Shown one piece after another: positions 1-64,000 of a DNA stretch of 64,000 nucleotides. This DNA comes from a virus (Duplodnaviria > Caudoviricetes), in the IMG/VR virus record IMGVR_UViG_3300005259_000074, positions 198,471 through 262,470 of that record; one strand, given 5' to 3'. Positions within the stretch are counted from its first letter, which is position 1; every line of letters begins with the position of its first letter. The position numbers and the translations under genes are program-made. The notes below the pieces were generated by a model. That model ran no database searches and was not told the origin of the DNA. It saw only the letters and a list, made by a program, of their open reading frames with translations.

Positions 1-839
1 TCTTCGACCACATGCTGGACCGGCTCCGGCTTGTCTTCATCAGCCCCGAGGATGTACTTCTTCTTGAACTCGAAGATCTCCTCTTTAGTGGAATGGGTGA
101 AGAACCTATCATCGAACTTAAGAGCCTTCACCTGCTCGGCGATCTCGGCTTCAGTGATGTTCACTTTCGTCGCTTTGCGGGCGAACGAGCACGCGTAGTC
201 GTTGTACTCCCTGTTATCGGCTTTCTTAGAACCGACCGTGATCACCAAGTCGTAGCCGTCTTCGAGCTTGAACGCGTTGATGCCTATCGTGTCTTCGATG
301 ACCATCTGGTTGTTAGTCAGGTCCACGCCGAAGACTTCCTTCTTGAGGAAGCGGTTGATAGTCACCCCGTACCTCATGATCTTGACTTTGCCCTCGAACT
401 CCTTGTTAGATGGGCAACTGACGACGTATGCCAATGCGAAACCGTTGAACTTGCGCCTGAACGTCTCGTAGAGAGCTTTGGCCGAAGTGGAACCGGCTTC
501 TTTCTCCTTGTAGAACTTAGAAGTGTCACCGCACACCTCGCACTCTTTGAACCCGGCGTTGTCGGAGATGTACTCTGAAGTCGGGCACACTATCTCCTGC
601 AGCTTGTTGCTGGGCCTGGTGTCGTCCCAGAAGGTGTGAGTGTAGCGGTTGATGAACGGCATCTTCCTCTTAGAGCCCTCTGGAATGTGGAAGACGAGGC
701 GCAGCTTGTATGTGTTTCCCGATTTGAACTCGATGAACGAGTCGTCGGTGTTGAACTTCTTGTTGGCCTTGTCGTTGAGTTTCTTGGCCTCTTTCTTCTT
801 GAGGTCGTCGAACATGTTCTGTAGATCGAATGCACCCAT
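1..839 (-). CDS. gp32: Single-stranded DNA-binding protein, T4 gp32-like (3' end runs off the window; absent from the ORF track)
   Basis: Manual translation from ATG at 839: MGAFDLQNMFDDLKKKEAKK...LRLVFHIPEGSKRKMPFINRYTHTFWDD...IVCPTSEY...ECEVCGDTSKFYK...KALYETFRRKFNGFALAYVV...GKVKIMRYG...NAFKLEDGYDLVITV; open to base 1; His/Cys3 Zn motif as in gp32. Confidence 0.8.
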   Translation of the reverse strand, partial: MGAFDLQNMFDDLKKKEAKKLNDKANKKFNTDDSFIEFKSGNTYKLRLVFHIPEGSKRKMPFINRYTHTFWDDTRPSNKLQEIVCPTSEYISDNAGFKECEVCGDTSKFYKEKEAGSTSAKALYETFRRKFNGFALAYVVSCPSNKEFEGKVKIMRYGVTINRFLKKEVFGVDLTNNQMVIEDTIGINAFKLEDGYDLVITVGSKKADNREYNDYACSFARKATKVNITEAEIAEQVKALKFDDRFFTHSTKEEIFEFKKKYILGADEDKPEPVQHVVE

Positions 840-879
840 TGTAGTCCTTGTACCTTTCTTAGTTTCTTCTAGTGTTAGA

Positions 880-1257
880 TTACCCTCTGCGGCGCTTCTG
901 CCCGCCGGGTTGTCTCGCTTGATTTGACTTCTTCATCTGGTTAGTCTTTCTCGCGAGTTCATCGTTCTTCGGTGTCTCCACTTGCTTCTCGTTCTTAGTC
1001 TCCGGTGCGTTCTCCTCGTTCTTACTGTCTCCTGTCCCCGTCATCTTCTCGACTGCGGAGATTATGATGTCTACTGCACTGTTGAAATTCAACTTCAACT
1101 TACCCTTCGGCGCCAACACGATAGTCGCGATCTCCTCTTCTTTGGACTTGACCGTCGCCGTCATCTTGTTCATCTGAGAGTAGAATTCTATCTTGACGTC
1201 TCCAGCTTCCGCGGAGCCGATGTCTAGAAAAGGCTGTAAGTTCTTCTTGAATGCCAT
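880..1257 (-). CDS. Hypothetical protein with low-complexity charged C-terminus
   Basis: 125 aa ORF co-oriented with and abutting ligase; phage-like codon use. Confidence 0.7.
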   Translation of the reverse strand: MAFKKNLQPFLDIGSAEAGDVKIEFYSQMNKMTATVKSKEEEIATIVLAPKGKLKLNFNSAVDIIISAVEKMTGTGDSKNEENAPETKNEKQVETPKNDELARKTNQMKKSNQARQPGGQKRRRG

Positions 1258-2558
1258 CAGATGTTCCTCTTTTCAGTGTATAAGTGCTTCATTATCGGGA
1301 ATCTCAGAGACAATTTTCCGTCTCTGTCCTTAGACTCGGCGAAATACTTGACAGTGATCGTCTTCCCTATCAGCTCTTCTGGATGACTGAAGTACTTCAG
1401 TCGCTGTTCATCAGACCACCCAGAGCCGACAGACACCTCGTTTCCCTTGTGAGATATCTTGACTGCCGCGAGACACATGGTGTCCTGCATCTTCCCAGCG
1501 ACCAGCATCGGTTTGATGCCCATCTCGACGTCTTCGATCACGTATTCATCGTCGTGGAACTCTTTCACCTTCAGCATGTCTTTGCTGCGTTTTCCCACGT
1601 AGCCCACGTCAGCCCTGCGCAAGATCAGTCCCTCCCACCCGTTGGATTTCGCCTCTTCGAGCATCTTCTGCATCGACTCCTCAGTCAAGAGGGTCTGCTC
1701 TAGGACGTTAAGTTGGGAAATCCCTTTGGGGATGATAGAATTGAGCTCGGCATGCCGTTCGAAGAGGGTCCTCGTAGACTTTTTGGAGAAGAACTCCTCG
1801 TTAGTCAGACAGTCGAACAGCTTGTAGACTGGACGTTCGATAGTCGAGTTCTTGCGTTTGATCTCACCGACGACTGCGGTGAAGTCTTCTAAACCATTCT
1901 CGTCTACGATGCACATCTCTCCATCGAACACTTTTCCTACGATCGATTCTCCCAATTTTTCAAAAGCTTCTCTAACTCTCTGGAGAGTCATGAACTCGTG
2001 TCCAGCTCGCGAGTAGAATCTTATGTCTTTGAGTGAATTCACGACTGTTATACAGCGGACGCCATCAAGCTTCCGACTAACGACGAATGACCCATCAAAT
2101 GCGACTTTAGATTTCTCGGGATCATACTTATCAGCCAGGGCGACATCGAACGTGGGAATGAGGTTGGGAAACACTTTGTTGATAGCTTTAGCGTCGATGC
2201 GGCACTTTATATCGCGGTCCAACACTCGCCAGAACATTTCGGCGGTGTCTGGAAAGTTGTCGGCGAACGAATTGCACGCGCGGAGTGCGTAATGTCCAGT
2301 CGCCTTCCTAGTCCGCAGAGCGTCTAACAGCTCGTACACGTCGCTGCACATGTCAGTCTCGACGATGTCACAAGTGGTGATGTAAGTGCGCTTCTTGCAG
2401 TTCTCTGGAGACACTCCGTACTGGTAGAAGCTGTTGTAGACGTAGAAGAGGATCTTCTTGCACTCTGGATGCTTTGCGAGGATCTCCAATTTGAGCTTCG
2501 ACGAGTTAGTCGAATTGAGCTCGGTGGCGAGGATAGATAAGGCTTCTAGATCGTTCAT
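1257..2558 (-). CDS. gp30: ATP-dependent DNA ligase (T4 gp30-like)
   Basis: Motif I SRKLDGVR, FDGEM, WEGLILR, MLKVKEF, C-terminal SLRFP OB-fold. Confidence 0.97.
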   Translation of the reverse strand: MNDLEALSILATELNSTNSSKLKLEILAKHPECKKILFYVYNSFYQYGVSPENCKKRTYITTCDIVETDMCSDVYELLDALRTRKATGHYALRACNSFADNFPDTAEMFWRVLDRDIKCRIDAKAINKVFPNLIPTFDVALADKYDPEKSKVAFDGSFVVSRKLDGVRCITVVNSLKDIRFYSRAGHEFMTLQRVREAFEKLGESIVGKVFDGEMCIVDENGLEDFTAVVGEIKRKNSTIERPVYKLFDCLTNEEFFSKKSTRTLFERHAELNSIIPKGISQLNVLEQTLLTEESMQKMLEEAKSNGWEGLILRRADVGYVGKRSKDMLKVKEFHDDEYVIEDVEMGIKPMLVAGKMQDTMCLAAVKISHKGNEVSVGSGWSDEQRLKYFSHPEELIGKTITVKYFAESKDRDGKLSLRFPIMKHLYTEKRNI

Positions 2559-2605
2559 CGTGTTCTCCGTTCTGTGGATTTTTTCATGAATTCTTCGTCT
2601 GTTTA

Positions 2606-2611
2606 TATTTA
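2606..2611 (-). promoter_or_regulatory. T4-late-type promoter core (GTGTAAATA) upstream of ligase
   Basis: TAAATA on minus strand about 50 nt before the ligase ATG; same motif recurs before late genes. Confidence 0.45.
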
Positions 2612-2615
2612 CACT

Positions 2616-3281
2616 TTAATGTGAATTTTCTGGAGGTGTCATAGCTATCTTCTCGACTACTTGTGGAAGTACGTCGAACAGCTGTCTGACCTTAGGACTA
2701 GTCAGCGACTTAGCGCGCAGCATGTCGACCTCCTCCAAGAAAGAATGAAAGTAAGTGGCTGTTACGTCGGGGGGATAAGATTTGATGATGTCTACGACGT
2801 TTGGAACTATGGAAACGAAGAATTTGGTGACAGTTCCAGCCTTGAGCTGCTTCGCCATCGTCGGGATTATGGCCTTCCCTTCGAACAAGTACTCGTCGAA
2901 AGTCTTAATGTCTCTGTCTCTCATGTACACACCGACTGTCTTGACGGAAGCGACGATGCCTTTCTCGATGGCGACGACCGTGTCAGTAGCGTTGAGGATA
3001 GACACGTAGTTGTTATAGAGTTTGATGCTCTTGAGAGACCCCAAGTTGACCGGATTGAACCACCCACCGTAGAAGTCGACTTGGGCAGCGATGAACACCT
3101 TGTAGTCGATGTTCCCTGCGTTGTTGTTGACCATCTTCGCGAAGCGCTCGAAATAAGCCCATTCAGGCTTTTCTTTCTGCTTCGCGAAGTCTCTGACAGC
3201 CTTAGGGCAGAAATTCTTCTCTTTCAAGAAGGTCTGCCTCCTCCACTCGGAGAACACCATCTCTGGAGTCACCTCTTGCAC
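2616..3281 (-). CDS. Putative helicase loader, T4 gp59-like
   Basis: 221 aa (gp59 is 217 aa); segment PTMAKQLKAGTVTKFFVSIVPNVVDII resembles gp59 SYIFKLLQSNIISFETFILLDSFLNII; lies between gp32 and gp41. Confidence 0.5.
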   Translation of the reverse strand: MQEVTPEMVFSEWRRQTFLKEKNFCPKAVRDFAKQKEKPEWAYFERFAKMVNNNAGNIDYKVFIAAQVDFYGGWFNPVNLGSLKSIKLYNNYVSILNATDTVVAIEKGIVASVKTVGVYMRDRDIKTFDEYLFEGKAIIPTMAKQLKAGTVTKFFVSIVPNVVDIIKSYPPDVTATYFHSFLEEVDMLRAKSLTSPKVRQLFDVLPQVVEKIAMTPPENSH

Positions 3282-3646
3282 TTCTTACTCCCAATCTTCA
3301 TGTGTTCTTGGATGGACTTGACTAGCTGTGAGTTGAACATCTTAGGATACACGTGGATCAGTATCTCCAAGTAGTCTTTTGCGTCGAGAGCGTAGCGCCT
3401 GAGCTGAGCCTTGAAAAAGTCTTTGTCTTTCAGCGCGCGGCGGAGCTTCGGTTCTACTTCCTCCGGAGTCGCGACTTCGAACTCTCTGACATAGTCGTTG
3501 ACTATCGATTCGGAGTCTATGTTGACCATCATCTCCCGGTCGACGTTGTCTCCTATCGAAAAAGGGTGGTTGTCTGCGTGGATATCGTTCATTAGATGTG
3601 TCTTTTCATATAGATCCCAGTCCATCGAAGACTGAGTCGACTGCAC
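3269..3646 (-). CDS. Hypothetical protein, possibly gp33-like late co-activator (start may be ATG 3625)
   Basis: Adjacent to the gp59-like gene as gp33 is in T4; weak resemblance of PKMFNSQLVKSIQEH to gp33 AKFIPSGIIEKIQSE. Confidence 0.35.
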   Translation of the reverse strand: MQSTQSSMDWDLYEKTHLMNDIHADNHPFSIGDNVDREMMVNIDSESIVNDYVREFEVATPEEVEPKLRRALKDKDFFKAQLRRYALDAKDYLEILIHVYPKMFNSQLVKSIQEHMKIGSKKCKR

Positions 3647-5006
3647 TCTTGGCAGTTTCTTCTCGTTTCTCTTCCAGATCTGTCACCCTCAAGTTGGAGT
3701 AATTGATGAAGAATTCTAGCACCTTTCCAATCTTCCCTCCAAACCTGTTCTTGAGGACTTTCATACATATTCGTCCAGCTTCGGCGTCGCCTTCTTGTTG
3801 AAAAAGGGCCCCAATGAAGTCTGACGTGTGGTTGATGCCCGCGGACTCGCTGACGTCGGCCATTGATACTTCAGCTGTGTCGTAACCCATGCGTCCGACT
3901 TGCGAAGCTGAGATGACCGGCACGCCAAATATGTAGCTGAGAGCTCTGAGATCGCGGGTGACATCACCGACTTTCTCGTACATGCTCATGTTGTTGGACT
4001 TCGTGTTGGGACAGAGGAGATTGATGTAGTCTACGATTATGACGTCGGGTTTCTTACCCATCGCGACGAGTTTGTCGATGTAAGACTTTATGTGCTTGCT
4101 CGCTATGGTGTTAGGAGGATACTCCTTTATGAACAGCTCTGCGTTCTTGTGAAAGTCTTTGAACGACAGTATCTTCTCTCTGACTTTCGGTATCTGCACC
4201 TGGATGGAATTGATGTCATTTCCCGACAGCAGCGCGTCTATCCTCTGCCCGTACACGTCTTCGCTCATCTCCAGCGTGATGATCGCTACTTTAAGGTCTT
4301 GCGCGAGATAGTTGACGGCGAGGTTCGACATGAACATAGACTTACCTAAGCCGGGTTGGGCTAGGAATGTGACGAGACACTTTCCAGTCTTCCAGAACCC
4401 GCCGTTCGTCACGTTATCGAGGTCCGTCAACTTCGAGAGGATCTTCGCCTCTGGATTAGCTAGGACGTTGAGGTGGCGCTCCAAGTCTTTGAAGTACTCG
4501 AATCCCAGAGATTTGTCCATGCTGATCGTCATGACTTTGTTCATCTTGTCGATGACGCACGCGACATCTTTAGACTTCTCTATGTCATCGAGAGAGTCCA
4601 TTATAGCGTAGTACATCGTCTTGTTCTTGATGAACTCGATGAACTTGTCTTTGATGAACGTATCGTCGCCCGATAAGTCCAGTTCTAGAGAGCTGTCGAA
4701 AGTAGAAGTCAGAGTCTTGAGGTCTACTTTGAGGTCTCCAGCTCGTTTCGACAGGAGAGCTTCTAGCACAGCTCTCGAAGGCATCTTTGCGTAAGATGAG
4801 TAGAAAGACAGCAGTACTTTGACTACGTCTCCGACTCGGGAGTTCTCGTCGAAGAACCGTCTGTCGTAGTGCTCGAACAGCTTAGACGCGCAGTCTAAGT
4901 CTGTGTACACCTTCTTGAGCACTATCTGCTCGACAACTCCATCCGGAAGGGTGACATCCTTACTTATGACGGATGGGTTGTTCTTTTTCTCAGCAGGATT
5001 GACCAT
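3606..5006 (-). CDS. gp41: Replicative DnaB-like helicase (gp41)
   Basis: Walker A AQPGLGKS, ITLEMS, VIIVDYINL, PVISASQVGR, SESAG, KNRFGG. Confidence 0.97.
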   Translation of the reverse strand: MVNPAEKKNNPSVISKDVTLPDGVVEQIVLKKVYTDLDCASKLFEHYDRRFFDENSRVGDVVKVLLSFYSSYAKMPSRAVLEALLSKRAGDLKVDLKTLTSTFDSSLELDLSGDDTFIKDKFIEFIKNKTMYYAIMDSLDDIEKSKDVACVIDKMNKVMTISMDKSLGFEYFKDLERHLNVLANPEAKILSKLTDLDNVTNGGFWKTGKCLVTFLAQPGLGKSMFMSNLAVNYLAQDLKVAIITLEMSEDVYGQRIDALLSGNDINSIQVQIPKVREKILSFKDFHKNAELFIKEYPPNTIASKHIKSYIDKLVAMGKKPDVIIVDYINLLCPNTKSNNMSMYEKVGDVTRDLRALSYIFGVPVISASQVGRMGYDTAEVSMADVSESAGINHTSDFIGALFQQEGDAEAGRICMKVLKNRFGGKIGKVLEFFINYSNLRVTDLEEKREETAKSAVDSVFDGLGSI

Positions 5007-5014
5007 GAGTTAAT

Positions 5015-6226
5015 TTACTCCACTTCGACCGTGTCGTTCTCTGTCGAAGTGGGTTCTGATGAAGGAGCGCTTTCTTCACCGCTATTCTCAGTCAGCATCT
5101 TCTCGAGGTCAGCTTTGGAGTAAGACATATCGGCTTTCGATTTCTCGTTGAAAGCATCCAAGAACGTCGCCCATATCGCGTCGTTAGTCTCGATGTCCTT
5201 CCGACGAAGCTTGACATCTCGATAAGATGGGACTGTGTAGTACGCCCCCTCTTGCTTTATGAAACCGTATGAGATCGCAGCTTCGATCAGGCCGTCGTAC
5301 TTTGCGATGCCACTGGTGAAGTCGACGTACATCTCAGCCTCGAAGAACGGCTTGACTATCCTGTTCTTCGCGGTGAAGAACCTGAGCATGTTGCCCTTGT
5401 ACGTAGCTTCATCGCTAGCTTCTTCGGTCTTCACGAAGCGCCTGTCGCACTGGATGGATATCGTCGGGATGTATTTAGTGCCCTTGCCGCCGCCTTGCTC
5501 TTTGATCTTCGAAGGATACATCTGGTTAGTAGCGTCGTAGATGTGGTTGATGACGAGGATCGGAACATCGGACTTCATCGACGGTATAGTCAGACTCTTG
5601 AGGAGTGTGTTGCAGAGCCTCGCCCTAAGACCCATGTCCATCACTTGCTTGTCTTTGTCGACCGCGTCAGTGTACACCTTGTTGGTGACCAGAGCGCCGA
5701 GTGAGTCGAGGATTATCATGAACTTCGAGTCTTCGTTTCCAGGTTTTGTCTTGTACTCATCTAGAGCTGACAACACTTTCAACATCTGTTGGGTGGCATT
5801 CTCAACGCTCTCGCAGAGAACGTGCTCAATCTTATCAGGATCGAGATTGAAACCGGTCATCATGTCAACGAGACCTCCACCCTCGGAGTCGAAGTAGAAT
5901 ATGTGGCTGTACCCGTGTTTGTTCACCGCATTTGCGGCGATCCTAGCGGCAATGAGGCTCTTGCCCGACGCAGACTCACCAAACAGCATAGTCACGCGGC
6001 CTGCGGGAATGCCACCGTAGATGTCTCCGCTAACGATGCGGTTGAGAGCGAAACACCCGGTGTCGACGTAGTGAGACACGTGGGAGTACTTCGCATTCTT
6101 AAAGCTTGCAGAACCTGTCTCCTTGCGGATGCCTTTCAACAAGTCTCCTAGTCCCTTTGATGGAGCTTTCTGCTCTACTTCTGTCTTGTCTTTCTTAGCC
6201 ATTTGTTCTCCTGATTTTGAGTTCAA
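5015..6226 (-). CDS. uvsX: RecA-like recombinase UvsX
   Basis: DTGCFALNRIVSGDIYGGIPAGRV, GESASGKS, ILDSLGAL, LVINHIY, GGGKG, KNR. Confidence 0.96.
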   Translation of the reverse strand: MNSKSGEQMAKKDKTEVEQKAPSKGLGDLLKGIRKETGSASFKNAKYSHVSHYVDTGCFALNRIVSGDIYGGIPAGRVTMLFGESASGKSLIAARIAANAVNKHGYSHIFYFDSEGGGLVDMMTGFNLDPDKIEHVLCESVENATQQMLKVLSALDEYKTKPGNEDSKFMIILDSLGALVTNKVYTDAVDKDKQVMDMGLRARLCNTLLKSLTIPSMKSDVPILVINHIYDATNQMYPSKIKEQGGGKGTKYIPTISIQCDRRFVKTEEASDEATYKGNMLRFFTAKNRIVKPFFEAEMYVDFTSGIAKYDGLIEAAISYGFIKQEGAYYTVPSYRDVKLRRKDIETNDAIWATFLDAFNEKSKADMSYSKADLEKMLTENSGEESAPSSEPTSTENDTVEVE

Positions 6227-6248
6227 TCTTCACAGTCTAATATACATT

Positions 6249-6773
6249 TCAGATGTCTTCGATCTTATTGATGATGAGCTCTTCGCTGATCTTTGGGAAT
6301 ACTTCGAAAATGAACTTCATCAAACTATCTCCGTCGAACAGTCTAGGCATTTTTCCGATTGCGAAGTTCATCGTCACTTCTAGTGTTTCTTCATCATAAC
6401 CACCGCGGAGGATGATGATGCTGATGTCTTTTAGAGTTCCAGTCTTAAGAGCATTCTTGTTCATCTCGCTGACAATGCTCTGTTTTATTGCTAACTTAAG
6501 ACATAAGTTGAAATTTTCAAGATTGTCGCTGTCCATGTTGAAATATAAGACCGTCACTCCAGCGCTTCTTAAAGTCTCGATGAATTTTCCGATGTCATCT
6601 TGCGCTGGTTGTTTATTCACGATGGCATAAGAAGTACCAGGGAAACTAACGTAGGCGTTTCCAGAAGGAAATGTAGTGTAGCTGTTAGAGGGAACAGTTA
6701 TGTAATGAGAGAATATACTACCACTAATTGCGGAAGTGGTTGTTACCGGAGAAATGTTATTCTGGAGTGCCAT
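6249..6773 (-). CDS. Hypothetical protein ending in KIEDI motif
   Basis: 174 aa ORF in operon; S/T-rich N-terminus. Confidence 0.65.
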   Translation of the reverse strand: MALQNNISPVTTTSAISGSIFSHYITVPSNSYTTFPSGNAYVSFPGTSYAIVNKQPAQDDIGKFIETLRSAGVTVLYFNMDSDNLENFNLCLKLAIKQSIVSEMNKNALKTGTLKDISIIILRGGYDEETLEVTMNFAIGKMPRLFDGDSLMKFIFEVFPKISEELIINKIEDI

Positions 6774-7404
6774 CTGGTTTGTTAATCTTTCTGAGAACTC
6801 TAGTGACCTTATCTACGTTGTCGTAGCTGAGTGCTTTGTACAATCTTCTAGTCAACTCTATGTCGAACATCGCATCGTGAGACGCGTTCAACAATTCTTC
6901 GTCTGACACTTTCTCGACGATGCCGACCATCGAAGCGACGTTGTACACAGTGATGAGCTTGAAGTTCGGCATGTCTTTTCTGATCGATTTCATGAACTCA
7001 CCAGCCAGGCTCATCACATCTAGCGGAGGAGTCCATATAAATCTGCCGAAATCTGAGTCGAACTCAGTGAACAACTTACGCATGAACTCGTTGTCGAAAC
7101 CGACGTTGTATCCGACCAAAAAGTACTTGTCTCTGCGGTCAGCAGAATCGAGATGACCTTTGAAAATCTTAGTTAGAGCTGCGACGGCGTCTTTCTTAGG
7201 TTGATACTTCGATAGGCTCTCGTGGGTTATCTTAAAATTCTTTGTCACCCATTCATCGATGAACACGTCTGGACCTGGATCCATCTTGACATCGAACTTC
7301 TCCAAGATCTTATCATCTTCTTCGATTATCCCGGCGACTTGCCAAATACCACATACCGCCCTGTCTGAACCTGTCGTCTCTGTGTCTAGGTGTAAGTACT
7401 TCAT
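6757..7404 (-). CDS. DEDDh 3'-5' exonuclease (DnaQ/DexA-like)
   Basis: DTETTG, VGYNVGFD, HDAMFD motifs. Confidence 0.92.
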   Translation of the reverse strand: MKYLHLDTETTGSDRAVCGIWQVAGIIEEDDKILEKFDVKMDPGPDVFIDEWVTKNFKITHESLSKYQPKKDAVAALTKIFKGHLDSADRRDKYFLVGYNVGFDNEFMRKLFTEFDSDFGRFIWTPPLDVMSLAGEFMKSIRKDMPNFKLITVYNVASMVGIVEKVSDEELLNASHDAMFDIELTRRLYKALSYDNVDKVTRVLRKINKPDGTPE

Positions 7405-7417
7405 CGTGTGTTCCTTG

Positions 7418-8269
7418 TCAGTTGTTGTTCCAGAGCCACTCGAAGAATTTGTCTCTGCTTATCGGCGCTTTTCCTTCAGTCATTCCCGAGATGTCCAAGA
7501 AAGGACTCCCGTCAGTGTACACTGGAGGCATGTCAATCCTAGGTAGTTCTACGGGGATGAAAGGCTTCTCCAGCATCTTGTTCACTAGGTCAAAATCTCT
7601 CTCGTAGATGTGGAGAGACACCGCATGGTGTGTGTACGATCCCAATTCCAAATCACGATACGACGGAAGCAGCTGTTTCCGCATGACCTGCATCAGGTAC
7701 AGGAAGAACGGAATGTCAAAACAAGTGCCGAGCACTGCGTCGTTAGACCTCATGATAGTCGACAAGTTCAACTTGTTGTCTCTGATGTTGAACACCGCAT
7801 TGAGAGTGCACACGAAGTCTTTGACACCAGGATAAGATACTTTCGGTTTGTTGAACCTAATGATAGCTTGACGGGTGTCTTTATCGTCCACTAGACTTCT
7901 GTACGCCCAAGTCCATTCTGTCAGACCGTGTTCGTTCTTCTCGTTGAAGATCAATTTACCGTAAGCAGAATTGCAAGTTCCATCTTCGTTGGCTATCTTC
8001 TTCCAGAACTTCGAGTACTTCTCGATGAACTCTAGGTCATTCCTCCCGGAGAAGTACCAGAGCAACTCGCCTTTCAAGTACTTCATTGGGATAGACCTGA
8101 CTTCGTTCTCGAAAGAATTGCTCCAGCAGTCATCTATGTGGATGACGGCATCAGTTATCTCGCGTATCTTCATCCCTCTCGGGGATGTGACGAAATCGGG
8201 CTTGTTCATTATCTCATTCAGCGCGCATCCGTAAGCTTCCGCGAACGTCTTCCCTCTTATCTCTCTCAC
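7418..8269 (-). CDS. Thymidylate-synthase-superfamily enzyme with dCMP-type specificity (dCMP hydroxymethylase/hydroxylase-like)
   Basis: TSPRG, NSAYG, DTRQA, catalytic FVCT, RSNDAVLGTCFD with Asp at the E. coli ThyA Asn177 position, YTHHAVSLHIYE. Confidence 0.85.
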   Translation of the reverse strand: MREIRGKTFAEAYGCALNEIMNKPDFVTSPRGMKIREITDAVIHIDDCWSNSFENEVRSIPMKYLKGELLWYFSGRNDLEFIEKYSKFWKKIANEDGTCNSAYGKLIFNEKNEHGLTEWTWAYRSLVDDKDTRQAIIRFNKPKVSYPGVKDFVCTLNAVFNIRDNKLNLSTIMRSNDAVLGTCFDIPFFLYLMQVMRKQLLPSYRDLELGSYTHHAVSLHIYERDFDLVNKMLEKPFIPVELPRIDMPPVYTDGSPFLDISGMTEGKAPISRDKFFEWLWNNN

Positions 8270-8802
8270 CAGCGTTTCTCCTCTGCTATCTGATCGAGTA
8301 TCGAATCTGCTATGTCACGCGGTGAAGAACTTAAGTCAGTTCTCACGGTGCGAAGATAGAACGGGCTGTGCTTGCAGAACACCGAGAATTTGCTCTGTAG
8401 TAGATCAATGTCTTTCACTGGAGGAGCAGTCTCGCCTCGAGATAGATGCCGCTGATGGACTATCTCCGGTTTGCACTCGACAAAGACGAGAGCGATGGGT
8501 AGAGATTTCCAGTGTTCTTCCAGACCTCGCAAATATTCTGGGTACCTATCTCTGTACTTCGGCCCGTACACGTACTCACCGGCCCATGCTCTGTCTAAGA
8601 CCAAGTTGCCTTCCATGATGTTGATCATCTCGAACAGCATGTCGAACTGGCCGAACTGGAAGCCGTACTTCTCTTCGACAGAGTTTCCTTTTGGGAAGGC
8701 GAAGTGGAACTGCTTTGCGTTCAGCGATCCGATCAACTCAGAGCAGATCGAGCTCTTACCCGAGCAGTCGACTCCCTCTAACACTATAGTCCTAACAGGC
8801 AT
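8266..8802 (-). CDS. dNMP (thymidylate-like) kinase
   Basis: IVLEGVDCSGKSS P-loop, LDRAW..EYVYG. Confidence 0.9.
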   Translation of the reverse strand: MPVRTIVLEGVDCSGKSSICSELIGSLNAKQFHFAFPKGNSVEEKYGFQFGQFDMLFEMINIMEGNLVLDRAWAGEYVYGPKYRDRYPEYLRGLEEHWKSLPIALVFVECKPEIVHQRHLSRGETAPPVKDIDLLQSKFSVFCKHSPFYLRTVRTDLSSSPRDIADSILDQIAEEKRW

Positions 8803-8848
8803 TTGAAATCCTCCAGTTCGCTAGATTAGAATACCTCTTAGACCCATC

Positions 8849-10078
8849 TCAGAGGTGAGTGATAGGCTGAGAATCGACTATCTTGACGAACTTCTGCCCA
8901 TCGAATCCCTCTACTGACTTCGTCTCGTCGTTGTACTTGACAAAAGAATAGTTCGTCATCTCACCTTCACCGCGGATGAACGGCAAGACTGCTGCGACCA
9001 TGTCTCTAGCAGTGCACGTCGGTACATTCTGCGCGACCATGTTGATATTCTTGCCGTTGATCTTCACCTTAGGATTGCTGTCAACTCCTGCAAGATTCAT
9101 GTCATGTGGTAGTCCCATCAAGTGCATCCACTCTCTGACATTTATCCAGCGGTCCTTCTTAGGATGGATACCATTCCACAGCACTCGGCCTTGGACTGCG
9201 TTGATATGGGAGTTGGGGATAATTATCGTGTTATCCCAGACACCCTTTCCCTCCGCAAGTTTCATGATGAGGCGTTTGCACATCCTCAGAGTGTCTTTGT
9301 CTCCCATCTCCTCGCAAACTTTCATGAGTCCTGCGACGTAGTCAGGATTCTTGTAGATCATGCTCGTGACAGATTTGCAACCGTCGATATGGTCTCTGAA
9401 ATTCTTACCGAACTGCTTGACCATCCAGTTGTAGCTTCCGGACACATCCTCGAGCTTGTCGAATCCGTGTGTGAAGTGCTTTTGGTACGTGGCATTCTTC
9501 GGAATGTCTTTCAAATAGGCGGAAAGATCCGGAGAATCGACGTTAGGCATGACGATGCTCGGGCACTTATTGCTTTTGAAGAACACGTAGAACGTGCGGT
9601 GGCGATGCTGTGGTATGCCGTGGAGATATGTGTCAGTCTTAAGCAGCATCAAAGACCTGTTGTACTTCTTAGCGATGTCCAACAGCGCATTCTGCACTTT
9701 GACTCCCGACTGGGTGAACAACCTCGGAGCGTTCTCCCCCATCGCGACAGTCGCATCGAACCTACCGAGGGCGTCTTCAGCGCTCCTGTACACCCACTTT
9801 ATCGACTCGTACTCAGCCGAAGACTGAGAATTGAGAGAGCTAAGCGCGCTACAAGGCGGGGTCATGACGATTAAATCGTATTTCTCCGATTTTGGAGCTG
9901 TCTCAGAATCCAATGACACATATGGGACGTCTTTCCAATATTCTACGAGATTCGTATCGTGTCCTTGAAATCCATCATATGAGTAGATCATATGAGGTTT
10001 TGATCCTATGGCCTTAGATGCGCCGAGGGGAAATCCTCCTATCAGTGGAATTAGTGGTGCCCATTTGATGCCCTTCAT
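8849..10078 (-). CDS. C5-cytosine DNA methyltransferase-fold protein with atypical motif I
   Basis: TPPCS (IV), GENAP (VI), HGIPQHRHRT (VIII), RWINVRE (IX), AQNVP (X); motif I reads IPLIGG instead of FxGxGG. Confidence 0.85.
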   Translation of the reverse strand: MKGIKWAPLIPLIGGFPLGASKAIGSKPHMIYSYDGFQGHDTNLVEYWKDVPYVSLDSETAPKSEKYDLIVMTPPCSALSSLNSQSSAEYESIKWVYRSAEDALGRFDATVAMGENAPRLFTQSGVKVQNALLDIAKKYNRSLMLLKTDTYLHGIPQHRHRTFYVFFKSNKCPSIVMPNVDSPDLSAYLKDIPKNATYQKHFTHGFDKLEDVSGSYNWMVKQFGKNFRDHIDGCKSVTSMIYKNPDYVAGLMKVCEEMGDKDTLRMCKRLIMKLAEGKGVWDNTIIIPNSHINAVQGRVLWNGIHPKKDRWINVREWMHLMGLPHDMNLAGVDSNPKVKINGKNINMVAQNVPTCTARDMVAAVLPFIRGEGEMTNYSFVKYNDETKSVEGFDGQKFVKIVDSQPITHL

Positions 10079-11283
10079 TAATGCTCCTTGGTTATTGAGG
10101 CGACGGCTTTCATCACAGTGTCATCGAGATGATCGCCGTTGAAATACTTGTCAGCCATGAGGCTGTATATGTGGTCTAATATCTTATCGTACTCATCTTT
10201 GTGAGTCTCCAGATGCTCTATCCTATCCCACATCTCCTTAGGAGTGTTGACTCTGAGTATCTCGGGAACATCGAACAACTTATCGACATCGTACTTGGGG
10301 TGGAAGAACGGGATGATGCCGTAGTACAGCATCTTCCAGAATTTCTGCGTCACGAATCCCGGTAGTTTCTTGAAGAACGGTGGAATGAAAGTGTACTTAC
10401 TGTCCCAGAATATGAACTCGACGTTCTTTATAGCGCACTCCTCGAATACGCCCGGCCACTTAGCCGTGAAATCTTTATCCCACTTTCCGTATATCTTCAT
10501 GCCGTCACGGTGAGAAGGATCATTCAAGAGCCATTCTTCGACTATGCCTTGACGATCGCCTCCGCCGTTCAACCCCATGACGAACTTCGTAGACTTCTTC
10601 ATAGTCCTGAAGTCTATCTTCGGTTCATCGAGTAAGAACACTGTCTCCACTCCGGCGTATTTGAACTTGTTCTCCGCCATGCGGTACTCTTGTGAATCGT
10701 ACTTTCCTCCGGCTATCCTCCGGTTGTACTTGGTGATGTTGATCTGAGACAGGATGAATTTCTCGTCGTTCAAGATGTCTCTGGATTTCTTCGGAATATA
10801 CCGGGGGTCACCATTGATGAGGAAATACGGAACTCCCGTCATGTTGAGAGTATGATATATCGGAGCTGCATACACTTCGAACATCAACAGGCACTTGGCA
10901 TCGTGCAGTTCGCCCATCACAGTCTTCGTCCCGACGCCTGGGACGTTGATTCCACCTTCCGGCCCTTGGTATATGATTCCAGCATCGAACTTTATTCCAG
11001 TCTCCTGCACCTTTTTAAGCATCCAGTGGCACAGTTCTTTCCGGCAGTCCTTGATCCCCACTGGTATGTCTTTGAACATATCTACGATGTTATCGGGGAT
11101 GTCTATGCCGGACAGACGAGCTTTCTTGATGTCAGACCTGCCGATCAAGAAGAATTTGTCCTCCGGATGTCGGCGCGCTAGCATCGTGTACAGCAGAGGA
11201 GCTTCTTCATCTCCTGCGTACATTGACCACTTGCGTTTGTCGAAATATATCGAACGGCCGATCTTACCTATCAAGTAATTCAT
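10078..11283 (-). CDS. DNA glycosyltransferase, T4 beta-glucosyltransferase/arabinosyltransferase-like GT-B fold
   Basis: Segments GDPRY, GGGDR..IVEEWL, KIYGKW, GFVTQKFWKMLYYGIIPFFHPKYD, LRVNTPKEMWDRIEHL parallel T4 BGT TDIRL, GQRE..MVEFL, EFFG, NFITLRVWE, FYVNNRAELIDRVNEL. Confidence 0.8.
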   Translation of the reverse strand: MNYLIGKIGRSIYFDKRKWSMYAGDEEAPLLYTMLARRHPEDKFFLIGRSDIKKARLSGIDIPDNIVDMFKDIPVGIKDCRKELCHWMLKKVQETGIKFDAGIIYQGPEGGINVPGVGTKTVMGELHDAKCLLMFEVYAAPIYHTLNMTGVPYFLINGDPRYIPKKSRDILNDEKFILSQINITKYNRRIAGGKYDSQEYRMAENKFKYAGVETVFLLDEPKIDFRTMKKSTKFVMGLNGGGDRQGIVEEWLLNDPSHRDGMKIYGKWDKDFTAKWPGVFEECAIKNVEFIFWDSKYTFIPPFFKKLPGFVTQKFWKMLYYGIIPFFHPKYDVDKLFDVPEILRVNTPKEMWDRIEHLETHKDEYDKILDHIYSLMADKYFNGDHLDDTVMKAVASITKEH

Positions 11284-12875
11284 ATGAGTCCATCTTTCTT
11301 CAGTAATTTTGTCAGCATGTTCTTCCCCAAATAATACAGAAACAGGACGTAAGGCCAGTCATGCAGCGCGGCAATATTGAGGTATATGAGAGCTGTGAGG
11401 TAGTCAACCTTCTTCACGTCGTATCGGTTGCTCTTCAACCACTCGTCGAACGCCTTCTCCACTTCAACTAAACGGTGCGGTCTATCGATGTCGATGACTG
11501 CATGATTGTCATCGATATTTTTCACCATAAATTTCCCCTCGTGCACCGATTTGTGCGGGACTATCAACCCGTGCTTGAACTTCGCGAAGTCGTAGTAAGC
11601 GTCGCCAAATTCTCTGTCACCGCAGAAATTTTGCCGCCAGTCGAGGAGACCTGGTGTCCCATCATCTTTGATGATGATGTTCTCGTTGTGAAAATCTCCG
11701 TGGAACCTCGATATGTGATAGTCATTCGTTAAGAATTTCCAAGGGACTCTGTCTAGAAGATCTTTCGTGTTGTTGCCGTTGGGATCTAAGTCATTTATGA
11801 TGTCGACTTTATCAGTCATCTCGAAGTTTTTGTAGAACTCGCTAACCCTCTTGTACGTCTTGATCCTATAGAATTCATCCATGACTTTGTGTTGGTCGAC
11901 ACCAGTGATGCGAGGAGATCTCACATTCCACATCTTGTCTTTGACTTCATCGAGAACTTTGATGACGTTGACGTCATTGACGACGTCGGACATGATGGTT
12001 CCCTCTATCAATTCATAGGTGTAGCAATACTCGTTGTGGGACAGCAGTTGGGGGAGAAGTTCTATCGGAAGATTCAGCATCCTCTCGACTCTGTCGGAAA
12101 TGAACTTCTTATCGACTGAGAACTTGATGACTTTGTCATCATGAAACCAGATGGCTTCTCCGTCTTTCTCCAATATGTTATGCTCAGTGTCTCTGAACTT
12201 CTTCTTAGCGGCTTCGAGGGCCAGCACGTTTCCCGTGTCGTACCATTCTCTGATCTCAACCCCCTTAATGTTGGTCAACGACTTGAGCGCATAAGACTCA
12301 CCCACAGGCACAGCTTCACTCTCATGCATGTGCTTCCAGAACAGCTGATAGTCTTTAACACCACAGAGTCCGATGTAAGCGTTGCGGGCGCCAAAAGCGT
12401 CTTTGGGATTTATAGAAGCCACGTTCCCGACATCATCGAGTGTGATGGTCCGATACTTTGATGCATCGGATTTCGCGTCGAGAACGTAATACGCCATCCA
12501 ATTGTTGCGAGTTGGATCGAAATCAATCACATCTTTCGCTATAGTGTCATTGGAACAGAATACGAATGGACACTGCAGTTCGCTCTCTGCTGACAAAAGG
12601 GTGTAGCCTAGGCCGGACTTAGGTCCTTCGTAGTCGTCGACTGTGACAAAAGTCTTGTTGACATGGGGGAATATCTGCTCTACTACGGCCTTAACCATGT
12701 CACCTTTGTACCCGAGTATGATGACGAACTCGTCAGCGTGAGGGAAAGACTCGATGATGTGCGCGATGACCGGGATCTGCCCGATAGTCAACAGCGCTTT
12801 ATTGATGTTCTTCGAGTAGTCTCTGACCCTCGTCCCAAGACCGGCAGTCGGAATGACGACTTTATACTTACTCAA
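11280..12875 (-). CDS. Fused sugar-phosphate nucleotidyltransferase and aminoglycoside/choline-kinase-like sugar kinase
   Basis: N-term VVIPTAGLGTRV..NKAL, CSND, WYDTG; C-term FHGDFHNENI..LLDWRQ..GDAYYDFAK. Confidence 0.9.
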   Translation of the reverse strand: MSKYKVVIPTAGLGTRVRDYSKNINKALLTIGQIPVIAHIIESFPHADEFVIILGYKGDMVKAVVEQIFPHVNKTFVTVDDYEGPKSGLGYTLLSAESELQCPFVFCSNDTIAKDVIDFDPTRNNWMAYYVLDAKSDASKYRTITLDDVGNVASINPKDAFGARNAYIGLCGVKDYQLFWKHMHESEAVPVGESYALKSLTNIKGVEIREWYDTGNVLALEAAKKKFRDTEHNILEKDGEAIWFHDDKVIKFSVDKKFISDRVERMLNLPIELLPQLLSHNEYCYTYELIEGTIMSDVVNDVNVIKVLDEVKDKMWNVRSPRITGVDQHKVMDEFYRIKTYKRVSEFYKNFEMTDKVDIINDLDPNGNNTKDLLDRVPWKFLTNDYHISRFHGDFHNENIIIKDDGTPGLLDWRQNFCGDREFGDAYYDFAKFKHGLIVPHKSVHEGKFMVKNIDDNHAVIDIDRPHRLVEVEKAFDEWLKSNRYDVKKVDYLTALIYLNIAALHDWPYVLFLYYLGKNMLTKLLKKDGLI

Positions 12876-13630
12876 AGTGCTTCTCCTATGAGTTTTCTCA
12901 AGTTGCAGATATTCTGGTGTATAGTGTTCCGTCGATCATCTCTGTTAGACGGAAGATTCTTAAAGATTGTCGAGGTCCCACACACGATGTTGTTGAATGC
13001 CATATTGGTGATGTCCTTGACAGTAGTAGGTTTCACCCCACCATCTAGCTGTATCATGTCGAGTTCTTTGCCGAAACGAGCATTCATCTCCCTACCGATA
13101 GTTATCGCGTGGAATTCGCGTGAAGTCTGGACCAACACGCCCGGGTGTATGCCCATCATGACCAGCATGTTGATCTCGTTAGCTCCGATGACGTAATCGA
13201 GATGGTGGTAGTTGGACGTCAAGTTCATTGCGATGCCGGGTTTCTTTCCTCCAGCGCGGATCCTATCGCACAGCCGATAGGTGTTCTCCTCGTTTCCATC
13301 AAAATGGAAATTGATGTACTCGACATTAGCTATCTTAGTGAATGCATCTATGGCCAGTGTTGGTTCATCGACCATCAGGTGGACATCCATCGGGATATCA
13401 GTAGTGTCAGCGATGCGCGATGCGATTTCAGGATATATCCCGTAACGTGGGACATAGTGTCCGTCCATCACGTCAATGTGCATGTAGTCGACACCAGCGT
13501 CGACGCATGTCTTCACGTCTTCACCAAGCGTCATCGGATCCATGCATATGACTGACACTGATATGAAATTCTTGTCTATCATCGCATCACTCCAAAATTG
13601 AATGGTTGTAGCTGATCCATCTAGCATCAA
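12872..13630 (-). CDS. rpe: Ribulose-phosphate 3-epimerase family protein (Rpe/AlsE)
   Basis: HIDVMDGHYVP, DVHLMV, YINFH, MGIHPG, QLDGGV motifs. Confidence 0.92.
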   Translation of the reverse strand: MMLDGSATTIQFWSDAMIDKNFISVSVICMDPMTLGEDVKTCVDAGVDYMHIDVMDGHYVPRYGIYPEIASRIADTTDIPMDVHLMVDEPTLAIDAFTKIANVEYINFHFDGNEENTYRLCDRIRAGGKKPGIAMNLTSNYHHLDYVIGANEINMLVMMGIHPGVLVQTSREFHAITIGREMNARFGKELDMIQLDGGVKPTTVKDITNMAFNNIVCGTSTIFKNLPSNRDDRRNTIHQNICNLRKLIGEAL

Positions 13631-14129
13631 GCTGAAGGTCTTTCACTATATCGTGAGCCATAGCGTCGAACAGAACGAATGTGAACTGCTCAAATGCAGT
13701 CTTCATCATCTGTTTGGACTTGAAATCACCATAAGTGAGACACACTGAAGACAACTTTCCGATCGGTGTGTCGCTCGATGAGCACACCGATATGATCGTC
13801 GCTCCAGCATCTTTAGCCTGGGATGCCAGCAGTGCGATCGTCGGAGTAGATCCGGAAGATGAATTGACGATCACCAAATCACCGGAGCCCACTCGTGGGA
13901 CTACGGTGTCGCCGATGAACGTCGCATCATAACCGATGTGTCCCAACCTCATGATGAAAGCTCTGAGAGAGTAACCCATGCGACCTGCGCCCAGACCGAC
14001 GATCTTCTTATCGATTCCTTTTCTGATCTTCAGCTCTCCGATGAAATCCTTGTATTTCACTTCATCCAACGATTCATACAATTCGGTCATCTCGTTGATA
14101 GATGTCAGGAAACTGCCTCCGGTGATCAC
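13587..14129 (-). CDS. SIS-domain phosphosugar isomerase, HxlB/PHI-like
   Basis: GAGRMGYSLRAFIMRLGHIG..IGDTVVP..GDLVIVNSSSGST..FEQ. Confidence 0.88.
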   Translation of the reverse strand: MITGGSFLTSINEMTELYESLDEVKYKDFIGELKIRKGIDKKIVGLGAGRMGYSLRAFIMRLGHIGYDATFIGDTVVPRVGSGDLVIVNSSSGSTPTIALLASQAKDAGATIISVCSSSDTPIGKLSSVCLTYGDFKSKQMMKTAFEQFTFVLFDAMAHDIVKDLQLDARWISYNHSILE

Positions 14130-14623
14130 TTGTTCATCTCCTTTATTATCATCTGAGCTACATAGAATAACACACCCTCTCCTCCTCCGACTGGAAGTAT
14201 CTTCACATTAGAAGGAAGATCGATGAATCTAGTGCGCGACGCCGTGTCTATCAGAGAGTTCTTCGGAGCGAAACCGACCTCACACAACTTCATTGCTTCT
14301 ACGTCATAATAGCCATCGCCGACAAAAGCTACTCCAGAATATGGATCTCCATTGATTATGTCGCTGATGAACTTAATTCTCTCAGATTCAGACACTTGGT
14401 GTGATTCTACTTTCATGTCAATAAGACGACACTCAGTGATAGGCCAACCGCGCTTGTCAGCTGATATGGCTATGATGTTGATACCAGCGTTTCTTAACAT
14501 CTTCACGCCATCAGCGTCATGTGCGCCAAATGTCTTTGACTGTTTACCGTCTTTGGTGTAGACGAAACGTCCATCAGTCAGAACACCGTCTACGTCGGTG
14601 ATCACAGTCTTAATGTGCAGCAT
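14126..14623 (-). CDS. HAD-superfamily sugar phosphatase, KdsC-like
   Basis: ITDVDGVLTDG, AFVGDGYYD, GGGEG. Confidence 0.92.
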   Translation of the reverse strand: MLHIKTVITDVDGVLTDGRFVYTKDGKQSKTFGAHDADGVKMLRNAGINIIAISADKRGWPITECRLIDMKVESHQVSESERIKFISDIINGDPYSGVAFVGDGYYDVEAMKLCEVGFAPKNSLIDTASRTRFIDLPSNVKILPVGGGEGVLFYVAQMIIKEMNK

Positions 14624-14692
14624 TCAACATTCTCCGAGATTCATTGACGAGATTATAATACCTTCAAAACAGCGGATTTGAATAGAAGTCAA

Positions 14693-17287
14693 TCACAAAG
14701 AGTTGATATCTGACACTTCTTCTTTAGTCGGGTCAAAGCTCTTCCAATTGTGGTTCCTCTCGAATCCCTTCAGAGGACTGAGCACGACTTTCTCGAACAT
14801 GGTCATGTAATCTATCGCAAACATCTCGTCGAACTCGGTCGGCCACGTGTCTTTCCAACCTATGACCTCTATGCCGTAGTCGTTCCTCTTCACGTAGACG
14901 TACCTCAGCCTATCACCTGGCTGTATAGTCTGGTACTTATGCGCTAAGTTCAACTTCTCAACGAGTTGGTTGTAATATATCGCACCTTTTGCATGAGCTC
15001 CCGCGCCCTTCCCAGCTTTCAAGAACCCAATGACTTCTTTCTCCGTAGAGTAGTTCTTAATGTATCCCAGGTCTTCAGGCTTCATAGAGGTGAACGCGTT
15101 CCACGTCGATGATATGAAATCTCTGTACTGGGATGAAGTCCATTTTTCAGTCATTCCCCGCTTTATCGCATCTGCTAAGATGCCTTTGACTTTGAACGGC
15201 AGTTCGTTCTTCTTGACATCTACACCGACGAATTTGAACTTGTCGACCGAGAGACCTTCTAGATCTCTCAAGTGGAGGACGTAGTGTTTCTTCGCGATGA
15301 AGTCTCCTTCGCTGCACAGAGTCTCCCTTTTGAACTCGATTCGTTTCAGAGGAGAACCGAATATCTCCTTAGTCACCCTGAAACAGTTCTCATTCATTCT
15401 ATTGACAAAATTGTCATCCAACTCTCTGCATATCTTCTGGATGTTTGTCTTCGTCCATTTGACGTCGCCGGAACCTACTACCTTCTCTGTCATCTTACTT
15501 AAGTCAAGATATAGACTGTCCGTGTCGCCAGCAATGACGATATCTGAAGTAGCACTATACATCTCAGAAAACAACTTGTTAGCATACTCAGCTGATTCTT
15601 TGATGATCCTCTGACCGGATAGAGTAACAGCTTCAGCGTTGTCTAGGTCGTATAGAGGAAAGTGCTCACTACCTACTTGTCCATAGATGCTGTTCAAGAA
15701 GACTTTGTACGCGCCTTGAATGATGTCGTGCTGGTCGGCTTGCTTCTTCAGTTCTTTAATCTGCGTGTCATCTTTAGACATTCCATTCTCGATCAGCGCT
15801 TGTGCTTTCTTCTGAAAAGTCTGAGCTTGTTTTTTATGACTCTTCCTAGAATCATACAGTTTCTCGAGGAAAGATGGAATGATGCCTTTCTTCACATCTG
15901 GAAGAATGTAGAGAACTTTGTTGTTTGAGATGATCGACTTCGTGCGAAGAGCAGCAAACTCGTCTTTCGACAGTCGCTTGATCTTTCCGTCGGCTTTCTT
16001 TATCTCGACGTAACCGTCCATCTCCTGTGTGACTTTGCCTATCTTGGTCTCAGGAGATATGTTGAGAGTTATCATCGTGTTCGGGTACAGAGAGTTCAAG
16101 TCGAGGGATGTCACCCCTTTGTCGAAGAATCCGACTTGCGGCTCGAAGACAAATGCGCCTTCGAACCCCTCGTTCTGACCTTTATCATCTCTCGAATCAG
16201 ATAGCAGTTTCACGCCGTTCTTTCGCGCCTGGATCGTGAGAGCTCCGTAGATGTAGGGCTGAGACTTGAAGATGTTCTCATATTCGACTAACCCCATGTT
16301 GCATATGTATCGAGTCAGATCAATGAATTTCTTCTTCTTGTCTAACTTCACGCACAACTCTACGTCTCGCACGTTGTACTTGACGAAGAGGTCGAAGTCT
16401 TTCTCGGCGAACTCTCTGATAGTGTCGTATGGATTCTTTATCTTAGTCACACCCAGTTCATCAGCGCAGATGTCGCCGAGTTTGTACGACTCTTTCGATC
16501 CAAGCTCGAACTTCGCTTTGTAGAGGATGTAGTAGTCGAGGATAGACACTCCAGTCACCTTATAAGACGCTATCGGCATCGAGTCTCCCCGCTGCTCGCG
16601 GTAGCTCTTCCTCACTTCTCCGAGGGGGGACAAGACGTTGATCGCTCCATCGTCTAGTATCTTGTCGCAGCGGTTGACTAAGTAAGGCAAGTCGAACCGC
16701 TCGACGTTCCACCCACTCAGTACGTCCGGACAGTTGTCTTTCCACCACGAGAGGAAAGATTTCAACAGTTCTGTCTCGTCGTCAAAGCAGAGCAGTTCTG
16801 TCGGCACTTCACTGCCAGACAAGTCGGCTGTCCCGAGAGTCCACGTGTGATACTTTTCACTCAGCGTGTCAAACACTGTTATCACGTTGACGGGTTCTTT
16901 GGCTTCTTCTGGCTCCGGGAATGCGTTCTTGACTTGCACTTCTATGTCCAGAAAGAACGTCCTGAGGGGGAAAGATGCGAAAGCTGGAGAATCTATCACA
17001 TTCTCAAACTGCTGGACTAGGAATTCTCTGGCAGGGGGAAGACACTCGAATATCCTACAATCTGGATTCTGGTTGAGCCACTTGCGGCGCAATGATATGT
17101 TGGTGAAGTCTTTCCTGCGCAGCATGGTGCTGAACATCGATTTCACCGAACCCCTGATGTCTTCGTAATAGAGGTACGAATTGTGGGGGAACACTCTGGT
17201 GACGCGGTTGCCGTTCTCGTCCCACGTGAACAGCACGATTTCACCCTGGAACGAATCATTGATCCTGTAATGGATGTTTCGGTACAT
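14693..17287 (-). CDS. gp43: Family B DNA polymerase (gp43)
   Basis: Exo DIEV, GWNVERFD, YNVRD; pol DLNSLYP, KVFLNSIYG, AGDTDS, KKHY. Confidence 0.98.
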   Translation of the reverse strand: MYRNIHYRINDSFQGEIVLFTWDENGNRVTRVFPHNSYLYYEDIRGSVKSMFSTMLRRKDFTNISLRRKWLNQNPDCRIFECLPPAREFLVQQFENVIDSPAFASFPLRTFFLDIEVQVKNAFPEPEEAKEPVNVITVFDTLSEKYHTWTLGTADLSGSEVPTELLCFDDETELLKSFLSWWKDNCPDVLSGWNVERFDLPYLVNRCDKILDDGAINVLSPLGEVRKSYREQRGDSMPIASYKVTGVSILDYYILYKAKFELGSKESYKLGDICADELGVTKIKNPYDTIREFAEKDFDLFVKYNVRDVELCVKLDKKKKFIDLTRYICNMGLVEYENIFKSQPYIYGALTIQARKNGVKLLSDSRDDKGQNEGFEGAFVFEPQVGFFDKGVTSLDLNSLYPNTMITLNISPETKIGKVTQEMDGYVEIKKADGKIKRLSKDEFAALRTKSIISNNKVLYILPDVKKGIIPSFLEKLYDSRKSHKKQAQTFQKKAQALIENGMSKDDTQIKELKKQADQHDIIQGAYKVFLNSIYGQVGSEHFPLYDLDNAEAVTLSGQRIIKESAEYANKLFSEMYSATSDIVIAGDTDSLYLDLSKMTEKVVGSGDVKWTKTNIQKICRELDDNFVNRMNENCFRVTKEIFGSPLKRIEFKRETLCSEGDFIAKKHYVLHLRDLEGLSVDKFKFVGVDVKKNELPFKVKGILADAIKRGMTEKWTSSQYRDFISSTWNAFTSMKPEDLGYIKNYSTEKEVIGFLKAGKGAGAHAKGAIYYNQLVEKLNLAHKYQTIQPGDRLRYVYVKRNDYGIEVIGWKDTWPTEFDEMFAIDYMTMFEKVVLSPLKGFERNHNWKSFDPTKEEVSDINSL

Positions 17288-17325
17288 TAACTCTCCTGTT
17301 TTCCAGTTAGAATACAGCTAGAAGC

Positions 17326-18168
17326 TCAGATGCTGTCGAGGACTTTTCTGATTTCTTCTTCGAAGCGGCATTCCTTCAAAATGCTGACGATCTTGGAGAA
17401 CTTATCAGATGGAATTCGCTGAAAATCAGTTGAACCACCGTTGGCGAAATAAGATACGGTGTCAGAAGAAGTAGACAGTCTGAAATAGTTATTGCCTTTC
17501 AGGAAGTCTAGGCTGAAATTTATCGACAACCCGGATGTATCATTTGCGGCGTTGTCATAACTTATTCCCGGTGGGTTGACGAGGTAGTAGTGCTTGTAGT
17601 TCTTTCCTAAGAGGCGCTTGAGCTTCAGGAGTCCACCCCAGAAATACTCGAGGTCTGGCGGTTCCGTCCAGCCGAACTGACCGTAGTGCTTTGGGTCTTT
17701 CCTGAGCAAGTTGGACCTGTACCCGGAGATAGACAGGGGGTGGTCAACCCAAACTGGGCGCTTCACGTAGGCATTCACATACGCTATCTTCGGTAAGTAG
17801 TCTTTGGTGACGTCGAGGTCTTCGTATTCTTTGAACAGCTGGATAGACACTATGGCCGCGGTGTTGGGTCCTGTAGCTGGATTCGGCGAGGACATCAGAG
17901 CTGATGCTTCGTCGAGCATCTTTCGCGCAAGATTCTCCCTGTAACCTCTAGCTCGGAATTCGTTGCAGCAGATGAAAAAATAGGCGACTAACGCCTGAGA
18001 ATATCCTTGCCACATCACGAAAGCGGGATGTCTTCTCCACGCCTTCTTCTCTCTGTCGAGCAAGAGGTGTATCATCTGATAGCACTCTAGCCGTTGCTTT
18101 CCGAGCCTCTTAGTGTCCAGACACCTGACGCTAGAGAGAAAGTTGTCGTAAGGCATGAATGTATTCAC
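17326..18168 (-). CDS. Pyrimidine-dimer DNA glycosylase/DenV-superfamily protein with C-terminal extension
   Basis: MNTFMPY..LDTKRLGKQRLECYQ..WRRHPAFVMWQGY..SNLLRKDP..Y. Confidence 0.75.
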   Translation of the reverse strand: MNTFMPYDNFLSSVRCLDTKRLGKQRLECYQMIHLLLDREKKAWRRHPAFVMWQGYSQALVAYFFICCNEFRARGYRENLARKMLDEASALMSSPNPATGPNTAAIVSIQLFKEYEDLDVTKDYLPKIAYVNAYVKRPVWVDHPLSISGYRSNLLRKDPKHYGQFGWTEPPDLEYFWGGLLKLKRLLGKNYKHYYLVNPPGISYDNAANDTSGLSINFSLDFLKGNNYFRLSTSSDTVSYFANGGSTDFQRIPSDKFSKIVSILKECRFEEEIRKVLDSI

Positions 18169-18656
18169 AAGTTGAACTTCTCGACTACGACGTTATTCTT
18201 TAGCAGCATCTCTTTGACTTCATTGTCGTCAAAGCCGTATTCAGCTCTACAGTACTCATCGCTGTAGACTATTCTTTTGACTCCAGCTTGGATTAACATC
18301 GGAAGACAGCGACAACACGGCTGTAGAGTGCTAAACATAGTCGAGCCTTCGATCTTCACCCCGTTCTTAGCGGCAGCTAAAATCGTGTTGAGCTCCGAAT
18401 GTATCTCATTTTTGAGAGACCACTCGTGGTGTTCTCTCCTCTCTTCATCCATGATGTATCCGGCGTCTTTCCACTGAGGAAACTTGTCGCAGCAGTTGAT
18501 AGATCCCGCGACAGTCCCGTTGACGCCCATAGAGACGACTCTGTCATCTCTGACGAGGATCGCTCCTACCTTTATAGACACACACTTAGACAACTTAGCT
18601 GCGGAGAAGGCCATCTCCATGAAAACTCGGTCTTTAAGAGAGCTCATCGCTCTCAC
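18165..18656 (-). CDS. cd: dCMP deaminase
   Basis: KVGAIL..GVNG, IHSELN, PCCRC. Confidence 0.93.
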   Translation of the reverse strand: MRAMSSLKDRVFMEMAFSAAKLSKCVSIKVGAILVRDDRVVSMGVNGTVAGSINCCDKFPQWKDAGYIMDEERREHHEWSLKNEIHSELNTILAAAKNGVKIEGSTMFSTLQPCCRCLPMLIQAGVKRIVYSDEYCRAEYGFDDNEVKEMLLKNNVVVEKFNL

Positions 18657-18668
18657 CTCACATTGAAT

Positions 18669-18905
18669 TCAGGATTTCTTGATTTCTACCGCTTGATTGT
18701 GTCCACTTAGGATTGCAGATGCAGCCGCGATCATCTTGTTCAATTGATCGAGTTTGACTTGCTGTTCTCCGTCCTTTTTCGCGAGCTGTTTCAGAGCTTT
18801 CTCGAGTTCTTCAGCCTTCTTTTCAGCTGTCAGCGCGCGTTTTTCAGCGGCGAGGGCCTTCGCCTCTGTTTCTTTGATCTCATTTACGAACTTCTCGACA
18901 TCCAT
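18669..18905 (-). CDS. Small coiled-coil protein
   Basis: 78 aa E/K/A-rich heptad pattern with upstream GAGGAG RBS. Confidence 0.65.
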   Translation of the reverse strand: MDVEKFVNEIKETEAKALAAEKRALTAEKKAEELEKALKQLAKKDGEQQVKLDQLNKMIAAASAILSGHNQAVEIKKS

Positions 18906-18925
18906 GATATGACTCCTCTTGTTTA

Positions 18926-19492
18926 TTAGGTGATACCGTTGCCAGTCGAACCAAATCCGTCACTGCCGCGCGTAGATGTGAATGAGTAGAGTTCATTCAC
19001 ACTCGCGATCTCCACTAGTTCTTCGTCATTTATCGGGATCATCACTAGCTGAATGATCTTCTCCCCTGCTGATATACTTACGGAAGTGTCAGACAAGTTG
19101 GCGATAGATATGTGTGCTTCACCTTGGTAACCTGCATCTAACAGGTTTGCCATGAACACTATGCCTTTTTTGGAAGACACGCCAGACTTATTGCAAGCGA
19201 TCAGCGCCCAACCTTTAGGGATGTCAAAATGAATCCCTGCTGGTATTTTCACTCTGCCGAGAGGGCCGATCACTATAGATGACACGATTTCATCTTCAGC
19301 ACTCTCATAGATATTGCATATCTTAGAACGGAAGGTCACATTGAATGAATCATGAAAATTGAAATTGCCTCGACGCAGATCAGTGGGTACAAACATATCA
19401 AAACCTGCGTCAAGGGCATGTCCCCTGACAGGAGACTTGACGTCTCTTACCTTCGAGAACCTTATCTTAGGATACTTCACACTTTCCTCCAT
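18926..19492 (-). CDS. dut: Trimeric dUTPase
   Basis: AGFD, NKSG, LDAGYQGE, IIQL, RGSDGFGSTG. Confidence 0.95.
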   Translation of the reverse strand: MEESVKYPKIRFSKVRDVKSPVRGHALDAGFDMFVPTDLRRGNFNFHDSFNVTFRSKICNIYESAEDEIVSSIVIGPLGRVKIPAGIHFDIPKGWALIACNKSGVSSKKGIVFMANLLDAGYQGEAHISIANLSDTSVSISAGEKIIQLVMIPINDEELVEIASVNELYSFTSTRGSDGFGSTGNGIT

Positions 19493-19672
19493 TTAAAGAT
19501 TGTCTTAATAGTACACCGTTGTCCTCACATATGCATCGAGGTTCTATGAGAGGACAGAGTACTATAAGACTATCTGAGAATGTTACAGCGCACAGATTAA
19601 TCCTTACCACCAGATCCATTACCACCAGTAAATCGCTATTTGAGTCGCGATGACTCGACGACGTTCCTACCA

Positions 19673-19678
19673 TAAATA
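19673..19678 (+). promoter_or_regulatory. Late-type promoter core upstream of gp55
   Basis: CATAAATAG 13 nt before ATG 19691. Confidence 0.5.
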
Positions 19679-19690
19679 GGGCCTGTTGCA

Positions 19691-20242
19691 ATGACCAGGA
19701 GACAACCCATTTTTTTCAAGAAGAAAAACGCGAGTCTTAAGAAAGAAAGTGCTAAGAAGACGAAACCCGAGCGCGCTGTCAGAGAAGAAGTTGAGAAGAA
19801 AAAGAAGAAGCGAGTCCCTCCGACAGACCCGGAGAAAGCTAAGTACTACATCGACCCAGACGACCTGATGAAAGAACTCCGGAAGTTCAAGAAGACGAAG
19901 AAGATATCTGAGACCCTGGGGACTTATCTGATGAAGTTGGCGAATAAGTACGCGTCGTCGTGGAAGTTCAACAACTATTCTTACAAAGACGAGTTCATTA
20001 GTGATGCTATCTGCAGAATGGTGCAGCAAGTGGATAAAATTAACTTAGATCACCCAAAGTGCAATCCGTTTGCTTATTTGACCATGATGTGTCACAGAGT
20101 GTTTATCTCGAGGATAATGAAAGAGAAACGCTATCAGCAGACTAAAGAGTCTCTAGCTATCGAGAAGTATGGCCTTAGTGCAGATTTCTTCAACAGAGAG
20201 ATCTTTGACAATGACAACCCGGACCATCACAAAGACGAATAG
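19691..20242 (+). CDS. gp55: Late-transcription sigma factor gp55
   Basis: YYID..L..L, LMKLANKYA..KFNNYSYKDEFISDAI, NPFAYLTM.C..FISRIMKEK. Confidence 0.9.
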   Translation: MTRRQPIFFKKKNASLKKESAKKTKPERAVREEVEKKKKKRVPPTDPEKAKYYIDPDDLMKELRKFKKTKKISETLGTYLMKLANKYASSWKFNNYSYKDEFISDAICRMVQQVDKINLDHPKCNPFAYLTMMCHRVFISRIMKEKRYQQTKESLAIEKYGLSADFFNREIFDNDNPDHHKDE

Positions 20243-20305
20243 TTCGAGTCTAAAATCTGCTTATAGAGTTGTATAATAAATTGTGTTTGTACAGGGGTTG
20301 GCATA

Positions 20306-21445
20306 GTGGAAATCATCGACGTCGCAGAAGAAAAGATAGCGGTCTTCACGGACATCCACTGGGGTAAGTCTAGAGACAGCATGCTCAAACTCAAGTTGGC
20401 GAAAGACTTCGTAGACTACTTCGTACTCGAGTCTAAAGCCAGAGGTGCTAACATCGCACTCTTCTTAGGCGACTGGTTCGACAACCGGAGCTCTCTCAAC
20501 GTTCTGACTCTCAACTACGCGAAAGACGCCGTCGAGAAATTGAGCAAGTCTTTCGACAAAGTCATAATGGTCGTCGGCAACCACGACACCTACTTCAGAG
20601 AGCGCAGCGAGATCAACAGCGTAGAGCAGTATGAGAGTGTCGACAACGTAGTCGTAGTCAAAGAACCGTCTATCTTGAGGTTCAAACACTCAAAGAAAGA
20701 CATGCTCCTCTGTCCCTGGCACTGGGAGAAAACTCACATAGTGACTGATGAACAGCCAGACTACGCCGCAGGACATTTTGAAGTCAACGGTGTGTACTTA
20801 GCTGGATCAACGGTGTTCACGAATTCCAACGCACCTGACACCAACTCGATAGCGTCTATCGCGAAAGAAATGGTGTTGTCAGGACACTTCCACATCAGAA
20901 AAGAGTATCCGTGTAAGAACGGCAAGTTGATGATGGTCGGTTCTCCACTCCAGTTAGACTGGGGTGACTACGGCAACGATAAGGGATTCTACATCCTCGA
21001 ACCAACTGGCAGCAGTCTCGAGTTCATTCAGAACACCAAATCTCCAGTTTACGTGAAGTTCTCTTGGAAACAGCTGTGCGACGGCACTCAGAAAATAAAT
21101 CCCGAACGAGTGTCTGGGAACTTCGTGAAGCTAGTCATCGACGACAAGTACGAGTACAAGAACATCGCTCAGTTGACTGATGCAATAAAAAAGCTCAACC
21201 CACTGAGCTTCGAAGAAGACTTCATCTTCACCATCGGTGGAAAACTGATGCTCGAAGAGGGTGATTGCGATGGATTGACAGATCGCGGTGGCCTCAAATA
21301 CACGCACTTGGATTACTGCGTCAAATACGTTGAGAAAATGAGCAAAGAAGAAGGAATGATAGATGGTGTCAATAGACAGGAGCTGATAGACATGCTCAGA
21401 CAGTACTACGACTCGGTGATGACTGGTTCGGAGGACAGAGACTGA
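20306..21445 (+). CDS. gp47: Mre11/SbcD-like nuclease (gp47)
   Basis: TDIHWG, LGDWFD, VGNHD, AGHFE, SGHFH, GSP.QLDWGD. Confidence 0.95.
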   Translation: MEIIDVAEEKIAVFTDIHWGKSRDSMLKLKLAKDFVDYFVLESKARGANIALFLGDWFDNRSSLNVLTLNYAKDAVEKLSKSFDKVIMVVGNHDTYFRERSEINSVEQYESVDNVVVVKEPSILRFKHSKKDMLLCPWHWEKTHIVTDEQPDYAAGHFEVNGVYLAGSTVFTNSNAPDTNSIASIAKEMVLSGHFHIRKEYPCKNGKLMMVGSPLQLDWGDYGNDKGFYILEPTGSSLEFIQNTKSPVYVKFSWKQLCDGTQKINPERVSGNFVKLVIDDKYEYKNIAQLTDAIKKLNPLSFEEDFIFTIGGKLMLEEGDCDGLTDRGGLKYTHLDYCVKYVEKMSKEEGMIDGVNRQELIDMLRQYYDSVMTGSEDRD

Positions 21446-23271
21446 TGAAGCAGAGCTTGAAATTCAAGAAGTTGCGCATACAGAACTTCAAGTCAATAGG
21501 GCGCGAGATCGAGTTCGACTTCGAGAAGCACGAGGGGCTGAACTACATCTTCGGGACCAACTACGACATCGAAGGGACCAAGAACGGGTGCGGCAAGAGC
21601 ACCATCTGGGACGGCTTGCTGTTCGCGCTATTCGGCAAGACGCTGAAGAACACCAACAACACGTACATTCCAAATAGGACTATGTTAGACCCATCGGCGT
21701 GGATCACCTGCCAGTGCGAAGTCGAGCTAGACTCTGGAGACCGCTCATTCATAGTGAGATCGTTCATAAAGAAACCTGGGCACTGCGTTAACACTGAAGT
21801 GTACGAAGGTGAGGAGAATCTTTCAAAAGCTAGCGTGCACGAGACGAGGTCTTACATCGAGAAGGAAGTATTGAAGTGCACTTTTGAATTATTCAAGACT
21901 AGCATATTCATATCATCTTCGGACAAATTCAGCTTTTTCGACATGAACGCCGCTAAGAAGCGTGAGTACTTAGAGCAGATATTCAAGCTGACATGTTTTG
22001 GGGAGATGCTGAAGAAGATAAGGGCTGATTACAACTCTCTTGAGAAGGAGATAGCTCTCCTCCAGCGGGAGATAAAGAGCATCGGAGACAACGTTGAGAC
22101 GTACGCGAAGAAGTCTAATGAGATGAGTGCCGAGAATATCAGAAAGATCGACCACCTCAAGAAGAAGATAGAACTCAAACGCGGTCAGATGTCTGAGATC
22201 AGAGACGTTGCTAACGACAAAGACAAAGTGCTGTTCAGAGAAGCCGAATTGGCTGAGAAATGCGCCGAGACTCTAGCCGAATTAAAGAACGCACAAGTGA
22301 AAGTCTCCAGTGCTATCTCTGGGATAAAGAAAGACATCAGCCACTACCTAGCCGAGAAATCAAAGCACTCAGAAGTCTTGAAGATAGTGTGCAATGAGTG
22401 TGTGAAAGAGATCAGCGCGAAGTTCTCCCTAGAGGGGTTGCAAAAAGACATCGACGAAGCTGGAGTAAAAGAAGCTAAACTCGAAGTGAAAAAGACTGAG
22501 GTTGACGAAGCTGTCGAGAAGATCAAGCTGAAGCTGAAGAAGCTGAAACCCCAGATCGAGAAGGCAGCTGAAGTCAAGAAGATTCTCTCGAAGAACAAGT
22601 GGATCAAAGACCACCTGGAGAAAGACATAAAGAACCTCGAGCAGGAGCTCGCAGATTCGAAAGACCCAAAGAACCACTTCAGCGAGCTGCTAGAAGCAGC
22701 CAGAGCCGACTTCGACGTCAAGAAGAAGATGCTCGATGAATTCTTCAATAAGAAGACTAACTTGGACATCTTACAGAAGATCGTCGGGGAAGATGGCGCG
22801 AAGAAATTCATCATCAAAGACTTGGTCGAAATGCTCAACGTGAGGATCAGACGGTACTTGGACGAGATGGGAGCTGAATTCACGGTGTACTTTGACGAAT
22901 CGTTCGACTGCCGCTCGATAACATCGACTGGAGAGTGCGACTACTCGAGTTTCAGCGCGGGGGAGAGAGCTAGGATAAACTTGGCTATCATGCTGACGTT
23001 CAAAGATGTTCTGAACTCTAGCGGCGTCGATTCCAACATATTCATACTTGACGAAGTGCTAGACGGTGGGATCGACCAGTACGCACTGAAATCTCTAGTC
23101 AACATTCTGAAGAATCAGTGTGAGACATACAAGCAAACCATTTACTTGATATCTCACCGTTCAGAGATAATCGATGATGGATGTTTCGACAATGTGATAG
23201 AAGTCGTGAAGAAAAATAATGTCTCTTATATCAAATCAGACCCACAAGGAGGGACTGAAAATTTAGATTAG
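21445..23271 (+). CDS. gp46: Rad50/SbcC-like ATPase (gp46)
   Basis: NGCGKST, CNEC hook, coiled coil, FSAGE signature, LDEVLD. Confidence 0.95.
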   Translation: MKQSLKFKKLRIQNFKSIGREIEFDFEKHEGLNYIFGTNYDIEGTKNGCGKSTIWDGLLFALFGKTLKNTNNTYIPNRTMLDPSAWITCQCEVELDSGDRSFIVRSFIKKPGHCVNTEVYEGEENLSKASVHETRSYIEKEVLKCTFELFKTSIFISSSDKFSFFDMNAAKKREYLEQIFKLTCFGEMLKKIRADYNSLEKEIALLQREIKSIGDNVETYAKKSNEMSAENIRKIDHLKKKIELKRGQMSEIRDVANDKDKVLFREAELAEKCAETLAELKNAQVKVSSAISGIKKDISHYLAEKSKHSEVLKIVCNECVKEISAKFSLEGLQKDIDEAGVKEAKLEVKKTEVDEAVEKIKLKLKKLKPQIEKAAEVKKILSKNKWIKDHLEKDIKNLEQELADSKDPKNHFSELLEAARADFDVKKKMLDEFFNKKTNLDILQKIVGEDGAKKFIIKDLVEMLNVRIRRYLDEMGAEFTVYFDESFDCRSITSTGECDYSSFSAGERARINLAIMLTFKDVLNSSGVDSNIFILDEVLDGGIDQYALKSLVNILKNQCETYKQTIYLISHRSEIIDDGCFDNVIEVVKKNNVSYIKSDPQGGTENLD

Positions 23272-23311
23272 ACGTAAATAATTTAGCTAGTGTTAAGGGA
23301 AGAACAGCCCA

Positions 23312-23551
23312 ATGATGAATCCAAATGAACCACTAGGATTGCCAAAAGGATCTGTCAGAGCTATACTAGCACTCGAAATTGTCACATATTGTCTAGTGTA
23401 CTTCTGGGTGTTCCGTGAATTTTCTGTTCCAATCGTATCATTACTGTTCACCGTGACGACGTTCTATTTTGCTTCTAGAGCATTTCCAAATAGAGTTTCA
23501 AATGAGTATGAAAGTGATCTTAAAGACAAACAAATTGCAGACGAAAAATGA
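23312..23551 (+). CDS. Small two-TM membrane protein
   Basis: GLPKGSVRAILAL followed by two hydrophobic segments; late-type TAAATA at 23275-23280. Confidence 0.7.
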   Translation: MMNPNEPLGLPKGSVRAILALEIVTYCLVYFWVFREFSVPIVSLLFTVTTFYFASRAFPNRVSNEYESDLKDKQIADEK

Positions 23552-23688
23552 CGATCGTATCGTTCATCTTTGGGTTTCTAGTTGCATGTTGGTGGTTTAG
23601 TAGAAGTGAATTAAATAATGTAGTCGTGATCATTTTATTCTTAGTGGGAATTTTAGTGACAGCATCCACTCTAGTAAAAGACAAGTGA
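23548..23688 (+). CDS. 46-aa hydrophobic membrane peptide (not in ORF track)
   Basis: ATGA overlap with previous stop; MTIVSFIFGFLVACWWFSRSELNNVVVIILFLVGILVTASTLVKDK. Confidence 0.55.
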   Translation: MTIVSFIFGFLVACWWFSRSELNNVVVIILFLVGILVTASTLVKDK

Positions 23689-23710
23689 AAGTTGAGTGTG
23701 ATTTAGAGAC

Positions 23711-24394
23711 ATGAACATTTACATCATTTCTTGCACAAAATCTAGCAATAAAGAATTCAATGACACTCCGCTGGGTAAGTCAATAGTGAAATTGAACACT
23801 GTCTTGGGTATCAATATCACTCCTCTCGTGTGTTTCAATAACACGGATGGAATGCCAAAAGTCTACAATGACTTTCTATCGATGACATCTGGAAACGATC
23901 GCGTGCTGTTCGTTCACGATGATGTTTACATCAACGACATATTCTTAGCTGATAAGTTAGAGGAAGGATTCAAGAATTATGACGTCCTGGGAGTCGCTGG
24001 TTCCGATAACTTCTCGATAGCCAGAAATCCCGTGTGCTGGCACAATTCACCGAGAGACAGTTGGAGTGGGGCTGTTGAACACCCTGTGAAGAACAAGAGC
24101 GATGGTCAGACATTCGTGACGTCCTTCGGCGACTGGCCCAAGCGATGCATAGTGCTGGATGGATTGTTCATTGCAGTCAAGAGCGTAGACATAGCCAAGA
24201 AGATAGGCTGGGACGAAGATTTTGAATTCGACTTTTACGACGCTTCGTTCTGCTTAAGAGCACACCGAGCGGGGTTTAGACTAGGAACTGTTCCAGTCTC
24301 TACGACTCACATGTCGCACGGAGATGGGATAAAAAAAGAATCATATAAGATATCCCAAGAACTCTTTATATCTAAGTTCAAAAATAAGCAATGA
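23711..24394 (+). CDS. GT-A-fold glycosyltransferase
   Basis: YNDF, LFVHDDV, LGVAGS, LDGLF, FDFYDASFC, HMSHG. Confidence 0.85.
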   Translation: MNIYIISCTKSSNKEFNDTPLGKSIVKLNTVLGINITPLVCFNNTDGMPKVYNDFLSMTSGNDRVLFVHDDVYINDIFLADKLEEGFKNYDVLGVAGSDNFSIARNPVCWHNSPRDSWSGAVEHPVKNKSDGQTFVTSFGDWPKRCIVLDGLFIAVKSVDIAKKIGWDEDFEFDFYDASFCLRAHRAGFRLGTVPVSTTHMSHGDGIKKESYKISQELFISKFKNKQ

Positions 24395-24411
24395 GAGTGT
24401 AGAATAGATCT

Positions 24412-24783
24412 ATGAGTAAATTTCCCTTTGACGATCTCAAAAATGAGTTCGGAGAAGCATCTGAAGACAGTGCACTAGCAATAGCGATTCTTGAAGATGT
24501 TGAATTTTTGATCGAATTCAACCAACTGTCTGCTCCTCCCGAGATAAACAGAACTTTCAATGTGTTCCAGTACAAAGTGCTCCTGAAGTATTTTAATGAT
24601 CACATCAAAAAGGTAGTCAAAGACGACAACCATAAGATTTTGTGGTTAGCAGACCACACTGACGCTCTTAAAAAGCTCAGAGATATAGGTAACAAGATTC
24701 CTGAAAAAGAAGTCATGACTCTGAGCGACACGGATGTTCCGAAGTACGCAGAGAAATTGAGTAAGATAGCAAAGTTACTGTGA
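24412..24783 (+). CDS. Hypothetical protein
   Basis: 123 aa ORF in operon. Confidence 0.65.
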   Translation: MSKFPFDDLKNEFGEASEDSALAIAILEDVEFLIEFNQLSAPPEINRTFNVFQYKVLLKYFNDHIKKVVKDDNHKILWLADHTDALKKLRDIGNKIPEKEVMTLSDTDVPKYAEKLSKIAKLL

Positions 24784-24787
24784 GGTA

Positions 24788-25126
24788 GTGATGTCCGGTG
24801 AAACGATAGACGTAGAAGCGATCGTCAGTGAGAGTGAAGTGATAAAATCCAAAGAACCTCAAGTTCTCGTAGCTTCTCCCAAGAAGAACTGCAAGTACTG
24901 CAACGGAAAAGGCACCGTCATCTTACTGAAACCCAACACGTTCTCAGTCAGCAAGCTCAACGGCGATAAGAAGACTATATTCAAATCTCCTCGTGAATTG
25001 ACACCGTGTCACTGCCTCATCAACGCGATGAACAATGCGACAAGCAAGGACCTCAAGCTGAACAGCTTGAAGAACAAGATGAAGTTCAAGACGACCGACG
25101 ATGGCGTCTTGACGGTGGTGATGTAG
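24788..25126 (+). CDS. Putative Zn-finger protein
   Basis: CKYCNGKG...PCHC. Confidence 0.6.
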   Translation: MMSGETIDVEAIVSESEVIKSKEPQVLVASPKKNCKYCNGKGTVILLKPNTFSVSKLNGDKKTIFKSPRELTPCHCLINAMNNATSKDLKLNSLKNKMKFKTTDDGVLTVVM

Positions 25127-25129
25127 ATC

Positions 25130-26305
25130 ATGGCACAATTCTATAACATTCTGTTATACCCCGCAGATTCGTCAGGTTGCGGTCACTACCGGATGAAATT
25201 TCCAGCATGGGCGATGCAGACTGTCTTCAGAGACATACGCTTCATCGACTCCATGAAATTGATAGGCGATAAGAATTTCTACAGAGACATCCGTGTCGTC
25301 CGTCTTCAGCGACAAGTTGCCGATGCCCAAGCTGAGTTCTTTTTGAAGTTCTTAAAGCCTCTCTGCGACTCGATGGGTGTTTGGACAATGTACGAGATCG
25401 ATGACGTCGTCGTGTATGACGATCTTCCCGCTTACAACTGCGCTAGGGACGCATTCAACAACAAGACATTCTTTAAGAATGTTGGTGACATTCTTGCTGG
25501 AGTCGACTTCATCACTGTAACATCAGAGAGCTTAAGAGACTATTATGCAAATAAGTTCTCGCTCCCGAAAGACAAGTTCATAATTGTTCCTAACTACCTC
25601 CCGCGGTGGTGGATAAACAATTACGACGTCAAAAACCAAGTGAACCACCTCAAGGAGAACAAGAAGAAGCCTCGGATAGTGTTCCCGATGTCGGCGTCTC
25701 ACATCGACTTGAAGAAGCAGAATGGTGGGATCGACGACATGACGCACATCACTGACTTCATCAGGTCGACGTACAAGCAGTACAGCTGGTGTCTCATCGG
25801 AGCGTTCCCCTGGCAGTTGGAGGACTTAGTCGCGGAGAAGAAGATAGAGATGCTAAATGGTAGCGACATCTTGAACTACCCTAGAGAGCTTTGGCAGAAG
25901 AAGTTCCAAGCGATAGTCGCTCCGCTACAAGACAACATATTCAACCGCTGTAAGTCTAACATCAAGCTGATCGAAGCTTGGGCCATGGGAATACCACCCA
26001 TCGTGCAAGACTTGGAGTGCTATTCTAAGTACACTGACTGGAAGTTCAAGACGGCGGACGACCTCCAGAACCAATTAGACAAGCTCTTCAGAGATGACGC
26101 GAAGTACGGGAAGGTGATAAAAGATAACCGCCACATAGTCGACTTCGGAGACAGGCACGCACCCAACGGCTACTGGATAGAGAAGAACTTAGCTACTTGG
26201 AGGAAGATATGCACTCTTCCTCAGAAGACTATGAAGTTCGACATAGCTAAGACGCTATCTGAGACGGCCGACGCGGGCATCAAGCTCGACTTAGACTTGG
26301 AGTGA
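25130..26305 (+). CDS. GT-B-fold glycosyltransferase
   Basis: SGCGHYRM, YEIDD, VDFITVTS..L, VPNY, APL.DN.FNRCKSNIKLIE. Confidence 0.88.
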   Translation: MAQFYNILLYPADSSGCGHYRMKFPAWAMQTVFRDIRFIDSMKLIGDKNFYRDIRVVRLQRQVADAQAEFFLKFLKPLCDSMGVWTMYEIDDVVVYDDLPAYNCARDAFNNKTFFKNVGDILAGVDFITVTSESLRDYYANKFSLPKDKFIIVPNYLPRWWINNYDVKNQVNHLKENKKKPRIVFPMSASHIDLKKQNGGIDDMTHITDFIRSTYKQYSWCLIGAFPWQLEDLVAEKKIEMLNGSDILNYPRELWQKKFQAIVAPLQDNIFNRCKSNIKLIEAWAMGIPPIVQDLECYSKYTDWKFKTADDLQNQLDKLFRDDAKYGKVIKDNRHIVDFGDRHAPNGYWIEKNLATWRKICTLPQKTMKFDIAKTLSETADAGIKLDLDLE

Positions 26306-26673
26306 AGAAGATGAACGAGAAGAAAAAGCGTTTGACGAAAGCTGACAAGATCCAGCAGCTCGCCAACGAGCCGTCCATAGTGTCCGAAGTAGCCGGTTCG
26401 GCGAAACCTGAAGGAAAACAGGTAGAAGGACCTACTATAAAACTCGGTGGGGACGACGTAGCTCTTGTGTTGCGTGCTACGGGACGGTCTGAGACGTACT
26501 TGAGAGCCAACGGTAAAGAACGCGAAGAAGTCACTGAAGGAGAGCTCCTGATGATGGCTCTCTCGTTCTTCCTTGAGAAGAAAGACTTCGTCGAGATGAT
26601 GAAAAACGAGTACTTAAAGATAGCTAAGGGACGGATGATCAACACCGACCCAGATTTCAAAGACGAGGAGTGA
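26302..26673 (+). CDS. Hypothetical protein
   Basis: 123 aa ORF, GTGA overlap. Confidence 0.6.
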   Translation: MKKMNEKKKRLTKADKIQQLANEPSIVSEVAGSAKPEGKQVEGPTIKLGGDDVALVLRATGRSETYLRANGKEREEVTEGELLMMALSFFLEKKDFVEMMKNEYLKIAKGRMINTDPDFKDEE

Positions 26674-26674
26674 C

Positions 26675-27307
26675 ATGAGAGAAGACGCATACTACGCAGT
26701 AGTCGATCCAACTGACAACTCTCCGGCGAAGAGAAACGCAGCTATCGAAGAGGCCAAGAGAGCGGAAAAAAAGTACCTCGTCTGCAGAGAATCAGACTGC
26801 GAACTGATAGACTCCGAGACGACGATAGACGCATACATAGGACAGATGCTAGAGTACGACTTAGGAGTGATCACCTACGGTTTTCACAAGAAGAACCGAG
26901 TGTTCAGCAGGACTAATCCCATGGCAGTGTACCATATCTACGGAGACAGAGAAGAGTACTTCAGCCGAGGAGTCTGCAAAGGATTCTTCATCGTAGACTT
27001 AGACAAGCTGGGAGACCTTAAGTTCGAAGAATCGCTGAAAGTCGCCGACTTCGAATTGTTCTTGCAGGAAGCTGCCGCCAAGAAGCTGATACCGTTCAAC
27101 GGGTTCTACTTCGACATACCGAAGAGCTGGGAAGCATTCAAAGAAGCTCACGATGAATTCTCCCTAGAAGACATAAATCTGCGGAGGAAGAACGAAGAAG
27201 AAGACGCTAAGTGGATGAAAGAACATGATAAGAAGATAGTATTCGAGACTAATCTCGACAAGCTGTCTAACTTCCTAGTCGATCACTGGAGGAACAAATG
27301 TCAGTAA
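26675..27307 (+). CDS. Degenerate GT-A-like protein (tentative)
   Basis: RNAAIEEA..KYLVCRESD..IDAYI resembles the GT-A DxD region of myovirus GTs, but without an intact DxD. Confidence 0.4.
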   Translation: MREDAYYAVVDPTDNSPAKRNAAIEEAKRAEKKYLVCRESDCELIDSETTIDAYIGQMLEYDLGVITYGFHKKNRVFSRTNPMAVYHIYGDREEYFSRGVCKGFFIVDLDKLGDLKFEESLKVADFELFLQEAAAKKLIPFNGFYFDIPKSWEAFKEAHDEFSLEDINLRRKNEEEDAKWMKEHDKKIVFETNLDKLSNFLVDHWRNKCQ

Positions 27308-27621
27308 TGAAGAATGCTCCGTTCGACCGCAAAGACCTAAAAGCGTGCGGGACGAAAGTAGTCATCGAAAAGCTCGAGCGATACCACGAAATGAGGAATG
27401 TCGGAGGAATAGACCTTCCAGACGACTACAAACAGGGTGGTGTCTTGTGTAAAGGAGTCGTCATATCGGTTGGTAGTGACGCCGCGCTTGAAGGGCTAGA
27501 AGCGGGCATGACGGTGCTGTACGATACCCACTCAGTATTCTATGACACTCATCCAATAGTTATTACCAACGTTGAGAATGTGATCGTAGTAGTACATGAG
27601 AAAGAAGAACGTCATGTCTGA
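27298..27621 (+). CDS. groES: GroES/gp31-like co-chaperonin
   Basis: LKACGTKVVIE, GGIDLPD, GVVISVG, GMTVLY. Confidence 0.85.
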   Translation: MSVMKNAPFDRKDLKACGTKVVIEKLERYHEMRNVGGIDLPDDYKQGGVLCKGVVISVGSDAALEGLEAGMTVLYDTHSVFYDTHPIVITNVENVIVVVHEKEERHV

Positions 27622-28234
27622 TGAAAAGAGAGTCGAAGAGCGTAATGAATTCGCACAAGTCATCATCAACAAGAGTGAACTAACACAGATCAACATCTAC
27701 ATCAATAACGAGATAGAATCTTCTAACAACTATGTAGAAGTGTTGAATTCGCTTAGAATGGCTAATCCCCATGACAGTGTGATGATGTACTTAAACAGCC
27801 CCGGAGGTCACTTAGATACGACTATGCAGCTCATCAACGCGATGGATGAGTGTGAGGCTCCTGTGACGACCGTCTTGGATGGGATAGCTCATTCGGCTGC
27901 TTCTCTGTTGTTCCTCAATGGTGACACTCTCATGATCTATAAGTATGCATCAATGATGTGTCATATGTACTCAACTTTGACTTTCGGCAAAGCCCATGAA
28001 CTCAAAGCGCAAATGGATTTCAGTCAACATCTATACCGCGACATGATGAGTGAGATCTATGGAGGTTTTTTAACCGAGTCTGAGATCAAAGAGATGTTCG
28101 AAGGTAAAGACTTCTGGTTCGACTCCAAAGAAATAGCTAAGAGGATAGTAAGACTTCGACAGTTTAGAATTAAATCCCAAGCTAACTTAGAGAAAAAGAA
28201 ACGCAGAGAAAAGAAAGAAAACACTAATGAATGA
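27614..28234 (+). CDS. clpP: ClpP-family serine protease
   Basis: YLNSPGG, AHSAASL (Ser), MMCH (His), KDFWF. Confidence 0.88.
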   Translation: MSDEKRVEERNEFAQVIINKSELTQINIYINNEIESSNNYVEVLNSLRMANPHDSVMMYLNSPGGHLDTTMQLINAMDECEAPVTTVLDGIAHSAASLLFLNGDTLMIYKYASMMCHMYSTLTFGKAHELKAQMDFSQHLYRDMMSEIYGGFLTESEIKEMFEGKDFWFDSKEIAKRIVRLRQFRIKSQANLEKKKRREKKENTNE

Positions 28235-28799
28235 TTTTAAAACACCGCGCGCAGTTTCTGAACTGATCAAACAGTGTTTGTATATGCAGATGAAAGAAGT
28301 GAAAACTATTATTCGAGCCAGTTTAGGAAATGCTGGAGCAAAAGACATCAACATCACTGTAAATCCCACTGGAAAGTTCTCAGTCGAATACAAAGATGAA
28401 GATACAAGAAAAAATTATTGTGTCGGAATAGAAAACAATGTCACAGAATTTTATAAAGAAACTGATATTCCCACAATATCAGTAGTCCGAGAGCGTGATC
28501 CAGAGGACGGAATAGAAAGTGAAGTTGCAAAAAAAGCTCTAAAAATAGTATTTAGTCGCAGAGAAAAACTGAATGTATTCTCTAAAGAGAACCAGAGCAC
28601 CGTTCTCAGAGACCTTGACGAAGAAGTCCTTAAAGACATGGAAAACAACAATAAGCTCGAAGTGATCGGCTCTAATGCGTCTAAATCTAGCAAGGACGAG
28701 AGCGTATTCTCAATGACTTTCTCGATAAGAGGGGGTGCTCGTACTTTATTGGTCAGAGTCAAGAAAGATCAAATCGCTACGGCGATGTATGTTGTATGA
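28227..28799 (+). CDS. Hypothetical protein
   Basis: 190 aa ORF in operon. Confidence 0.65.
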   Translation: MNDFKTPRAVSELIKQCLYMQMKEVKTIIRASLGNAGAKDINITVNPTGKFSVEYKDEDTRKNYCVGIENNVTEFYKETDIPTISVVRERDPEDGIESEVAKKALKIVFSRREKLNVFSKENQSTVLRDLDEEVLKDMENNNKLEVIGSNASKSSKDESVFSMTFSIRGGARTLLVRVKKDQIATAMYVV

Positions 28800-29152
28800 A
28801 AAAAGAACTCCAAGAATCACTCGTAAAGACATTCTCGACGTTATATGAACCAGACTTCGAGTTTCGATGTGATGATGGATGGTATCAGTTGATCTACAAT
28901 ATGTCTGAAGAAGTCATTAGAGAAGATGAAAGAACTGTCATAACGACAGTGAAGGAAAAGTTCGGTGAACTCAGAGTGTACTCGGACAGTGTTCCTTTCT
29001 CTCCAGTAATAGATAAGTACGAGAAAATATCTCGCTACACATGTGAAATGTGTGGAAGCACTGAAAATGCAAAGATAGTCGACACAGGGAATAGGTGGTT
29101 TAAATGCATGTGCAAAGAGTGTTTGCTCAGAATTCACCTGGAGCAGTTGTGA
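28796..29152 (+). CDS. Conserved phage protein with C-terminal CxxC..CxC..C Zn ribbon
   Basis: CDDGWY, KEKFGELRVY, TCEMCG, CMCKEC. Confidence 0.7.
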   Translation: MKKELQESLVKTFSTLYEPDFEFRCDDGWYQLIYNMSEEVIREDERTVITTVKEKFGELRVYSDSVPFSPVIDKYEKISRYTCEMCGSTENAKIVDTGNRWFKCMCKECLLRIHLEQL

Positions 29153-29727
29153 GACTCATCAATCTTTGTGAACTTTCTCTCATCGAACTTAGCGTGTCCA
29201 TGAATGATCAAGCCAGCTTGATTATATTCATTCTTTTCATCTCTATCCCACCAGCGATCAACGAGTTCATCTTTAGGTATGTATCCTCGCTGCAATAGTG
29301 ATGGGTCTTCGAAGTAGAAATTCTTCGCGTCGTAAGCAATTGCAACGACGTAGTGTCCTTGTGTGTCAGCTTTAGAATTTCCGTACTTTGACCATGCTTG
29401 GATCGGCATTATCACTGGGATGCCGTTAGATATGTACTCTTCGAGGTCTTCGACAGTCATACCTTGGACTATGTCAGCTTTGAACTTCAGCTCTTCGGCG
29501 TACTCCTTCATCTTCATGAAGTTAGTGCCCCGCTTTGGGTCAGTCCCCAGCGCTTTCATCACCTTGTCTTCTCGCGTGTCTATACCGAAGAAAGATATGA
29601 CGGAGAACATCGCAATAGCTCCACAATCGTAGTCGCTGTACTGACGGATCTCAGGAAAACCTTTGATCCAGTGCTTAGGCGGGATTCTCTTGTCTACGAT
29701 GCGTTCTAACAGGTGTTTGAAGAGCAT
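29134..29727 (-). CDS. C39-family cysteine peptidase
   Basis: QYSDYDCG (Cys), GHYVVAIAYD (His), FEDPS; late TAAATA at 29753-29758. Confidence 0.85.
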   Translation of the reverse strand: MLFKHLLERIVDKRIPPKHWIKGFPEIRQYSDYDCGAIAMFSVISFFGIDTREDKVMKALGTDPKRGTNFMKMKEYAEELKFKADIVQGMTVEDLEEYISNGIPVIMPIQAWSKYGNSKADTQGHYVVAIAYDAKNFYFEDPSLLQRGYIPKDELVDRWWDRDEKNEYNQAGLIIHGHAKFDERKFTKIDESHNCSR

Positions 29728-29801
29728 TGAAAGGCTCCAGTGGTTCTTGCAGTATTTATCACTGGAGTCGAGTAAAAGACTTATAGACCTCTAGAAACAC
29801 G

Positions 29802-31010
29802 TCAGAGGTCTTCTATCTTCCTGAACGCCGCAGCGCCTTTGAGGACTGATTTCATGTGCTCTATCAGCTCTTTGACCTCAGACGAACTGCAGTCGCTGAT
29901 TTGAAACTGGACTGCGACTTTGCCATCCGGAGATATCTCCAAATCGACTCTGTCTTTGTGTTTATCAGGTTTGAACGTCGCGTACAAAAGACCACCTTTG
30001 GAGTGGAATTCAACTTCGGGGTCTCTGTAATCGATGCCTATCGACCTGAGTTGCCTGCATCTGCTCTTGAATTTACGTGTGTCAGTCAAAAATTCAGCTA
30101 GCTTACGCGTGTCTCGCCTCACCGTAGTCGCGACAGCATCGATCACATCGTCTATGGTAGTCTTAGGACCGACACCGAACTCCACTTTACCATCCGGAGT
30201 GGACTTCCCCAAAGAATTCTTATGCAGCGCATCTTCGCATCGTGTCAAAATGACTTTGTCTATATGTCCGCTCGTAGCTATGTGTGTGGTCAAGATCCAT
30301 CTAGCATTTTTGATGTTGTTAGTTGGTTTTCTCTTGTACATCCTGTGGATCTCGATTCCCCCGTTGGTGATCACTTTCACAGGATCGGCTGGATTGTCAT
30401 TCTTCCATTCGCCGACGATCATCTTATTGGAGAGCGGGAGTCTGTCGAACACCAACTTCTGGACGTCACTCGAAAAAGCGCTCCTCTGCAAAGAGCACAT
30501 GTCAGATACCCTAGACAGAGTGTCTCTAGCGCTCGCCACAAACTTAGCAGTGCACATTCTCTCCAAATTTTCTTCCATTTCTGTCGACAGCGGTCTCTGA
30601 TGCATAGTGTATACTATGTACTCCTCGTAAGGAGATATCATATCACGAATGTCATATGAGTCATCCTCCGAACTGCTGTCACCTATCGTGTAAGGTGCAA
30701 ACTCGTCGAAGTTGACTCTTACTCTGACCTCTCGCTCAGCTTCTTTTGTCTTTCCAGCTAGCAGAAATTGCAAGAACTGGCTAGCTTCAGCGCTGACTGT
30801 TATGTCCCCGCCTAGGAACAAGTACTTCTTAGAAGACGTCCACGAACTCGTGTCTGATTTAACGGCTCCTTTTATCGCCTTGAGGTATGCTGGAAGATTC
30901 TTATTGAAAGCTTTCAGTTTCTTCTTGATAAGTTGGAATGAGTGCACAGTCACACGGTTCCACTGTTCCCATTTTACGTAATCTTCCCTCCACATCGTGT
31001 CGTCAGACAT
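29802..31010 (-). CDS. Hypothetical protein; C-terminal domain paralogous to 31265-32380
   Basis: 402 aa ORF; CRQL..G..DP..F..VDLEI..KIEDL. Confidence 0.75.
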   Translation of the reverse strand: MSDDTMWREDYVKWEQWNRVTVHSFQLIKKKLKAFNKNLPAYLKAIKGAVKSDTSSWTSSKKYLFLGGDITVSAEASQFLQFLLAGKTKEAEREVRVRVNFDEFAPYTIGDSSSEDDSYDIRDMISPYEEYIVYTMHQRPLSTEMEENLERMCTAKFVASARDTLSRVSDMCSLQRSAFSSDVQKLVFDRLPLSNKMIVGEWKNDNPADPVKVITNGGIEIHRMYKRKPTNNIKNARWILTTHIATSGHIDKVILTRCEDALHKNSLGKSTPDGKVEFGVGPKTTIDDVIDAVATTVRRDTRKLAEFLTDTRKFKSRCRQLRSIGIDYRDPEVEFHSKGGLLYATFKPDKHKDRVDLEISPDGKVAVQFQISDCSSSEVKELIEHMKSVLKGAAAFRKIEDL

Positions 31011-31018
31011 GTCTTACC

Positions 31019-31258
31019 TCATATCTTCTCTAGTTCAATGGCTATGCGAATGTCTTTGACGGCGTCGTCAAAACCTGCGGCTACTTCTTCACACCCTTTG
31101 TCTCTCGCGCACTGCGCTAACGCGGTGAGTTTATCTATCGAGATGCCCTTCCCGTACTTCTTGAGGTACGCTTTCGCACCGTCTTTCCCCATGTGGTCCC
31201 AGCCGTTCGGCACGATGCGAGACCTCCACCTCTGCTCTACGTCAGCTCTCAGACTCAT
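31019..31258 (-). CDS. Small hypothetical protein
   Basis: 79 aa, between the two paralogues; ends IELEKI. Confidence 0.6.
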   Translation of the reverse strand: MSLRADVEQRWRSRIVPNGWDHMGKDGAKAYLKKYGKGISIDKLTALAQCARDKGCEEVAAGFDDAVKDIRIAIELEKI

Positions 31259-31264
31259 AGCAGA

Positions 31265-32380
31265 TCACAACTCCTCTATCGAATCGTCTATCTCAGCGTT
31301 CTTCATAGCGTCTCTGGCTGCCTGCACCAAAGCAATAGCAGACTTCTTATCGAGTCCGGCCACACTACACAAGACTACACACCGGTCGTGTTTCTCGACG
31401 CGCAACTCGACCGTGTTGAGCATAGAAGACGTCTGCATCACGACGACAGGTCCCGTCTTACCGCGTTTGAAAGAGCAATTGGGGTCGTCCACGCTGAAGC
31501 CGAAACCACACAAACGACGACAGTCGCTCAAGTGCATCCTCAACACCTGCACTTGCTCAGTCATCTTTTTGATGTCGTTTTCTAAGAATTTTTTCAGAGA
31601 TGACAGCTTGTCGTCCCCATTAACTCTCGCAGTTTCGTTGAGCTTTCTTATTCGTGGATCTCGAGAGATATACCTCGTGACCCTCAGCATTTCACATTGT
31701 CCGTTTAAGTCGATCTTGAGGTCTACTTTCCACTCTATCGAAGTGAAAGTCTTGGAGGGTCTTCTCTTGAACGTAGCGACATAACCCACTGAGCCGCTCC
31801 TCATAGCGTCTCTGACATCGTTGTAACACGTCCAAGGCAATGTCAGCTTGACATTTCGAGGAAGGACGCTGTCTGACCCAAACTCGTTGATCAATTTCAA
31901 CAAGCGTGGGCTCACTGCTGCTGGAGATAACGAGACAACGTCTCTAATGTGGTCTGTGAAAGCTCTAGCTAATTTCACAAACCTCTTCGCAGCAGTCTTT
32001 TTGATGCGGAGGAGGATGCGCAAGTCAGATTTCGTGCTAAAAGGCTTCCCATCCATACTAGTCTCGACAGTCAGTTCTTTCTCGCACTTAGCGTCATTGA
32101 AGTACAAGTAACTGTAGAATGTATTGTTCCATGGGTTGATGACTATCGAGATAGACACATTGTCTTTGGAGAAATTATGACGAGTCAGTCTGAAATTGTC
32201 GTTGGAGAATTTGAGGTCGAACGTTGAAGCCAATTCTTCCAGCTTTGCGAGTCTCTCTTCCGTGTGACGTCGGGACTTCGGGACTTTGACACCGAGCTCG
32301 GGACTGTTTGGTTGGATACAATCTTCGACGGTATCGTAGAGCCATGGCTCACCGTCTGTAGTGTAGTGTACGAGCTTCAT
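31265..32380 (-). CDS. Hypothetical early protein; C-terminal domain paralogous to 29802-31010
   Basis: 371 aa ORF directly after a sigma70-type promoter. Confidence 0.75.
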   Translation of the reverse strand: MKLVHYTTDGEPWLYDTVEDCIQPNSPELGVKVPKSRRHTEERLAKLEELASTFDLKFSNDNFRLTRHNFSKDNVSISIVINPWNNTFYSYLYFNDAKCEKELTVETSMDGKPFSTKSDLRILLRIKKTAAKRFVKLARAFTDHIRDVVSLSPAAVSPRLLKLINEFGSDSVLPRNVKLTLPWTCYNDVRDAMRSGSVGYVATFKRRPSKTFTSIEWKVDLKIDLNGQCEMLRVTRYISRDPRIRKLNETARVNGDDKLSSLKKFLENDIKKMTEQVQVLRMHLSDCRRLCGFGFSVDDPNCSFKRGKTGPVVVMQTSSMLNTVELRVEKHDRCVVLCSVAGLDKKSAIALVQAARDAMKNAEIDDSIEEL

Positions 32381-32406
32381 CTACCTTCTCACTGTTTTCT
32401 AGTTCC

Positions 32407-32438
32407 AATATAAACCCTGTACCACTAGATGTAAAGGG
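32407..32438 (-). promoter_or_regulatory. Sigma70-type early promoter
   Basis: CCCTTTACA-N17-TATATT. Confidence 0.75.
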
Positions 32439-32801
32439 AAATCGTAAGATTTTTCATCAATTCTGTCAGTGACGATAGTCATCGTTTGACGATGTTCTAA
32501 GATATGTTAGTTCATCTTTATGAAGTTGTCAGTGGTTCAATATGTGTCGACTTCTGTAGCGGTTAAAACCGCTGTAAACACGTCATGACACATTAGATGA
32601 TGAAAAGAAGTAACTAGAAGGTTTCTGCTGATCATTCAATTCACCAGTTCAAATTTCCTCTTTTACGAGGTATTTTCAAGAGTTAATCCAGAGGACGGTT
32701 AAGAATAGAGGAATTGAAGGGAGTTTAAACAGCAGTTAGTTTAGAGAGTTTCAAGAGACAAATGTTAGAACAGAAGAGATTGAATAGATGATACGCCGAA
32801 A

Positions 32802-34274
32802 TCACAAGTCAGCCACTGAAGCGCCGAGTGATGGGGAGCTGACTTGCAAGTTTCTGTGAGACGGTACTTCAACTTTGTAGAACTTCTCGTATATCTTCTT
32901 CCGCTCTCTAAAGTGAGACTCCGAGTACTTGAACGCGTGGAATATGTCGATGAGGTTAGTGTGGTCTTTAGACGCATGCAACCTCAGACCTCTTCCGACA
33001 GTCTGCAGCACTTTCACCGAACTCCGGCCATTCATAGCCAACACGATGTTGTTGACTCTCTTGATGTTGATGCCCTCTCCGAAGCACCTCGCGTTGCCCA
33101 CTATCAGCACATCTCCGGAGGCTTCCATGTCTTTTCTGGCTATCTCCCGCTCTGCTACTTCTACTGCTCCATTTATGAAGTGCTTGTGGGACTTCAGAGC
33201 GCTCTTGAATATCGCCTTCCCGAACTCGGTGTGGTCGAACAGCAGTATGGTGTTCCCTGGGAGAGCTGCAGCTAGCGCTGCTATAGCCGAAGATGCGTTT
33301 GGGTTGCTCTCCAGGACTTCGCACTCTACGGAGTAAGCCTTCTTCCACTCTTCAATGTTCTTAGGCTTCGGCAGTTTCACTCCACTGTGGACGATTCTGA
33401 CTGGTATCACCTTCACAAAAGACAGTATACCTGCGTCTTGAAGGTCAGACACCTCTCTTGTAGAGAGGATCGGGCCGAGTGTCCCCTTGACACACCACTC
33501 GTCCTCTGCGTCTTCTGGAATAGTAGCTGTCAATCCCAGTTTGATGTTAGTAGGCAGCGCTCTCACGTAGTTGGTGACAGCGTTTCCTTTCCTGAGACCG
33601 TGACACTCGTCGACGATGACAGCTCCTACTTCAGGCATATCTTTCCCGTGTTCTTCTAACCACTGACGGTTAGACACGATCGCCCAGCACTCCGACGAAG
33701 GCGCAGATGCGTTCGCCGAGCTGAACCGCTGCACTAAGTTGCGTTCCATGCCGTAGCTGATCATGTCTTCAGACAGCTGAACTACTAGCTGGACATTGGG
33801 AGTCACTACGAGTATTGGTTTGTCTACTAACTTCTCTTCTCTCATGGCGCGGACCAGTCCATACAGCACTAGAGATTTACCTGCGCCAGTCGGAAGCTTT
33901 ATTATTCCTCTGCCAGACGCCAAAGCTGCGGTGATGGCTTCTGACTGGTAGTCTCTGTACAAGAACTCTGTGTTCTCCGGTTGGGGAGGCGAGTATGGGA
34001 TGTTTAACGGACGCACGGCTTCTTTGAGAGGTTCTTCCATCTCGACGAAGATGCCCATCTCAGATGCTTTCCATGCGACGTCGTCAGCCAATCCCAAAGG
34101 GAACGTTCCCAGTGGGGTGATAGCGCTGACTGTGTCAGAAGAATATGTTGAGTAACGCGCAGCTTTATTGACTACAGTGAACTTGTCTCTGACAGCATCG
34201 AATGACTGAATGTCTTCTGAGAGTACTCTGGCTCTCCCGGGTTTTCCATCTAATTTCAGAACTATCTTCTTCAA
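32802..34274 (-). CDS. uvsW: UvsW SF2 helicase
   Basis: YRDYQ, LPTGAGKS, VDECH, GLTAT, FGEGINI, LQTVGRGLR. Confidence 0.95.
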   Translation of the reverse strand: MKKIVLKLDGKPGRARVLSEDIQSFDAVRDKFTVVNKAARYSTYSSDTVSAITPLGTFPLGLADDVAWKASEMGIFVEMEEPLKEAVRPLNIPYSPPQPENTEFLYRDYQSEAITAALASGRGIIKLPTGAGKSLVLYGLVRAMREEKLVDKPILVVTPNVQLVVQLSEDMISYGMERNLVQRFSSANASAPSSECWAIVSNRQWLEEHGKDMPEVGAVIVDECHGLRKGNAVTNYVRALPTNIKLGLTATIPEDAEDEWCVKGTLGPILSTREVSDLQDAGILSFVKVIPVRIVHSGVKLPKPKNIEEWKKAYSVECEVLESNPNASSAIAALAAALPGNTILLFDHTEFGKAIFKSALKSHKHFINGAVEVAEREIARKDMEASGDVLIVGNARCFGEGINIKRVNNIVLAMNGRSSVKVLQTVGRGLRLHASKDHTNLIDIFHAFKYSESHFRERKKIYEKFYKVEVPSHRNLQVSSPSLGASVADL

Positions 34275-34684
34275 CGGTTTTCCTCGACGACGATAGTGAC
34301 GCAGTTCTTGATGTCGTAACCGAAGTTAGTTACTGCTTTGTTCAGCAGTGTGTCGACAAATCTAACTACGTCTTTTTGGTCGGCTATAGCCTTGTCGAGT
34401 TCGTGGACTTTCTCTAACTTAGAAGCTTCACCCTCGATCTTAAACTTTGGGACACCAGGAGATCCATGTTTGGCTATGTACTCAGCTAAGACAGTTTCTT
34501 TAGTATCTTCTAGTCGTTCTAAGTATTTCTGCTCTTCAAAGAGGATTGTAACGTACTTAGCTTTGATAGCTGGAGCTTTCATTGCTTTGTCGTGGAGCTG
34601 GATCTGATCTAGGTAAAGATCTCGTGATACTTCTTCGTAGACTTCTCGCATTCTCTTTGAGAGTTCGTTGGTCCTTCTCTCCAC
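34271..34684 (-). CDS. uvsY: UvsY recombination mediator
   Basis: Helical 137 aa upstream of uvsW; KAKY..., C-terminal FGYDIKN. Confidence 0.75.
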   Translation of the reverse strand: MERRTNELSKRMREVYEEVSRDLYLDQIQLHDKAMKAPAIKAKYVTILFEEQKYLERLEDTKETVLAEYIAKHGSPGVPKFKIEGEASKLEKVHELDKAIADQKDVVRFVDTLLNKAVTNFGYDIKNCVTIVVEENR

Positions 34685-34781
34685 GGTTTCATCTCCATTG
34701 CATCTTCTAGACTAATATACCTCGTAAAGTGCTGATCTTCACGAGGTACAGTAAATGTTCGATGATTTTTAAGACATGTCC

Positions 34782-35018
34782 TCAGTTTCCTGAGACTTCT
34801 TTCCAGTCTGCGTTGTCTCTGAGGAAGTCTCTCTTTTCAGCTTCCGTCTTAAAGTGCTTCTTCTCGTTGCCCTTCATCAAGACGTACACGGCTTCGGAAC
34901 TAGCTGGAGCGGACATGCTAGCGGCCAACACCGGTCCAGAAGACATCCCTCCTGCTCCAGCTCCGACGGCGTCTTCTCCGATCAATGCTTTGTACAATGC
35001 GTCGAATTTCGAGAACAT
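34782..35018 (-). CDS. Small late protein with capsid-targeting-like N-terminus
   Basis: MFSKFDALYKALIGE; late TAAATA at 35052-35057. Confidence 0.6.
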   Translation of the reverse strand: MFSKFDALYKALIGEDAVGAGAGGMSSGPVLAASMSAPASSEAVYVLMKGNEKKHFKTEAEKRDFLRDNADWKEVSGN

Positions 35019-35051
35019 GAGCAGCTCCTCCGAGTTAGTGTCTGCGTAAGA

Positions 35052-35073
35052 TATTTACACTTCGCCATAAATA
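35052..35073. promoter_or_regulatory. Back-to-back late promoter cores
   Basis: Minus-strand GTGTAAATA (35052-35060) and plus-strand CATAAATAG (35066-35074) driving divergent genes. Confidence 0.6.
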
Positions 35074-35095
35074 GAGTGAGTAAACGGAGATCTCC

Positions 35096-36142
35096 ATGCC
35101 ACCTGTCAGAGAACTCAGGTTCTTGAAGAAGTCTAACGTCGCAGAGACGCAGAAGTTGTACAAGAACTACTACCACGACCTCATCCATTCATATGGGATA
35201 GATGTCGTGTACTTTCGCAGAGACTTGTCGTTCTATGAGTCTCCTTCAGGCAGGGCCGACTACACGTATGGAGAAGACACTACTGCGACTTACTTCTTGA
35301 CCGCGAACATGGTCATATTCCAAGAGCAGATGGGAGATGCCTTCCTGCTCAACAAGTTCGGCATCGACACTAACGCCGATGCAACGATATACATGACTCG
35401 AGACGACTTCACCGAGCAGTTCAGGTCGAAGATCGGCACTCCGACTTCAGCGTACGTGGTGTCGTACTTGAGCGGAGACATCCTGGGTGGGGTTGGGATC
35501 GTTAGTGGGATGGTGTTCTCCGACGACTTATCTGGGATAACTTCTGGTTCTGTCACCACCTCGACTTCTGGAACTTTCACTGCTCCTTATTCCGGAGTGG
35601 TCGTCCCTCTGCAGAGCCCAGTCAACCCAGACATAAAGAATGTCGACTACTATGATTACGGTAACCGGCTGATGTCTGGGACTCTGAGTGGCTCTGTGAC
35701 AGTGACGACTGATGTGTTCGGAAGTGGAGTTTGCACCGGTTCTTGCTCAGGGATTTTGAACTATTTTCTTCCGACCGCAGTCAAATCTGGTCCTTACTGG
35801 GACATATCTCCACAAGTTGGAGACTTCTTTAGACTGTCGTATCCTGACAACACACAAGAAGATTACGAGATATCGATGCTGTCAGATAGGAACTTACAGA
35901 CTGATGGGTTGAACCCCCTCTTGTCGAAGTACATCTGGAAGTGCAACGCGACTAGGAAAGATCCGAGTTATGAGGTTGCTCCTGATGGGACCCAGGCTTC
36001 AGCTGAGGAGAACACCACTACTACACCTATACACGAGAGTGAAATCAATCAAGTTGTGTCAGATGAGATATTCGAGTACGACACCAGCGCCGTGGACAGT
36101 TCCGACGGCGCTGGGTCTGATGACGTGTACGGGAAGTACTGA
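35096..36142 (+). CDS. gp14: Neck protein gp14-like with Ser/Gly/Thr-rich insertion
   Basis: LI..YGIDVVYFRR, YGED, FLLNKFGI, PQVGDFF; late promoter. Confidence 0.75.
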   Translation: MPPVRELRFLKKSNVAETQKLYKNYYHDLIHSYGIDVVYFRRDLSFYESPSGRADYTYGEDTTATYFLTANMVIFQEQMGDAFLLNKFGIDTNADATIYMTRDDFTEQFRSKIGTPTSAYVVSYLSGDILGGVGIVSGMVFSDDLSGITSGSVTTSTSGTFTAPYSGVVVPLQSPVNPDIKNVDYYDYGNRLMSGTLSGSVTVTTDVFGSGVCTGSCSGILNYFLPTAVKSGPYWDISPQVGDFFRLSYPDNTQEDYEISMLSDRNLQTDGLNPLLSKYIWKCNATRKDPSYEVAPDGTQASAEENTTTTPIHESEINQVVSDEIFEYDTSAVDSSDGAGSDDVYGKY

Positions 36143-36143
36143 G

Positions 36144-36497
36144 TCAGTCTCTCTTCGTAGAGAGGAGGATCTTCTCGAAGGGCGTCGGTTCGACGCCGAA
36201 TGCAGACTTGAACTTGAAGTTCCTCCCCATCACTCGGTGCTTGATCGGCTCTCGCTTCGACCTGTGGAGGATGGCCGACTTGAGTCTCCCTCTTGCTTTG
36301 TTGACACCGGTCATCTCGTCGATCTCCTCGTCGGCTTTGCAGATCGCGAGGCCTCTGACGAACTTACCGGAGGGCGTCTTCCCGATTGCTACGGTCAGCC
36401 GCGGCCGGCCGTGGAGGTCTTCCTTTTTGTAGATTGCGATCTTGGTGTAAGCGGGCATTTTTCTTCTCCCATTGAGATTTTTAGGGAAACCGACCAT
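36144..36497 (-). CDS. Hypothetical early protein
   Basis: Basic 117 aa ORF after a sigma70-type promoter; FVRGLAICK.DE..G..KARGR. Confidence 0.65.
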   Translation of the reverse strand: MVGFPKNLNGRRKMPAYTKIAIYKKEDLHGRPRLTVAIGKTPSGKFVRGLAICKADEEIDEMTGVNKARGRLKSAILHRSKREPIKHRVMGRNFKFKSAFGVEPTPFEKILLSTKRD

Positions 36498-36519
36498 CGG
36501 ATTCCTTTTTCTGAGAGCT

Positions 36520-36550
36520 ACTATAATCCAAATTCTTAAGATGTAAAGGG
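36520..36550 (-). promoter_or_regulatory. Sigma70-type early promoter
   Basis: CCCTTTACA-N16-TATAGT. Confidence 0.7.
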
Positions 36551-36587
36551 AACAATCGCTTTTTTCTTATAAATTGTTCTAGATACC

Positions 36588-36616
36588 TTTACAAGAGGAA
36601 TGTGTGGCGTTATATT
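36588..36616 (+). promoter_or_regulatory. Sigma70-type early promoter
   Basis: TTTACA-N17-TATATT. Confidence 0.7.
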
Positions 36617-36668
36617 GACTTCCATTACAACGAGGCGATGAAGCTTCGTTGACAAGTGGAAGAACGCT

Positions 36669-37151
36669 ATGATAAAGAAGATTATGGCATCGATCTTGAT
36701 AGCTGGGGTGGCTTACACGGTCAGCTCCGACGACCTTAAAGTTGCGAGAGTCATCTACTCAGAAGCCAGCAACTTAGTGTCTGCCAAGGAACGCTGGCTA
36801 GTCGCCTCAGTGATGAAGAACAGAGTCAACAACCCCGCATTCGGCAACGGCAAGTTGAGAGACTTGACGTCAGTGTGCTACCAGCCGCGAGCTTTCAGCT
36901 GCGTCGACGATAAGAACAACACCAACTGGAATGCCACTGCTAAGATGATGTCGCGGCCCACAGCAGGTAACGACAAAGCGTGGACTCACACACTGCTGCT
37001 ATCGAGAGGAAAGTTCAAGGCGTACGAAGGTATCGTTTACTACCACGACAAGCGGATTAGTAAGCCGAAGTGCTGGGACAACCGGTATTGGAAGACGGTC
37101 AAAGTCTTGGAGACTGACCACTACGTGTTCTACGCAGTGAAGAAAGCCTGA
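36669..37151 (+). CDS. SleB/Hydrolase_2 lytic transglycosylase-like cell-wall hydrolase with N-terminal signal helix
   Basis: VARVIYSEA, VASVMKNRV, VCYQPRAFS, YYH, HYVFY. Confidence 0.85.
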   Translation: MIKKIMASILIAGVAYTVSSDDLKVARVIYSEASNLVSAKERWLVASVMKNRVNNPAFGNGKLRDLTSVCYQPRAFSCVDDKNNTNWNATAKMMSRPTAGNDKAWTHTLLLSRGKFKAYEGIVYYHDKRISKPKCWDNRYWKTVKVLETDHYVFYAVKKA

Positions 37152-37154
37152 CGC

Positions 37155-37544
37155 CTATTTCAGCACGTCGTCTATGTTCTTGATCTTACCGTCATCAGAA
37201 CCGTAAGACACCAGCAGTTTTATCATCTCGCGCTTGCACTGGTTGCATATGCAGGGATAGGTGTTCTTGATCTTCCCCAGCACCGTCTCTATCGGGTCTA
37301 GACCGTTCTGGATGTAAGATTGCACACTCTGCGGAGTCAAATTCTTCTCGAATTCTTCGACCATCTTGGAGTCCTCGGCGTCTTCTACGTGCACGCTCAG
37401 GAACAAGTTCAACTTCCGGCCGATCTTCCCTTTGACGCTGAGAGATATTGGCTCGTGCGAGAACTTGGTTTTTCCTTCGAATCTCCCGCACATGTCACAC
37501 CTGAGTTTGCTTACTAGCATTTCATTCTTCCTCTTTGTCGGCAT
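37155..37544 (-). CDS. Putative Zn-binding protein
   Basis: CDMC ... CICNQC. Confidence 0.6.
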   Translation of the reverse strand: MPTKRKNEMLVSKLRCDMCGRFEGKTKFSHEPISLSVKGKIGRKLNLFLSVHVEDAEDSKMVEEFEKNLTPQSVQSYIQNGLDPIETVLGKIKNTYPCICNQCKREMIKLLVSYGSDDGKIKNIDDVLK

Positions 37545-38064
37545 TTACTTCATCAGCAGCGCAAAGCAATCGGACTATCTCCTCTTGTGTACACGGCACG
37601 AGCGACGTAGTCGGATTATCAGTACCTATTGGAGCGTCTAGAGAACCCATAGATATCTTAGTCTTTATGATTTCCATGCGGTTCTTTTGTTTTAGATTTT
37701 CGAGTTCAATCTGCTGCTTGTGACGAAGGTGTTGCGAGTGGAGTTTGGTGAACTGTCCCACGGTCTCTTTAACTGCGGAGAGCACTGACGCAGCTCCGGC
37801 AAGGATGCCTTCTCCGTTTGGGTCTGCTTCCACTGCGTATTCTGCTGCCCTGAGGATTTTATTGCCAGATTCGACGAGTTTCGCCATCTCAGAGTATATC
37901 TTTTCAGCGTCCGCGATCACTTCTCCTGAAGAGTCAGCAGATACTGCGTTATTGCATCCGGAATCCGGAGTGGAGTTCATTGACTGATTGACTTCAGCGA
38001 CGTTCTTAGTGACATCTCCGAGTATCTCATTTAAGTCGTGTGGGTCAAAACTAGTGTTTCCCAT
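37522..38064 (-). CDS. Putative terminase small subunit (gp16-like)
   Basis: Helical IYSEMAKLVESGNKIL..AASVLSAVKETVGQFTKLH and terminal PCTQEEIVRLL resemble T4-like gp16. Confidence 0.5.
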   Translation of the reverse strand: MGNTSFDPHDLNEILGDVTKNVAEVNQSMNSTPDSGCNNAVSADSSGEVIADAEKIYSEMAKLVESGNKILRAAEYAVEADPNGEGILAGAASVLSAVKETVGQFTKLHSQHLRHKQQIELENLKQKNRMEIIKTKISMGSLDAPIGTDNPTTSLVPCTQEEIVRLLCAADEVNADKEEE

Positions 38065-38092
38065 GAGAATGACCTATTGACTGTAACTTAAC

Positions 38093-38117
38093 AAAAACAG
38101 GGGATCCGAAGATCCCC
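38093..38117 (-). terminator. Intrinsic terminator with UUCG loop
   Basis: GGGGATC-TTCG-GATCCCC-TGTTTTT. Confidence 0.85.
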
Positions 38118-38131
38118 GTGTAGTAGTTGAC

Positions 38132-38536
38132 TCAGTACTTCTTAAATGCAGGCGGTGTAGTCGTCGCATCCTTTTGAGACACAGTTGTTTGAGTCCCCGG
38201 TTGGACATCGGTCTTCGAGAAGCCGCCAGCTTTATAAAGAGCGCTGATCTTCTCGACTTCGATCTTCTGTTCGGGTGTGATGAAGCCGTTCTTTTTGACA
38301 TAGTCTCTGATGCTAGAGAGGAAATCTTTGTGTTTCTTCTCAGTCGCGGCTTTTTCAGCCCTGTCGATGCAGCCAACGATGTCATCGCACGAGATGTTCT
38401 CGTTGAGGATGTTGGAGTATGCCTTCATCGTCCCAGTGAACTTCTGGTCTTTGATCTTTCCAGCGTTGTCGCCCTTGGGATCGACGCACTCTACAACTTT
38501 TTTGTAGGCGTCAGTGAATGTCTTCTTGATCATCAT
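38132..38536 (-). CDS. Late protein with capsid-targeting-like N-terminus
   Basis: MMIKKTFTDAYKKVVE; late TAAATA 38576-38581; own terminator. Confidence 0.65.
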   Translation of the reverse strand: MMIKKTFTDAYKKVVECVDPKGDNAGKIKDQKFTGTMKAYSNILNENISCDDIVGCIDRAEKAATEKKHKDFLSSIRDYVKKNGFITPEQKIEVEKISALYKAGGFSKTDVQPGTQTTVSQKDATTTPPAFKKY

Positions 38537-38660
38537 GATGTCTCCTAATTATGTGCGGCAGCTGTCCGCATCAATTATTTACACTTCTAATGTGTCTTAT
38601 GATGTCTCTCGTGGTATTCTAAAAGAGATTAAATAGACTTCCATATGATCTTGAAGAGGA

Positions 38661-38936
38661 GTGACTATGAAACTAGAAGACATCCTGTCCGAGCTGAGGT
38701 TGGGAAATGATGTGCCTTATGAGGATAAAATCAGGATAGCTGCATTTTACTCGTCTCTGTTAAAAAAACACATGTTGGGAAGTGTCGCTCATATCGATCA
38801 CGGTTGTTTCACACCAGGTCATGTCATTTCTAATCCTCAAGATGCTCTCGATATAGTGCAGTACTTCGTCGACCAGAAAATATTCGTTAAATATGATGAA
38901 TCTATCATCGCCCATTATAATGGAGACAGACGTTGA
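38661..38936 (+). CDS. Hypothetical protein
   Basis: 91 aa with GAGGAG RBS. Confidence 0.6.
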   Translation: MTMKLEDILSELRLGNDVPYEDKIRIAAFYSSLLKKHMLGSVAHIDHGCFTPGHVISNPQDALDIVQYFVDQKIFVKYDESIIAHYNGDRR

Positions 38937-39805
38937 ACTATCCATATGTGCTGGTCGATTCTTCTTATGTGACATATTTTGTCGCGAGTTCGGTGTTTTC
39001 GTGGTACAAACGAGAATTTGGAACCCCGACAATTAAGCCGTGGGATCCATCTTCTGATGACGAATATGTCAAAGTCTTTGACAAGCAATTCCTCTATAAG
39101 ATCATCCGTGCTATAAACAAAGAGTGTCCTCTTCTTGATAGATCGAGAATAGTTTTCGCAGTTGATTGCCCGAAGAGCACCATTTGGCGAAATGACTTTC
39201 ATCAGCAGTATAAGATCAGGCGTAAAGAAGCTAAAAAAGAAGATCGTGAAATAGATTATGGCAAGATGTTTACGCGCGTTAGAGATGTGTTGTTACCGTC
39301 TCTAGCAGAAGAATTTGGTTGTAAAGTCATCGGTAATCAACATGCAGAAGGTGACGATGTTTTGGCTATCTTAGCCAAACATCTTACCGATAGATCTGAA
39401 GACGTAGTGATAGTGACGTGCGACAATGATCTTCTGCAAGTCGGTCTAACCGTAATAGACTTGATGGGAAAGAAGAAAGACCTCAACGAGATAATGAGGC
39501 GGAAGTACAATTTCGATAAAGATTTTGAGTGGACAACAGCTAAGTTTAAGTTGTTGAAAGCGTTGATGGGGGACGGAGGCGATGACGTCCCGGCGATAAC
39601 TAAGGGAATGGGTCCGAAGACCGCTTTTAAGTATGTCAAAGATTTGAATCTCCTCAGAGAGCTCCTGTCAAGCTCTAAGGAGTTGAAGGACGCTTTTGAT
39701 AGAAATGTAATGCTCACTGATCTTAATGCTATTCCCCAGACTATCACCGAAGACGTGCTAGACAAGTGGAAGAAGTTGAACTCAAATCCGTTCAGCGAAC
39801 TATGA
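38933..39805 (+). CDS. rnh: T4 RNase H-like 5'-3' exonuclease (FEN family)
   Basis: LVDSS, AVDC..WR, YK..R, AEGDDV, DNDLLQ, LMGDGGDDVP. Confidence 0.92.
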   Translation: MNYPYVLVDSSYVTYFVASSVFSWYKREFGTPTIKPWDPSSDDEYVKVFDKQFLYKIIRAINKECPLLDRSRIVFAVDCPKSTIWRNDFHQQYKIRRKEAKKEDREIDYGKMFTRVRDVLLPSLAEEFGCKVIGNQHAEGDDVLAILAKHLTDRSEDVVIVTCDNDLLQVGLTVIDLMGKKKDLNEIMRRKYNFDKDFEWTTAKFKLLKALMGDGGDDVPAITKGMGPKTAFKYVKDLNLLRELLSSSKELKDAFDRNVMLTDLNAIPQTITEDVLDKWKKLNSNPFSEL

Positions 39806-40032
39806 ATGACATGTGGTCTCCAAAAGACAGTAAAGATTTCAACGGAGTCGTTGGAACTTGCGGCGATTGCGGTTCAGAAGTTCTAGATTTCTGCTGCAAT
39901 GATGATCTCGTGAAACACAGGGTAGGCGCTGAAGAATGGGATTGGTGGGTGATGTGCTCCAATCCAAAGTGCAAGAAATACTACGGTGAAGGTGTGTTTC
40001 AATATGATGTAGAGTGGATGAAAAGATCTTAA
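39802..40032 (+). CDS. Small Zn-ribbon protein
   Basis: CGDCG...CSNPKC. Confidence 0.55.
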   Translation: MNDMWSPKDSKDFNGVVGTCGDCGSEVLDFCCNDDLVKHRVGAEEWDWWVMCSNPKCKKYYGEGVFQYDVEWMKRS

Positions 40033-40049
40033 GAAAGAAGAATTGGACG

Positions 40050-40589
40050 ATGGCAAACCGAAATAAAGCTAAAGGTAAGAGCTACGAGAGAGAAGTTGCA
40101 GATGTGTTCGAAGAGGCGTACGGACTCACTTTTCAGCGAGTGCCTAACAGTGGGGCTTTCTTAGGTGGCGCTAACGCTTTCAGACTAGATAAGTTGTCGA
40201 CTAACCAAGTGCAGATGTTCAAAGGAGACATTATTCCTCCAGATGAGATACCGTGGTTGACTGTAGAGTGTAAGGCGCGGAAGACATTTCCTTATCAACA
40301 GCTATTCGATGGGTGTAAGGAGCTTGATTCTTGGATACAACAGGTCAAGATAGACTGGGATGCATTGAACAGAAAAGGTCTGTTCTTCGTGGTGTTTAAA
40401 CCTAACCGCCATGGTCAATATATCGTTTCGAGAAAAGACTTTGGTCTTCATATAAAGGGGAATTTTTTGACTTACTTAGTAGGAGATGAAGTGTATTCTA
40501 TCTCTAGATTTGATAAAGAATTCCTACTACTTAACAAAGATCTCATATTTTCAATGTGTGGAAAAGAACCAAAGATCTGGGAGAAATGA
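40050..40589 (+). CDS. PD-(D/E)xK Holliday junction resolvase (Hjc-like)
   Basis: KAKGKSYEREVA, RVPNSGA, GDII, VECK. Confidence 0.85.
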   Translation: MANRNKAKGKSYEREVADVFEEAYGLTFQRVPNSGAFLGGANAFRLDKLSTNQVQMFKGDIIPPDEIPWLTVECKARKTFPYQQLFDGCKELDSWIQQVKIDWDALNRKGLFFVVFKPNRHGQYIVSRKDFGLHIKGNFLTYLVGDEVYSISRFDKEFLLLNKDLIFSMCGKEPKIWEK

Positions 40590-40930
40590 TGGAGAAGAAG
40601 GACTACTACGTCGTGAAGTATGAAGGTAATTATGGCGACGAGTTCGATATATCGGGTTTCTTCGTAGTGCTCTTCTCTAATAAAGAACTCAAAGATGCAA
40701 ATGACCGCATTAAGACAGCAGAAGGCGAAGAACTGTATTTTGGCACCAATGAATTCGTTGAGTTCAATCCCAAAGCAGTAGTATTCAAGAAGATAACAAA
40801 CAGCGAGTACAAGAGCCTCGTCAAAATATTTGGAAAGTACGGCGATGACATCAAAGGTGTGTCTATCGGTGTCATCCCAGGTGACTTAGAAGACATCATC
40901 AATGGAACGCGCGAGGATGAAGAAATATGA
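40586..40930 (+). CDS. Hypothetical protein
   Basis: ATGA overlap; acidic 114 aa. Confidence 0.6.
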   Translation: MMEKKDYYVVKYEGNYGDEFDISGFFVVLFSNKELKDANDRIKTAEGEELYFGTNEFVEFNPKAVVFKKITNSEYKSLVKIFGKYGDDIKGVSIGVIPGDLEDIINGTREDEEI

Positions 40931-41505
40931 AGAACGGGTATGTAGCTATAAACTACGTCGATCTTGTCAGCAATGCCTGTTTGAAGATCCTCGACAATTT
41001 CGAGTGTGTGAAGAGCGATCGCAGCGGATTGCTGTTCTTGGATTTTCGCTCTCGTGACAAGAGAGAAGCTCTTGGAGCCTTCCTCAGAGATGGCATCAGA
41101 GCTGATTCGATGTTGGGATATAAGACGGTCGTCTACGGGACGTGCGACGTAGAGAAGAATTGGCGCGTCGAATTGGGGAGTGCGGGAGATAATTTCAGCA
41201 AGAAGTACTCGGTGTCTGACAGCGGCGTATTTGCAGACGAGAATTTGCTCAGGATTATCTTCGACATAGAGTTCTCCAAGTTGAAGCGGGAGATGCGTGA
41301 TGTGTCGTTCGTAGATCACCATGAAGTAGACTCCATAGATATGAAATTTATACTGAAAAAGCTCTTAGGCGTAGACTGCAAAATGACAAACACAGACGCA
41401 TACATCATACGTGACGGAAATGAGTGCTACTCTAGGATAGATGATGTGAGGTCTTATTTAATTTGCGATCTTGAGATAGAATTGATGAAGGCTAAGGTTC
41501 TCTAA
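40927..41505 (+). CDS. Hypothetical protein
   Basis: 192 aa ORF in operon. Confidence 0.65.
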   Translation: MKNGYVAINYVDLVSNACLKILDNFECVKSDRSGLLFLDFRSRDKREALGAFLRDGIRADSMLGYKTVVYGTCDVEKNWRVELGSAGDNFSKKYSVSDSGVFADENLLRIIFDIEFSKLKREMRDVSFVDHHEVDSIDMKFILKKLLGVDCKMTNTDAYIIRDGNECYSRIDDVRSYLICDLEIELMKAKVL

Positions 41506-41538
41506 TACACAAACTGCATTACGAAAAGGAAGATCAAA

Positions 41539-41982
41539 ATGATCTGCAAGACGGGTAAACTGTTCACGAGCATCCTCCAGAAGGGCGAAATAGTCTTTGA
41601 CGAGACCGAAATAACAGCGGTCAATCAGAAACATTTTTTGTTGTCTCTTCACACTATGAATGGAGTCTTCGATTTTACTCCAGTAGACACAGTGAATGAA
41701 GAAGATGTGACTAATCAACCTGTTGTTAAGTTCGTTGCAGAAGCACCAAATGGTAAGACGTACACACTAATGATGGATTCGGAGCAGAGGGTGTTCTCGT
41801 TTTCTCGTGGTTATGTTGAAGCGGGGAGGTTAAACTCCTACGATGTTCTCTGCGACGTCTCCGGAATGAAGTGCAAAGTGTCTTCTAAAGAGCGCACTAG
41901 CTACACAGGAAAGGTCATCTCGATAAAGACTAAGTTCCACAACAATTACTTCTTCAATGGGATTTTAGTGAGGTCTGCGTGA
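41539..41982 (+). CDS. Stand-alone Hint (intein-like) domain protein
   Basis: N-term MIC; block-B-like TLMMDSEQRVF; GYVEAGRL..DVL; block F/G-like KVISIKT..NNYFFNGILVRSA. Confidence 0.7.
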   Translation: MICKTGKLFTSILQKGEIVFDETEITAVNQKHFLLSLHTMNGVFDFTPVDTVNEEDVTNQPVVKFVAEAPNGKTYTLMMDSEQRVFSFSRGYVEAGRLNSYDVLCDVSGMKCKVSSKERTSYTGKVISIKTKFHNNYFFNGILVRSA

Positions 41983-42767
41983 GATTTCTGTTAGTATCGT
42001 GTAACTACAACGCATGGCCACATGTGGAGTCTTCTATCACCGCATCGTTAGTCGCTAAGACCGAGTACGAGGCTAGCGGTCTAGGGAGTGTTGAAGTAGT
42101 TTATAGAGATAATGGTTCTGTAGACCAGAGTCGTTCTTTCATTGAAGCATCTTCGACGTCGGGTATTCATTCGATACTAGGAGCTAACGTCGGTAAAGCA
42201 AGAGGCGTCAACGAAATAGTTAAGTCTCGAGATGGATCATTCGACGTAGTAGTGTCTTTAGATTCAGATATGAAGATCGATGATCCTAGTAAGTTCTTTT
42301 TTGACATGGATAAAACATTCCACATATTCAAAGACAAGGTGTCTGCTATAGTAGGTTGGCAGACTGGCAACAGCCTGTTCAAGCGGAAATTCGTGTGGAA
42401 TGACACCAAGTATGGATTATCGTACTTTGCTCCGAAAGAGGGTTATGGATGTGGGATTGCTGGAGGTTGTATAGCAGTATCAGCGGATGATTGGAAAGCC
42501 GTCGGAGGATATGAAGATCGCGGGATATATGGCTCTAACGACGGAAGTATCATGTTGAGACTGTATAGGCACACGAATAGGCCGGTGTGTGTGATAAGAC
42601 AGCTTTCAGCGTTCCATCCACCAGAGAAAGACCCTGAATACGGAAAGTGGAAAGAAGAAAGACAACAAGAACAGTTGAAGTACGGGAAGTGCATGTCTTC
42701 TGTCGGCTTCTACGACAACCAAGAGGAGGACTCGGGACATGCCGATATTCAAAGTCAAAGACGCTGA
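41979..42767 (+). CDS. GT2-family glycosyltransferase
   Basis: VYRDNGSVD, NVGKARGVN, LDSDM, VGGY..YGSND. Confidence 0.88.
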   Translation: MRFLLVSCNYNAWPHVESSITASLVAKTEYEASGLGSVEVVYRDNGSVDQSRSFIEASSTSGIHSILGANVGKARGVNEIVKSRDGSFDVVVSLDSDMKIDDPSKFFFDMDKTFHIFKDKVSAIVGWQTGNSLFKRKFVWNDTKYGLSYFAPKEGYGCGIAGGCIAVSADDWKAVGGYEDRGIYGSNDGSIMLRLYRHTNRPVCVIRQLSAFHPPEKDPEYGKWKEERQQEQLKYGKCMSSVGFYDNQEEDSGHADIQSQRR

Positions 42768-43179
42768 CGGAAAGATAACGTCTATAATAGGGGAGTCCGC
42801 TGCCCAAGTAGTAGACCTCAACAAGAAGATGGGTATAACTGTAGAAATAGTCGAAGAAGTCCCGGTCGCGACATTCGATAAATCGCACGCGCAGCGAGGA
42901 GAGTTGGGTGGATTTCTGCCCGATTTACCTCCTCCTCCTCCTCCTCCTCCTCCTCCTCCTGTCTTCTTTTCTGAAGCTGGCATAGATTTTAAGCTAGCTG
43001 GTGGAAAATTGTTCAAAGCGACGTGGGTCGATGTAGATACTCTGAAAGACCAGGATTCAGCGGATTACCGCATTGAGTTCGAAGATGATGACATCGATCA
43101 GAGTAAAGTCCACCTTATGAAGAAGACATGGGTAGAAATTCAATCAGTCAGAACTACGAATGAAAAGACATTTAAATGA
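42739..43179 (+). CDS. Hypothetical two-domain protein with poly-Pro11 linker
   Basis: LPDL-P11-VFF. Confidence 0.7.
   Translation: MPIFKVKDADGKITSIIGESAAQVVDLNKKMGITVEIVEEVPVATFDKSHAQRGELGGFLPDLPPPPPPPPPPPVFFSEAGIDFKLAGGKLFKATWVDVDTLKDQDSADYRIEFEDDDIDQSKVHLMKKTWVEIQSVRTTNEKTFK
42928..42960 (+). repeat. (CCT)11 perfect trinucleotide microsatellite
   Basis: 33 nt of pure CCT in frame, encoding 11 Pro. Confidence 0.97.
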
Positions 43180-43952
43180 AAAGAGTCGTCATAGTTGTTC
43201 CGGCTTGGAATTTAGGGTTAAATGTCATGCAGATATTCTGCGACAGGAATCTTCCACAGTTCGATGATAAGACTGCTGTTCTCTTTGTGACGGAAAGGAC
43301 GTTCGACGCAAAAGAGCTGAAACGAAATGCATGGGTGTTGAACTATCCCAAAGACCAGTTGGTGTTCTCCATCCCAAAGACGGTCAACTTTGGGATAAGA
43401 ACTGCAGTCGAAGGCGAACCTGACTCCATTGTGGTGAAGACAGACGCCGACATCATATTTTCAAAGAGATCGATATCAAAGCTAAGAGATGAAGTCAAAG
43501 AACATCACGGTTTAGTGCAACTGTGTTCCGACGTCACTCAGTCTAACGGCGTCGTCTCTTGCAACAAGCCGTGGGCTGCAATGCCCAAGCGTAAAGATGG
43601 ATTTGGTGCGTGTCTAGCACTTCATGCTAGCGATTGGAGAGAGTTGAACGGCTACGATGAACGCATAGTAGGATGGGGAGGTGATGACTGGGAGATGTTC
43701 CTTCGCGCTAGTAAGAACGTAGAAATGAAAGTTTCGTCTGATTTCCCAGTCTACCACGTAGCGCACAAGTCTCGCAAAGGATGTCCTTCGTTTCCAATAA
43801 TGAGCGAGGAGAATAAGCTTCACGTAGAGCGGTGCAAAGCCGACTGGAAGAATGACGAGTGGGGCACAGCTGCTGACATTCAGACAGTAGTAAAGGAAAC
43901 TAACCTAAGTTTCAATGTGGTGAGCTACTCTAAGTGGTCTGAAAAGTTCTAG
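43176..43952 (+). CDS. GT-A glycosyltransferase (GT2/GT7-C-like)
   Basis: KTVNFGI, KTDADII, LNGYDERIVGWGGDD, VYHVAH. Confidence 0.88.
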   Translation: MKRVVIVVPAWNLGLNVMQIFCDRNLPQFDDKTAVLFVTERTFDAKELKRNAWVLNYPKDQLVFSIPKTVNFGIRTAVEGEPDSIVVKTDADIIFSKRSISKLRDEVKEHHGLVQLCSDVTQSNGVVSCNKPWAAMPKRKDGFGACLALHASDWRELNGYDERIVGWGGDDWEMFLRASKNVEMKVSSDFPVYHVAHKSRKGCPSFPIMSEENKLHVERCKADWKNDEWGTAADIQTVVKETNLSFNVVSYSKWSEKF

Positions 43953-43957
43953 AAACG

Positions 43958-43985
43958 AAAAAAGAGGGAATCATACGATTCCCTC
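43958..43985 (-). terminator. Intrinsic terminator
   Basis: GAGGGAATC-GTAT-GATTCCCTC-TTTTTT. Confidence 0.8.
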
Positions 43986-44010
43986 ATATCAGTACAGAGC
44001 TTACTTATGT

Positions 44011-44385
44011 TCAGCCCGGGGACTGCTTGTTAGGCTCTGATTTGAGCTGCTCTTTGCCTTTGTATTCCGGCTGATCCTTCGGAAGAGCACGGTCTTTGTC
44101 GTTGTCTCCGAGAGACTTGACATCCTCAGCATTGCCCTTGCCGTCATCTACGACGACGCTCTTGACACCCTTCTCAGCGTACTCTGTAGGGATATTAGCT
44201 TTTCCTTCAGCTACTGCGACGTTAGACAGCTTAGTACCGTCATTGAAGGTAATCGTCACTGTTCCACTGTGTTTTAGATCGGCCGGGATTGCGACTTCAG
44301 TTTTCGAGCCGCTCTCGAGGCTTCCCTCGTCTATGGCCTCGCCAGCCATGATTGACTCGAAGATAGCGTCGAATTTCTTAGTCAT
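44011..44385 (-). CDS. Late protein with capsid-targeting-like N-terminus
   Basis: MTKKFDAIFESIMAGEAIDE; late TAAATA 44425-44430. Confidence 0.65.
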   Translation of the reverse strand: MTKKFDAIFESIMAGEAIDEGSLESGSKTEVAIPADLKHSGTVTITFNDGTKLSNVAVAEGKANIPTEYAEKGVKSVVVDDGKGNAEDVKSLGDNDKDRALPKDQPEYKGKEQLKSEPNKQSPG

Positions 44386-44471
44386 TGTGAATGCCCTTTC
44401 ATTTCAATTGAACTCATTCATGTCTATTTACACATCTTCTTATCAAATTGTTGTTGTGGTTTCTTCAACCA

Positions 44472-44479
44472 TATAAATA
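44472..44479 (+). promoter_or_regulatory. T4 late promoter consensus
   Basis: Exact TATAAATA upstream of the gp13-gp17 operon. Confidence 0.7.
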
Positions 44480-44482
44480 AGA

Positions 44483-45256
44483 GTGATAAAATGCATCTAC
44501 AAGAGGATCAATATGTCCACATACTTAAATTTCGCTATCCAGACAAAAGAAGAGATGAAGCAGTGGATCCTCACTATGTTGGGAGATCCTCTAATAACCG
44601 TTGAGCTGTCTGATGGACAGCTAGACGTGTGCATAGACAACTCCGTAGAAGAGTACACCAAATGGGTCGTCCAGGAGCAAGATTATTACGCGTTTGATTT
44701 ATCGACGTATGATGGAGTGTCGGGTTCTCTCCTTCCAACTAACATTCAGGGGATATTCAGCTTGCAAGACGACAACGGCATGGCGAAGGGTGGTATAAAC
44801 ACGCTGTTCTCCATTCCCAACACGATGTTCAACGCCGGAATGATCCCGAATTTCTCCGGCGGAGGAGGTTGGGTTGACTACCACAACGCGATGGCCAGCA
44901 TAAAGTTCGTCAACTACATGATGGGTAAGGGTTTCCAGTTCGAGTTCAACGTCAGGACTCACCGGTTAAAGCTATTTCCAGACCCCGTGAAGGAGACTAT
45001 ACAGGGGTGGATCGTCTTAGGCACGTACGTCATTCGGCCAGAGCAGCAGCAGTACGGTGAGAGCTGGTGCAAGAGGTACGCTCTAGCTAACGCGAAGTAC
45101 ATGCTCGGCATGGTCCGAGGGAAATTCTCAGGTGTGCAGCTGATAGGTGGAGGCATGGTCGACGCCTCAGTCAAAGAAGAAGGTCTGAATGAGATGAAAG
45201 AGCTGAGGGAAGAGCTCCGCGCGGAGAACCCAGCCACCGGATTCTTCGTGGGTTGA
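44483..45256 (+). CDS. gp13: Neck protein gp13-like
   Basis: ILTMLGDPLITVEL..QLD.CID, WCKRYALA..K...G.VRGKFSGVQL.GG, EELR..P..FFVG. Confidence 0.88.
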   Translation: MIKCIYKRINMSTYLNFAIQTKEEMKQWILTMLGDPLITVELSDGQLDVCIDNSVEEYTKWVVQEQDYYAFDLSTYDGVSGSLLPTNIQGIFSLQDDNGMAKGGINTLFSIPNTMFNAGMIPNFSGGGGWVDYHNAMASIKFVNYMMGKGFQFEFNVRTHRLKLFPDPVKETIQGWIVLGTYVIRPEQQQYGESWCKRYALANAKYMLGMVRGKFSGVQLIGGGMVDASVKEEGLNEMKELREELRAENPATGFFVG

Positions 45257-47118
45257 ACTGGAGAACTATGCTGAAGAAGAAAAAAATGGAACCCACTGTT
45301 GCGGTGTTCATGAACAATGAGCAGCTCAAAGCTGCTAACGCTACGGAGTACGTCACACCAGACGAACTGAAACGTAGAGTCAAAGAGATAAAGCGCTGCA
45401 GAAAAGACGTTGTGTATTTCGCAGAGAATTACGTGTACATAGTCAACCTAGACAAAGGTAAGCACATTATCAAATTGTATCCGAAACAGCGAGAACTGAT
45501 CAAGATGATGTGCAAAGAGAATCGGTTAGTCACTCTGGCTGCGAGGCAGTCGGGAAAATCTGTGTCTTATTCGATTGTTGCGCTCTGGTATGTCATGTTC
45601 AATCAAGATAAGAACATTCTGATATGCGCTAACACTGGAGCGTCTGCCTCGGAGTTCGTCGGTAAGATAAAGATGTCTTATGAGATGCTTCCAATGTGGT
45701 TGAAACCAGGCGTAGTGACTTGGAACGCTAGGACGATAAAGTTCGCTAATGGTTCTAGTATCGCGGCTTCTCCGACATCTTCAGCAGTTAGAGGCCGTTC
45801 GGCGAACTTCATTGTGTTGGATGAGGTCGCTTTCATTCCAAAAGACGTGGAAGAGGAGTTCATCCAGGGTGTGTTCCCGGTGCTGTCGTCTTCTAAGAAC
45901 ACAAAGTTGATCATGGTGTCTACCCCCAACGGCACTGGAAATTTCTTCTACGAGACTTACAACAGGGCTTCACTCGGAGTCGATGGAGAAGGGTGGAAGA
46001 ATTTTAGGATCGACTGGTGGGAAGTCCCTGGTCGAGACGACGACTGGAAGAAGAAGCAGATTGCGACATTCAACGGAGACTTAAGAAAGTTTCAACAAGA
46101 GTATGGCTGCGTGTTTCACGGTTCCACGTGTACTCTCATAGATGGTCCAAAGTTGAAAGACCTGAAAGAACGTGCTGTCGCAGACAACCAGACCCCTGAG
46201 CAAGTGCAACTATCCAAGAAGAGCGAGTGCAGGGTCAACGTGTGGGAGCGGCCTAAGCCAGGCCACGCCTACGTCATTGGAGCCGACGTCAGCGAGGGTG
46301 TCGGTGGAGACTTTTCGACTGCACTCGTGTTCGATGTGACTAGCACTGAAGACATCAGGAATGTTGCTTCTTATGGCAACAACATGGTGAGCTCTACCGA
46401 GTTCGCATTCCTCCTCAATAACTTAGGGAACTGGTACAACTCAGCGTTCATAGCGTGCGAGAGGAACGGTGTCAGTAAGTCTGCGCTGGACATGCTGAAC
46501 GACGCATTTCAGTATGACAGCATCGTCAACCTCGGCGCTAGAGGAATGAACATAGGTATAGTGTCAGGGAACACTTTGAAGACTTCAGCTTGCGTGTGGT
46601 TCAAAGATCTCTTCAACATGCCAGAGATAAAGGTGTCATTGCGAGACAAGAACCTAGTGTACGAATTGGAGTACTTCGAGAAGAAGTCATCTTCATCTGC
46701 TAAGTCTCTCTTTTGCGCTGCAAACGGAAAACACGATGACTATGCGATGGCTGCGATTTGGGGGTTATACATGGTGAATCCGTCTAACGCCGAGAACTAT
46801 TTCAACGTGTCGCAATACTTTGTGAACTCTTTTGGACTCTACATGCCTCGCAACTTGACGAACTCGGTCACCGCTGATTCTTCTTCGAGGTCTCGATCAG
46901 AAGAAACTTTTGAACAGATCTTGCGAGAAGGGGAACAGAACAGCGGGCAAGGTGACTTTGCTGAAGACATGTTCGATAAGATGAGAAAGACTGTTGGAGA
47001 CTCCGACGACAAACTTCCGGGAGAGCAGTTCGACCGCGAAGATGGATACGAAGATGGATACGAAGATGATCCATTTGGCGATGCAGACTTCATTGACAGT
47101 GACACAGGAGGTTTCTGA
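45253..47118 (+). CDS. gp17: Terminase large subunit (gp17)
   Basis: IKLYPKQ, ARQSGKS, VRGRS..VLDEVAF, STPNG, QQEYGC.F.GS, GADVSEG, HDD. Confidence 0.96.
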   Translation: MNWRTMLKKKKMEPTVAVFMNNEQLKAANATEYVTPDELKRRVKEIKRCRKDVVYFAENYVYIVNLDKGKHIIKLYPKQRELIKMMCKENRLVTLAARQSGKSVSYSIVALWYVMFNQDKNILICANTGASASEFVGKIKMSYEMLPMWLKPGVVTWNARTIKFANGSSIAASPTSSAVRGRSANFIVLDEVAFIPKDVEEEFIQGVFPVLSSSKNTKLIMVSTPNGTGNFFYETYNRASLGVDGEGWKNFRIDWWEVPGRDDDWKKKQIATFNGDLRKFQQEYGCVFHGSTCTLIDGPKLKDLKERAVADNQTPEQVQLSKKSECRVNVWERPKPGHAYVIGADVSEGVGGDFSTALVFDVTSTEDIRNVASYGNNMVSSTEFAFLLNNLGNWYNSAFIACERNGVSKSALDMLNDAFQYDSIVNLGARGMNIGIVSGNTLKTSACVWFKDLFNMPEIKVSLRDKNLVYELEYFEKKSSSSAKSLFCAANGKHDDYAMAAIWGLYMVNPSNAENYFNVSQYFVNSFGLYMPRNLTNSVTADSSSRSRSEETFEQILREGEQNSGQGDFAEDMFDKMRKTVGDSDDKLPGEQFDREDGYEDGYEDDPFGDADFIDSDTGGF

Positions 47119-56075: not shown

Positions 56076-56157
56076 TGGTGCACCTAGCAAGATTCGAACT
56101 TGCGATTTCAGTTCCGCTACAGTTAACGGTTTAGAAGACCGCTCTGACTATAGGTGC
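56076..56157 (-). ncRNA. D-armless tRNA-like RNA, anticodon UCU (Arg-like)
   Basis: Acceptor GCACCTA/TAGGTGC, A+CCA, GCGGT-CTTCTAA-ACCGT, GCAAG-TTCGAAT-CTTGC, 8 nt in place of the D-arm. Confidence 0.75.
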
Positions 56158-56230
56158 TGGTACCCCTTCTGGCTGTGACACCAGGACCTTCTCCTTAGGA
56201 GGGAGACGCTCTTCACTGAGCTAAAGGGGC
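56158..56230 (-). tRNA. tRNA-Arg(CCT)
   Basis: TCTCC-CTCCTAA-GGAGA, D-arm GCTCAGTGAAGAGC, atypical T-loop, CCA. Confidence 0.8.
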
Positions 56231-56238
56231 ATGAAAGT

Positions 56239-56314
56239 TGGTCGGACATGTCAGGGTTGAACTGACGACTTCCGCGCCCCAAACGCGGCGCGCTTCCAAC
56301 TGCGCTAATGTCCG
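56239..56314 (-). tRNA. tRNA-Pro(TGG)
   Basis: CCGCG-TTTGGGG-CGCGG, CCA. Confidence 0.9.
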
Positions 56315-56391
56315 TGGTGCACCTAATAGGGGATGATCCTATATACTCCGGGTTCGTAGCCCGGCGCCTTGTCCAGTTAGGCCATAGGTGC
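56315..56391 (-). tRNA. tRNA-Arg(ACG)
   Basis: CCGGG-CTACGAA-CCCGG, T-loop ATCATCC, CCA. Confidence 0.82.
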
Positions 56392-56399
56392 ATAATACT

Positions 56400-56474
56400 T
56401 GGCTGCCCAGCCTTGATTCGAACAAGGATTGACTGATTCAGAATCAGCAGTGCTACCTATTACACTACTGGGCA
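56400..56474 (-). tRNA. tRNA-Gln(CTG)
   Basis: GCTGA-TTCTGAA-TCAGT, TTCGAAT, GCCA. Confidence 0.92.
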
Positions 56475-56478
56475 ATTT

Positions 56479-56551
56479 TGCTACCCCGTCTTGATTCGAA
56501 CAAGAATCAACTGATCCAAAATCAGCCGTGCTACCGTTACACTACGGGGTA
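56479..56551 (-). tRNA. tRNA-Gln(TTG)
   Basis: GCTGA-TTTTGGA-TCAGT, TTCGAAT. Confidence 0.9.
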
Positions 56552-56597
56552 TAATTTTGATCTTCTATTTCAAACAGCACTGGGATTGTGAGTCCCA

Positions 56598-56636
56598 TAA
56601 AACAAAAGAGGCAATCCCAAAATTTGGAACCGCCTC
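56598..56636 (-). terminator. Intrinsic terminator-like hairpin upstream of the tRNA cluster
   Basis: GAGGCGGTTCCAAA/TTTGGGATTGCCTC followed by TTTTGTTTT. Confidence 0.65.
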
Positions 56637-56662
56637 TGTCTCGTATCGAAATTTGATGGTCA

Positions 56663-56739
56663 GTGAACTAGACAGCGCAGCTCCTCCGAGGGTTTCTCCT
56701 CGGGCAGGGTGGATGCTGTTGTATTCGCTGGAAGTTCAC
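56663..56739 (-). ncRNA. Candidate structured small RNA (long interrupted hairpin)
   Basis: Nested pairs GTGAACT/AGTTCAC, CAGCG/CGCTG, CAGC/GCTG, CCGAGG/CCTCGG; flanked by promoter motifs and a terminator. Confidence 0.45.
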
Positions 56740-56874
56740 GAAATCATTTCCTCTTGTTCATTTCTATTTATCGCTCGACTCAGATATTATACACCACGTT
56801 CTCGAGAATTGTAATAGTAATTGCGAAATTTTTTACAAAGTAGCAACGTGCTAGTCCTACTTCGGAGTCGCGAC

Positions 56875-57135
56875 TTACTTCTTCAACTCTTCAGTGATGA
56901 TCTTGTTGTACTCCTGAGATGCCGCTTTCAGTAGATCTAGCTCTTCTTTGAAGAGCTCTTCTACCGCGTGACGAGTAGAGCTATCTGTACTTCGTTCGTT
57001 GAGTCGCTGTAAGAAACTCGACAGTGATTCTACGTTCCTGCGGTGGGATTCTACCAAGTTATTGTACAGATCTGCTTTGTGATACGTGTTTTCGTTGACC
57101 ATTTTATTCTCCTGACTGGCGCCAAGTCTTGGCAT
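56875..57135 (-). CDS. Small helical protein (likely start 57102)
   Basis: Coiled-coil-like 75-86 aa. Confidence 0.55.
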   Translation of the reverse strand: MPRLGASQENKMVNENTYHKADLYNNLVESHRRNVESLSSFLQRLNERSTDSSTRHAVEELFKEELDLLKAASQEYNKIITEELKK

Positions 57136-57216
57136 CGCTGCTACTTATCTGCGCTGTCTGTTGTGATGCGTGAACTTTGAACTAGCACGTTGCGCAGTTA
57201 TTATACCTCGCGGAGG

Positions 57217-57516
57217 TCAGATGTCTTCTAACTTCTTCATCAACGATGAATCTCTGATGGCTTCAGTGTTAGTGCACTTGTACACGTGAGGACCGACGTT
57301 CCTTGTCTCGCACAGCGCGAACTTACACCGCCGGCCATCCTGTGATCTCTCGCAGAAAGAACACTTACCGTAACGGTCTAACTTACCTTCGTCGACTAAT
57401 AAGATTATCGTTATGGAGTTCTGCGTCTTAAAGTCTACGCCCGATGCGGCGCAGTAGTATCCTGAAGTCCCCTCTTTCCACACATCGGTGTAATGTACAC
57501 ATAGGTTGTCGCTCAT
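57217..57516 (-). CDS. Small Cys-rich family member
   Basis: C..YYC..CSFC..CKF..CTNTEAI..KKLEDI. Confidence 0.75.
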   Translation of the reverse strand: MSDNLCVHYTDVWKEGTSGYYCAASGVDFKTQNSITIILLVDEGKLDRYGKCSFCERSQDGRRCKFALCETRNVGPHVYKCTNTEAIRDSSLMKKLEDI

Positions 57517-57782
57517 ATCTCTTCCATCTTCTCATCGAGTCGACAATCTTTTATCGCGGCTGGGTTCTTACACGGGTACGTGTGTTGGGATGAGATGGCA
57601 TCAGTTGGCTTGTAGTTCTCTCTGAAACAGCACTTTCCCCACTCGTCTTCGCTGAAGAAATAGCACTTCTTGTACAGCGAAGTGTTGGCTACTACGAACA
57701 TGACACCGTGGTCAACGCAGAAGTCCGCGTGCGAAGACATGCACATCGGAACATTTCCTATCATCTTGCACATGTTCGTCAT
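57513..57782 (-). CDS. Small Cys-rich family member
   Basis: ATGA overlap start at 57782; CYFF..CCF..CKNPAAI..EKMEEI. Confidence 0.75.
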   Translation of the reverse strand: MTNMCKMIGNVPMCMSSHADFCVDHGVMFVVANTSLYKKCYFFSEDEWGKCCFRENYKPTDAISSQHTYPCKNPAAIKDCRLDEKMEEI

Positions 57783-58465
57783 CGTCGGCATCGCCTGTGT
57801 TTCCACGTCGCTTCTAATATCTTAGCTGGGTCAGCACCGTAGAACCCGGAGCACGACCATGCGTTGAACTCTACGACTTTCATCTCTCCATCAGAAGTAC
57901 ACACGTCTAACACGCAGACATCATCCGGAGTCCATATGTTAGCCACGTGCTTTGCAAACTCTTTAGACAGCTCGTCTACTTCCGACTCGACGTCGAGGTA
58001 GCAGCTCCAGGCGACCAGTTCTTCGTCTTTAACCCAGAACCTGCGTTCTCTGAGAATTTCCCTAGGTGCTGATAAGAACATCATGTCGTCAGGCTGTAGC
58101 GAGGATCTTATCTGAGTCAGCATCCTCTCGTCCAGCACCTGCCCGCTCCAGAGTTTGGAACCAGAGTCGCTCCGGCAGAACTTTCCGACGTCGCTAGTGT
58201 CTAGCTGGCACACCTGCTTGAAGTAGCTGCCCTTGAAGTTGAGGCACAAGTCTCCAAGAGCTGGTAAGAACTCCGACACCTTTATGTCAGAGAACGCGAA
58301 GCGGTCTACGCCGTTCTTCTTCAACACTGCTGTTTCCTGTATACTGCAGAAGAAAAAGGAACTGTCTATAGTAGAAACATCATCGAAGAGGTTGTGGTAG
58401 CATACAGCTGACTCCGGAAGACTCCGAGTCCCCAACAAGCACGAGCTGACCGCTATCTTCTTCAC
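57779..58465 (-). CDS. ATP-grasp domain protein (DUF4343/R2K-like)
   Basis: KQV, RERRFWV, VLDVC..MKVVEFNAWSCSGFY. Confidence 0.8.
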   Translation of the reverse strand: MKKIAVSSCLLGTRSLPESAVCYHNLFDDVSTIDSSFFFCSIQETAVLKKNGVDRFAFSDIKVSEFLPALGDLCLNFKGSYFKQVCQLDTSDVGKFCRSDSGSKLWSGQVLDERMLTQIRSSLQPDDMMFLSAPREILRERRFWVKDEELVAWSCYLDVESEVDELSKEFAKHVANIWTPDDVCVLDVCTSDGEMKVVEFNAWSCSGFYGADPAKILEATWKHRRCRR

Positions 58466-58500
58466 TATTCCTCCGATGCGTCTATAATATCATATGACAT

Positions 58501-58731
58501 TCACAGTTCTTTTAGGACTTCTTCGACCCATCTTTCTGCTATGGCTTCGTCACAAGTGCATGTCCCATCGCTTCCCAACTGCGTCATATAAAACTCGCAC
58601 ATCCTAGGTTCAATGTCTGATGGAGAGAAGAACCCACATATCCAGTCGAAAGGCTCTACGCACACATAATTGTACGTTGGCGAGTTGTGGTCATCGAAGA
58701 AAGGACCTTTTATTTGGCAAGCGTTGATCAC
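58501..58731 (-). CDS. Small Cys-rich family member
   Basis: C..YVC..CGFF..CEFY..CTCDEAI..VLKEL. Confidence 0.75.
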   Translation of the reverse strand: MINACQIKGPFFDDHNSPTYNYVCVEPFDWICGFFSPSDIEPRMCEFYMTQLGSDGTCTCDEAIAERWVEEVLKEL

Positions 58732-58979
58732 AGTATCTCCAGTCTGACATCGACCATCTTATCTTTGTTCGCCTCTTCGCAAACACACCGCCTTCCAACG
58801 GCGCGAAAATGTATGCAGACTTTTACGAAAGATGAAACTCTTCCTGGATCGAAGAATTCGCATGTTGGCATGTCGCTGAAAGAAGACCCGCAGAGGAACA
58901 GGTGAGCACTATGATTGAACACATGATGAACATGCTGAGAGTCATATGCGAGTTCACACATGTTCTTCTTTGAGTTCAT
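58728..58979 (-). CDS. Small Cys-rich family member
   Basis: MNSKKNMC..FLC..CEFF..CIHF..CVCEEA..RLEIL. Confidence 0.75.
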   Translation of the reverse strand: MNSKKNMCELAYDSQHVHHVFNHSAHLFLCGSSFSDMPTCEFFDPGRVSSFVKVCIHFRAVGRRCVCEEANKDKMVDVRLEIL

Positions 58980-59242
58980 ATCTCTTCCATCTTCCTCTCC
59001 GAGATAGCGTCGGGACATGTGCAGATGTCGTCACATATACCGGTCCTAATGTACTCGAAGTATCGGCAGACATTCGGATAATCCTTTCTCGAAGAGAAGA
59101 ACTTGCACATGTTGCTGTCTTGTGGGTAATTGGTGCAGAAGTACAGACCACCTGGATGCCGCCAGTTGAACGGTAGTGCAAACTCTGAACAGCAGTTCAT
59201 CCCTTTCTTGTACCAATTCGGTTTGACTGATCTTATCGCCAC
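58976..59242 (-). CDS. Small Cys-rich family member
   Basis: CC..YFC..CKFF..CRYF..CTCPDAI..RKMEEI. Confidence 0.75.
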   Translation of the reverse strand: MAIRSVKPNWYKKGMNCCSEFALPFNWRHPGGLYFCTNYPQDSNMCKFFSSRKDYPNVCRYFEYIRTGICDDICTCPDAISERKMEEI

Positions 59243-59243
59243 G

Positions 59244-59321
59244 TCATTCCTCTATCTTCTCGTCAGCGGTTTGGTCTTTACCAACAGAATGTCCGATAGA
59301 TGTCTTAGAAGTGAACTTCAT
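59244..59321 (-). CDS. 25-aa mini-ORF ending DEKIEE
   Basis: ATGA overlap with upstream stop; MKFTSKTSIGHSVGKDQTADEKIEE. Confidence 0.4.
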   Translation of the reverse strand: MKFTSKTSIGHSVGKDQTADEKIEE

Positions 59322-59533
59322 ATCTCTTCTATCTTCGCCAACAAGTAGTTGTCTCGGGCCAGAGCTTTCGCCTGCGGATGAGCGCAGACACACAGTGGAT
59401 GAGTGTCTGGGTACGTCTTCCACTTGCATCCATGACCTCGCGTGCGCCTGTCGACACCCATGTACTTACAGCACTCGGGATCGTACATAGCGCTCAAAAT
59501 ATGGTGACACACAGGGATGTCTTGTCCATCCAT
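59318..59533 (-). CDS. Small Cys-rich family member (5' end possibly disrupted; frame open to 59593)
   Basis: C..CCKY..CKW..CVCAHPQA..AKIEEI. Confidence 0.65.
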   Translation of the reverse strand: MDGQDIPVCHHILSAMYDPECCKYMGVDRRTRGHGCKWKTYPDTHPLCVCAHPQAKALARDNYLLAKIEEI

Positions 59534-59602
59534 GAACGTCGCTTTGAACTTGTCTTCTGTGATAAGAGGCTCCCTTTCGACGTTAAATGTACTTCATATC
59601 AT

Positions 59603-59851
59603 CTACATTTCTTCCATTTTTAGCTCTGCAATTGCGTCTTTATGTGTGCAATAGACCATATCCGCGAAATCAATGAATTTGCACACTAATGAGTCAATCT
59701 TACTATGAATGACATCTTTCTCGCACCAGGTGCACGAATTTTTCATAGGATCATATGTGCAGTAGAAGTGTTCATCATTTCCCATACCAAAAGCTCCGGG
59801 GACTCGTGAACAGCAGTTCTTAGAGATTATAACTACTTTAGGTGCTATCAT
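59603..59851 (-). CDS. Small Cys-rich family member
   Basis: CC..FYC..CTWC..CKF..YCTHKDAI..LKMEEM. Confidence 0.75.
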   Translation of the reverse strand: MIAPKVVIISKNCCSRVPGAFGMGNDEHFYCTYDPMKNSCTWCEKDVIHSKIDSLVCKFIDFADMVYCTHKDAIAELKMEEM

Positions 59852-59908
59852 ATGGTTTCTTTCATTTTACATTCGTGAAGGGGGTCTTCATGGTTCCTTC
59901 GATAGAAT

Positions 59909-60026
59909 ACTATAATCCATTTCGCGAGAATGTAAAGGGAATTCCTAAAATTTCCATATACCATAAAATCGCGCATACGCGCGTCCGCGCGCGATAATAT
60001 AACACCACTTCTTCATATGTAAAGGA
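59909..60026 (-). promoter_or_regulatory. Tandem leftward sigma70-type early promoters
   Basis: CCCTTTACA-N16-TATAGT (59909-59939) and CCTTTACA-N16-TATATT (59996-60025). Confidence 0.75.
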
Positions 60027-60155
60027 AACTCGCGAAAGAAAGCCTCATTTTCTTCTACAGCTTCGAAGATACCGCGAAGTGTCACATTTTTGGTGATGAA
60101 AATATAGCTGGTTATCAACTAGTTACGCCTATTTGTGAAGAAAGTAAGAAACTTT

Positions 60156-60186
60156 CCCTTTACATCTTTTGAATCTGTTATATATT
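60156..60186 (+). promoter_or_regulatory. Rightward sigma70-type early promoter
   Basis: CCCTTTACA-N16-TATATT, followed by AAGGAG RBS before 60244. Confidence 0.78.
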
Positions 60187-60243
60187 AGACTACATGAAAG
60201 GAACCAATGGTTGGTATCCTAAATCTCAAAAGGAGAAAGAGAA

Positions 60244-60753
60244 ATGAACGCATTCATCGTCCCAGGCGTCCCGAAGCTCGAGAAGAGGACCTTCAGGTCC
60301 GACGTCGCCGCAGTCAAGGCCGCCAAGAAGTTCAACGTGTCCGAGATCCAGTTCGTCGAGCTCGTCCCCTCGGTCAAGGAGGTCATCAACGTCAGCACCT
60401 TCAAGAGCAAGAAGGACCTCTGGATGGAGAAGGTCGCCGCCAACAAGCTGAAGCGCGAAGAGAACCGCGTCAAGAAGGCCAACGAGCGCGCCCAGAAGAA
60501 GCAGGCTCGCGAAGAGAACCGCGTCAAGAAGGCCAACGAGCGCGAACTTCAGCGTAAGCAGAAGGCTGCGGCCAAGCAGATCATCAATGACACCTCTAAG
60601 GCCTCCAAGAAGTCTTCCTCGAAGCCCTCCCCCGCCGCCCCCACCCCGAAGTCCGAAGTTAAGCTCACCCCAACTCCCAAGCTTTCCTTCGGCGCCCGGA
60701 TGGCCGCGATCAAGGCTGCGAAGGCCGTCGCCTCCAAGGAGTTCAACGGCTAA
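60244..60753 (+). CDS. Lys/Ala/Arg-rich basic protein (histone H1-like character) with internal repeat
   Basis: REENRVKKANER x2; PAAPTPK; KAAK; strongly C/G-ending codons. Confidence 0.8.
   Translation: MNAFIVPGVPKLEKRTFRSDVAAVKAAKKFNVSEIQFVELVPSVKEVINVSTFKSKKDLWMEKVAANKLKREENRVKKANERAQKKQAREENRVKKANERELQRKQKAAAKQIINDTSKASKKSSSKPSPAAPTPKSEVKLTPTPKLSFGARMAAIKAAKAVASKEFNG
60454..60544 (+). repeat. 37-nt exact direct repeat, period 54 nt
   Basis: CGCGAAGAGAACCGCGTCAAGAAGGCCAACGAGCGCG at 60454 and 60508. Confidence 0.9.
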
Positions 60754-60770
60754 CGTCGGGTTTTCCAAGA

Positions 60771-60815
60771 GCAGACCGACACAGGACGTGAAGGTCTGCT
60801 TCCTGTTTTTCTTTG
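60771..60815 (+). terminator. Terminator-like hairpin after the basic-protein gene
   Basis: GCAGACC...GGTCTGC followed by TTCCTGTTTTTCTTT. Confidence 0.55.
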
Positions 60816-60867
60816 AACGGCCGGAGGTGGGAGTCAACCGACCGTTCAAAGAACGACAGGAGAAGAA

Positions 60868-61356
60868 ATGGCCGAATTCGTTACGAGCGCCGGCATTGCA
60901 ATGTACCGCTTTGTATGCGGTGAACTGGAAGTATACACAGTTAAGCCCGGAGGCCCGTGGCACAAGAAGTCGCCGAGGTCCCTCCCGAAGGGGAAGATAA
61001 ATGACGATGAAGAACCCGTCGCAGCTGCCGTCAGGGAGTTCCAAGAGGAGACTGGGATAACTGTTCCCGAGGACAGTCAGTTAGTCGACTTAGGTTCAGC
61101 TGACGCCAAGGGCAAACACCACAAGGGTGGGAAGAAAGTACTGCGCATATGGGCGTGGAGGAACGACCAGTTTGACGACAGCGTCCCCTCCGTGTCGAAC
61201 GAGTACGAGATAGAGTGGCCTCCTCACTCCGGGAAGATGAAGAAGTTCCCAGAAGTCGAAGACGGAAAGTTCTTGCCAATAGACGAAGCAATAAGATCTG
61301 TCAACCCCGCGACTGCGTCGTTGTTAGAGCGTCTAAAAGAACTGGAAGGTGTGTGA
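60868..61356 (+). CDS. NUDIX hydrolase
   Basis: PKGKINDDEEPVAAAVREFQEETG Nudix box; FPEVED. Confidence 0.92.
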   Translation: MAEFVTSAGIAMYRFVCGELEVYTVKPGGPWHKKSPRSLPKGKINDDEEPVAAAVREFQEETGITVPEDSQLVDLGSADAKGKHHKGGKKVLRIWAWRNDQFDDSVPSVSNEYEIEWPPHSGKMKKFPEVEDGKFLPIDEAIRSVNPATASLLERLKELEGV

Positions 61357-61722
61357 ATGGCAGAAGAACTCAAATTCTTGGTGGTGTGGTTCGATCCAAA
61401 GCTGACCAATCTCATGCAGACCTTCGGCCTGTTTGAGAAGTTCAAAGTCATCGGAAGACAAGAAGTCCTCATAGTCTCCGGAGAAGGCATGTCGGTCGAA
61501 ATAGTGTTCAGCGGGCTGCGCGAGAACTGGGACAAGATCGGATTGGGTCTAGTGGTCCTCGTGTCGCTCGACGAACCGCGGTTCAACTTCGTCTCAGACG
61601 AGATCAAAGTGATCAGCAATGGCGAGCAGTGGGCTACCGTCGATTCTATTCTAGAAGAGAACGGCGTCAGAGACATCATCTACAATGAGAAAGATTCGAT
61701 CAAAGTCATAGACGGAATATGA
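61357..61722 (+). CDS. Hypothetical protein
   Basis: 121 aa ORF in operon. Confidence 0.65.
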   Translation: MAEELKFLVVWFDPKLTNLMQTFGLFEKFKVIGRQEVLIVSGEGMSVEIVFSGLRENWDKIGLGLVVLVSLDEPRFNFVSDEIKVISNGEQWATVDSILEENGVRDIIYNEKDSIKVIDGI

Positions 61723-61735
61723 AGGAAATCTACAA

Positions 61736-62728
61736 ATGATTGACGAGAAGAGCATCAGAGAAAGATTAGAAATCGCGGCAACTAAGTCTTTTGGTAGGCC
61801 AATGTGTAAGAAAGACGTCGAGCTAGCCGAACGCGTCGCTAAGTTGTACGCTGATCTTCCTCCGGCTTATGGTAAGTTATCAGTCGTCAAGATTCTCCAC
61901 GGTTCCGCGAAGACTATGAAGAACCGACCCGAATATGGCTGGAGCAAATCCAACGGATACAAGCTCAAAGAACTCGACGAATGGAACGGCATCGTAGATA
62001 CCGTCCGGAATTTGCTACGCGAGAACATAGACGAGAAAGAAGTCGCTTACGTCAACGCTTTCGATGAAATGGCTGGGGAAGAATTGATTGAGAACGCAAT
62101 TCGTCGGAAGTTCAACATGTCGGAGAAGGGTCAAGCTTTTGCGAGCAATGCTGAAGAAAAGAAGGGTTTCTCGACAGCATACTCAGTATTGACGGATGTC
62201 TTCTCAAAGATTGCAGCTTCGACTCCTGAGGAAATGATTGCCAAGCCGAAGAAGATCCGGCCAGCTGTCGCGCTGTCTCGCATACTGACACTTGACTATG
62301 TTAAAGACACTCTTAGAGAACTCAGAGAAGCACAAGAAAAGGGACTACTTCGTGTGTCTATATGGGGTGGTCCTATCCACGGTATGAATGTTGTTCCAGA
62401 ACTCATTGATTTCAATGGAAAGGTGAAAGAGTTCATCCACAATCTTAGTCAAAATTCTAAGAAAGTCGATAAACACGACACCGAGTACTATTTCATGATG
62501 GGGATTGCTGTAGAGAAAGAACCTCGCCATTTTTACCAACTGGTGCACGTCTTGACAATCAGAGATGACATCACTCCAGTTTCAGTCAGGCGAGAATACT
62601 GGTTACAGATGGGATACAGCAACATCATTGATCACCCATATGACATTCCTTTCAGCGAGAATGACCTCGAAAAACCTGAGAATCCAACTGTTAACAAGAA
62701 TCCCTTTAAAGAAAAATGGTTAAGATAA
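61736..62728 (+). CDS. Hypothetical protein
   Basis: 330 aa ORF with GAAGGA RBS. Confidence 0.75.
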   Translation: MIDEKSIRERLEIAATKSFGRPMCKKDVELAERVAKLYADLPPAYGKLSVVKILHGSAKTMKNRPEYGWSKSNGYKLKELDEWNGIVDTVRNLLRENIDEKEVAYVNAFDEMAGEELIENAIRRKFNMSEKGQAFASNAEEKKGFSTAYSVLTDVFSKIAASTPEEMIAKPKKIRPAVALSRILTLDYVKDTLRELREAQEKGLLRVSIWGGPIHGMNVVPELIDFNGKVKEFIHNLSQNSKKVDKHDTEYYFMMGIAVEKEPRHFYQLVHVLTIRDDITPVSVRREYWLQMGYSNIIDHPYDIPFSENDLEKPENPTVNKNPFKEKWLR

Positions 62729-62747
62729 CCAACATTCGGAGACGAAT

Positions 62748-62989
62748 ATGAATGAAGAGAGACTCAAGAGAGCTGTAAAGAGGTCCTCGCTAAGACGGCG
62801 AAGCTAGCTTTTCCGTCGACTCCCCCTTACTCATTCGAGGAATGTATGCATAAGAAGAACAACTGGAAGAGGATTAGTAAGAGGAACTCCGGCTCGCACT
62901 CGATCCGCGAGTTCGAGGTCTACGGAAATCACGCGCTGATCGAAGACGATGGGACGAAGGTCGTCAGCGTGAAGTTCTATGTGAAGTGA
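62748..62989 (+). pseudogene. Frameshifted small gene (or programmed -1 shift at GTA AAG)
   Basis: Frame 0 MNEERLKRAVK stops at 62807; the -1 frame continues EVLAKTAKLAF... to TGA 62989. Confidence 0.5.
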
Positions 62990-63195
62990 TGGCTCCGACA
63001 AAATACATATTGATGGTCGACCACGAAGTAGAAGGTTGGTCTGTGTAAGATTACGTGGAGCAGGACTACAATGAAGCGATCGCGGATTACTTGTCGTGGA
63101 AAGATGAATACCACTTGGAGACTAGGTTGTTAGTAGTCAGCAAAGAATTAGACGAGTCCGAAATCAGGATCGCAGTGAAGATCGGAGAACTGTGA
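62989..63195 (+). pseudogene. Small gene with in-frame TAA at 63046
   Basis: MAPTKYILMVDHEVEGWSV*DYVEQDYNEAI...RIAVKIGEL; both ends overlap neighbouring genes. Confidence 0.55.

Positions 63196-64000: not shown

What the first reader, a model, noticed from the sequence alone, without database searches (positions are those of the whole stretch)
7418..14623. Complete cytosine-hypermodification operon with its own NDP-sugar pathway, next to the DNA polymerase
Seen: seven tightly overlapping genes, namely a TS-family enzyme, dNMP kinase, C5-MTase-fold protein, BGT-fold glycosyltransferase, nucleotidyltransferase+kinase fusion, Rpe-family epimerase, SIS isomerase and HAD phosphatase (first and last included), immediately downstream of gp43. 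Known: T4 makes glucosyl-hmC (gp42, gp1, BGT); RB69-type phages arabinosylate modified C using phage-encoded isomerase and NTP-transferase genes. Inferred: pre-replicative C5 modification followed by post-replicative glycosylation with a phage-made sugar. The epimerase and the MTase-fold gene are the components I do not recognise from those systems.
Basis: partly seen in the sequence, partly recalled or inferred. Interest (0 to 1): 0.9.

Follow-up and report, generated by a model that had tools for sequence, protein, structure and literature searches.

The report
Phage cytosine hydroxymethylation-and-glycosylation operon
A large marine T4-like phage carries one operon that most likely replaces the cytosine in its DNA with hydroxymethyl-cytosine and then adds a sugar the phage activates itself, and it includes a methyltransferase-like partner of unknown role that recurs in hundreds of uncultured phages.

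Summary

It is a new variant of the T4 / RB69 kind, not a copy of either.
- The thymidylate-synthase homologue has the T4 gp42 (hydroxymethylase) active-site pattern. It lacks the pattern of RB69-type 5-hydroxy-dCMP synthases.
- The nucleotidyltransferase-kinase fusion is a distant member of the RB69/DLP3 AfhE-type family.
- The isomerase is 6-phospho-3-hexuloisomerase-like rather than arabinose-5-phosphate-isomerase-like. The phosphatase is KdsC-like, and an Rpe-family epimerase is added.
- This phosphatase-isomerase-epimerase-fusion cassette also occurs, 38-57% identical, in surface-glycan loci of marine bacteria. It therefore looks like a self-contained NDP-sugar pathway. The sugar is unknown and probably not simply arabinose.
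- The glycosyltransferase is closest in fold to T4 beta-glucosyltransferase.
- The C5-methyltransferase-fold protein keeps all catalytic motifs, but motif I is an invariant PLIGG. At least 583 IMG/VR loci encode relatives. In 73 of the 80 fetched, a glycosyltransferase or hmU-DNA-kinase-like gene lies upstream on the same strand, within 60 nt in 54, and the nearby TS homologues are mostly gp42-type. I found no paper describing this partner.

This scan has noted the same kind of module on other DNA (e1-1067944, e1-5335966, e1-4335520). All chemistry here is inferred.

The parts
14693..17287 (-). Family-B DNA polymerase (gp43-like), upstream neighbour and anchor of the T4-like synteny
   Evidence: PF00136/PF03104 and phrog_262 at 6.8e-176. 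About 31% identity to cyanomyovirus gp43.
14126..14623 (-). HAD-IIIA phosphatase of the KdsC/YrbI family. Proposed to remove the terminal phosphate of the sugar bisphosphate.
   Evidence: TIGR01670 1.1e-17 (64 bits, below the 107-bit cut-off). DVDGV nucleophile motif at residue 10. Homologues: 48% id in L016, 40% in L015, 46% in the bacterial L102. RB69/DLP2 use a different HAD subfamily, EcbF-BcbF.
13587..14129 (-). SIS-domain sugar-phosphate isomerase, 6-phospho-3-hexuloisomerase (HxlB)-like
   Evidence: TIGR03127 1.7e-31 (109.5 bits, cut-off 160), while KpsF/GutQ scores only 0.0036. Best PDB sequence matches are AF1796, MJ1247 and YckF. SSSGST phosphate-binding motif. RB69 gp55 and DLP2_041 are KpsF/KdsD-type instead.
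12872..13630 (-). Rpe-family ketose-phosphate 3-epimerase (probable start at 13582)
   Evidence: PF00834 1.5e-36. TIGR01163 gives 136.6 bits (cut-off 212.6) and AlsE NF007266 gives 109 bits (cut-off 271). The metal and acid-base residues aligned with E. coli Rpe are kept, but loop 6 reads HPGVLVQ where Rpe and AlsE have PGF(G/A)GQ. It belongs to a distinct subfamily of about 55 clusters that score well above canonical Rpe.
11280..12875 (-). Bifunctional sugar-1-phosphate nucleotidyltransferase (N-terminal) and APH-type sugar kinase (C-terminal), AfhE-like
   Evidence: PF12804/PF00483 plus PF01636. Full-length match to phrog_4098 (4.7e-17), the family of DLP2_042 (848 bits) and RB69 gp53+gp52. 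GLGTR at residue 12 and HGDFHNEN at residue 392. 43-48% id to the fusions in L015, L016, L101 and in bacterial L100 and L102.
10078..11283 (-). GT-B glycosyltransferase, proposed DNA (5hmC) glycosyltransferase
   Evidence: AlphaFold model pLDDT 92.9. The five best Foldseek PDB matches are T4 beta-glucosyltransferase (E 5.6e-8, TM 0.51-0.67). hhalign against T4 b-gt gives E 2.9e-4 over 229 columns of the nucleotide-sugar domain. A family of 50 metagenome clusters. It lies upstream of the MT-like gene in 67 of 80 IMG/VR loci.
8849..10078 (-). C5-cytosine-methyltransferase-fold protein with an atypical cofactor motif ('MT-like')
   Evidence: PF00145 49.7 bits. Model pLDDT 85.9, with best fold matches M.HaeIII, DNMT1 and M.HhaI. 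In the family the following are invariant: PLIGG (motif I), PC (C76), ENAP, QxRxR, RE and QNV, and there is no conserved motif II acid. Only motifs IV-VIII and IX-X align to solved MTases.
8266..8802 (-). Tmk-like P-loop nucleotide kinase, overlapping the TS homologue by 4 nt. Proposed hm-dCMP kinase.
   Evidence: phrog_761 7.8e-13, weak Thymidylate_kin/AAA_18 hits. GVDCSGKS P-loop. 22% id to RB69 gp45, E 0.001.
7418..8269 (-). ThyA-fold dCMP hydroxymethylase (gp42-type)
   Evidence: PF00303 2.9e-21. Best PDB matches are MilA CMP hydroxymethylase and T4 dCMP hydroxymethylase. Signature E58 W80 D143 C146 D169 G173 D177 is identical to T4 gp42 and differs from RB69 gp48 (F58 A80 E143 N169 V173).
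18165..18656 (-). dCMP deaminase, a likely supporting pool enzyme upstream of PolB
   Evidence: PF00383 3.5e-21. dCMP deaminase next to dCMP-type TS homologues is typical of cytosine-modified metavirome contigs (bioRxiv 10.1101/2024.12.05.627091). It is found in 32 of 80 related loci.
18926..19492 (-). dUTPase/DCD-fold protein with an N-terminal extension of about 70 aa. Candidate dUTPase and possibly dCTPase.
   Evidence: PF00692 1.5e-14, PF22769 4.2e-4. dUTPase-fold genes lie beside the TS homologue in L012, L013 and L014. A dCTPase role is inference only.

Best explanation
The operon is a two-stage cytosine hypermodification system in a 262-kb marine T4-like phage.

Stage 1 (pre-replicative, inferred from active-site signatures): the gp42-type ThyA homologue converts dCMP to 5-hydroxymethyl-dCMP. 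The overlapping Tmk-like kinase, together with host NDK, raises it to the triphosphate, and the phage PolB incorporates it. ThyX makes dTMP, and the dCMP deaminase and dUTPase-fold protein shape the pools.

Stage 2 (sugar activation, inferred by homology to the AfhE/AfhF logic and to NDP-heptose synthesis): a portable four-gene cassette turns a central ketose phosphate into an NDP-sugar. The Rpe-like enzyme epimerises C3. The hexuloisomerase-like SIS enzyme isomerises the product. The kinase half of the fusion phosphorylates the anomeric position. The KdsC-like phosphatase removes the terminal phosphate. The nucleotidyltransferase half makes the NDP-sugar. The sugar is unknown; candidates are a non-arabino pentofuranose or a rare hexose, or still arabinose.

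Stage 3 (post-replicative): the BGT-fold GT-B enzyme puts that sugar on 5hmC in DNA.

The tightly coupled C5-methyltransferase-fold protein acts on DNA cytosines by the usual Cys-C6 attack. I favour a gap-filling role: it modifies cytosines that escaped hm-dC substitution so that none stays bare. Whether it transfers methyl from SAM or a hydroxymethyl group without SAM is unresolved.
For: - TS signature identical to T4 gp42 and unlike verified 5ho-dCMP synthases (diagnostic residues from PMC13326640).
- ThyX is encoded elsewhere in the genome.
- The position between gene 43 and uvsX/41 matches T4 and RB69.
- The fusion enzyme belongs to phrog_4098, the family of RB69 gp52:53 and DLP2_042. NTase and kinase motifs are intact.
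- The cassette HAD-SIS-Rpe-fusion is conserved as a unit in phages and in bacterial glycan loci.
- The GT model's top matches are T4 BGT, with weak sequence similarity to its UDP-sugar domain.
- The MT-like protein has all catalytic motifs and a C5-MTase fold.
- In 80 IMG/VR loci the MT-like gene follows this GT family in 67, T4 AGT-like genes in 3 and an hmU-DNA-kinase-like gene in 3, all on the same strand. 54 junctions are 60 nt or less and 34 are 4-nt overlaps. 30 of 37 nearby TS homologues are gp42-type.
Against: - No nucleoside chemistry exists for this phage or any relative.
- No MazG/PRA-PH-type dCTPase was found in a record estimated 97% complete, so complete replacement of C is not assured.
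- The Tmk-like kinase has no demonstrated hm-dCMP activity. In RB69 the corresponding gp45 is not the enzyme shown to phosphorylate the modified dCMP.
- The same sugar cassette serves surface glycans in bacteria, and the phage reportedly has many other glycosyltransferases, so the sugar could go elsewhere.
- The isomerase, epimerase and phosphatase all score below their curated family cut-offs, so their substrates are open.
- The MT-like role is pure inference. In a fully hmC-substituted genome a C5 enzyme has little substrate.
Confidence: 0.6

Rival explanations
1. It is an RB69/DLP3/HY126-type (Afh) system. A flavin-dependent TS homologue makes 5-hydroxy-dCMP, and arabinofuranose from UDP-Araf is attached through an ether bond.
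For: Same genomic slot after gene 43. The fusion enzyme is in the same PHROG as AfhE-type enzymes. It shares the general isomerase + phosphatase + fusion + GT + Tmk-like + TS composition.
Against: The TS homologue has E58, W80, D169 and G173, where all verified 5ho-dCMP synthases aligned here have F58, A80, N169 and V173. The isomerase is HxlB-like, not KpsF/KdsD-like, and the phosphatase is KdsC-like, not EcbF-like. The GT has no BLAST similarity to the RB69/DLP2 transferases.
Confidence: 0.07
2. The sugar cassette and the GT do not serve DNA. They glycosylate virion proteins or the host surface. Only TS, the kinase and the MT-like protein modify DNA, giving plain 5hmC and/or 5mC.
For: The HAD-SIS-Rpe-fusion cassette sits in bacterial polysaccharide loci next to Bac_transf, GT1 and ABC-transporter genes. 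Unchecked notes of this scan report several further glycosyltransferase clusters in this genome.
Against: The GT family is not found in the bacterial cassettes. Its best structural matches are the DNA enzyme T4 BGT. It is wedged between the fusion and the MT-like gene, mostly by 4-nt overlaps, in dozens of phage lineages alongside gp42-type TS and dCMP deaminase genes. The operon lies among replication genes.
Confidence: 0.12
3. The MT-like protein is an ordinary SAM-dependent, sequence-specific m5C methyltransferase. It is kept for anti-restriction or regulation and linked to the GT only by inheritance.
For: The Pfam PF00145 score is above the gathering threshold. All catalytic motifs and the motif X Asn are kept. 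The fold matches M.HaeIII and M.HhaI. S-TIM5 carries a family member away from any GT.
Against: Motif I is an invariant PLIGG (the first Gly of FxGxG is Leu), and the motif II acid is not conserved across 35 diverse members. The N-terminal 60 residues do not align to any solved MTase profile. The variable region between motifs VIII and IX is conserved rather than diverse. The gene is coupled to three unrelated enzymes expected to derivatise hmC (BGT-like, AGT-like, hmU-DNA-kinase-like) in different phage backbones.
Confidence: 0.35
4. The MT-like protein acts on 5hmC or its derivatives rather than on C. Cys attack at C6 lets the 5-CH2-OR group leave and be replaced, so the GT or kinase products are intermediates, not end products.
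For: The constant partners are enzymes expected to derivatise the hydroxyl of hmC, including an hmU-DNA-kinase-like protein in L012, L051, L056 and L057. From my own knowledge: C5-MTases can exchange the hydroxyl of 5hmC for thiols in vitro (Liutkeviciute et al. 2011).
Against: No nucleophile-supplying enzyme is evident in this operon. A glycoside is a poor leaving group. Nothing computed here speaks directly for it.
Confidence: 0.12

Closest known systems
Phage T4 glucosyl-hydroxymethylcytosine system (gp42, gp1, gp56, alpha- and beta-glucosyltransferase)
   Same: gp42-type active-site signature of the TS homologue. Same slot between gene 43 and uvsX/41. The GT is closest in fold to T4 BGT. 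dCMP deaminase is present.
   Different: T4 uses host UDP-glucose and has no sugar pathway. T4 has no C5-MTase-fold partner. The kinase here is Tmk-like, not shown to be gp1-like. No gp56-type dCTPase was found.
RB69 / DLP3 / HY126 arabinosyl-5-hydroxycytosine (Afh) system (Lee et al., NAR 2026, PMC13326640; He et al. as cited there)
   Same: Phage-encoded route isomerase - kinase/nucleotidyltransferase fusion - HAD phosphatase - GT. The fusion is in the same PHROG. There is a Tmk-like kinase next to the TS homologue, and the genomic position is the same.
   Different: The base is predicted to be 5hmC, not 5hoC. The isomerase is HxlB-like, not KdsD-like, and the phosphatase is KdsC-like, not EcbF-like. 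An Rpe-family epimerase and the MT-like protein are extra. The GT family is unrelated by sequence.
Phage MT + 5mYOX/TET + GT systems (Burke et al. 2021, PMC8256090; bioRxiv 10.1101/2023.12.21.572611)
   Same: A C5-MTase-fold gene is clustered with DNA glycosyltransferases.
   Different: There 5hmC is made after replication, by MT and then the dioxygenase. Here a gp42-type TS is present, and no Tet_JBP match was found (the control did not ring, so this is weak).
CmoX/CmoA 5-carboxymethylcytosine system of Synechococcus phage S-B43 (PMC12783734; PDB 8yf3)
   Same: It is a precedent for a phage C5-MTase-fold enzyme that uses a cofactor other than SAM. It has a PPC-type motif IV, and 8yf3 is among the fold matches.
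   Different: No CmoA in the genome. Motif X keeps Asn, and whether the Arg350 that binds the carboxylate in CmoX has an equivalent here was not aligned. There is no BLAST-level similarity.
Bacterial NDP-heptose pathway (GmhA isomerase, HldE/HddA kinase, GmhB HAD-IIIA phosphatase, HldC/HddC nucleotidyltransferase); comparison from my own knowledge
   Same: Same logic: SIS isomerase, anomeric kinase, terminal-phosphate HAD-IIIA phosphatase, nucleotidyltransferase.
   Different: Different families at each step, and an added 3-epimerase. Chain length of the sugar is unknown.
Shewanella phage Thanatos pentosyl-cytosine (PMC12838424)
   Same: A marine T4-like phage with a fusion protein of the same type and a pentose on cytosine.
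   Different: The Thanatos TS homologue makes 5ho-dC according to PMC13326640. No epimerase, isomerase or C5-MTase-fold gene is reported there.

Membership tests
gp42-type dCMP hydroxymethylase (ThyA fold) | ThyA fold with the catalytic Cys146 (E. coli numbering) | tested here: met
   PF00303 2.9e-21. C146 aligned.
gp42-type dCMP hydroxymethylase (ThyA fold) | Asn177 replaced by Asp (dCMP instead of dUMP) | tested here: met
   D177. Criterion from PMC13326640.
gp42-type dCMP hydroxymethylase (ThyA fold) | Leu143 replaced by Asp/Glu (water access, hydroxymethyl rather than methyl) | tested here: met
   D143, as in T4 gp42.
gp42-type dCMP hydroxymethylase (ThyA fold) | Formation of 5hm-dCMP from dCMP and methylene-tetrahydrofolate | not testable with these tools
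   Needs an enzyme assay or in vivo nucleoside LC-MS.
5-hydroxy-dCMP synthase (RB69 gp48 / DLP3 gp80 type) | Asp169 replaced by Asn (diagnostic in PMC13326640) | tested here: not met
   The window has D169. RB69, DLP2, P10VF and PTm5 have N169.
Afh-type NDP-arabinose pathway (RB69/DLP3/HY126) | Bifunctional AfhE-type sugar kinase + nucleotidyltransferase | tested here: met
   Full-length phrog_4098 match at 4.7e-17, and the same PHROG holds DLP2_042 and RB69 gp52/53. Motifs intact. Only 22-34% local identity.
Afh-type NDP-arabinose pathway (RB69/DLP3/HY126) | KdsD/KpsF-type arabinose-5-phosphate isomerase | tested here: not met
   Window SIS: HxlB 109.5 bits against KpsF E 0.0036. RB69 gp55 and DLP2_041: KpsF 113 and 96 bits with no HxlB hit.
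Afh-type NDP-arabinose pathway (RB69/DLP3/HY126) | AfhF-type small HAD phosphatase (EcbF-BcbF / PNKP-like) | tested here: not met
   The window HAD is KdsC/YrbI-like. RB69 gp51 and DLP2_043 hit TIGR01689. The role may be analogous.
T4 beta-glucosyltransferase-like DNA GT-B | GT-B fold closest to BGT, with similarity in the UDP-sugar domain | tested here: met
   Foldseek ranks 1-5 are BGT, E 5.6e-8. hhalign E 2.9e-4 over 229 columns. Many other GT-B enzymes score only slightly lower.
T4 beta-glucosyltransferase-like DNA GT-B | Transfer of a sugar to 5hmC in duplex DNA | not testable with these tools
   Needs an assay with hmC-DNA and the NDP-sugar.
C5 DNA cytosine methyltransferase (PF00145) | Motif IV Pro-Cys, motif VI Glu-Asn-Val, motif VIII Gln-x-Arg-x-Arg, motifs IX and X | tested here: met
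   PPC (C76), ENA (E115), QHRHR, RE (R315 E316) and QNV are invariant in 35 family members. The Pfam score of 49.7 exceeds the cut-off of 22.
C5 DNA cytosine methyltransferase (PF00145) | Motif I Phe-x-Gly-x-Gly and the motif II acidic residue that bind SAM | tested here: not met
   Motif I is an invariant PLIGG, and no acid is conserved after beta2. The N-terminal 60 residues are not aligned by the Pfam, PDB-profile or Dcm comparisons. E. coli Dcm shows the canonical LFAGIGG.
C5 DNA cytosine methyltransferase (PF00145) | SAM-dependent formation of 5mC | not testable with these tools
   Needs binding and activity assays.
MT + 5mYOX/TET + GT hypermodification | A TET/JBP-type dioxygenase in the genome | tested here: inconclusive
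   No PF12851 match in the 262-kb record, but the control genomes did not ring either.
CmoX/CmoA carboxymethylcytosine system | Phage CmoA (Cx-SAM synthase), plus the Arg that binds the carboxylate in CmoX | tested here: not met
   No TIGR00740 match, with the control ringing in 10 of 14 genomes. Motif X Asn is conserved. The equivalent of CmoX R350 was not aligned. Criteria from PMC12783734.
Ribulose-phosphate 3-epimerase (Rpe) proper | Score above the curated equivalog cut-off, and the canonical PGFGGQ loop | tested here: not met
   136.6 bits against a cut-off of 212.6. The loop reads HPGVLVQ. The catalytic His/Asp residues are kept, so it is an active family member of uncertain substrate.

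The most novel reading that the evidence does not exclude
Two separate novelties are possible.

(a) The PLIGG-type C5-methyltransferase-fold family may be a new kind of DNA enzyme: a SAM-independent cytosine C5 hydroxymethylase, or an hmC-exchanging enzyme. It would work hand in hand with hmC glycosyltransferases and kinases in hundreds of marine phages.

(b) The operon may put on DNA a sugar never seen there, such as a xylo- or lyxo-pentofuranose or an allo/altro-type hexose. That sugar would be made by a four-gene cassette shared with marine bacterial surface glycans.
Probability: 0.3. Interest if true: 0.9.

Novelty: new variant of a known kind. Interest (0 to 1): 0.7.

Why it matters
Glycosylated cytosines are the classic phage shield against restriction enzymes and CRISPR nucleases, and they have supplied several tools for epigenome sequencing.

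This operon combines three things not reported together in the papers I could search:
- a T4-type hydroxymethylase
- an RB69-type self-made NDP-sugar route built from different enzymes, in a cassette shared with bacterial glycan loci
- a widespread methyltransferase-like partner whose cofactor site is remodelled

If the partner proves to be a DNA hydroxymethylase or an hmC-exchanging enzyme, it would be a new activity for the fold and a possible reagent. If the sugar is new, it extends the chemistry of natural DNA. The bacterial homologues of the cassette offer an independent way to identify the sugar. The module's abundance in ocean viromes (at least 583 IMG/VR loci) means it probably shapes phage-host warfare at scale.

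Tried and rejected
- Megablast of the operon against 50,697 phage records found nothing.
- tblastn of the fusion enzyme found one marine single-cell virus only. Its link to RB69 needed profile methods.
- The search for related loci with the single MT-like protein found nothing. The alignment was needed.
- phmmer of the MT-like protein against PDB found nothing. The profile search did.
- Own-genome searches for PRA-PH, MazG and dGTP_diPhyd_N (dCTPase candidates) found nothing. The PF18909 and Tet_JBP searches had silent controls, so they are uninformative.
- No CmoA was found, so a CmoX-type reading was rejected.
- Complex prediction for GT + MT-like gave no answer (score 0.00). This is neither for nor against binding.
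- I looked for NTK-GT-MT lineages without a TS homologue, which would have favoured a DNA-level hydroxymethylase. Those records are only 15-25% complete, and one has a gp42-type TS 52 kb away, so no TS-less case can be claimed.
- No public sequencing run was listed for the operon.
- hhalign of the family against E. coli Dcm aligned only residues 31-176, probability 37%.
- A reading of the Rpe-like gene as a mere flux booster for arabinose-5-phosphate is disfavoured. It travels with the isomerase, phosphatase and fusion as one cassette in both bacteria and phages, and its substrate loop differs from Rpe and AlsE.
- Paper searches found no description of the MT-like partner.

Full report
**What is there.** The window is the last 64 kb of a single 262,470-bp virus record, estimated 97% complete. 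Its family-B polymerase is only about 31% identical to cyanomyovirus gp43, so this is a distant T4-like phage. On the minus strand, PolB (14693-17287) is followed by eight genes:
- HAD phosphatase, 14126-14623
- SIS isomerase, 13587-14129
- Rpe-family epimerase, 12872-13630 (the start is more likely 13582)
- nucleotidyltransferase + APH-kinase fusion, 11280-12875
- glycosyltransferase, 10078-11283
- C5-methylase-fold protein, 8849-10078
- Tmk-like kinase, 8266-8802
- ThyA-fold enzyme, 7418-8269

Most junctions overlap by 1-4 nt. Downstream lie an RNase T-type exonuclease, a RecA/UvsX homologue and a DnaB/gp41-type helicase. Upstream of PolB lie a DenV-like glycosylase, a dCMP deaminase and a dUTPase-fold protein. 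The gene order PolB - modification genes - UvsX - gp41 is that of T4 and RB69. A 93-96% identical relative keeps the operon gene for gene.

**The base.** Lee et al. (NAR 2026, PMC13326640) showed that RB69 and DLP3 carry arabosylated 5-hydroxycytosine, not hmC. More exactly, they showed arabinosylated 5-hydroxycytosine made by flavin-dependent ThyA homologues, and that these are marked by Asp169-to-Asn. Asn177-to-Asp marks dCMP use, and Leu143-to-Asp/Glu marks a non-methyl product.
- I aligned the window enzyme with E. coli ThyA, T4 gp42, RB69 gp48, a DLP3 relative, a Pootjesviridae enzyme and others. The window reads E58 W80 D143 C146 D169 G173 D177, exactly like T4 gp42.
- The verified 5-hydroxy-dCMP synthases read F58 A80 E143 N169 V173.
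- The best solved relatives are MilA CMP hydroxymethylase and T4 dCMP hydroxymethylase.
- A ThyX gene elsewhere in the genome covers dTMP synthesis.

The predicted product is therefore 5-hydroxymethyl-dCMP. This is an inference from signatures. No MazG-type dCTPase was found, so whether replacement of C is complete is open.

**The sugar pathway.** The fusion protein matches phrog_4098 over its full length. That family contains DLP2_042 (848 bits) and the two halves of RB69 gp52:53, which are the AfhE-type arabinose-5-phosphate kinase / UDP-arabinose pyrophosphorylase. Its GLGTR and HGDFHNEN motifs are intact. The other steps are not orthologous to RB69's:
- The SIS protein matches 6-phospho-3-hexuloisomerase (HxlB, 109.5 bits) and hardly matches KpsF/GutQ. 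RB69 gp55 and DLP2_041 do the reverse.
- The phosphatase is KdsC/YrbI-like, whereas RB69 gp51 and DLP2_043 are EcbF-BcbF-like.
- The epimerase keeps the Rpe catalytic residues. It scores below both the Rpe and AlsE cut-offs, and it has HPGVLVQ where both reference enzymes have PGF(G/A)GQ.

**The cassette also occurs in bacteria.** Its closest relatives form a separate subfamily. Their contexts were the most informative result on the sugar.
- The unit HAD-SIS-Rpe-like-fusion occurs in other marine phages (L016, L101).
- It also occurs, at 38-57% identity for all four proteins, in bacterial surface-glycan loci. One is in Rhodobacterales bacterium FZCC0188. The other is on a 205-kb contig with ribosomal genes.

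The four genes are thus a portable, self-sufficient NDP-sugar pathway in which the epimerase is integral. Arabinose needs no epimerase, so the sugar is probably something else. From chemistry, not computation, the candidates are xylo- or lyxo-pentofuranose from xylulose-5-phosphate, or an allo/altro-hexose from fructose-6-phosphate.

**The transferase.** The 401-aa protein had only a sub-threshold Pfam hit (Glyco_trans_1_2, 16.4 bits against a cut-off of 25). Its AlphaFold model (pLDDT 92.9) is a GT-B fold, and its five best PDB matches are T4 beta-glucosyltransferase. A profile comparison detects weak similarity to the UDP-sugar domain of T4 b-gt (E 2.9e-4). It shows no BLAST similarity to the RB69/DLP2 arabinosyltransferases, and it is absent from the bacterial cassettes.

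**The methyltransferase-fold partner.** The protein has the C5-MTase fold. Across 35 diverse relatives it has invariant Pro-Cys, Glu-Asn, Gln-x-Arg-x-Arg, Arg-Glu and Asn-Val motifs.
- Motif I is an invariant PLIGG instead of FxGxG.
- The motif II acid is not conserved.
- The first 60 residues do not align to Pfam, to solved MTases or to E. coli Dcm.
- The region between motifs VIII and IX is conserved across the family rather than variable.

The family is large: 311 clusters in the protein collection and at least 583 loci in IMG/VR. I scanned 80 fetched loci with my own HMMs.
- The gene lies downstream, on the same strand, of the window's GT family in 67 loci, of a T4 AGT-like gene in 3 and of an hmU-DNA-kinase-like gene in 3.
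- 54 junctions are 60 nt or less, and 34 of them are 4-nt overlaps.
- The usual order is TS - dCMP deaminase - fusion - HAD - GT - MT.
- 30 of 37 nearby TS homologues have the gp42 signature.

The same pairing appears in the cultured Pseudoalteromonas phage vB_Psh_XG4 and on very different backbones. Cyanophage S-TIM5 has a family member without an adjacent GT. A CmoX-type reading is rejected because there is no CmoA and the motif X Asn is kept. A TET-type route is not supported, although that search was uninformative.

**What the partner might do.** The partner is tied to hmC-derivatising enzymes rather than to one sugar, and its cofactor site is remodelled. My best guess is that it modifies cytosines that escaped substitution, with the cofactor unresolved. 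The rivals are an ordinary SAM methylase and an enzyme acting on hmC itself. I found no paper describing this partner.

**Verdict.** The system is best filed as a new variant of the T4/RB69 kind. It has a T4-type base, an RB69-type strategy of self-made NDP-sugar carried out by a different and bacterially shared cassette, and a widespread unexplained MT-like partner. It fails defining tests for membership of the RB69 Afh system (TS signature, isomerase type, phosphatase type). Other notes of this scan describe the same kind of module on other genomes, so it is recurrent rather than unique. Everything about products is inferred, and the decisive experiments are simple co-expression and nucleoside mass spectrometry.

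Noticed in passing
L100:7971-12516 (Rhodobacterales bacterium FZCC0188, WVSI01000004.1) and L102:7974-11297 (JGI Ga0369852_1008096): The HAD-SIS-Rpe-like-fusion cassette of the phage operon occurs in bacterial surface-glycan loci at 38-57% identity. In L100 a Methyltransf_23 gene is inserted. Neighbours include Bac_transf, GT1, an ABC transporter and NAD-dependent epimerases.
   Followed up: partly
L012:3603-12150, also L051, L056, L057: A different module has the same MT-like partner: gp42-type TS, DUF6378, dUTPase, inositol-1-phosphate synthase, Methyltransf_21, an hmU-DNA-kinase-like 484-aa protein directly upstream of the MT-like gene, then an NAD-dependent epimerase. It lies on a 242-kb contig with a PolIII-alpha polymerase.
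   Followed up: no
L004:7806-14733: An MT-like gene is clustered with two radical-SAM enzymes, an HbpS-like protein and a gp42-type TS homologue in a T4-like contig. This may be another hmC-derived modification.
   Followed up: no
L005:7556-11625: A T4-like contig with gp42-type TS, a 168-aa protein, a T4 alpha-glucosyltransferase-family gene (PF11440), the MT-like gene at a shared stop/start, then a MazG-like dGTP_diPhyd_N protein.
   Followed up: partly
L101:12682-13434: A NUMOD3 homing-endonuclease gene is inserted between the GT and the MT-like gene in a relative of the window phage. Two more NUMOD3 genes lie in the same modification region.
   Followed up: no
L001:5757-6593 and 8977-10194 (cyanophage S-TIM5): S-TIM5 gp076 is a dCMP-type TS homologue (D177) with C143 and H147, which fits neither the gp42 nor the ThyA pattern. 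Its gp080 belongs to the PLIGG MT-like family (IIPLVGG) but has no adjacent glycosyltransferase.
   Followed up: partly
L002:100-6580 (Pseudoalteromonas phage vB_Psh_XG4, PP712099): A cultured phage, unannotated in the record, carries gp42-type TS, a small HAD, the fusion, two GTs and the MT-like gene in a row. It is a tractable model for the module.
   Followed up: partly
window 18926-19492 (-): A dUTPase/DCD-fold protein of 188 aa with an N-terminal extension of about 70 residues. dUTPase-fold genes sit next to the TS homologue in several related modules, so it could be the missing dCTPase.
   Followed up: no
window 17326-18168 (-): A pyrimidine-dimer glycosylase (DenV-like) domain covers only the first 82 of 280 residues. 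The remainder has no family match.
   Followed up: no
window 54704-56551 (-): A cluster of nine tRNA genes (Gln x3, Pro x2, His x2, Cys, Arg).
   Followed up: no
L078-L086, L094, L097: A lineage of apparently ~300-kb phages (contigs estimated 15-25% complete) has fusion - GT - an extra ~1-kb gene - MT-like. In one record the gp42-type TS is 52 kb away.
   Followed up: partly
L003:12001-12864 (LR756500.1, 462-kb uncultured phage): The closest TS homologue in the phage collection (49% identity, gp42 signature) is in a 462-kb megaphage. None of the window's other operon proteins was found within 12 kb of it.
   Followed up: partly

What the first reader, a model, noticed from the sequence alone, without database searches (positions are those of the whole stretch)
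12872..14129. Epimerase plus PHI-like isomerase predicts a DNA sugar that is neither glucose nor arabinose
Seen: an Rpe/AlsE-family 3-epimerase overlapping an SIS isomerase that by eye looks HxlB/PHI-like rather than KdsD-like. Known chemistry: Ru5P isomerises to ribose or arabinose 5-P without an epimerase; Rpe gives xylulose-5-P, whose aldoses are xylose and lyxose; the homologue AlsE converts F6P to allulose-6-P, whose aldoses are allose and altrose. Inferred: the base may be a xylosyl-, lyxosyl-, allosyl- or altrosyl-(hydroxymethyl)cytosine, which I am not aware of as a described DNA modification.
Basis: inference. Interest (0 to 1): 0.85.

Follow-up and report, generated by a model that had tools for sequence, protein, structure and literature searches.

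The report
Phage rare-sugar front end for DNA
A giant uncultured T4-like phage carries, next to its DNA polymerase, a specialised sugar-phosphate epimerase and isomerase that probably define a rare sugar (unlikely to be glucose or arabinose) which the phage activates and attaches to hydroxymethylcytosine in its DNA; which sugar it is cannot be read from sequence.

Summary
12872-13582(13630) encodes an Rpe-family epimerase, and 13587-14129 encodes a SIS isomerase that is PHI/HxlB-like, not KdsD-like.

Both sit in a translationally coupled operon:
- KdsC-like HAD phosphatase
- SIS isomerase
- Rpe-like epimerase
- nucleotidyltransferase + APH-kinase fusion (NTK)
- glycosyltransferase (GT) whose best structural match is T4 beta-glucosyltransferase
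- C5-MTase-like protein
- dNMP kinase
- gp42-like dCMP hydroxymethylase

The operon lies between gp43 and uvsX, where RB69 keeps its arabinosylation genes.

The epimerase is not a housekeeping Rpe or an AlsE. It belongs to a separate clade with remodelled active-site cap loops (PGVLxQ, VPR). It lies beside the PHI-like SIS in all 11 distinct contexts examined: marine T4-like phages, Alphaproteobacteria and CPR bacteria.

HAD and NTK (plus, in cells, a methyltransferase) form a portable back end. Other loci join it to other front ends (a PMI-type cupin, or a weakly GatZ-like protein plus cupin), and one phage adds dehydratase and aminotransferase genes. These are hexose-type enzymes.

My reading is that SIS and the Rpe-like enzyme define a 3-epimerised rare sugar. 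An allulose-6-P-derived hexose is slightly favoured over a Xu5P-derived pentose. Arabinose is not excluded (about 0.2), because PHI stereochemistry applied to Ru5P gives Ara5P.

Earlier scan notes found the same cassette in uncultured bacteria. The link to DNA is the new part.

The parts
12872..13582 (-). Rpe-family sugar-phosphate 3-epimerase of a distinct, cassette-specific clade. Probable start is ATG 13582; the longest ORF reaches 13630.
   Evidence: Pfam PF00834 at 1.5e-36. Below the rpe and AlsE cut-offs. Metal and catalytic residues H51, D53, H84 and D196 are kept, but the lid reads PGVLVQ instead of PGFGGQ, and VPR replaces VPN. Forms a separate clade at 99/96 support. Start codon.
13587..14129 (-). 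PHI/HxlB-like single-domain SIS sugar-phosphate isomerase, a family of its own.
   Evidence: TIGR03127 at 1.7e-31, below its cut-off; kpsF at 0.0036. PHI structures match at 1e-34. The family has invariant SSGxT, K143, E147 and a C-terminal NHSILE. No HPS gene and no second SIS gene in the phage genome.
14126..14623 (-). KdsC/YrbI-like HAD-IIIA phosphatase, predicted to remove the terminal phosphate.
   Evidence: TIGR01670 at 1.1e-17. DVDG and GDGYYD motifs present. Conserved in the cassette.
11280..12875 (-). Fusion of a sugar-1-P nucleotidyltransferase (N-terminal) with an APH-fold kinase (C-terminal), called NTK here. Same architecture as AfhE.
   Evidence: Pfam NTP_transf_3, NTP_transferase and APH. 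PHROG 4098 matches full length at 4.7e-17. GLGTR and HGDFHNEN motifs present. Weakly collinear with RB69 p053/p052. 1599 homologues.
10078..11283 (-). GT-B glycosyltransferase, predicted to transfer the sugar onto hmC in DNA.
   Evidence: AlphaFold model with pLDDT 94.8. Best Foldseek PDB hits are T4 beta-glucosyltransferase: 1qkj at E 4.8e-09, 1c3j at TM 0.55/0.65. 355 homologues.
8849..10078 (-). C5-cytosine DNA methyltransferase-like protein. It is a conserved partner of the GT in related phages; its role is unknown.
   Evidence: Pfam DNA_methylase at 4.7e-13. Adjacent to the GT in L004, L016 and L019.
8266..8802 (-). Thymidylate-kinase-like dNMP kinase, predicted to phosphorylate the modified dCMP.
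   Evidence: PHROG 761 at 7.8e-13. Same position as RB69 p045.
7418..8269 (-). Thymidylate-synthase-family enzyme of the dCMP hydroxymethylase (T4 gp42 / MilA) type.
   Evidence: PDB matches: MilA at 4e-25, T4 gp42 at 2e-19. Motif RSND...D, that is Asp169 and Asp177 in E. coli ThyA numbering. RB69 p048 reads RSQN, the D169N signature of 5hodCMP synthases (PMC13326640).

Best explanation
The two genes are the sugar-defining front end of a phage-encoded nucleotide-sugar pathway that decorates 5-hydroxymethylcytosine in the phage's DNA.

Proposed route. A ketose phosphate from central metabolism is 3-epimerised by the specialised Rpe-like enzyme. The PHI-like SIS enzyme isomerises the product to a rare aldose phosphate. 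The kinase half of NTK phosphorylates the anomeric carbon. The KdsC-like HAD removes the terminal phosphate. The nucleotidyltransferase half of NTK makes the NDP-sugar. The T4-BGT-like GT transfers the sugar to hmC, which is supplied by the gp42-like enzyme and the dNMP kinase.

What is shown:
- the family assignments;
- intact catalytic motifs;
- operon coupling;
- conservation of the four-gene cassette;
- the separate clade of the epimerase;
- the fold of the GT.

What is inferred: the order of the steps, the substrate and the acceptor.

Which sugar. The epimerase is only needed if its product is not already a host metabolite. The same back end is joined elsewhere to hexose-type enzymes. I therefore favour F6P -> D-allulose-6-P -> D-altrose-6-P or D-allose-6-P (about 0.35). 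The PHI/API-type and PMI-type stereochemical course would both give altrose. Next comes Xu5P -> D-lyxose-5-P or D-xylose-5-P (about 0.2). Taken together, 'a rare sugar that is neither glucose nor arabinose' has a probability of about 0.6.
For: 1. Family assignments and intact motifs.

2. Start and stop codons overlap along the operon.

3. SIS and the Rpe-like gene are adjacent in all 11 distinct contexts examined, and a KdsC-type HAD is detected in all but one (L013):
- the window and L002;
- TARA T4-like phages (L004-7) and L016;
- Rhodobacterales FZCC0188 (L003);
- L013, L014 (L015 is a shorter copy) and the P0318 contig;
- Saccharibacteria (L008) and Patescibacteria (L009)
.

4. The cassette epimerases form one side of a 99/96-supported branch, apart from canonical Rpe and E. 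coli AlsE. Bit scores drop from 141 to 116 between the two groups.

5. Clade-specific PGVLxQ occurs in 55 of 58 members and VPR in 57 of 58. Canonical sequences have PGFGGQ in 58 of 62, and VPN. Both changes lie in the two loops that cap the Rpe active site (PMC8756792).

6. Both CPR genomes hold a second Rpe-family gene outside the cassette.

7. The back end is portable. Marine virus AG-345-E15 has HAD + PMI-type cupin (1.3e-31) + NTK + a dehydratase-like gene. Marinomonas and Aliiglaciecola have HAD + a weakly GatZ/KbaZ-like protein + PMI-like cupin + methyltransferase + NTK. Their HAD and methyltransferase are 44-49% identical to those of SIS-Rpe cassettes.

8. Phage L019 has HAD + NTK + GT + C5MT without SIS or Rpe, but with dehydratase and aminotransferase genes.

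9. On the NTK tree the front-end types are intermixed.

10. The GT model's best structural match is T4 BGT.

11. The TS homologue has Asp169 and Asp177, as T4 gp42 does.

12. The operon is syntenic with the RB69 arabinosylation cluster between gp43 and uvsX. RB69 uses a KdsD-type API and no Rpe.
Against: - No biochemical data exist for any member of either subfamily.
- The Rpe-like enzyme keeps all catalytic residues and the beta7/beta8 phosphate binders, so ordinary Ru5P/Xu5P activity is fully possible.
- PHI stereochemistry applied to Ru5P gives Ara5P, so a PHI-like enzyme can be a functional API.
- E. coli AlsE, the only known hexulose-6-P member of the family, keeps PGFAGQ and does not group with the cassette clade.
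- The GatZ/KbaZ assignment of the alternative front end is weak (E 2.6e-05).
- The NTK tree has only 11 rows and several open forks.
- The acceptor (DNA hmC) is inferred from fold and context only.
Confidence: 0.6

Rival explanations
1. Arabinose after all. The Rpe-like enzyme only converts Xu5P to Ru5P to raise supply. The PHI-like SIS acts as an arabinose-5-phosphate isomerase. NTK and HAD make NDP-D-arabinofuranose as in RB69 and HY126. The product would be arabinosyl-hmC, which differs from the known arabinosyl-5hoC only in the linker.
For: - Same genomic position and same back-end logic as the RB69 cluster.
- The NTK is a distant, collinear relative of RB69 p053/p052 and matches PHROG 4098.
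- The stereochemical course of PHI maps exactly onto Ru5P -> Ara5P (inference).
- All Rpe catalytic residues are kept.
- Capsule loci are known to duplicate housekeeping enzymes, for example KpsF, which is present in L003.
Against: - A mere flux helper should keep canonical motifs and be lost or replaced often. Instead a monophyletic, motif-altered clade is present in all 11 contexts.
- Arabinosylating phages manage without rpe and use a KdsD-type API.
- L003 carries a KpsF-type API next to the cassette, so the SIS there would be redundant as an API.
- The nearest interpretable relatives of the back end work with hexose-type enzymes.
Confidence: 0.2
2. PHI acts first. The SIS enzyme is a true PHI that converts F6P to D-arabino-3-hexulose-6-P. 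The Rpe-like enzyme epimerises this Ru5P analogue at C4. The SIS enzyme then returns it to a 2-ketose of the tagatose-6-P series, or carries it on to talose or galactose 6-P. The pair would thus act as a two-enzyme fructose-6-P 4-epimerase.
For: - Hu6P has the same carbonyl-to-phosphate spacing as Ru5P but a longer C1 end. The cassette clade keeps the beta7/beta8 phosphate binders and changes the capping loops.
- The alternative front end in Marinomonas and Aliiglaciecola is weakly GatZ/KbaZ-like, a family tied to tagatose phosphates, and it feeds orthologous back-end enzymes.
Against: - It requires the SIS enzyme to catalyse two or three different carbonyl shifts, or an unseen aldose-ketose isomerase.
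- No precedent exists for an Rpe-family enzyme acting on a 3-ketose.
- The GatZ match is weak.
- The PGFGGQ loop also contacts the phosphate, so the loop changes are ambiguous.
Confidence: 0.1
3. The NDP-sugar is not for DNA. It feeds virion or host-surface glycosylation, for example through the phage's separate GT2 operon. Alternatively, Rpe and SIS are auxiliary metabolic genes that boost the pentose phosphate pathway for nucleotide synthesis.
For: - In bacteria the cassette serves surface or flagellar glycan loci.
- An earlier first-reader note reports a GT2 operon 6.8 kb upstream of the window (not checked by me).
Against: - In phages the cassette is always embedded between gp43 and the TS homologue, dNMP kinase, BGT-like GT and C5-MTase-like genes, with overlapping stop and start codons.
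- The GT's best structural match is the DNA-modifying T4 BGT.
- A plain metabolic helper gene would not need NTK and HAD.
Confidence: 0.07

Closest known systems
Afh pathway for arabinosyl-5-hydroxycytosine in RB69, DLP3 and HY126 (PMC13326640; Thomas 2018, PMC6024577)
   Same: - Same position between gp43 and uvsX.
- Same logic: isomerase, NT+kinase fusion, HAD phosphatase, GT-B transferase, TS-family base-modifying enzyme and TMPK-like kinase.
- The NTK is a distant homologue.
   Different: - The isomerase is PHI-like, not KdsD-like.
- There is an extra, obligate Rpe-like epimerase.
- The HAD is KdsC-like, not the small RB69 type.
- The GT is BGT-like and not detectably related to the RB69 arabinosyltransferases.
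- The TS homologue has Asp169 (hmC type), not the D169N signature of 5hodCMP synthases.
- A C5-MTase-like gene is added.
T4 hydroxymethylcytosine glucosylation (gp42, gp1, alpha- and beta-glucosyltransferases)
   Same: - A gp42-type dCMP hydroxymethylase signature.
- A GT whose best structural match is T4 BGT.
   Different: T4 uses host UDP-glucose. This phage encodes its own four-enzyme NDP-sugar route, so a different donor is expected.
GDP/ADP-heptose pathway (GmhA, HddA/HldE, GmhB, HddC)
   Same: The same four chemical steps: a SIS isomerase on a ketose phosphate, an anomeric kinase, a HAD-IIIA terminal phosphatase and a nucleotidyltransferase.
   Different: - The SIS is PHI-like, not GmhA-like.
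- The kinase has the APH fold, not the GHMP or PfkB fold.
- An epimerase is added.
RuMP pathway pair HPS-PHI (HxlA-HxlB), and E. coli AlsE of the allose operon
   Same: - The SIS protein is most similar to PHI.
- The epimerase belongs to the Rpe/AlsE family, and AlsE shows that the family can act on a hexulose-6-P.
   Different: - There is no HPS in the phage.
- Both proteins score below the equivalog cut-offs.
- The epimerase groups neither with Rpe nor with AlsE.

Membership tests
Ribulose-phosphate 3-epimerase (Rpe, TIGR01163 / PF00834) | Pfam domain and the catalytic/metal residues (His, Asp, His, Asp) | tested here: met
   PF00834 at 1.5e-36. H51, D53, H84 and D196 are invariant in the cassette family and align with Rpe and AlsE.
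Ribulose-phosphate 3-epimerase (Rpe, TIGR01163 / PF00834) | Score above the equivalog cut-off, and placement among canonical Rpe sequences on a tree | tested here: not met
   136.6 bits against a cut-off of 212.6. Separate clade at 99/96 support. Score gap from 141 to 116 bits.
Ribulose-phosphate 3-epimerase (Rpe, TIGR01163 / PF00834) | Canonical capping-loop motifs PGFGGQ and VPN | tested here: not met
   PGVLVQ and VPR here. In the clade, 55 of 58 and 57 of 58 carry these; canonical sequences have PGFGGQ in 58 of 62.
D-allulose-6-phosphate 3-epimerase (AlsE, NF007266) | Score above the cut-off, or grouping with E. coli AlsE | tested here: not met
   109.1 bits against a cut-off of 271. AlsE groups with canonical Rpe, on the other side of the branch. 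Activity on F6P/allulose-6-P cannot be tested with these tools.
6-phospho-3-hexuloisomerase (PHI/HxlB, TIGR03127) | Best profile and structure matches; SxSGxT phosphate loop; C-terminal His-x-x-Leu-Glu | tested here: met
   TIGR03127 at 1.7e-31. PHI structures match at 1e-34 to 1e-31. SSGST and NHSILE are conserved.
6-phospho-3-hexuloisomerase (PHI/HxlB, TIGR03127) | Score above the equivalog cut-off, and a partner HPS gene | tested here: not met
   109.5 bits against a cut-off of 160. No PF00215 (OMPdecase/HPS-type) match in the 262-kb genome. The family has an invariant Lys143 where PHI has Gly.
KdsD/KpsF/GutQ arabinose-5-phosphate isomerase | Profile match, and usually tandem CBS domains | tested here: not met
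   TIGR00393 at E 0.0036, 16.9 bits against 203.7. No CBS domain. No BLAST match to RB69 p055. API activity itself cannot be tested here.
Afh-type phage NDP-sugar back end (AfhE + AfhF) | NT + APH-kinase fusion with a HAD phosphatase in a DNA-modification cluster | tested here: met
   Domains and motifs. Weak collinear homology to RB69 p053/p052. Synteny.
5hodCMP synthase (TS homologue with D169N) | Asn at the position of E. coli ThyA Asp169 | tested here: not met
   The window has RSND (Asp); RB69 p048 has RSQN. The signature is described in PMC13326640.
T4 beta-glucosyltransferase-like DNA glycosyltransferase | GT-B fold with BGT as the nearest solved structure | tested here: met
   Model pLDDT 94.8. 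Foldseek top hits are 1qkj, 1nzd, 1j39 and 1c3j at E 5e-09 to 2.5e-07 and TM 0.50-0.65. Sequence identity is only 12-14%, so this shows fold-level likeness, not membership of the Pfam family.

The most novel reading that the evidence does not exclude
Marine T4-like phages replace cytosine with hydroxymethylcytosine carrying a rare aldohexose derived from allulose-6-phosphate: D-altrose or D-allose. The donor is made by a previously uncharacterised four-enzyme route (a new Rpe-clade hexulose-6-P 3-epimerase, a PHI-derived aldose-ketose isomerase, and a kinase/nucleotidyltransferase with a phosphatase that together bypass a phosphomutase). Bacteria use the same route for surface glycans. This would be a new DNA base and two new enzyme specificities.
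Probability: 0.35. Interest if true: 0.85.

Novelty: new variant of a known kind. Interest (0 to 1): 0.68.

Why it matters
Phage DNA sugars decide which restriction, CRISPR and type IV defence systems can act on a phage. They also disturb sequencing and DNA-handling enzymes. So far only glucose, arabinose and a few hexoses are known on cytosine derivatives.

This cassette is common in marine T4-like phage contigs. It is shared with surface-glycan loci of Alphaproteobacteria and CPR bacteria, and no member of it has been characterised. Four small soluble enzymes and one GT are enough to test it in vitro, so the question can be addressed directly.

The modular picture also matters. One HAD+NTK back end is joined to several different front ends (SIS+Rpe-like, PMI-type cupin, weakly GatZ-like protein plus cupin), and one phage adds dehydratase and aminotransferase genes. 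This predicts a range of different sugars on phage DNA.

Tried and rejected
- Megablast of the cluster against the phage collection found nothing.
- tblastn of the SIS protein found only weak hits to bacterial-like contigs. The NTK found one marine virus at 35% identity.
- Single-sequence scans of IMG/VR with the SIS and Rpe proteins found no confirmed relative.
- The GTDB scan with the SIS profile found only two CPR genomes. No cultured organism with a known glycan structure carries the SIS-Rpe version, so the sugar could not be read from a solved polysaccharide.
- Literature searches for rpe or PHI in phage DNA modification or polysaccharide loci gave nothing relevant. The E. coli O-antigen review only confirms that the route to NDP-xylulose is unknown.
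- The first fold of the GT, from 4 sequences, was unusable (pLDDT 43). A sequence search of the GT against the PDB was empty.
- The ESM Atlas gave only generic 'SIS domain' clusters.
- HPS was searched for in the phage genome and is absent.
- I considered and dropped a Kdo-type reading (SIS + KdsC-like HAD + NT). There is no KdsA or NeuB-type synthase in the phage cassette, and the NT is of the sugar-1-P type.
Full report
**What is there**

The window is the last 64 kb of a 262,470-bp IMG/VR virus record that is 97% complete. Its replication module resembles that of T4: ligase, DnaB-type helicase, UvsX, family-B polymerase, denV, dCMP deaminase and a dUTPase-family protein.

A run of minus-strand genes lies between the polymerase (14693-17287) and uvsX (5015-6226). 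Their stop and start codons overlap or nearly touch. In order they are:

| Coordinates | Product |
|---|---|
| 14126-14623 | KdsC-like HAD phosphatase |
| 13587-14129 | SIS isomerase |
| 12872-13582(13630) | Rpe-family epimerase |
| 11280-12875 | nucleotidyltransferase + APH-kinase fusion (NTK) |
| 10078-11283 | 401-aa GT |
| 8849-10078 | C5-DNA-methyltransferase-like protein |
| 8266-8802 | thymidylate-kinase-like protein |
| 7418-8269 | thymidylate-synthase homologue |

**The observation**

The epimerase matches PF00834 at 1.5e-36. It stays below the curated cut-offs of both Rpe (136.6 against 212.6 bits) and AlsE (109.1 against 271 bits).

The SIS protein matches the PHI/HxlB model at 1.7e-31 (109.5 against a cut-off of 160 bits), and KpsF/GutQ only at 0.0036. 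A family profile finds the solved PHI structures at 1e-34 to 1e-31. It finds API-type single-SIS structures only at 1e-08 to 3e-05.

The stated overlap is an artefact of taking the longest ORF. The likely start is ATG 13582, behind a GGAG, 4 nt after the SIS stop codon.

**Context: a DNA-glycosylation operon at the RB69 position**

RB69 has, between gp43 and uvsX, an API, an NT/kinase (p053:052), a HAD (p051), a TS homologue (p048), a GT (p046:047) and a TMPK-like kinase (p045). Lee et al. (NAR 2026, PMC13326640) assign these to UDP-arabinofuranose synthesis and to arabosylation of 5-hydroxycytosine, following the AfhE/AfhF work on HY126. More precisely, the paper reports arabinosylated 5-hydroxycytosine.

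The window's operon sits at the same position and follows the same logic, but most parts are only distantly related or unrelated:
- NTK against p053: E 2e-05. NTK against p052: E 1e-03.
- TS homologue against p048: 25% identity.
- No detectable similarity for the SIS, HAD or GT proteins.

The TS homologue reads RSND...D. That is Asp169 and Asp177 in E. coli numbering, as in T4 gp42 and MilA. RB69 p048 reads RSQN, the D169N signature of 5hodCMP synthases. The predicted acceptor is therefore hmC, not 5hoC.

The GT has no sequence match in the PDB. With a 65-sequence alignment it folds at pLDDT 94.8. Its best Foldseek hits are T4 beta-glucosyltransferase entries (E 4.8e-09; TM up to 0.55/0.65), ahead of generic GT-B enzymes.

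**The pair is a conserved unit, and the epimerase is not housekeeping Rpe**

The SIS protein has 178 homologues at E <= 1e-05, mostly 45-57% identical and from marine metagenomes. They form a tight family with invariant SSGxT, K143, E147 and a C-terminal NHSILE.

In every context I opened, the SIS gene is followed directly by the Rpe-like gene, and NTK and a KdsC-type HAD lie nearby (a HAD could not be identified only in L013). The contexts are:
- the near relative L002;
- TARA T4-like contigs of 200-255 kb (L004-L007) and L016, which also carry the GT and the C5-MTase-like gene;
- Rhodobacterales bacterium FZCC0188 (L003);
- two further marine bacterial contigs (L013, L014) and the P0318 contig;
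- a Saccharibacteria MAG and a Patescibacteria MAG (L008, L009).

In the bacterial cases the neighbours are Wzx flippases, GTs, methyltransferases and NeuB, that is, surface-glycan loci.

The Rpe-like proteins of these cassettes score 141 bits or more against the window protein. Ordinary Rpe sequences then follow at 116 bits or less.

On a maximum-likelihood tree of 50 sequences, all 27 cassette epimerases lie on one side of a branch with 99/96 support. Canonical Rpe (including Salmonella Rpe) and E. coli AlsE lie on the other side.

The clade keeps the metal and catalytic residues and the beta7/beta8 phosphate binders. It replaces PGFGGQ by PGVLxQ (55 of 58) and VPN by VPR (57 of 58); canonical sequences have PGFGGQ in 58 of 62. 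These two segments are the loops that cap the Rpe active site, and the second Gly of the GG pair contacts the phosphate (PMC8756792).

Both CPR genomes have a second Rpe-family gene elsewhere. The phage has no HPS and no other SIS gene.

**A portable back end with exchangeable front ends**

The NTK family is large: 1599 proteins at E <= 1e-10. Homologues with different neighbours are informative:
- Marine virus AG-345-E15 has a small HAD, a PMI-type cupin (TIGR01479, 1.3e-31), NTK and a GDP-mannose-dehydratase-like gene.
- Marinomonas colpomeniae and Aliiglaciecola lipolytica have a HAD, a weakly GatZ/KbaZ-like protein (E 2.6e-05), a PMI-like cupin, a methyltransferase and NTK, inside polysaccharide or flagellin-glycosylation loci.
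- Their HAD and methyltransferase are 44-49% identical to those of SIS-Rpe cassettes.
- The T4-like contig L019 has HAD, NTK, GT (54% identical to the window's) and the C5-MTase-like gene without SIS or Rpe. It has two NAD-dependent dehydratase/epimerase genes and a DegT aminotransferase.
- On an 11-sequence NTK tree the front-end types are intermixed. The NTKs of the GatZ-like/cupin type group with a SIS-Rpe NTK (96/96). The cupin-only NTK groups with the CPR SIS-Rpe NTKs (100/100).

HAD and NTK therefore act as a general route that bypasses a phosphomutase: sugar-omega-P to sugar-1,omega-bisP to sugar-1-P to NDP-sugar, as shown for AfhE and AfhF according to PMC13326640. The front end decides which sugar enters.

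**Which sugar**

This part is inference. Three points guide it.

1. Xu5P and Ru5P are both host metabolites. An epimerase that is never lost and has its own active-site signature is best explained if it makes something the host does not supply. Within this family the precedent is AlsE (F6P to allulose-6-P).
2. The interpretable front ends and tailoring enzymes joined to this back end are hexose enzymes (PMI-type cupins, 4,6-dehydratase-like enzymes, an aminotransferase). The GT's nearest fold uses a UDP-hexose.
3. PHI itself binds hexulose-6-phosphates.

These points favour F6P -> allulose-6-P -> altrose-6-P or allose-6-P. Both the PHI/API and the PMI stereochemical courses would put the new C2 hydroxyl in the altro configuration.

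Against this, AlsE keeps PGFAGQ and is not in the cassette clade. A pentose route (Xu5P to lyxose-5-P or xylose-5-P) remains plausible.

D-arabino-3-hexulose-6-P is Ru5P extended by CH2OH at C1, and F6P is Ara5P extended in the same way. PHI chemistry on Ru5P is therefore the API reaction. I give arabinose about 0.2.

A third possibility is that PHI acts first and the Rpe-like enzyme epimerises Hu6P at C4, giving the tagatose series. This fits the altered cap loops and the weakly GatZ-like alternative front end, but it needs extra isomerisation steps (about 0.1).

**Novelty**

I found no paper that describes an Rpe-like or PHI-like enzyme in a phage DNA-modification cluster or in a characterised NDP-sugar pathway. 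No record in the phage collection carries the SIS-Rpe pair at more than about 30% identity.

Earlier follow-ups of this scan independently described the same four-gene cassette in uncultured bacteria as an uncharacterised rare-sugar activation module. My results agree. They add the phage DNA context, the epimerase clade and its motifs, and the exchangeable front ends.

I class the finding as a new variant of a known kind: phage-encoded NDP-sugar synthesis for cytosine glycosylation. There is a realistic chance that the resulting base is new.

Noticed in passing
window 8849-10078 (-); L004 12084-13301; L016 11026-12222; L019 9843-11060: A C5-cytosine DNA-methyltransferase-like gene always follows the BGT-like GT in the related T4-like phage clusters, whether or not SIS and Rpe are present. 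Its role next to a dCMP hydroxymethylase is unexplained.
   Followed up: partly
L019 224-11060 (GCA_005802045.1 contig SXGR01094496.1): A T4-like phage contig has HAD, NTK, GT and the C5-MTase-like gene but no SIS or Rpe. It has two NAD-dependent dehydratase/epimerase genes and a DegT aminotransferase. This predicts an amino-deoxyhexose on its DNA.
   Followed up: partly
L001 7320-9551 (Marine virus AG-345-E15, MH319741.1): A small HAD, a PMI-type cupin and an NTK homologue (35% identical) lie next to a GDP-mannose-dehydratase-like gene and a GHMP kinase. This is a mannose-type version of the same activation module in a marine virus.
   Followed up: partly
L017 6906-10572 (Marinomonas colpomeniae); L018 5819-10572 (Aliiglaciecola lipolytica): Cultured Gammaproteobacteria carry the same HAD, methyltransferase and NTK back end with a weakly GatZ/KbaZ-like protein plus a PMI-like cupin in place of SIS and Rpe. 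In Aliiglaciecola the locus lies beside Maf and flagellin genes. These strains could serve as an experimental entry point.
   Followed up: partly
L003 9288-10442; L008 5153-6283; L013 9815-10933; L014 2806-3948; L018 7866-8990: A methyltransferase of about 375 aa accompanies the bacterial cassettes. It matches PF13489, with weak matches to the C-terminal domain of sugar C-methyltransferases (PF08484). It is absent from the phage versions, so the bacterial product is probably a methylated form of the same sugar.
   Followed up: no
L003 4561-5463 and 15143-16069 (Rhodobacterales bacterium FZCC0188): The cassette lies downstream of a phage-type integrase and next to an ABC transporter and a KpsF-type (SIS+CBS) isomerase. 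It may sit on a mobile capsule island. A separate API lies beside the PHI-like SIS.
   Followed up: no
whole record G000: IMG/VR classes this T4-like, 97%-complete record as a 'provirus'. The window's own proteins are on record from a 313,637-bp contig, longer than the 262,470-bp record. The ends of the genome may deserve a look.
   Followed up: no
window 18926-19492 (-): A dUTPase/dCTP-deaminase-family protein and a dCMP deaminase (18165-18656) flank denV. Relatives such as L004 and L016 instead carry a MazG-type (PRA-PH) pyrophosphatase near the TS gene. How dCTP is excluded from the DNA in this phage is not clear.
   Followed up: no
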